Positions 1 through 64,000 of a stretch of DNA of 64,000 nt are shown here, piece after piece. This DNA comes from Dictyostelium discoideum. Its lineage: Eukaryota. Position numbers and translations under genes: made by a program. Each line of letters opens with the position of its first letter. The stretch's first letter is position 1. The notes below the pieces were generated by a model. It did not search any database and had not been told where the DNA came from. It was given only the letters and a program-made list of their open reading frames with translations. The stretch spans positions 2,528,001 through 2,592,000 of the forward strand of contig CM000154.2 in assembly GCA_000004695.1 (NCBI GenBank), in the 5' to 3' direction.

Positions 1-25738: not shown

Positions 25739-28233
25739 GCAACAACAATAATAATAATAGCGATGTAAAAGATATAAAAGATAAATTATTAAAACAGTTT
25801 AAAATCTATGACCCAGTTAATGTATATATGGATGAAAGTTATTGGTATATTGATTTTAGATCATCAGAATCAAGAGAGCGTGCAATACAAGTATTGAATG
25901 GATCATTTATAGATACTTGGAAATTAAATGTAGATAATAAAAAAACCAATACAATCAATGAGGAATTACAAAAACAAAAACAACTTGAAAACGACAGTAA
26001 CAATAACAAACCAAACAACTTTAATCTACTTGAAAATGAAAGATCATTAAAAGAGATTTGTAAATTATTAGTAGCAACAGAATTACTTTCTACCTCTTCA
26101 AAAGATATTTCAAAAAATTTTATTGAGGCTGAAATACTTAAAACAATTAAATTATTGGATTCTCAAAGAATTGATCCTTTAACTCAAAATAGTACAATTA
26201 TAAATAATACTACAAATACCACTACTTCAAATATTAATAATACTAGTAATAATACAACAGTAACACCAATAGTAACACCAAAATCAATAATATCAGCACC
26301 AACATCTAGAGATAGTCCTAGAGGAGGAAGATCATCATCAACAACAACAAAGAAACCATCGAAATTAGATTTGAATGGTAGTGGCGTACCACCAACCTTA
26401 AAGAAATTAGACACAATTAAACAACAGCAACAACCACAACCACCATTATCGCCATTAAAGAGACCACCTAAAAGTCATTTCTATAGTGATAGTGAAGATG
26501 ATGGAAATAATAATAATGATGACGATGACGATGATGACGATGACGAGGACGATGATTTCGATCAAGAATTATCACCACTTCACTCTTCAAGAGATAGTAA
26601 AAAGAATATAAAATCAATCATTAAAAAGAAACCAATCTATTCTGATGATGACGATGATCATTATCATCATCATAATCATCATCATAACCATCATCATCAT
26701 CATCATCATGATCGTAGTGAAGTTGAACTTTATAATGAAAGTGATTTACAAGTAGATGTTTTAGATAGTGATAATGAAAATCAAGATGAAAGTGATTATC
26801 ATAAATCATCAGATAACTTTGGTCATGTAGAGTTATCTGATGATGATAATGAATTTGATTCTTTAGATACTGATCAAGATTTATATGATACTGAAGAAAA
26901 TGATAATGGAAAGAAATCAAATAAAAGACCTAGAAAATCAAAATTCAATGGTAAATCAAAGAAACCTACCACCACCACTTCAACAACAACAACGGCAACT
27001 AAATCAAAAGGTAGATCAAAAAAAACTACTATTACCACACCAACTCATAATATACCAGTTCTCGATGAAATTCAAAGTAATTTAGATGATGAAGATGCTT
27101 CATATGTTAGTATGGTTATGGCTGCTGATAAAGATATTAAACTTTTATTTTCTACAAAATCTGAGGAAGGTTTTGAAGATTCTTCACAAGAAATATTATC
27201 AACACCAACTAGAACTAAACCATCAAGAAATAGAAAAGAAAGAAACTTACCTTTCTTGGATGAAGAAGATGATGAATCATTTAAACAATTACCACAACCA
27301 CAACAAAAACAAGAAAAACAAGAAAAACATGAACATAAACTTAAAAATAAAGAATTAAAACAAAAAAATAATGAAGTTATTATAAATAAAACAGAAGAAC
27401 ATTTTAGTGAAAATCTTAATGGTGATAATAATAATAATAATGATAAAAGTGAAAATGAAAATGAAAATGAAAATGAAAATAAAAATGAAAATGAAAATGA
27501 TAATAATAATTTAAATACAAGTATTGATAATATAAATGGAGTTGAAAGACGTAGTATTACAGGATGTGCACGTTCAGAAGGTTATACTAGAAGCGATATT
27601 CAAAAACTATTTAAGAGAAAACAAGTTGCACCAACTGGTAAAAGAGGTGCTGCATCAAGTGCTAGTAGTGGTAGTAATTCATCATCCTCCTCAACAGCAG
27701 AATCATTTGAAACTGGTGGTAATTTATCTAAATCAGCAAGATCATCAAGATTTGATAATAGAGGATTTGGTAGTGATCCAATTACATTGGCATCATTAAA
27801 ATCAAGAAGAAAGAGAATTAAATTTGAACGTTCAGATATTCATGATTGGGGTTTATTTGCAATGGAAACTATTAGTGCAAAGGATATGGTAATCGAATAT
27901 ATTGGTGAAGTGATTCGTCAAAAGGTTGCAGATGAAAGAGAGAAACGTTATGTTAAAAAAGGTATTGGTAGTAGTTATCTATTTAGAGTCGATGATGATA
28001 CAATCATCGATGCTACATTCAAGGGTAATCTAGCAAGATTCATCAATCATTGTTGTGACCCAAATTGTATTGCAAAAGTGCTCACTATTGGAAATCAAAA
28101 GAAAATTATCATTTACGCAAAACGTGACATTAACATTGGTGAAGAAATTACTTACGATTATAAATTCCCAATTGAGGATGTTAAAATTCCTTGTTTATGT
28201 AAATCTCCAAAATGTAGACAAACTTTAAATTAA
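23579..28233 (+). CDS. set1: Histone H3K4 methyltransferase Set1 (RRM + N-SET + SET + post-SET)
   Basis: join(23579..24457, 24576..25005, 25082..28233); introns GTAAAT...TAG and GTATGT...TAG with phases closing (1486 aa). The C-terminus [68 protein letters not shown] is a near-verbatim Set1/SETD1-type SET + post-SET end. Upstream are an RRM-like segment ([24 protein letters not shown]), a poly-Q tract, RD/RE/W repeats and acidic/His-rich low complexity. Confidence 0.85.
24772..24872 (+). repeat. (CAA)n coding microsatellite (about 33 units) giving the poly-Q tract in Set1 exon 2
   Basis: Uninterrupted caa triplets, in frame with the exon. Confidence 0.9.
25134..25392 (+). repeat. Coding Arg-Asp/Arg-Glu-Trp dipeptide repeat ([10 protein letters not shown]…) in Set1 exon 3
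   Basis: An imperfect tandem 18-24-nt unit agagatagagattgggaa is read in the exon frame as (RD)n with interspersed W/E. The ORF-track frame (IEIGKE…) is the wrong frame. Confidence 0.7.
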
Positions 28234-28307
28234 AAATCATATTTTTATTATTTAAAACTAATTAACATGTTTATTTCATGAATATTAAAATTAAAATAAA
28301 AATATAC

Positions 28308-28368
<61 letters not shown>

Positions 28369-28390
28369 ATTATTATATCATTTCTTATAA

Positions 28391-29506
28391 TTAATTATCT
28401 TTATTTTTAGTTTGATCATTTTTAATTATTGATTTCAATTTACTAAATCCAAATTTTCTTGAAAATATAAAATCAATTAATCTAGTTGGAAGCCAACTTA
28501 AAAATACTAAACCAATTGATCCTGGACCATATTTCATATGATTTGGAATTCTATTTGAAAATATTTTTTTCATTCTATAAATATTAATTAATAATTTAAA
28601 AAAAAAAAAAATAAAAATAAAATTAGTTTAATATTTATTTTTATATATATATAATTATAAATATAAATTAAAATCATACATTGAATCAGTTAAACCTTGA
28701 ATTGGTGCTTGATTTTTTATTGATGTTAATGGACGATCTAATAACTCTTTATAAATTGGATGATATGGAGATTCTGGATTTGATATTATTTCTTTAAATT
28801 TTGGTAATGTTTTATTAACAATTTCACTCTTTAAAGGTCCAGGCATTACTAACATAACTTTAATTGAAAATGGTGATAATTCTACTCTTATACTATAGTA
28901 GAAAAATAATTAATAAATTATTTTAAATAATAATCATAATGATTATATTTTTTTCTGTTTTTTTTTTGTTTTTTTTTTTTTTTGTTTTTTTTTTTTGTTT
29001 TTTTTCTAAATGTGTATTACCTACCTTTCATTAAAAGAATGAAGAGCTGCTTTTGAAGCACAATAAAGGCCTGATATAGGCATTGGAATAAATCCTGCAA
29101 CACTACCAATATTTATTATTAAACCAGTTCTTTCTTTTATCATATGTTTTGCAACTTCTCTTGTTGTTCTAATAAGGCCTAGTGTATTTGTTTGGAATAC
29201 ATCTTCTAATTCTTCATCAGGCATATCAATCCATGTATTAAATGATGAAATACCTGCATTGTTTATTAAGATATCTATTTTTCCTTCATTTTTAATAATT
29301 TGATTAACTGCACTTTCAATTGATAATTTATCCTTCACATCAAGTCTAATTGTATTAATTCCCATTGACGATAATTCATTCATCGATTCTAAATTTCTTG
29401 AACTTGAATAAACTTTAAAACCATACTCGTAAAATGCCTTTGAAAGTGATTTTCCAATCCCATTTCCACCACATCCTGTTATTAAAACAACTTTATCGAC
29501 TATCAT
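28391..29506 (-). CDS. Short-chain dehydrogenase/reductase (SDR) with a hydrophobic C-terminal tail
   Basis: complement(join(28391..28574, 28680..28892, 29025..29506)); introns GTAGGT...TAG and GTATGA...TAG, phase 2 preserved. It carries the TGCGGNGIGKS cofactor motif, NNAG, and a YCASKAA catalytic Y-x3-K. The C-terminal exon encodes a hydrophobic segment (GSIGLVFLSWLP). Confidence 0.8.
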
Positions 29507-29591
29507 TTTTACAATAAAAAAACAAAAAACAAAAAAAAAAAAAAAAAAAGAAAACAAAAATGGGGTTTAATTAAAAAAAAAAAGAAATGAT

Positions 29592-29645
<54 letters not shown>

Positions 29646-29965
29646 TGATGTCAAATCTGAATATTTTTATCCCACATTTCATTTTTTTTATTTTTTTTTT
29701 AATTTAACCCCATTTTTTATTCTGCCCAATTTATCTTTTTTCCAAAAAAATAATAAAATTAATGAAAATAAGAAATTCATATAAAATAAGTCTGAATGTT
29801 TTATTCAATAAAAATAAAAAATAAAAAATAAAAATAAAAAATCGATTAATTCCTAATTTCAGGATTTATTTATAATTATTTTTTGTTTTTAGAAAAAAAA
29901 ATAAAAAAAGATAAATTTTAAATTATCTCTTTTTTTTATTTATTTATTTTATTTTATTTTATTAT

Positions 29966-32413
<2,448 letters not shown>

Positions 32414-32496
32414 GTTACTCTTATTAATGCTACCTCTTCTTCTTCCATCGCTACTAATGATATTATTAATATTATTACTATTATTACTATTATTAC

Positions 32497-32584
<88 letters not shown>

Positions 32585-32769
32585 GATGTTGCCGCTGATA
32601 TTATTGTTGTTATTTATATTATTACTATTAGCAATATTATTGTTGTGGCCGTTTTCTAGTCTATGTAAATTTTGTCCATTGTTGATATTATTGAAACCAT
32701 TATTATTATTGTTATTAATAATATTATTATTACCATTATTATTATTACTATTATTGATATTGTTATTAA

Positions 32770-32875
<106 letters not shown>

Positions 32876-33083
32876 AATATTACCATTATTACCATTATTA
32901 TTATTATTATTATAAAATTTTTAGTCAAAGAAATGAAAAAAGGGTAAGGGTAAATTAAAGGGGTTTGGGGGGGGATTTTTTAAATATCCCCGAAAAAAAG
33001 GGGGGTTTTAAAATTTTTTTTTTTTTTTTATTTATTTAAAGATTTTTAATTTTTAATTTTTGAAAATTAAAATTTTAATTTTT

Positions 33084-33173
<90 letters not shown>

Positions 33174-33207
33174 AGTTTTAAAGATTTAATTAAAAGCAAA
33201 GTTTGTA

Positions 33208-34026
<819 letters not shown>

Positions 34027-34125
34027 TCTGCTAAATGACTGAACAAAGGTATTATTTGGTCTATTTTAAAAAATAAAAAAATAATTAACAAAGGTCAGTA
34101 AAAGAGAATATTATAAGATTTGAAG

Positions 34126-34165
<40 letters not shown>

Positions 34166-34172
34166 ATTATAA

Positions 34173-35106
34173 TTACACTGCAAAATTTTGAGATAAAGTA
34201 TATTCAACATAACGTTTAATATAAGGCATTTGAAAGATATCAAAGATTGAAGGTCTTTTAGTAGGTTGTTTCTCTAGTAATTGATAAACTAAATTTTGTA
34301 AATCTTGAGAATAATTTGGAGAGATTGGTAATGGTTGACCTTGTAAGATTTGAAATATTAATGAGGGCATTTCCTTTGCATCGAATGCATGTTTCAATGT
34401 GATCATTTCATATAGACAACAACCCAATGACCAAATATCTGATTTAAAATCGTATGCTCTACTACCAAAACATTCTGGACTCATATAATATGGTGTACCA
34501 ATCATTGTCTTTGCAAACTCTGATGAATTCAAAACTCTTGATATACCGAAATCACCAATCTTTATAATGTTTTTCTTTGTTAAAAATATATTTTGTGTTT
34601 TTAAATCTCTATGTATAACTTTTTTCTTGTGCATATATAATAATCCTAATGCGATTTGAATAAACCAATCTAATATTTGCTATTTTTTATTTATTTAAAA
34701 AGTAAAAAAAAAAAAGTAAAATTAAATAAATATGTATAATTAATATTAATTTCTCCTTTTAACAAATAAAAATAAAAATAACTTTCAATATACATACATA
34801 TTCAGAAATGAATTCGTTTTTCTTTTTTTGAAGCGTTGTGAATAAGTCTCCCGATTCACAATAAGCCATAATGATACAAAGGAATTGATTATTTTCAATT
34901 TGAAAAGATTCAAAGTATTCGACAATATTTGGATGTTTTAATTGAGATAATACATTTACTTCGTGTAATGTATCTTTTGTCTTTTCTCTCTCTTTTAAAA
35001 AGATTTTTTTCATTACATATTTTTTTTTATCGATTGTACTTCTTACTAAATAAACATCACCATGCGATCCATTACCAATTTGTTTAATTATATCATATTT
35101 ATCCAT
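34173..35106 (-). CDS. NIMA-related (NEK-family) serine/threonine protein kinase
   Basis: complement(join(34173..34679, 34798..35106)), with a GTATGT...TAG intron (phase 0). It has IGNGSHGDVYLV (Gly loop), VMKKI, HRDLKTQNIFL, DFGISR, GTPYYMSPE and DIWSLGC. The closest overall pattern is Nek2-like. As modelled it is kinase domain only (271 aa). Confidence 0.8.
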
Positions 35107-35725
35107 TCCATTGATTTTATTTATTTTTATATAATTATATAAAAATAGTGTTTATTTATTTATTTATGTTGTTGTTTTTGTTGTTGGTACGTTTATATTT
35201 ATTTTTTTTTTTATTTTAATTGATAGTAGTGTAGATGTTAATGATAGTAGTAGTAGTAGTAGTAATAGTGTATAATTGATAATTGATAATAGATAATTGA
35301 TAGTAGTGGTAGATGTTAATTGATAGTAGTAGTGGTAATAATAGTGGTGGTAGTTGTTTTTATATTACTTTTTTTTTATTTATTGGTGTTTATGTATGTG
35401 TTTGTGTGTGTATATACTTGATTTTTATTATTATTATTATTATAGTTGGTTGTAGATGATATAAAGAAAGTGTAATATTGTTTAATGTGGTGAATTTTTT
35501 ATATACTCTATTTTTTTTTTTTTTTTTTTTTTTAAATAAATATTTATTTTAAATTTTTTTTTTTTTTTTTTTTTTTTTGATGATAAAAGTGTTATTTAAA
35601 TTTTGAAATGGTACAATTGTATTTATTATGCGTGAAAATATTTATGTAATAATATGTATGACTGAGTGCGTGTTGTGTGATTATAAATTGAAAAAAAATA
35701 ATAAAAAAATAAAAAAAAATAATAA

Positions 35726-35761
<36 letters not shown>

Positions 35762-36818
35762 TGTGAGTTATTTAATTGAAGTGTTTGGGGTACTGTTTGT
35801 GATGGGTGTGTATTATTTTTGTTTTTTGTAAATTTAATTTTTAATTTTTTTATATTTTTATTTATTTTTTTTTTTTTTTTTATGTCTGTATCTAACTGTG
35901 ATTGCTATATTGATTGAACTATAAATATAAAAATAAACCAACCCAATGATTAGTGTTATATATTAATGATGCTTTTATTATTTTTTTTTTTTTTTTTTGT
36001 GATATGAGGATCAGTGAAGAGAAAGAAAGAAAAAAAATAAATAAATAAATTTATATAAGTATAAAATATTTGTGTAATTTTAATAATAATAATAATAAAT
36101 ATAATAATAAATGAAATTTTTTTTTTTTTTTTTTTTTTGAAGTTATAAAAAAAAACACAACAACAAATTAAGCATTTAATTTAAAAAAATAAAAAAATAA
36201 AAAAAAAAAAAAAAATAATTGTTCGTATTGACAAATTAATTAAAAAAAATTTTATTTTAAAAAATATTGAAAAAAATTGAAAAAAAATCAATTCTATAAA
36301 AGGTTTGGTTTGATCGGTGAAAAGGAAAGATTTTGTCAATCTATCTTATAATTAAAGATTTTTTTTTTATATATTATAAAATTTTCTTTTAAAAAATATT
36401 TCCTTTTTTTTTTTAAAAAAAATTATTGAAAAAAAAAAAATATATTAAAAATTATTATGGACAAAAAAGGATTATTAGTTTATGTTATTAATAGAATTTA
36501 ATGCGTGTGTGTGTGTGGTTGGCAAAAAAAAAAAAAAAAAAAAAAAACTCTAATAAAAAAAACTCTAATAAAAAAATAATTAGAACAAAACTCCTTTTTT
36601 GTGCACACTTACAATTTAGGAAAATAAAAGACACACAAAAAATGATTTTGTAAAAAAAAAAAAAACCACCCCTTTAAAAATTCAACCTCTAAAAAAAAGA
36701 TCAATTCGACCAAAAATTAGATATATTACGAGATTTTTTTTTTTAAAAATTTTTTTTTTCTTTTTACTTTTTTTATTTTTTTTTATTTTATTTTATTTTA
36801 TTTTTATTTTTATTTTTA

Positions 36819-36848
<30 letters not shown>

Positions 36849-36849
<1 letters not shown>

Positions 36850-36896
36850 GGCTTTTATGTGCGAAGCCCCTTTATGAAAATATGATATTTCATAAA
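36849..36896. other. Adjacent GC-stem hairpin and AT palindrome just 3' of the amine oxidase gene
   Basis: GGGCTT-ttatgtgcg-AAGCCC (6-bp GC stem) is immediately followed by the palindrome TTTATGAAAATATGATATTTCATAAA, about 85-130 nt past the stop codon of the minus-strand gene. Confidence 0.4.
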
Positions 36897-36980
36897 AAAT
36901 AAATATTTATTTAAAAAAAAAAAAAATTTTATTTTTGTTAAAATATGTTGTGGGTTGATATAAAATTTTTTTTTTTTTTT

Positions 36981-38834
36981 TTACATTTTTGGTTTTGATT
37001 GTAACTTGTTTGAAATTGGTAAAGAAGTTTTTAATTCTTCATAGACTCTAACACCAGTTTCAAGAGCTCCATTTATAGTTGAGAGATCGTATGTTGTAGC
37101 TGTTGCTTCACCTGCAAAGAATAATTTATTATCAATAGGCTATTTTTGTAAAAATGAGATTTTTTTTTTTTTTTTTTAAAAAAATATAAAAAAAAAAAAA
37201 AAGGGTGATATTACAATTAATATTTTATATCAATTGATTCATAATATATATTTTATATTAACAAAAAAAGGATTATTTTGTTTTTTTTTTTTTTTTTTGT
37301 ACAAGTTGTGGTTTTTTGGATTTTTAAATTTAGATCACAAAAAAAAAAAAAAAAAAAAATAAGAGATATTTTTTGATTTTTAGATTAAAAATTATTTTAA
37401 TCAATATTAGAGATTAATAATTTATGAATATTATAATTATTATTATTATTTAAAAAATAATAAAAAGAAGATTTTGGTTAGTATTTTTTTTTTTTTTTTT
37501 TAAATCTTAAGATATATTTAATTTTTTTTAAAAAAAATAAAAATAAAAATAAAAAAAAAATATATATTATTAAGAAAATAAAAAAATTTTAAATTTACCT
37601 CTGCTAAAATTTCATTTGGATAATTTTTATATGGATAAGTTGAAGGAATAATTGATGGATAAGAATAGGCACCACGTACGAATGGATTCTTTTGCCAATC
37701 ATAAACCATATGTGAGATAAAAGAGTCAGAGGCAGGTGTCCAACCATTTTCAGAAGTACCAAACATAGCATCTAATTGATCGAGGAAAGTACGAATTTGT
37801 TTTTGTGGTGATAGAGCACTGATGGCTTTAGCTTGGTCACCAGTGATGAAGCCAACTGAAACATATTCAGAAGGTTGTCCAGGAACGAGTGGACGATATG
37901 GTGGACCGTCCATCCAAATTTGAGGTACTGGACTATCACCACAAAGAACCAATTGACAATTATTTAACCAAAACTTTTTATTGAATTTAGCGATGATTTT
38001 CATACCACCGTCCATACCGATGGTTTTAATTGCGATTTTCTTTCTCTCTGGTAATTCTGGGGTGAAGGTGATATCACCATCTTTTAAGATTTGTAGTGGC
38101 ACAGTTACGACCACACGTTGGGCTTGAACCACTTGACCGTTGTAGGAGGTGACTTTAACCAATTTCTCGTCCTTTGTGGTATCGATATGTTTAACTCTCC
38201 AATTGAGGTTAATATCCAATGATTTTGAAAAATGATCCAACATAATCTTTGAAGATTGTTGAACTTTGTAATTGTTTGGAATTGTGTTTGGTTTACTATC
38301 TTCTCTTGCTGCTTCTTTAACACCAATTCTATCGAGATCAGTTGCCCATGTCTTTGAGTAGATTGCATCGGCCAAACCCAACACTCTGAATGGTACTTGC
38401 TTTTTAATTAAATGCTCTAAAAGATTCATTTCTCTATTTGGATTATCAATTTCATCAGATAAACTAACCAATGCATCTGCCAACTTTTGAATATCTTCAT
38501 CACGTTGATCTGCTCTAATTAATTTTCTTTCACGTCCTAAATATAAATAAGTGGAATTAATTGGTGAATTAAATAAATCCATTGAGAATACTTCAAATAG
38601 TTCCCATTTATTCTCCATTGCTAAACGATAATATAATGTATCACCACCATGAATCATTTCACCACCCAATTCAACTGGATAACTTGTAAAATTAAAATCT
38701 TGTCTAGTTCTACCACCAATAATATTATTTGCTTCAACAACTAAAACTTTATATCCATCCTTTTCTAATTTATAACCACACATTAAACCTGAAACACCTG
38801 ATCCAATTACAACAATATCATAAACATTACTCAT
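36981..38834 (-). CDS. Flavin-containing amine oxidase (polyamine/spermine oxidase-like)
   Basis: complement(join(36981..37139, 37611..38834)). It has the N-terminal FAD Rossmann motif DIVVIGSGVSGL…VLVVEANNIIGGR. The 3' exon was found only after splicing; it encodes PIDNKLFFAGEATATTYDLSTINGALETGVR, the family's C-terminal FAD-contact motif. The intron is 471 nt, long for this genome. Confidence 0.8.
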
Positions 38835-39702
38835 TTTTCTTTTGAGAAAACAAAAAAAATAAAAAAAAAAAAAAGTAAAAAAAAAGTCAAGATTTAAATT
38901 TTAAAAATAAAATAAAATAAAAATAAAAATAAAAAAAAAAAATATAAATAGATTAATTTCAATTTATTAATTTAATTATAAAAATAAATGAAAAAATAAT
39001 AATAAAAATAATTATAAAATATTTTAGGGTGAAGTATGAAATTTTCTTATTTTACCTTTTTTTTTATTTTTTTTTATTATTCTTCAAAGTGAAGATATGA
39101 ATAAACAGTGTTGTAAACGAAAATAAAAATAAAAATAAAAAATATAAAAAAATTATAAAAAAAAAAAAAAAATCAAAAAAAAAAACGAAATCAAAATTAA
39201 TTTTTTTTTTTTTTTTATTATTTTATTTTTATTAAGTAGAATTGGTTTAAATTTACAAAAATAGAAAACAATCATTATCAAATCTGTCATTGCTTTTATT
39301 TAATTTTTTTTTTTTCTTGAAAATATATTTTTTTTTTTTTTTTTTGTTTCTCATTAAAACAAAATATAATTATTATTTTTATTTTTTAATTTTTTTTTTA
39401 TTAATATTTCATTACTGTTTCTCATTAAAACAAAATATAATTATTATTTTTATTTTCTAATTTTTTTCATCTTTTTGTTTTTTTCTTTATTATAATTTTT
39501 TTTTTTTTTTTTTTTTATTAATATGTGGATTTTTTTCCTATAATTAGATTATCTCACAACTATATATTTTCATAATTTCATTTTGTGGTGGTGTGGTGAG
39601 AGTGTTTCAAAAAAAAAAAAAAAAATCATACAATATTGTAATTTTATGGGAAGGTGAGAAAAACAGTGAGTATAGGTGTATACTAGTATTTGTACACAAT
39701 AA

Positions 39703-39739
<37 letters not shown>

Positions 39740-39961
39740 GTTGTGTTTCTTTTTCAATTTATTCAAATTATATTATTATTATTATTATTTTTTTTTTTAA
39801 AAAAATAAAGTTAAATCTTCATATAATAGGGTGTGAGATCATATAAAAAAACCAAATGATGAATTATGTTGTTATATCGTTTAACAATTATTATGTACTT
39901 ATAAGGTTAAAAATTACTTTATCAAATTTGAAATAATAATAATAAAAAAATGAATAAAAAA

Positions 39962-39994
<33 letters not shown>

Positions 39995-40087
39995 AAATAA
40001 AAATAAAAATAAAAAATTACAAATTAAAAATAAATAATAAATAAATAAAATAATTATAGTTCATAATTTGGTAATAGCGTTTTTTTT

Positions 40088-40123
<36 letters not shown>

Positions 40124-40585
40124 TTTATTCCATTTTATTTTATTTCATTTTATTTTTTCTTTTTTTTTTTATTTTTATTATTTTTTTTTATTTCTTTTTT
40201 TTATTTTATTTTTCCTATTTTATTATATTTATTTTTTTTCTACTGTATATGTCCATCTACTTACTTTGTACAAATTTGAACACTCACACTATTTTACTTT
40301 TAATAAAAAAAAATAAAAAAAAAAAAAAAATTATTTTTTTATTGGCTCCATATCATAAATAAAAATAGTGTTTAAAAATCGCTTTTATATCAATATTAAA
40401 AATTTAGATTATATTGTACATTAAATTTGATTATTATTATAATAAAAAAATTAAATAAAATAAATAAATAAAAAATAAATAAAAAAAAAATAACTAATTT
40501 GTTGTTATTTTTGAGGTTAATTAAAAAAATACAAATAAAATAAAATAAATAAAATAAAATAAATAAAAAATAAAATAAAATAAAA

Positions 40586-40624
<39 letters not shown>

Positions 40625-40807
40625 TAAATACTCCAACTACCAAATCTAATTCAATCAATTATTTATAGAGTACATTATAAAATTACAAATTGTAAAAAAT
40701 AATAATAATAATAAATAAAATTTAAAAAATAAAATAAATTTAGTAATAATAAAATTAATAATAATAATAAATTAAATAAAAATAGTAATATTACAAACTA
40801 ATTAAAA

Positions 40808-40854
40808 ATGACATTATTTGGTAAGTCATTGTTATTATTTATAAAAATACAGTC

Positions 40855-40896
<42 letters not shown>

Positions 40897-41158
40897 GTGG
40901 AATCTTTAAAATCAAATTTCCTAATTTTTTTTTTTTTTTTTTTTTATCATAGAATCTTTAAAATCAATAAGCCCAGTTTCTAAAATTAATAACGATGGTG
41001 GAGTAATAGCGAATAATAAAATAACAGATCAATCAAATTATGGTATTAATGGTTTATCCGGATATGATGTACATAGAATTCCCGGTTATTCACCCCAAGA
41101 TTATTTCGAAACTACTGGATTTGGAAAAGAAGGTTATGTTGGTCCAAAATCATGTTAA
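40808..41158 (+). CDS. Small (about 72 aa) Gly/Ser/Asn-containing protein; 2 exons
   Basis: join(40808..40820, 40953..41158). Exon 1 (atg aca tta ttt g) ends at GTAAGT. The 3' splice region is duplicated (…tatag|tggaatctttaaaatcaa… and …atcatag|aatctttaaaatcaa…), and only the second acceptor gives an open frame (MTLFESLKSISPVSKINNDGGVIANNK…GFGKEGYVGPKSC). Confidence 0.45.
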
Positions 41159-41963
41159 CACTAGTAGTCTTTTTTTTTATGTTTTTTTTCCCCCATTTTT
41201 TTTAAATCTTTAATTAACTATTATTATTATTTTTTAAATTTCTTTTTTTAGTTAGAAAATAAAAAAAATAAAAAAAAAAAAAAAAAAAATAAAAAAAAAA
41301 AAAAATTAAAAAAATTAAAAAAAATATAAAGGTATTGTTTTCAATATTAAAATATTTAGTTTAAAATTTAACACCCTATAAAATATTTTTGGTTTAAATT
41401 TTTTTATTTTTTTTTTTTATTTAATTTAAAATTATTAATTAATTGTGTTATTATTTCATCATTGTTCGAAATTTCTACCAGTTAGAAATTCTAACCCTTC
41501 TTTTTCTATTAATGTTTTTAAAATTTTATTTTTTTTTATTTTTATTTTTTTTTTCATTTTTTATTTTATTTTAATTTTGTTTTAAATAATGTGGCACAAC
41601 TATGTTTCCCACACTGAAATTTAAAAACTAATCCAAATGAAACAAAGGTGACTAACTGCTAAAAAAAAATGAAATTTAGATATTTTTGAAAAAAAAAAAA
41701 AAAAATAGTTTTTTTAATTTTTTTGATAATTTTTTCCCATTACCTTGTCAGATATTTTTTTATTTTTTTTTTTATTTTAATTTTTTTTTTATTTTTATTT
41801 TTATTTTTTTTTTTTTATAATAATTCATCCTAATTTTTTTTTAAAAAAAAAGCAATAGAGAAAAAAAAAAAAACTTTTTTTTCATAAATCTTTAAAATAA
41901 ATTAATTGTATTATAAATTATCATTGTAAAAAAATAAAAAAAAATAATAAAATAAATTAAATA

Positions 41964-42047
41964 ATGGAACCAAGAACTTGTAGAATTTCAGTAGCAATTA
42001 GCTCACTCCTTGTATTTGTATGTTTTATTTTTATAAATATTTCTTTC

Positions 42048-42079
<32 letters not shown>

Positions 42080-42826
42080 TAAAAAATAATAAAATAAAAT
42101 AAAATAAAATAAAATAAAACAAAATAAAATAAAAAAAGGGAAATTTTTTTTTTTTTTTTTTAATAATAAAAATAATTAATAATAAAATTCTAATAATATC
42201 TATTTTTATATTTTTTTGATCGCTTTGGAAAAAAAAATCAAAAAAAAAAAAAAAAAAAAAATCAAAATTTATAACTATTATTTATTATTTTTATTATTTT
42301 AGTTATTCGGTGTTACACAAGTTGTAATTACATTTTCAAATCAAAATATTGATACAAGTCATACATGGGCATTCTTTGCCAATGGTTGTACATGCACATT
42401 AACAGGTTTTGCAGGTATTTTAACAGCAATCTTTTCAAAGACAACATTCTCAAAAATCTACTTCCTTATGACATTTTTAACAGTTTTTGAAGCTATCATT
42501 GTCTATATCATTTTCAGTGCCGCCTTACCAAGTTACATTGAAGCAGCATGTGGTGGTACAACATTCTTTAATCACTATTGCCAAGGTATTAAAATTTATC
42601 TTTCATCTGCTACAAGTGTTTTCTGGTCTTGGATCCTTTTAATTCTTGTAAGTAAATCTAAAATTAAAATCTAAAATCTAAAATCAAACAATTTATTAAT
42701 ATTTTTTATTTTTTATTTTTTTTCTCTTTTTCTCTTTTATAGCCAGCTTCATCATTCATTGCATGGAAAAATCTTACAGTTTCAAGATCTACTCCAGGTA
42801 ATATTGAAATGAACAGCAAAAACTAA
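41964..42826 (+). CDS. Small four-transmembrane-helix membrane protein (about 160 aa)
   Basis: join(41964..42017, 42303..42647, 42743..42826); introns GTATGT...TAG and GTAAGT...TAG, phases 0/0. Four hydrophobic helices are predicted. No enzymatic motif was recognised. Confidence 0.6.
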
Positions 42827-43167
42827 ATTTAAAATTTAAAATTGTCTTATCCAAAAAAAAGCGAAATAAAATAACACAAATAATAATAAATTAAAAAAAA
42901 AAAAAAAAAAACAAAAAAAATAATATTAAAAAAAAAGAACAAATAATAATAATAATAATAACAATATTAATAATAAAATAAATAAATTCTGTACTGTAAA
43001 TTTAATAAACTATAAATAAAACTATTTTTGTTTAAAAAACCCGCCTTTTTTTTTTTTTTTTTTTAAATTTTTTTATTTTTATTTTTATTTTTTTTTTATT
43101 TTTTAATAAATTAATCATAAATATATATATATATATATACACAACATACCAAATACATAAAGATAAG

Positions 43168-43946
43168 ATGTTTACAAAAACAGCAATTGAATTAATTAAA
43201 GAATTAAGAGGAACAGATTCAATACCTCATTATAATGTATTTATCAAAATATTTAAATCCATATATTATATTCTGAATAATATTATTATTATGGTACTAA
43301 CCAAACACCTCACCTTCATATAATAATAAGGATACATCAATTAAGGCGACCATCGATGAAATGATAGCATTATATGAAGATTTGATTAAAACTATTACGT
43401 ATGTTATTTTCTTTTTTTTTTTTTTTTTATATTTTATTATCCCATTTCCTAACATTTTCTTTTTTTTCATCATTTAAATAATAATGATAATAACAATATT
43501 AATAAAGTGAACATAAAGAACAAAAAAAAGAACCATTTTATTTACAACATGCAATTACATTTCATAATAGTATTAATAGAGATAAAAGATGTATTTTAGC
43601 TTATTTAAATGAAAGATTGAATAGAATTAAAGAGTACAGGTGGAGTTCAGGTCAAAGTTTATTACCAGATCAATTAAAAGAGAGATTATCACAAAATGAA
43701 ATTCAATTCTTTTCAGAATATGATAAAATTTTAACAGAATACAATTCAAAGGTTGGTTTAGATTTAACAATTGATCCACAACCACCTAAAGAATTATATA
43801 TTGAAGTTAGAGTAATTAAAGAACTTGGTGAAGTAGTTTTAAACTCTGGATGTACTGTAAATTTAAATTTAAATACAACTCATTTTTTAAAAAGATCTGA
43901 TATTACAAATCTTGTAAAAAATGGTTCACTTGAACATATAATTTAA
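43168..43946 (+). CDS. gins1: GINS complex subunit Psf1 (replicative CMG helicase component)
   Basis: join(43168..43236, 43331..43398, 43508..43946), phases 0/2 closing (191 aa). It aligns with metazoan PSF1 along its whole length: MFTKTAIELIKEL…IPHYN / IDEMIALYE / RDKRCILAYLNERLNRIKEYRW / PPKELYIEVRVIKELGEV / SLEHII. Confidence 0.85.
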
Positions 43947-44027
43947 ACAAATAAATAATACACACACACACAAATATTATTATTTTTGTTTTTATTTTTT
44001 TTTACTTTTATTTTTATTTTTTTATTT

Positions 44028-47000
44028 TTATTTTCTTGAATCGTTATCATTTGTTATTACCAGTTTTAAAATAGATTTGAATTTTTTTATATCATTACTA
44101 GAGTAGATAGTATCTTGATTACCAATTGATGAAGGAGGTAATTGAAGTATACCAGTTAATAATCTTTTACAATGATGGCAATATTCTTTTTTCGAAAGTT
44201 GTAGTTGTTGTTGTTGATGAGGATTAAGATGAAGATTTGGATTATCACTTGAATTCTTTTTAAAGATTAAACAAGAACAAGTGAGTTTTTCATCAATGAT
44301 CATGGTTATAGTTGAATTATCAGATTTTACAAATAATTTAATACCATCATTTTTATAATTTTGAACTGCGATTAGAGTGTTTTCATTCTTGCTATAATTA
44401 TCGACCCTTGTTAAAGATTTACCATTAACTGTAGAGATTGGATAAGGAGATGAAGGATCTTGTAATTCATATTGATCTTCACCCTCTGTTATATATTCGT
44501 CACTAAAACTTGGACTATAGAAATCTTTTTCCATGATATCTAAAAATGTTTTTAATTTCGATTCGAAAAAGTCTTTTTCTAAATGACCATTTGTTAAGGG
44601 ACAAACTTTTTTTAAACTTTGACAAAATTCATTTCTAATCGTTAAGAAACCATTAACAACCACCAATGGTAATATTAAAGTTGAAAAATCTGGGAAATCG
44701 TGCTTTAATTTTTCAACTAAATCTCTATATCTATCGATTGAATCATTTTCAACTTTTTTAACTTCATTTTCACTGTATACACCATCTCTTGATGGATCAA
44801 TAACTGAAATATCAATAATTGCAATCATTTTACCATTTTCTTTTTCAAATAAATTTGGTGTTAATTGTGGTATATTATTATTATTATGATATTGTTGAGG
44901 TATATGTTGTTGTTGTTGTTGTTGATGCTGTTGCTGTTGTTGTTGTGGTGGTACTAAAAATAATAAGAAATCAGGTGTTACTCTCCATTCTAAAGTTGGT
45001 GTATAAAATAATTTTTCATATTTTTCAGTGATTGGATTTATAAGTTTATATTCAATAGGTTCATATTTTGATTTAACCTCTTGAGTGAAATCATGTGGGA
45101 ATTGAGTTGCATTTGTAATTTCAATTGAATGTAATAATTTGAATCTTGGTGAACTATATTCTAAATGAAATTTCTCTTTAAATTTAGAATCCAACCAAAT
45201 TAATATCTCCCTTGCAATGAATTTACTAATTTGATTATGAATTGATAATCTTGATGTGAATTTATAGATATCTTTCATACTGACAGTTCTAGCGATTTCT
45301 TTAGTATGAAGTGTGGTCTCCTCTTTAGTATGAAGGAAAACCAATTCTACAATTTCCAAATCCATAGTTTGAATAGCTTTTGCTAGACTATTGGTTGGCA
45401 TTGGTTCGAATCTATTTTTACATAACCATTGAATAGCTTTTAAACTCCTACTTTCAATTGCATTAATTAGGGAGAAACTTGCAACACCATAGAAATTTTG
45501 ATGAATCATTTCCATGATCTCAATGTTTGCATGTTTTGCTGCCCAATCCATTGATTCGGTGAATACTCTATGTTTAACTTTGAAATAGGGAGGATTTCTC
45601 TTTGTGATTAATCCTTCCAATAAATGTTTGAAAGTTCTACTTTGATTACCTTTTGCAGCATATTCAAAACATTTAATTGTAACATCAAATAGTTTAAGTT
45701 GATCATCATCCGCTAATATCTCTTGAATCTTTAAATTTAAATTTGGTGATGATGATTGACACATTGCATCGAAAACCGATGAAAGGTTAACACCTCTAAC
45801 ACGTAGATGCTCCAATACCATTAAATTACCTTTACTTGCAATTTCACATAATAACTCTTTAGTTAATTCATATGGTTGTTTAACTCTATCCTCTAAAAAG
45901 AAAACACAATCCATATGACCATTTAATAATGCACCATTCATTGCTTTTGTCGTACAAATTTGATAATCTTTAAATTTTTTATCTGTTAAATCTAATAAAT
46001 GTAATTTTTTTTGATTATTATTATTATTATTATTATTATTATTTGATGTTGTTGTTGTTGTAGTTGTTGTAGTAGTTGTTGTAGTTGTAGTTGTAGTTTG
46101 ATTTGTTGATTTTTTCTTTTTCTTTGATTTTGATTTTGATTTTAAAGTTGGAATGTCCTCAATTGAGAATCTTTTTGGTTGTATATTATCATTGTAGTGA
46201 ATGATTTTAACTAAGAAAAAGAAAAGAAAAGATAAGATTTTAATAAAACCAAATGTTGAAGCTAAATCTAAAGCTTGTGGAGATATTGGTTTATTTTTAT
46301 GTGCTAAATAAACTACAACATCGTAATGACCATTCTTTGAGGCATTGATTATTGCATTTTCAGTGCAACCCTCATTTCTGTTGTTCATTAAGAATTTGAC
46401 GATATTGAGATGACCTTTTTCGGCTGCTTTATCCATCGCATTCGTTGTTACTAACCAATTACCCCAACTTAATGAATTCTCCCATGAATGTAGAGTTTTT
46501 AAAATTTTATAATAACCACCTTCACAAATTGCATCGATTATATCAATTGTGTTAAGGAAAACATTTTGACATGAATCCAATAGGAAATCCAATAATTTTT
46601 CATTACCTGCTGATCTTGCTATTGTACATAGTACATATCCATTCACTGTGTTTAAAATTTGTGAAAATTGAATTAAATCGAATTTCAACGAGAATTCAAA
46701 TTTGTCTAAAAGTAATGAAAAATATCGATTTCTAACCATCCAAACGCTGTTGGTAATATCGTCATAATAAAGTGTACGAAACATTCTTTTATCTCTTATA
46801 AAACCAATTATATGTTCTCTTAAAACTTTACTATTCCAAACTTTACGAAATAAAAAATCGCAATCCCTATTTTCTTTTACCTTTAAAACCATATTGTTTT
46901 TTATTCCATCTTTATTTTCACTTTTTATTGACCCTTTATTTTCATTTTCATTTTTAATTTCTTTAATTTTTTCTTTTTTTTTTTCTTTTCTATTTTTTTT

Positions 47001-47321
47001 TTTTTTTTTTTTTTTAAAAAAATTTAATGTTATTTACATTAATTATTAAATTAATAAAATTTCTTTCTTTTTTTCTGTTTTTTTTTTGTTTTTAAAAAAG
47101 TGAAGAAAGAAAGAAATAAAGAAGAAAAAAACAAAAAAAAAAAAGAAAATAAAAATAAAAAATTTAACTTACTCTTCTTGTTCTATATCTAATTCTTCAT
47201 TATGGTTAAGATCTTTTAAAACGTATAAAGAGCATGTATAATTACTTTGTTTAATTTTATATTCTTCAACACTATAGCTATCAAAAAAGATGACTATAGT
47301 TTTTGAAAATTGTGTTTCCAT
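44028..47321 (-). CDS. Ankyrin-repeat protein of unknown function (about 1036 aa)
   Basis: complement(join(44028..46989, 47173..47321)). The 5' exon (METQFSKTIVIFFDSYSVEEYKIK…) ends at GTAAGT. The acceptor aaaaaaaatag at 46990/1 restores the frame (phase 2). Ankyrin-like repeats are present (AAEKGHLNIVKFLM…ASKNGHYDVVVYLA…). The central and C-terminal regions have no recognised domain. Confidence 0.7.
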
Positions 47322-47984
47322 TTTTTAATGGTTAATAAAAAAAAAAAAAATTTCATAAAAAAAAAAAATTTTGAAATTTTGAGCTTTTAAAAAAAATAAA
47401 TGAAATAAAATCAAAAAAGGTTTAATAAAATAAAAAAAACGTATTAAAATAAAAAAATTTTATTTTATTTTATTTTATTTTTATTTTTTTTTTTTTTTTT
47501 AATAATAAGAAATAATTTTTCAAATGATAAAACTAATAAGTTTTTAAAAAAAAAAAAAATCAAATTTTTTTTTAATTTTTTTTTTTTTTTAATTTAATTT
47601 CAGTTTTCACTATTATCCAAAATTTAATATATTAAAATCCGTTTGGCGTTTCATGAAACACATTGTTGTGTTTTTTTAGGAAATTTTTTTTAAAAAAATA
47701 AAAATTTTATGTGAAAATTTGTGGGAAAATGATTTAAAATTCAATATCATGCACCAATAAATAATTATCATTTGGAATCAAAGGAGGTTATCTTAATCTA
47801 CTTAATGGACCATCTGGTTGTTGGCATGAATTTGAGTTAATATTAAATGAAATATTCGTTATATTAAATATTTTTTAATTTTACTGTAAATGTTAAAAAA
47901 AATAAAAAAATTTTTTTTTTTTGACTTGTAAAATATAATTTAAATAATTTTTTTAATTATCATTATCATAAAAATAAAACAAAT

Positions 47985-48150
47985 TCACATTTTTTTTTAG
48001 ATATTTATCATTGAATTACCAATAGCATTATAATAACATATGTTTTTAATATGGATATCGAAATTAAAATTATTTATTTATTTTGAAAAAAAAAAAATAA
48101 AAAAAAAACAGAATAATTAAAAAAAAAAATAATTAAAAAAAAATTTTATG
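47985..48150 (+). repeat. Dispersed intergenic repeat, copy A
   Basis: …ttcacatttttttttagatatttatCATTGAATTACCAATAGCATTataataacatatGTTTTTAATATGGATAtcgaaattaaaaTTATTTATTT…AAACAGAATAA… shares about 85% identity over about 150 bp with copy B at 54063..54235, in the same orientation. Confidence 0.7.
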
Positions 48151-48361
48151 GCATTGTAAAAACCATTGGACATACCAAAGAGCTAAAAAAAGGAAAAAAA
48201 AAAATAAAATAAAAGTTTAATCCTCAACTTGGACTAAATCAAATTTGTCAAATCGATTTTGGAAAGACCCCCTGTCTGAAATAATTAATATTTTAAAAAA
48301 AAAAAATTTCTTTATTATTTATAAAAAAAAGAATTCTTTTTAAATATTGTTTTGATCAAAT

Positions 48362-49437
48362 TTAAACTTCAGAAGAATTTGAAACACTTATATTATTGGA
48401 ATCAGATATTTGAACATCGATTGTATTTGAATAATGAGTTGAAATATGAGTAACAGATAAAGCCAATTCATTGGCACCATTTGAACTACCACTAGAACCT
48501 TTACTACTATCTGAGCCTACCATTGACTCTGGATAACCTAATAATAATCTAATCTTTCTACAGGTTTCAGATCTACCAAAAATAATTAATGCAGCATAAC
48601 AATTGATTAATTCAAGAGCAAAGAAACCAATATTAATCCAATCTTCAGCATCTGAATCTCTTCCAATGGTAACATAAACAATATTGATAACCCAAAGTAC
48701 AATACCAAGAAAAGATGTAACACCAATGAGACCTTTAACTTTTGAAACAAGCATTTCATCATGTTGAGTCCTATTCTTATTGTGGTAAACTTGTTTTAAA
48801 ATTTTAAAACCAAAGAAACCAAGTGATCCAGTAATTAATGCGGCTGAACAAATGAAATATAATCTCCAAGTTGTATCGATAACTTTACTATAACTACCAT
48901 CAACCAATACTATAACTCCGATTGTAGTATAAAACACCAATGACATAATAACATTACCAATTATAATTCTATCAACAGTTGCAACTCTCTCAAAATGTAC
49001 ACGTTTATCCATATATACAACTGCTAATTTCATTAAAAGTAATACAATAAAAAAGAATTCCATTGCAAAAAATTGTACACTCCATCCATAAATAATACAT
49101 ACAATTTTATTAAGATGTGGTGCTTTAGTATTAAATATCCATGCTAATATACCTGTTGCAATTCTAACTAAAAATAATATTAAAGTTAATTTAATAATAA
49201 AATAAAAAAAAATAAAAAAAAAAATCAATTGTATTACTTACATAAAATTGCTATCATCATACTAAAAAATACCAGAAATGGAATTGATTTTAAGTACATC
49301 CTTTTTAATTTTTGATTCAATTTTTTAGATTTTTGAACTTCAATATAAATATGATATAAAACTATAAATAAAAGTGGGACATACCACATACCTTCTAAAA
49401 AATATATCCACGCCCCTCTTATTTTTTCTTGTACCAT
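48362..49437 (-). CDS. Seven-transmembrane-helix membrane protein (about 333 aa), family unassigned
   Basis: complement(join(48362..49167, 49242..49437)); the GTAAGT...TAG intron has consistent phase 1. About 7 hydrophobic helices are followed by a Ser/Gly-rich C-terminal tail. Confidence 0.65.
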
Positions 49438-49493
49438 TTTATTATTATTTTTATTATATTTTTATTAATATTTTTTTTTAATTATTAATGTTA

Positions 49494-49526
<33 letters not shown>

Positions 49527-50277
49527 TTTTATTTTATTTATTTTTTTTAATAATTATTTTTATTCTATTTGTTATTTTTTTTTTATTTTTTATTTTTTCT
49601 ATTATGATTAATTAAATTTATTTAAAAATAAAAAAAAAAAAATCAACTGACCATGTTTTTTTTTTTTTTTTTAACAGTTTTTAGGATAATATTTTATTTT
49701 AATTATTTTTATTTTTTATTTTATTTTTTTTACAACCTTTATTTTTATAAGGTGGAAACTAAGATATTTTTTTTTGGTTGGAGTAAAAAACCATTGCAGA
49801 AAAATATCTTTAAACTAAAAATAAAAAAATATGAAAAACATGAAAAATAGGACACGGATGCTTTTTTATTTTTTTTTTAATTTTTTTTTTTTAAGATATT
49901 TCCCGCATTATTTGAAATTCTTTTTTTTTTTTTTTTCATAATCAAAAAAGAAAAAAAAAAAAAAAAAAAAAGATATTTTAAAAAAAAAAAAAAAAAAAAC
50001 AAAGGAACTAATCAAAAACAAACATTAAAAAAAACAAATTTATAATTTTCACCATTGTTAATGGCAGGGGGGGCCTTTTTTTTTTTTTTTTTTTTTTTTT
50101 GGAAAAAAAATTGGCGGAAAAAAAAATTTTTTTTTTTTTTTTTTTAACCCTAAAAAAAATAAATTTTTTTTTTTTTTTTGCGCGAAAAAAAATTTTTTTA
50201 AAAACAAAAACCCCTTTAAATCCCAAGCCTTTTCTTTGGCAAAAGGTTTTTTTTTTTAAATTTTTTTAAATTTTTTT

Positions 50278-50377
50278 NNNNNNNNNNNNNNNNNNNNNNN
50301 NNNNNNNNNNNNNNNNNNNNNNNNNNNNNNNNNNNNNNNNNNNNNNNNNNNNNNNNNNNNNNNNNNNNNNNNNNNNN
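50278..50377. other. Assembly gap (100 N)
   Basis: 100 N. The 5' flank 50040..50277 is low-quality-like sequence (G/C homopolymers, ggcggaaaaaaaa, gcgcgaaaaaaaa). Confidence 0.95.
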
Positions 50378-50512
50378 CAAAGAAATAAACGAGAATTTAT
50401 ACATATAATAAATAAATCACTGTTATATCTTCACCGCCACATTCATTCCTCTTAATTTTACCCTTTTTTTGCTCAATAAAGCAAGGGCTATCGTCCTATA
50501 TACTTTTCAACA

Positions 50513-51446
50513 ATGGCTGATGATCACTCAACTGAATTACAGTTAAATCATACAGATAACAACACAACCAATACAAATAATACCTCCACAACCTCAACAA
50601 CAAAAAACAAAAGTGCAAAAATCGACACACCTAAAAAACAAACCCCAACAAACCAACTCTCACTAAACAAAGGACTTGATAATCAATTAGATATCATTGC
50701 ACCTCCATCAATCACAAGACCACTCTCTTTCTTAGAAAAAAACAATAACACCATCAACATTAAGTGTTACTTTAACCAACCACACATCCGTGAAGAATTA
50801 ACCTCAAAAGATGACACAAGAATTCAACAAATTCACAAAAACATTCACAAACTCTTCGAAGATATACTGTCGCAATCAGCATTCAAAATAATTGGTGCAA
50901 CTGCCTTCGTAAATTGCAACGTCGATAAATTAACTTCAATAATCAACCTTCAAAACCAACTTGCACTAAATATCGACAAACTCAACTATAGATTCGATAT
51001 ATCATCAAATGATTATGCAATCATTAAAACATTCATTAAAACGTACTCACCCAAACATGCAAACGATGCAATTACAAACAACCTCACTAAATTCACCAGT
51101 TGTACATCAATTGAATCATTTACTGTCACATACTCATATGCTGTTGCGTTTAAAAGCTACATTATAACATATCATCTAATTGATCACACACACAACATTG
51201 TTGATCAAAAGATCGAACAACCATCTGGTATCACAAGATATATCAAAGCTGCAACACGTAGTGTCACTAAACACAAAATTCAACATGCAAAAAATGCAGA
51301 TATGGCAACAACTATAAAAAATGCCATCACGAACCCAAACATGAACAAAAACAATCAACCACCAAAAAACAACATTAACACCCCACCAATCAACGAAATT
51401 GCAAATTCCAATCGCAATAATAACTCACTTCAAAATAGTGGTTCAA
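50513..51446 (+). CDS. ORF with atypical C-ending codon usage, truncated by a gap; candidate transposable-element ORF or highly codon-biased gene
   Basis: ATG at 50513. The frame stays open for 311 codons until the N-run at 51447. Codon choice (ACC, ATC, AAC, CAC, CTC, TTC, GAC) and local GC content differ sharply from every other gene in the window. The protein (…KCYFNQPHIREELTSKDDTRIQQIHKNIHKLFEDILSQ…) has no motif I recognise. Confidence 0.5.
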
Positions 51447-51546
51447 NNNNNNNNNNNNNNNNNNNNNNNNNNNNNNNNNNNNNNNNNNNNNNNNNNNNNN
51501 NNNNNNNNNNNNNNNNNNNNNNNNNNNNNNNNNNNNNNNNNNNNNN
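51447..51546. other. Assembly gap (100 N)
   Basis: 100 N separating the plus-strand atypical ORF from the 3' end of a minus-strand secreted-protein gene. Confidence 0.95.
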
Positions 51547-53619
51547 TCTATTTTACCACCACCATTAATCTCTACATTCAAATCGATTTTGTCTGATGGT
51601 GGTGGAAAACTCATTGATGATCCAGTTAGTTGATAATGTTGTTGAATTTTACTTATTCTTTCCATATCATCACTATTTTCTTTAATTACCAACCTTGAAA
51701 TAAAATCATTAATACCTTCTTTAACTTTTGAGTTATAAAATGTCCTTTCTCCACTTGAACTTATATAGTAATACGAATAAACTTTTTTTGAAAAAAATTT
51801 ACTAAGAGTTGGGCTTTTGAAACAATGTACTGATCCTCCTCTATGAGCCTATTTTTGAGTGTTATGAAAAATCAATTTTATTAAAACTAGATTTTAGAAA
51901 TCCATAATTTAAATATAAATTTTTACTTACCTGTTTTTCCATAAAATTATTATCACCAACACAAAACCATTTATAATCATATTGATTAGGTTGGGTTGGT
52001 ACAACTTCATCAGGAAAATCTCGTTTAAATTGAATAACTGAAAAAGCTTGTTTTGAATGATCCTTTTTTCTTGTAATAATTTTATTATTAGGAGCATAAC
52101 CAGTTATATCTTCAACTTGATATACATTACGTTCAAGATTTGAAACTTTTCCTGTTTCAATGTCATTATAATGTTGAGTTTGTAAATAAAAGTTTCCTAA
52201 TAGTGAAATTTGTTGACCACCAAAATCCATCTTTAAGGTTGAAATGTATGTCCAAATGTTTATTAAATTTTTATAACTCAATTTACTGGGATCCATATAT
52301 CTTCTTACACCATAAATATAGTTTTTCCCTAATTGGTTATCTTTGTTATAAAATTGTTTTTGATAAAAATATAATTTTTCTGAATATTGGTTATAAAGTG
52401 TTTCTAAATGTTGCTTTTTACTGTATTCCGAAAAATAATATGCCTGGTTTAAAAAGTTAATTTTTTTTTTTTTTTAATAAATAAGGTAATTTAAAGATTT
52501 TGATTAGATTAATGAAAATACACATACATGCTTTGCCAAAACATACAATGGGAATTTATCATTTTGGTCCAATATTTTAACATCATTAACAATTCCGGCT
52601 GTTACTTGAGATTCTCGAATATTAATATTTTCGTAATGAATATTTCTCTTTTGAAAATCATTTGTATCAGGTATTCTCATAAAGCTAACTCTTGGAAATT
52701 TGGCAGGATCTAAATCATCTAATATATTTGTTAACTCTAATGATGAGAGTCCCCAATTGACTGCCAAACCATTAACGTAACCAATAACTGAATTTGTTAA
52801 TACCAAATGTCTATAGATACCAACTTCAATCCCTGTTTTTGAAATCGGATAGCAATATGCATACTGTGCTTGTTGTAATTTTGGGTTCTTATCTTTTGGT
52901 ATTAAATTCAAAAATTAATATTAATAATAAAGGAATGAAATTGGTTAAATGTATGAAATAATGAACCATTACCTCTTAAATTTTTATCTTTATGATTAAA
53001 AACTTCTAAACCAGGATTAAATCCACCTGTTTGTGGCTTTTTTGCAAATTTTCCTTTCTCCATAGTTTCATCATTTCTACTTGTTCTAAACAAAGGAAAT
53101 GCTGTAAAACTATGCATCACATGTATACCACCATCTTTGTTCCTACAAGTTCACAATGTGTTTAAAATAATAAATCAATTTTTAAATTAAGAAATTAATT
53201 TTCCTTTTTTTTTTTTTTTTTTTAAAAAATTTAAATAAAATTAAAAATTAAAATATTTACCAAATAAAAAATCCTTTTGAATGTCCACCTACTGGATCTT
53301 TATCTCTTGTTTCATCAGGATGATCATTGTAGGTAACATAATTATAATCTGGGTTTTCCATTTGGTTGAATGTTAATAAAAACGCTGATTCACTATCATA
53401 TCTTAATGAATATTCAATTCCTATTTTTTCAGTTATGGTATCAGAGAAACTATTCCAATAATAAATTCCACCTTCTTCAGGTAACTGGTAAATGTACCAT
53501 TTTCTTATTATATTGTTCAATCCAATATCTTTTCCTCCTTGTAAACACATGGGCTGACAATAAAATAATTGAATATTAAATATAATTAAAATTAAAAAAA
53601 TTAAAATAATCTTTTTCAT
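51547..53619 (-). CDS. Secreted multi-exon protein (signal peptide), family unassigned; 3' end lost in the gap
   Basis: ATG at 53619 with a signal peptide MKKIILIFLILIIFNIQLFYCQ. At least 5 exons are joined by GTAAAT/GTAATG/GTATGT...AG introns. The partial model already exceeds 550 aa. Exon blocks sit at ~53259..53619, ~52936..53137, ~52515..52903, ~51860..52440 and ~51547..51845. I found no catalytic motif I could assign with confidence. Confidence 0.5.
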
Positions 53620-54062
53620 TTTATTTGTTGTAATTATTTTTTTTATTCTTTTTAAATAAATTAAATTATTTTAAAAATTAAAATATTTATTTTATTCAAT
53701 TTTATTTTTCTATTACAAGATTCTGATAAAACATGAGCAATAATTTAGGCGAGTATTTTTAACTTTTTTTTATTAAACTAATAAATCATTTATATAAATT
53801 ATTGTGTTAATGTTCAACATATGGTGCACCATTATTGTTTTTCTTTTTGAATAATGTTTCAAAACTAGACATTATTGTCGTTTTTTTTTATTCGAATCCA
53901 ATAGATGATATCATTATTATTAATATTTAATATTTGAAAATAGAAAAAAAAATGTTAGAAGAAAAAAATAATTTATTTAAATAATAAATAAAATTAAATG
54001 ACTTATTCCTTTTTTTTTATCATTTTCATAAAGTAAAAAAAGGAAAAAAAATATACACATAT

Positions 54063-54235
54063 TTCACATTTTTTTTAAATGTGTAGCATTGAATTACCAA
54101 TAGCATTTATATTTACATTTGTTTTTAATATGGATATTGAAATAAAAATTATTTATTTGAATTAGAAAAAAAAAAAAAAAAAAAAAAACAGAATAAAAAA
54201 AAAAATAAAAAATAAAAAAAAATTATATTTTTTAT
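54063..54235 (+). repeat. Dispersed intergenic repeat, copy B
   Basis: See copy A. The identical cores cattgaattaccaatagcatt and gtttttaatatggata are followed by A-rich sequence containing aacagaataa. Both copies lie 200-270 bp 3' of a minus-strand gene stop (48362 and 54433). Confidence 0.7.
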
Positions 54236-54432
54236 TAATAATTGGTAAAGATCCAAATCTATATCTCCAAATAATTAATATCCAAAAAAAAACTATTGAT
54301 TATGATCTAGATCTGGTAAATAATTAATTAATATCATAAATAAAAGAAAAAAATAATAATAATATTTAAACTTTGGTTAATGATTTTATGTTTGAAATTC
54401 TTTTAAGAATTATAAAAATATTTATTTTAAAG

Positions 54433-55696
54433 TTAAGAATTTTTATAATCAATTAAAGAATTTTTTGAGAAACCATTATTTGAAACAGTTAATTTTAATA
54501 ATTTAAATTGTTTGATATGTTGATTTTTTGAAATGAAAGAATTGAATTTAAATTTATAATCATCCACACTACCAGATATTTGATCAACCATTGATTCGAA
54601 ATAGATTATATTTTTTAAGTTTTCCATTATATTAAAGAGAATGATAGAGTTATCGCCACCATGTATCGAAAACTTTTTTAAAGGTGATATCCAAGACAAG
54701 AAGCAAGTGAAATTATTTATAAATGATTTTTTGAATTTTTCTGAACTCCAAAGTAATGAAGCACCATAGGTAGTACAAGAATTACCAATAAACAAAGATT
54801 CCAATGTTAAATTTTTATTTTTGTTTGTTACCATCTCCTTTAATTCTAACCAATCATTATTGAATGAATCTTGGTCTTTGAAAGTGTCATTAATTGAAGA
54901 ATAGCTTGTCAAACAATTACATATACAATCTGAACGTTTATCTTGTGTATCAGATAAACAATACACTAATTTTCTTAAACAAATACCAACAAAAAGATGA
55001 TGTAAATCTTTAAAGACCAATGGAGATAATAAAAATGTTAAATCTTTTAAAGAGATTGCTGAATCATAAATTTCTAAATATTTGACATTTGAAATCATAG
55101 AAGCATTTTTTGAAAAAATTTCAGTTATTCTTAATGTTTGTGAAACAAATAATTGATTTAATGAATGATTCCAATATCTAAATGCTTCATTTATAACTGG
55201 TTCCTGTAATTCTGTACAAAAATGAATATAGAGTGAAAATAATTTGGTCACTCTTTTCTTTAACTTTTCTAAATCCTTCAAATTACTTGATTGATTAATT
55301 TCCAATTCCAATAATTGTATATTACTTTTAACGATTTCGTTCTCTTTAAATTTAAATATAATTAATTTATCAATATTATCATTAAAATTAACAATATTAA
55401 TATTTCTAATTAAAACTCTTTTAAATGGTATATTAATAATTAATTGATTTTCATTTTGTTGTTTTTTTTTTTGTTGTTGTTGTTGTTGTTGTAATTGTTT
55501 TTGATATTCTATTAAATTTTCAAATCTATTATCGATTTCATTAATTGTAATTTCTTTCTCTCCTTCTGGTGCTCTTATTGAACCACCACCACCTGGTCCA
55601 ATAATTTTATAAAAGTATGGTTTCTTGTAATCATGATGTAATTTAATGGTTTTAATATTCTCTCTTTTAATTATTGAATATTTTTCATTATTAATT

Positions 55697-55772
<76 letters not shown>

Positions 55773-56022
55773 ATGATATACTTGTTGATGATTGATCTTT
55801 ATAATTAAAATCAACTGATACTGTTAAATTATTTGATAATGTTTTAAACCAATCTTTACAAACCAATGCCAATGATAACATTAACTTTTTATTAATAGAT
55901 TCATTCTTTCTATACTCTGAATCAAGATCTGTTATAATTTCCAATGTCTTATTTTGTCTATCAATATGTTTACACAGTAATTTAATTATAAATTTTTGAA
56001 TATATAATGGTATTATGGTCAT
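54433..56022 (-). CDS. Hypothetical 529-aa protein with a poly-Asn and poly-Gln insert
   Basis: Single ATG-initiated ORF with non-repetitive flanks and internal N20 and Q8 runs. No recognisable domain. Confidence 0.55.
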
Positions 56023-56109
56023 TATAAATTAATTATATATGATTTAAAAAAAAAAATAATAATAATAATAAAAAAAAAAAAAAAAGGGGTTTGGGGGGAA
56101 AAAAATAAA

Positions 56110-56152
<43 letters not shown>

Positions 56153-56282
56153 GTATATAGTAATTTTGTTTTTTCACGAATAATTAAAAAATTAAGAAAA
56201 AAAAAAATAAAAAAAAATTAAAAAAATAAAAAAAATAAATAATATAATAAATAAATTAATTTTTATTTTAAATAATTGTTGT

Positions 56283-56323
<41 letters not shown>

Positions 56324-56535
56324 TGGGCAATTACTTTATAATAACCATAACTAACTATCCAATACTTATATGGTATCCATCTAGATGATTCATTACCAAA
56401 TTGATTTTTATTATTTATATTGTTGTAATTGCTTGTTGGTAGAATTTCATTATTATTTGTACCTATTCTATTTTTATTAATTGAGGTTAATGATTCTATT
56501 TTAAAAAAAATAAAAAAATGTTAATTAAATATTTC

Positions 56536-56575
<40 letters not shown>

Positions 56576-64000: not shown

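Follow-up and report, generated by a model that had tools for sequence, protein, structure and literature searches.

Dictyostelium MITEs, of which the thug elements are an example, are short, AT-rich, intergenic repeats. Dictyostelium ncRNA genes, such as the box C/D snoRNAs DdR5 and DdR16 and the class I RNAs with their upstream DUSE, are likewise intergenic and about 100 nt long. Unprocessed pseudogenes and 5′ flanks left by tandem or segmental duplication share one orientation, are separated by no more than a few kb and carry stops, truncations and lineage-specific deletions, while their noncoding sequence diverges about as much as the introns do. The element described here, present as copies A and B in a 64,000-nt stretch of D. 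discoideum nuclear DNA (the window), shares these outward features with each class. It differs from the MITEs, in a comparison of general features, in having neither terminal inverted repeats (TIRs) nor a target-site duplication (TSD), in always accompanying a family gene and in a homology that extends into coding sequence. Unlike the ncRNA genes, true snoRNA examples of which occur in the same window, it has no Rfam match, C/D boxes, DUSE, stable fold or covariation. From the usual debris of tandem duplication it departs in that one copy owes its inactivation to a ~13.4-kb insertion carrying genes and not to point mutations.

With a probability of roughly 0.88, copies A and B are paralogous 5′ flank remnants of a tandemly duplicated Dictyostelium-specific gene, both genes having decayed. 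The duplicated unit would have included the promoter, both exons and the intron, leaving the two copies as paralogous 5′ flanks. Copy B retains the entire upstream region and the first ~30 codons, with a premature stop, the rest of the gene having been separated by the insertion; copy A retains only the upstream block and ~110 nt of exon 2 containing stops. Almost all of the coding sequence is gone from the window, and the promoter fragments consequently resemble a free-standing repeat. The apparent novel repeat would be debris of gene-family turnover, best annotated as two pseudogene/promoter relics and neither as a mobile element nor as an RNA gene.

Table 1 Features of the locus and of related loci. 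Positions are those of the window unless a locus is named.
Feature	Position	Strand	Remarks
Pseudogene fragment at copy A	47730..47841	minus	Residues 156-190 of the 338-aa protein; two in-frame stops on translation
Copy A of the element	47970..48149	minus	Upstream block of family gene, about -130 to -240 from the ATG in intact paralogues
Gene A, multi-pass membrane protein	48362..49437	minus	Same strand as copy A, which lies downstream of it; unrelated to the element
DNase II-like gene	51862..53619	minus	First gene within the insertion that splits the copy-B family gene
Truncated exon 1 of copy-B family gene	53819..53914	minus	ATG at 53914-53912; translation MISSIGFE*KKTTIMSSFETLFKKKNNNGAPY
Proximal promoter and 5′UTR region of copy-B gene	53915..54046	minus	GTCATTTAATTTTATTTATTATTTAAATAAA at 53972-54002; CTTCTAACATTTTTTTTTCTATTTTC at 53936-53961
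Copy B of the element	54047..54228	minus	Same upstream block of family gene as copy A
Far-upstream block of copy-B promoter region	54241..54262	minus	ATAGATTTGGATCTTTACCAAT
Gene B, 529-aa protein	54433..56022	minus	No convincing Pfam family
Element copies in L006	3657-3838, 7623-7782, 10212-10367		Respective ATGs at 3973, 8001, 10535
Element copy in L005	9892-10037		Upstream of family member
Element copies in L007	7699-7879, 4526-4657		Upstream of two family genes
Element copies in L012 and L013			Immediately before family genes

Two copies of the element in the window

Local alignment of copy A with copy B gave 160 identical columns out of 185 (86.5%), in the same orientation, which bears out the original prediction of two segments about 85% identical. 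These are the sole two copies within the window, and their score lies far above the AT-rich background: when either copy served as a BLASTN query against the window, A and B matched at 176-179 bits, compared with ~100 bits at 62-76% identity for the best background. The 21-mer CATTGAATTACCAATAGCATT has two exact matches in the window (48009 and 54087), with none expected from shuffled sequences even when up to three mismatches are allowed, and TGTTTTTAATATGGATATYGAAAT occurs exactly twice (48041 and 54120). The output of a window-wide repeat finder was dominated by AT-rich low complexity and gave no information on the repeat. Weak homology at copy A runs on to ~47950, with TATGATAATGATAA at 47957-47970; rightward extension past 48149/54228 (AAATAATTAATAT) scored 33, below the null mean of 35. 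Copy B carries TATAAATGCTATTGG (54097-54111) and the palindrome CACATTTAAAAAAAATGTG (54065-54083). The far-upstream block next to it is common to three ACTFIW paralogues and is not found at copy A.

Both copies lie 3′ of the stop codons of minus-strand genes, the ORFs 48362..49228 and 54433..56022 stopping 213 nt beyond the right end of A and 205 nt beyond that of B, respectively, and the two genes are unrelated, as had been stated (BLASTP E = 0.92 between their proteins). A THH1/TOM1/TOM3 domain figures in the name given to the T. lacteum homologue of gene A. This placement about 200 nt 3′ of two unrelated genes reflects only short intergenic spacers and a head-to-tail arrangement of genes. 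The proposal of a shared 3′-end element does not hold: in the relatives the element stands at a fixed distance 5′ of the family gene whatever lies upstream.

Gene remnants beside the copies

The family protein used as tblastn query against the window was built from the intact gene beside the copy-B orthologue (L004 6029-7136). Its only matches in the window adjoin copies A and B, just downstream of each and in both cases on the minus strand: residues 156-190 align at 47841-47737 with 71% identity and residues 6-32 at 53899-53819 with 85% identity, each match containing a stop. At the nucleotide level the copy-A fragment is 84% identical to L005 10488-10598. Nothing remains there of the proximal promoter, exon 1, the intron or the first part of exon 2, and ~110 nt of exon 2 are left. 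At copy B the homology is unbroken through the proximal promoter, a region conserved in the intact genes and lost at copy A, into exon 1. Disabling lesions are thus present at both copies, namely in-frame stops, the truncation of B at ~codon 30 and the reduction of A to its 35-residue stretch, and the two window copies would now be functionless. The segmental duplication that the original prediction had set against its own proposal is essentially what is seen, in the form of a heavily decayed gene duplication.

The element in intact family genes

The family is Dictyostelium-specific and tandemly arrayed, with two exons and a product of ~338 aa to which a Pfam scan matched no family. Ten further copies of the element were found besides A and B, in five loci, and the element lies ~130-240 nt upstream of the ATG in every close family member found (L004/L006, L005, L007, L012 and L013). 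Given this distance from the start codon, the block was taken as belonging to the upstream, regulatory portion of the promoter. Judged by position only, it is probably a functional cis element of the intact genes, that is, a promoter or regulatory module. The earlier idea of a promoter element was therefore close in kind, although the specific readings offered with it fail.

The order gene B, element, family gene is retained in both ACTFIW (L006) and ACTFIY (L012), which indicates that it is ancestral; in AX4, ACTFIW and ACTFIY the gene next upstream of the copy-B element is gene B, and an intact gene still occupies the position orthologous to copy B in two relatives. Copy B and its ACTFIW orthologue (L004/L006) are 90% identical in the element and 92% over the whole region. 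The element is undetectable at the L011 paralogue (46% identical) and so is not a deep hallmark of the family. In D. citrinum and D. dimigraforme, the loci orthologous to gene A (L002 and L003) contain neither the element nor a family gene, and their downstream synteny is different. Logan contigs L008-L010, from a 48%-identical relative, contain the intron and are therefore genomic, which makes them uninformative on the TSS. No contig location was found for the AX4 paralogue P0027, and literature searches on DDB_G0270600 and on a STATa/TTGA site returned nothing.

The position and orientation of all 12 copies found are fixed relative to the ATG of the family gene or its remnants. This is difficult to reconcile with independent insertions, at the two sites in the window, of a non-autonomous mobile element (a MITE, a solo LTR or a SINE-like element with an A-rich tail), a reading that we regard as highly improbable. 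It would account for the short size (~180-230 bp), the plus-strand A-rich tract at one end and the closeness of a non-LTR retrotransposon fragment (50378-51446). The A-rich "tail", however, is the T-rich tract that precedes the block in all paralogues, with homologous internal CAGAATAA, and the continuity of copy-B homology into exon 1 is not expected of an inserted element. Searches for the TIRs and TSDs of the MITE-like relic suggested originally found neither: the only inverted pairings were of poly-A/poly-T low complexity, none of them shared as termini of both copies, and no TSD was recognisable at the fuzzy alignment ends. The core sequence had no match in an exact scan of metagenome contigs or in a full-text literature search.

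Small RNA and micropeptide candidates

A small ncRNA, also among the original suggestions, finds little in the copies to sustain it. Rfam returned no match over them, even at E<=10; the few matches in scans of the two 700-nt regions all fell outside the copies, far under the gathering thresholds, and at gathering thresholds over the whole window nothing was found at the repeat. Folding was no better than that of shuffled sequences on either strand (z of -0.37, 0.19, 1.37 and -0.24), and direct reading showed no CCCA[CT]AA-type DUSE in either copy. A TATA-like sequence and a T-run do precede the block on the plus strand, and there are known snoRNA genes at a distance of 3 kb. For a micropeptide the candidate is the plus-strand ORF MDIEIKIIYL(F/N), whose 11 codons are common to A and B, both A/B substitutions being synonymous. 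Its ATG is gone in FIW_2, FIW_3 and FIT_2 (ATGGAT to ATTGA) and the peptide is divergent in FIW_1; the micro-ORF was rejected for this lack of a conserved ATG. An RNA or micropeptide gene in the block is accordingly scarcely credible.

Two other candidate features were discarded. The palindrome CACATTT/AAATGTG does not behave as a selected hairpin, as its left arm varies without compensating changes. A minus-strand terminal exon (NAIGNSM..*) is contradicted, on direct reading of the sequence, by a 1-nt indel between the cores and by the lack of an AG acceptor before them.

Divergence of the cores and of the duplicated unit

According to the original prediction, stronger conservation of the cores than of their spacers marks a functional element and not a recent duplication. 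The longest exact A/B runs measure 19, 18 and 18 nt. Simulations that placed 25 differences at random gave a mean longest run of 25 nt; runs at least as long as those observed arose with a probability of 0.87 in the case of the longest run and 0.56 in that of the second longest. The run lengths match a random scatter of the 25 differences, so that the claim of better-conserved cores does not hold, and the argument from conserved cores to function is left with no statistical support. The divergence of the element equals that of the coding relic and the family introns and is similar to the level in neutral sequence of the same duplicates: A and B are 86% identical, and the copy-A coding relic is 84% identical to its paralogue. 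Identities among the intact paralogues range over 80-99% in the core, 75-91% in the intron and 85-97% in the exons. These values fit plain paralogy. The copy-A orthologue in ACTFIW has lost core 1 by deletion, as neutral decay predicts.

Comparison of ACTFIW with ACTFIY gave identities of 80-86% for the core, 77-81% for the proximal block, 51-56% for the 3′ flank and 38-43% for the far-upstream block. The better conservation of the core and proximal block could reflect real constraint or merely the edges of the duplicated unit.

The insertion at copy B and the neighbouring genes

An insertion of ~13.4 kb, carrying the DNase II gene and other genes, splits the copy-B gene in exon 1 after ~codon 30. 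In the junction alignment the copy-B homology in AX4 ends at the breakpoint, ...GCACCATAT (53827-53819), and the remaining half of the gene restarts at ACCATAT... near 7986 of L005, on the same strand of the same chromosome in a D. discoideum assembly (GCA_054883475.1) that is 99.4% identical to the window; ACCATAT would form 7-bp flanks of the insertion. Unsized gaps interrupt the AX4 reference at this locus (N runs at 50278-50377 and 51447-51546), and the insertion was therefore reconstructed from another strain's assembly, read except for ~3 kb between L001 and L005. A non-LTR retrotransposon fragment is located near the copies, at 50378-51446.

The ATG of the DNase II-like gene (53619) is 200 nt past the breakpoint on the same strand, and downstream of copy A, also on the same strand, is an ankyrin-repeat gene with its first exon at 47321. 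This arrangement, in which each relic faces a same-strand downstream gene, leaves room for residual or co-opted activity. The orphaned blocks might still drive or regulate these next genes; the element would then be a family-specific cis-regulatory module under selection, the copy-B promoter would have been captured by DNase II after the ~13-kb insertion, and copy A may influence the ankyrin gene. Such capture would make the relics active regulatory sequence, put to new use through a recent structural change. It would draw on the mere 200 nt of native sequence that the insertion left before the DNase II ATG, on the complete upstream region, proximal block included, that copy B retains, and on the conservation of the core and proximal blocks above other flanks across lineages. 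Nevertheless, copy A has no proximal promoter block, its ACTFIW orthologue has dispensed with core 1 although the ankyrin gene persists, and copy B has diverged from its ACTFIW orthologue no less than its surroundings have. Both continued activity of the blocks and their selection and capture as described are considered unlikely.

As decayed 5′ flanks, the copies have a modest side value in pointing to a tandem family that varies among strains and to a recent structural rearrangement of the locus, where an unsized reference gap hides further family members.

The repeat pair and its background

The window, nuclear DNA of Dictyostelium discoideum, has an A+T content of 78% and contains four 100-N gaps. 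The best local alignment of copies A and B, the two repeat segments, which lie in the same orientation, comprises 160 identical positions in 185 columns (86.5%), and the stop codons of two minus-strand ORFs with mutually unrelated products are located 213 nt (A) and 205 nt (B) from the copy ends. This confirms the original prediction of a repeat pair placed alike 3' of two unrelated minus-strand genes. The window contains exactly two occurrences of the 21-mer CATTGAATTACCAATAGCATT and exactly two of the 24-mer TGTTTTTAATATGGATATYGAAAT, against ~0 expected in shuffles even when three mismatches are allowed. BLASTN against the whole window scores the pair at 176-179 bits, versus at most ~100 bits at 62-76% identity for the AT-rich background. 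A word dot-plot covering both strands revealed nothing else in common between the two neighbourhoods. A rightward extension of the match (AAATAATTAATAT) was rejected as no better than background.

The proposal that perfectly conserved cores in drifting filler signify constraint did not hold. When 25 differences are scattered at random over 185 columns, the longest exact run averages 25, and the runs seen in the pair, 19 and 18 (P = 0.87 and 0.56), are typical of chance; thus, the cores provide no evidence of constraint.

The repeat also fails the defining tests of a MITE, a retroposon and a structured ncRNA. A small ncRNA, as had been suggested, finds no support, as Rfam contains no family matching either copy region even at E<=10 and, for both copies and both strands, the predicted folds are no more stable than those of dinucleotide shuffles (z -0.37 to +1.37). 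Nor does a MITE-like relic, because the inverted repeats at the copies are poly-T/poly-A pairings only and no target-site duplications flanking A and B are recognisable. A plus-strand 11-codon ORF common to both copies (MDIEIKIIYL) was rejected because other element copies have lost its ATG.

A Dictyostelium-specific gene family

Related loci were retrieved via the proteins neighbouring the repeat copies. In GCA_054859355.1 (locus tags ACTFIW), the orthologue of gene B, the gene preceding copy B, is 86-88% identical and is followed downstream by a copy-B orthologue (90% identical to copy B); ~135 nt past the latter comes an intact gene with two exons and 338 codons. A tblastn search of the window with the encoded protein returned only two significant matches, both on the minus strand just past the left ends of the copies, indicating that, read on that strand, both copies are 5' flanks of fragments of one and the same gene.

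The family protein has no Pfam domain, and its homologues are found only in D. discoideum and D. cf. discoideum assemblies, in AX4 DDB_G0270600 (44% identical) and in a few Logan contigs. The ACTFIW tandem array reads gene B, family 1, a 150-aa gene, family 2, family 3, the gene A orthologue, the copy-A relic and an ankyrin gene. The element, a ~180-bp block 5' of the ATG, precedes all three family genes of this array. It also precedes family members in L005, L007 (two copies), L012 (ACTFIY) and L013, and is not detectable at a 46%-identical paralogue (L011). The order gene B - element - family gene recurs in L012 and is therefore ancestral. L012, from D. cf. discoideum, carries an extra inverted element core ~1.4 kb downstream of its family gene.

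GCA_054859355.1 is labelled Dictyostelium discoideum at NCBI, yet it diverges by 8-11% in nucleotide sequence from the orthologous DNA of the window and its gene order also differs; it may represent a cryptic sister lineage.

Putative promoter layout and possible constraint

In gene orientation the cores read ...ATATCCATATTAAAAAC AAATGTAAATATA AATGCTATTGGTAATTCAATG CTACACATTTAAAAAAAATGTGAAAT... and lie ~130-240 nt before the family-gene ATG. Between this core block and the ATG is a second conserved block, GTCATTTAATTTTATTTATTATTTAAATAAA ... CTTCTAACA-T(n)-CTATTTTCAAATTTAAAATAATAAT-ATG, with a TATA-like sequence and a T-run, the typical layout of a Dictyostelium core promoter. Among five intact paralogues/orthologues, identity is 80-99% in the core block, 75-91% in the intron and 85-97% in the exons. 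Between ACTFIW and ACTFIY, identity reaches 80-86% in the core and 77-81% in the proximal block, far more than the 51-56% of the 3' flank and the 38-43% of the far-upstream block, a contrast that fits a promoter partly constrained in intact genes and could equally reflect the edges of the duplicated unit. Judged by position and conservation, in intact family genes the block most likely serves as an upstream regulatory portion of the promoter. The window copies themselves show no excess conservation, since their mutual identity (86%) is close to that between the copy-A coding relic and a paralogue (84%).

Decay of the two copies

Copy A retains the upstream block and ~110 nt of exon 2, and is devoid of the proximal promoter, exon 1 and the intron. 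In its ACTFIW orthologue core 1 is deleted as well, which is the behaviour of unconstrained DNA.

What survives at copy B is the entire upstream region, from 54262 to 53915, together with the first part of exon 1, MISSIGFE*KKTTIMSSFETLFKKKNNNGAPY; homology ends at GCACCATAT (53827-53819). In the D. discoideum assembly GCA_054883475.1, whose 7.6-kb locus L001 shares 99.4% identity with window 51547-59055, the remainder of the gene restarts at ACCATATAC... (locus L005, near 7986). The two halves lie ~13.4 kb apart on the same chromosome and strand (~3 kb of the interval is unread), and the first family gene was thus split in exon 1 by a large insertion. The 7-bp ACCATAT is present at both junctions (window 53819-53827, L001 near 5204; L005 near 7986) and resembles either a target-site duplication or microhomology. 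The intervening DNA carries a DNase II gene and genes with TPR, Arf, EGF/TIG and ComC-type domains.

Both window copies are most likely inert relics, a reading to which we assign a probability of roughly 0.88. As a minority possibility, the relics might play some part in transcribing the genes that follow on their strand, given that the insertion left the DNase II ATG a mere 200 nt past the breakpoint. As inert relics, the copies are unprocessed pseudogene fragments with their promoters, a standard result when pseudogenisation follows tandem duplication.

Other features of the region

In GCA_054883475.1 the place of the AX4 gap at 51447-51546 is taken by ~18.6 kb, a stretch with five other genes, a non-LTR retrotransposon and two further family members, one of which carries its own element copy. 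Window 50378-51446, between the N runs 50278-50377 and 51447-51546, matches, at 100% identity, a portion of an L005 gene of the non-LTR retrotransposon type (RVT_1 and Exo_endo_phos, 1596 aa). The window also contains a box C/D snoRNA cluster and a tRNA-Leu(AAG) gene, the latter distant from the repeat and unlinked to it.

Coordinates of the repeat copies, family-gene features and other annotated elements
Feature	Sequence	Position	Strand	Basis
Copy A	window	47970-48149	-	best local alignment
Copy B	window	54047-54228	-	best local alignment
Gene B	window	54433-56022	-	
Family-gene fragment at copy A	window	47841-47737	-	tblastn, residues 156-190, 71% identity, stop
Family-gene fragment at copy B	window	53899-53819	-	tblastn, residues 6-32, 85% identity, stop
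Intact 338-codon gene	L004 (ACTFIW)	6029-7136		
Element, family gene with ATG 3973	ACTFIW	3657-3838		
Element, family gene with ATG 8001	ACTFIW	7623-7782		
Element, family gene with ATG 10535	ACTFIW	10212-10367		
Element, family member	L005	9892-10037		
Elements, family members	L007	7699-7879 and 4526-4657		
Inverted element core	L012	5379-5496	-	87% identity over 119 nt
DdR5 and two DdR16 box C/D snoRNA genes	window	57363-57443, 57694-57770, 58031-58108	-	perfect or near-perfect Rfam matches
50-codon ORF METQFSK..., apparent first exon of ankyrin-repeat gene 44028-46892	window	47169-47321	-	gene-model start at orthologous L006 position (16056)
tRNA-Leu(AAG) gene	window	22132-22213	-

Follow-up and report, generated by a model that had tools for sequence, protein, structure and literature searches.

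A C-rich block between two scaffold gaps of Dictyostelium discoideum is almost certainly the 5' fifth of a TRE3 retrotransposon

Results

Layout of the locus

The window analysed here is a stretch of 64,000 nucleotides of Dictyostelium discoideum DNA, in which two gaps of 100 N each (gap 1, 50278-50377; gap 2, 51447-51546) enclose a block of 1,069 bp (50378-51446). A first-pass annotation had placed both gaps at exactly these positions and had claimed an ORF of at least 311 aa between them, and we found the frame open from the ATG at 50513 for 311 codons until it runs into the edge of gap 2 (51446). The features at the locus, read with the help of the long-read records L008 and L009 and the Logan contig L003, are:

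50040-50277, no strand assigned: poorly called read end that closes the left contig, outside the element (identity drop against L009, homopolymer runs)
50278-50377, + strand: gap 1, standing for tRNA-Gly(GCC), GTTCGATTC, the target site TTCTTACTAACA and element nt 1-26 (L009 alignment)
50378-50512, + strand: most of the 5' UTR of the probable TRE3 element (135 nt; element 27-161; identity to L009 and L003)
50513-51446, + strand: codons 1-311 of the 402 of ORF1 ('gag'), cut by gap 2 (element 162-1095; AAD43056.1 match)
51447-51546, no strand assigned: gap 2, standing for the rest of ORF1, ORF2 (APE, RT, CCHC), the 3' UTR and A14 (L009/L008 alignment)
51547-53619, - strand: DNase II family gene with a signal-peptide-like N-terminus, its 3' end lost in gap 2 (Pfam PF03265)

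The DNase II assignment comes from matches of PF03265 to the exon ORFs 53257-53619 (E 2.1e-07) and 51862-52296 (E 4.6e-04), and gap 2 cuts this gene in the middle of an exon.

Composition of the block

The ORF has a base composition of A 0.44, C 0.24, G 0.09 and T 0.23, with a GC skew of -0.46 and a third-position C content (C3) of 0.27. These C and C3 values lie above all those of the 18 ORFs of the window used for comparison (C 0.08-0.18, C3 0.03-0.17), which bears out the earlier impression that the block is unlike the other genes here. When a 1,069-bp frame was slid along the window and either strand was taken, the block (C 0.240) was the C extreme of the whole 64,000-nt stretch, about 3.6 sd from the mean of the 584 other positions (mean 0.127, sd 0.031, maximum 0.218). 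Total GC is not what sets it apart, as had been proposed for transposable elements in this genome: the GC of the ORF, 0.33, falls inside the range of host exons (0.22-0.37). That third-position C is frequent is true in so far as C3 is the highest in the window, but the excess of C is present at all codon positions (0.19, 0.30 and 0.25 at positions 1, 2 and 3 of the full ORF1); C is raised in the UTRs too, and G is depleted. The compositional oddity is a strand-wide A+C-rich, G-poor bias and not codon optimisation, and the codon usage of the ORF had looked aberrant because such a sense strand characterises the whole element. The C-rich ORF at 23579-24514 is a low-complexity host ORF of Thr, Ser and Asn without similarity to the element.

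The ORF encodes a known 'gag' protein

The ORF shares 310 of its 311 residues with a GenBank 'gag' protein of D. discoideum (AAD43056.1 / Q9Y1H6), the one difference being P121Q, and full-length ORF1 has 402 aa in L001 and L009. In agreement with the earlier statement that it holds no recognisable domain, a Pfam search with ORF1 gave nothing at E up to 1 except a below-threshold match to SusF_N. Beyond the element's own copies, we found no relatives of ORF1 among 1.84 billion representative proteins. A single-sequence AlphaFold2 model of ORF1p, made without diverse homologues for an alignment, had a mean pLDDT of 36.5 and was unusable.

A complete copy at the orthologous long-read locus

The orthologous locus is found in L008 and L009 of the long-read D. 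discoideum assembly GCA_054883475.1. The left flank was tied to it by a 288-aa ORF and the cluster member DDB_G0289275, whose orthologue is the left-flank gene; exact protein records were not found for the window ORFs 44028-46892 and 37518-38834 or for the AX4 protein P0009, and a homology search with the 954-aa window ORF gave no D. discoideum match. Positions 38334-50277 of the window correspond to L009 21076-9169, and the block corresponds to L009 8739-7671. Both flanks are 99.3-99.6% identical to the long-read sequence, and the block matches it without a difference (100%) along its 1,069 bp.

In L009 the block is continued as a complete non-LTR retrotransposon of 5,318 bp (8765-3448), of which it makes up positions 27-1095. 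ORF1 (element 162-1370) and ORF2 (element 1367-5194; 1,275 aa) share an ATGA, ORF2 being offset from the ORF1 frame by 2 (= -1). ORF2 carries Exo_endo_phos at residues 8-231, RVT_1 at 502-732 and a CCHC motif at 1056-1075 (CPICNNEMNNDPYGHLFFNC) in L009, and the two Pfam domains are matched in both L001 and L009 (Exo_endo_phos with E 1e-12, RVT_1 with E 3e-31). A 3' UTR of 110 nt and an A14 tail close the element, which bears the same 12-bp target-site duplication, TTCTTACTAACA, without a mismatch on either side. The 5' UTR segment in the window is identical to L009 (100%) and nearly so to L003 (99.6%). The 5' junction of the element, '...AAAACAAAGAAATAAACGAG', is common to the independent copies in L005, L006 and L007, upstream of which the sequences are unrelated.

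A tRNA-Gly(GCC) gene lies 57-58 bp upstream of the L009 element in the same orientation (8823/8824-8894 on the minus strand, which is the plus strand of the window; ARAGORN, and Rfam RF00005 with 63.6 bits). A B-box-like GTTCGATTC stands 32 nt past the tRNA gene, and the element begins 16 bp beyond this B-box-like repeat. Scans of window positions 49000-52000 for B-box motifs, tRNA genes and Rfam families were negative; tRNA-Gly lies entirely inside gap 1. A second element near tRNA-Leu (22132-22213), the only detectable tRNA of the window, was considered and rejected, the C-rich ORF in that region (23579-24514) being the low-complexity host ORF described above.

Other copies

Near-identical ORF1 gene models occur on AX4 contigs of 3.60, 8.48, 4.92, 5.13 and 6.36 Mb, and six copies of the element were seen across four long-read loci. 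A copy in L005 has a tRNA-Thr gene about 66 bp upstream, and two in L006 have tRNA-Met about 61 bp and, for a 5'-truncated copy, tRNA-Phe 86 bp upstream, all in the same orientation as the element. With the tRNA-Gly copy, four copies lie 57-86 bp from the tRNA gene, inside the range that we took as the position of TRE3, namely 40-150 bp past a tRNA gene and transcribed in the same direction. The copy in L007 ends in poly(A) and is flanked by a target-site duplication of 10-11 bp, and there is no tRNA gene within 10 kb of it.

What the gaps hide

The two gaps, equal in the window, correspond to 429 bp (gap 1) and about 18.6 kb (gap 2) of the long-read assembly. Sequence identity to L009 drops at about 50040 from 1.00 to 0.76-0.79; beyond this point adjoining bases are smeared together, and the mean homopolymer run at 50040-50277 is 3.66, compared with 2.1-2.5 in adjacent intergenic DNA. 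This stretch, rightly flagged before as junk-like, is a badly base-called version of genuine intergenic DNA, a poorly called read end at the contig edge. The suggestion that repeats caused both gaps holds in that the element broke the assembly, but gap 1 is not due to repeats alone: it holds only 429 bp of unique DNA with tRNA-Gly, with the poor read end beside it.

Gap 2 hides 4,223 bp of the element. Window positions 51547-64000 correspond to L008 14475-2056, and nothing long in the window matches L008 14476-21590; by record coordinates, 3,822 bp separate the fetched pieces of L008 and L009. If the assemblies are collinear, a further stretch of unique DNA of about 14.4 kb is missing at gap 2, with the final ~800 bp of the DNase II gene in it. 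In the long-read assembly, the counterpart of gap 2 holds at least seven gene calls. The orthologous call in L008 (12403-15272) encodes 787 aa with a DNase_II domain. The element had been described as abutting a secreted-protein gene; the opposite strand and truncated 3' end of that gene are confirmed, but in the long-read assembly the two are kept apart by about 14.4 kb of DNA that carries genes.

Discussion

Here, we have shown that a compositionally odd block between two scaffold gaps is part of a multi-copy non-LTR retrotransposon, and we regard it as almost certain that it is the 5' fifth of one TRE3 copy of D. discoideum. The first-pass annotation had put a transposable element first and had listed TRE3 among the candidate families; single-copy status and lack of similarity to any repeat, which it named as speaking against such an element, are both contradicted. 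At the L009 locus the element sits downstream of a tRNA gene and points the same way, the hallmark of TRE3; it shows the APE-RT-zinc finger order, an ORF2 in the -1 frame, an oligo(A) tail and a target-site duplication, and it has no LTRs. The tRNA gene, 3' end, tail and target-site duplication are hidden by the gaps in the window, and the evidence that places it in TRE3 comes from a second D. discoideum assembly and not from the window. The name TRE3 is a probable one, given for behaviour and architecture, the matched reference protein being an unlabelled 'gag'. No labelled TRE3-A/B/C/D sequence, length table or gene-ID mapping was found in the papers searched, including the supplements of PMC12405889, PMC5006619 and PMC4559204. 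The abundance of the element and its -1 ORF overlap are consistent with the TRE3-A subfamily.

The alternative offered earlier, a single-copy, very highly expressed host gene whose C-ending codons reflect translational selection, could account for a C3 above that of every other ORF in the window and for an ORF without a Pfam domain. Such selection would not raise C at all three codon positions and in the UTRs while G is low, and a host gene does not explain a sequence found on AX4 contigs of five different sizes, a poly(A) tail and target-site duplication on the full copy, or the lack of orthologues outside the element's copies among 1.84 billion proteins. The copy number and the APE-RT ORF2 that directly follows ORF1 refute this reading, which we hold to be extremely improbable. 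A gag of an LTR retrotransposon that lives near tRNA genes, either Skipper-2 (downstream) or DGLT-A (upstream), would fit the name 'gag' given to the protein in GenBank, and Skipper-2, too, integrates on the downstream side of tRNA genes (PMC5006619). The element, however, has no LTRs, with a variable A-rich 5' end and A14 at its 3' end, and the Pfam domains of its ORF2 are an APE endonuclease and RT, with no protease, RNase H or integrase. These three are present in an LTR element of L006 (2617-6930), which has no match to the TRE3-type element, and the probability left to an LTR gag is vanishingly small.

Another candidate is TRE5 (TRE5-A, -B or -C), the second non-LTR family of D. discoideum that targets tRNA genes. 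Its members have the same general plan of two ORFs with an APE-RT-ZF ORF2 in the -1 frame, but they sit upstream of tRNA genes, at a distance of about 44-54 bp and in the opposite orientation (PMC5911963). Since the four tRNA-associated copies are all downstream and in the same orientation, position and orientation argue strongly against TRE5, and we consider it very improbable. A similarly slight probability is given to a misplaced contig, that is, a repeat read or consensus put into the scaffold where the genome has no element. The contig is short, has gaps on both sides, starts within 26 nt of the 5' end of the element and is joined to its flanks by no junction sequence in the window; against this, the independent long-read assembly has the element at the same place and in the same orientation, identical over 1,069 bp, between the DDB_G0289275 orthologue and, farther on, the same DNase II gene. 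In the favoured reading, both gaps and the truncation of the element are features of the assembly and not of the genome. There is also a small chance that gap 2 marks a true deletion or rearrangement of ~14 kb beside the element in the strain of the window, rather than a simple sequencing gap.

How a TRE3 copy could have come to lie here is suggested by analogy with L1-type elements and TREs. The RNA of the element would be translated into ORF1p and ORF2p, and the protein-RNA complex would be guided to the Pol III transcription complex at the B box of a tRNA gene or an external B box. The endonuclease would then make its nick some tens of bp downstream, and the reverse transcriptase would copy the RNA from the nick by target-primed reverse transcription, of which the oligo(A) tail and the target-site duplication would be the traces. 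The targeting steps for TRE3, in which a protein would meet a Pol III factor, are modelled on TRE5-A. It is conceivable, though we think it unlikely, that the L009 copy is a young, intact and mobile TRE3 whose ORF1p reads the TFIIIC/B-box complex and so sets the insertion point; this is entertained because neither ORF of the long-read copy is interrupted, its target-site duplication has no mismatch and the first 1,069 bp show no difference between two assemblies whose flanks diverge by 0.4-0.7%.

The flagged anomaly is thereby settled as a known repeat, with little biological consequence. In the AT-rich genome of D. discoideum, TREs can be recognised by their strand bias, rich in A+C and poor in G. 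Gaps of 100 N in this assembly can represent very different amounts of DNA, and gene neighbourhoods read across them, such as that of the element beside the DNase II gene, are unreliable, as are the base calls at 50040-50277.

TRE3 stands for 'tRNA-gene-targeted retroelement, 3' side'; its subfamilies run from TRE3-A to TRE3-D, TRE3-A being the commonest, and accounts of the elements, of their targeting of tRNA genes and of their ORF structure go back to 1999. The copy reported here is an ordinary, already described element that behaves as expected of TRE3. It resembles TRE3 in its ORF1 (310/311 to a D. discoideum 'gag'), two ORFs with ORF2 in the -1 frame, APE-RT-zinc finger order, short UTRs and oligo(A), and we found no differences. 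PMC5911963 and PMC5006619 describe TRE3-A as an element of two ORFs with a -1 frameshift, in which ORF2 is of the APE-RT-ZF type and the end is an oligo(A) tail, and the ORF1 proteins of TREs are without similarity to one another (PMC5006619).

With mammalian LINE-1, the element shares a bicistronic non-LTR plan, an APE-type endonuclease with RT, an A-rich sense strand, and the frequent 5' truncation, poly(A) and target-site duplications that come from target-primed reverse transcription. The ORF1p of L1 (coiled coil, RRM, CTD) is not detectably related to the ORF1 of the element by Pfam, and L1 does not target tRNA genes and has its ORFs separated by a spacer, whereas those of the TRE3 element overlap in ATGA. 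The best-studied tRNA-targeted non-LTR retrotransposon of D. discoideum is TRE5-A (formerly DRE), which has modular A/B/C UTRs and an ORF1p that binds TFIIIB. TRE5-A and the element belong to the same L1-like superfamily and are alike in the domain order of ORF2, the -1 frameshift, an orphan ORF1 and the targeting of Pol III genes (PMC5911963); they differ in the insertion site, which for TRE5-A is about 50 bp upstream of tRNA genes, with the element in the opposite orientation.

Results

Composition of the block

The window is AT-rich and dictyostelid-like (~22% GC), and two of its four runs of exactly 100 N (50278-50377, gap 1, and 51447-51546, gap 2) enclose a block of 1,069 bases. From an ATG at 50513 an ORF runs for 311 codons without a stop up to gap 2, and a Pfam search of it found no domain, which agrees with the first-pass annotation (at least 311 aa, no recognisable domain). 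That its composition is unlike that of other genes in the window is confirmed: the ORF has A 0.44, C 0.24, G 0.09 and T 0.23, a GC skew of -0.46 and third-position C of 0.27, compared with C of 0.08-0.18 and third-position C of 0.03-0.17 in 18 other ORFs measured in the window. C (or G) never exceeds 0.218 in other 1,069-bp windows (mean 0.127, sd 0.031), and the block is the extreme of the whole window; its total GC of 0.33 lies inside the host-exon range. Third-position C, stressed by the same annotation, is indeed the highest measured, but C is raised at all codon positions (0.19/0.30/0.25 at positions 1/2/3 of full-length ORF1), and the bias is common to ORF2 and the UTRs. The oddity is a strand-wide A+C-rich, G-poor bias, not a third-position effect.

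The ORF1 protein and its copies

The ORF matches the 402-aa 'gag' of Dictyostelium discoideum (AAD43056.1 / Q9Y1H6) at 310 of 311 residues, the sole difference being P121Q. Near-identical or degraded matches in strain AX4 are DDB_G0293270, DDB_G0271954, DDB_G0268942, DDB_G0293734, DDB_G0272400, DDB_G0268596, DDB_G0290713 and DDB_G0281357; these gene models make the sequence multi-copy and are spread over contigs of five different lengths, which we take to be five chromosomes. A newer D. discoideum assembly also yields ORF1 matches. In four short-read contigs (L001-L004) encoding the exact gag protein, a second ORF lies downstream, overlaps ORF1 by ATGA, and carries Exo_endo_phos (APE-type endonuclease) and RVT_1 reverse-transcriptase domains. 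A search of 1.84 billion representative proteins found no relative of the ORF1 protein beyond its own copies; the sole other match, a weak one (E 1e-5, six short stretches), is probably low-complexity. This is in line with published work in which TRE ORF1 proteins show no resemblance to anything else (PMC5006619).

A complete copy at the orthologous locus

Through the flanking genes of the window, the orthologous region was found on chromosome CM142511.1 of the long-read assembly GCA_054883475.1. The right flank (window 51547-64000) corresponds to L008, the right orthologous region, at 14475-2056 (99.64% identity), and the left flank (38334-50277) to L009, the left region, at 21076-9169 (99.34%). 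The block itself (50378-51446) is identical to L009 8739-7671 at 1,069 of 1,069 bases. Since both flanks and the block align to this chromosome, the element is truly present here, in the orientation of the window. In L009 it is complete (5,318 bp) and bounded by a perfect 12-bp target-site duplication, TTCTTACTAACA; the window holds positions 27-1095, or 20% of it.

Features of the complete element (element coordinates)
1-161, 5' UTR
162-1370, ORF1, 402 aa
1367-5194, ORF2, 1,275 aa, -1 frame; APE 8-231, RT 502-732, CCHC finger at 1056
3' UTR, 110 nt
Tail, A14

What the gaps stand for

In L009, gap 1 is filled by 429 bp, in which a tRNA-Gly gene is followed by a B-box-like repeat and the target site, and then by element positions 1-26. 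Identity between the left contig and L009 stays at 1.00 until ~50040; from there to 50277 it is 0.76-0.79, and adjacent bases run together into homopolymers. The stretch first described as junk is thus anomalous, but as the final ~240 bases of the left contig it represents real intergenic DNA, badly called in a low-quality read tail, and these base calls are unfit for use.

Gap 2, set against GCA_054883475.1, would stand for ~18.6 kb, provided that the assemblies are collinear.

Composition of the DNA behind gap 2
4,223 bp, remainder of the element
3,447 bp, L009 1-3447
3,822 bp, by coordinates alone
7,115 bp, L008 14476-21590

In that assembly the stretch holds at least seven gene calls (including Arf, TPR, EGF/TIG and ComC_SSD), another tRNA-Gly(GCC) and a duplication of 1 kb (91% identity), as well as the final ~800 bp of a DNase II family gene truncated within an exon at window position 51547. 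One gene there, ACTFIT_000976, shares its 90% cluster with no AX4 partner, which fits a sequence absent from the older assembly. Because gap 2 stands for gene-bearing DNA on this scale, the contact between the block and a secreted-protein gene, noted at first pass, is a gap artefact; the suggestion that a transposable element disrupted the assembly is borne out.

The DNase II family gene (PF03265; window 51547-53619, minus strand) has a signal-peptide-like start, MKKIILIFLILIIFNIQLFYCQ. Its call in GCA_054883475.1 is 787 aa, far exceeding the 326-position Pfam domain, and the C-terminal part carries no annotated domain. A unit of tRNA-Gly(GCC) plus a ~1-kb gene is locally duplicated (L009 254-1269 and 2290-3282, 91%; 1259-1408 and 8768-8922, 87%), and the L009 element is located between the first tRNA-Gly and that tRNA's paralogous gene. 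This duplication could have added to the difficulty of assembly.

Other features of the window

The only detectable tRNA gene in the window is tRNA-Leu(AAG) (22132-22213, minus strand), and a search of either side of it with the element found no match; a nearby C-rich ORF (23579-24514) is a Thr/Ser/Asn low-complexity host ORF. The remaining 100-N gaps are at 7720-7819 and 33279-33378, the latter inside a long simple-repeat region (~32100-33900) that probably caused it. A protein search with a 954-aa ankyrin-like ORF (44028-46892, minus strand) gave no D. discoideum match at E up to 1e-50; its orthologous place has a 1,036-aa gene call (L009 12117-15410), and the missing match is probably a word-index or cluster-representative effect of the search, not a biological difference.

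Discussion

The block is part of a TRE3-family element, placed by tRNA position and architecture and not by a labelled consensus. The first-pass annotation was therefore right in proposing a transposable element, and TRE3 is one of the families that it listed. The near-identical ORF1 copies and the linked endonuclease/reverse-transcriptase ORF refute a codon-biased host gene, which it gave as the alternative. An LTR retrotransposon, expected to have LTRs and an integrase, is excluded. TRE5 elements lie ~50 bp upstream of tRNA genes in opposite orientation; the element here lies downstream in the same orientation, which excludes TRE5. In L009, a tRNA-Gly(GCC) gene (ARAGORN and Rfam RF00005, 63.6 bits) lies 57-58 bp upstream of its first base on the same strand, and a copy of that tRNA's own B-box core, GTTCGATTC, stands between them, 16 bp ahead of the insertion. 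Copies at other long-read loci follow tRNA-Thr by ~66 bp (L005), tRNA-Met by ~61 bp (L006) and, for a second, 5'-truncated L006 copy, tRNA-Phe by 86 bp, each in the orientation of the tRNA.

A further copy (L007 9853-16240) has a 10-11-bp target-site duplication, a poly(A) tail and a ~1.1-kb insertion or rearrangement at 11989-13128. It adjoins a ketoacyl-synthase gene call, and no tRNA gene was found within 10 kb. As a B-box-like ATCGATTC lies ~55 nt upstream, a solitary B box might have been the target of this copy.

Domain content, ORF overlap, tail, target-site duplications and position relative to tRNA genes are directly shown for the element; among its copies some are 5'-truncated, and the A-rich 5' end varies. 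By analogy with L1-type elements and TREs, a bicistronic RNA would be transcribed and translated, the products would be recruited to the Pol III transcription complex at a B box, and a nick by the APE endonuclease would lead to target-primed reverse transcription. In TRE5-A, ORF1p contacts TFIIIB (PMC5911963). What the orphan ORF1 protein does is a general TRE3 question, not particular to this locus. Published work and GenBank entries already cover the element, its protein and its targeting.

TRE3-A is described as having two ORFs, of which ORF2 has the order APE-RT-ZF and lies in the -1 frame, and as ending in oligo(A) (PMC5911963, PMC5006619); the L009 element agrees with this description on ORFs, ORF2 domains, frame and tail. 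Both its many copies and its -1 overlap fit TRE3-A, the most abundant member of TRE3. [quoted passage not shown]
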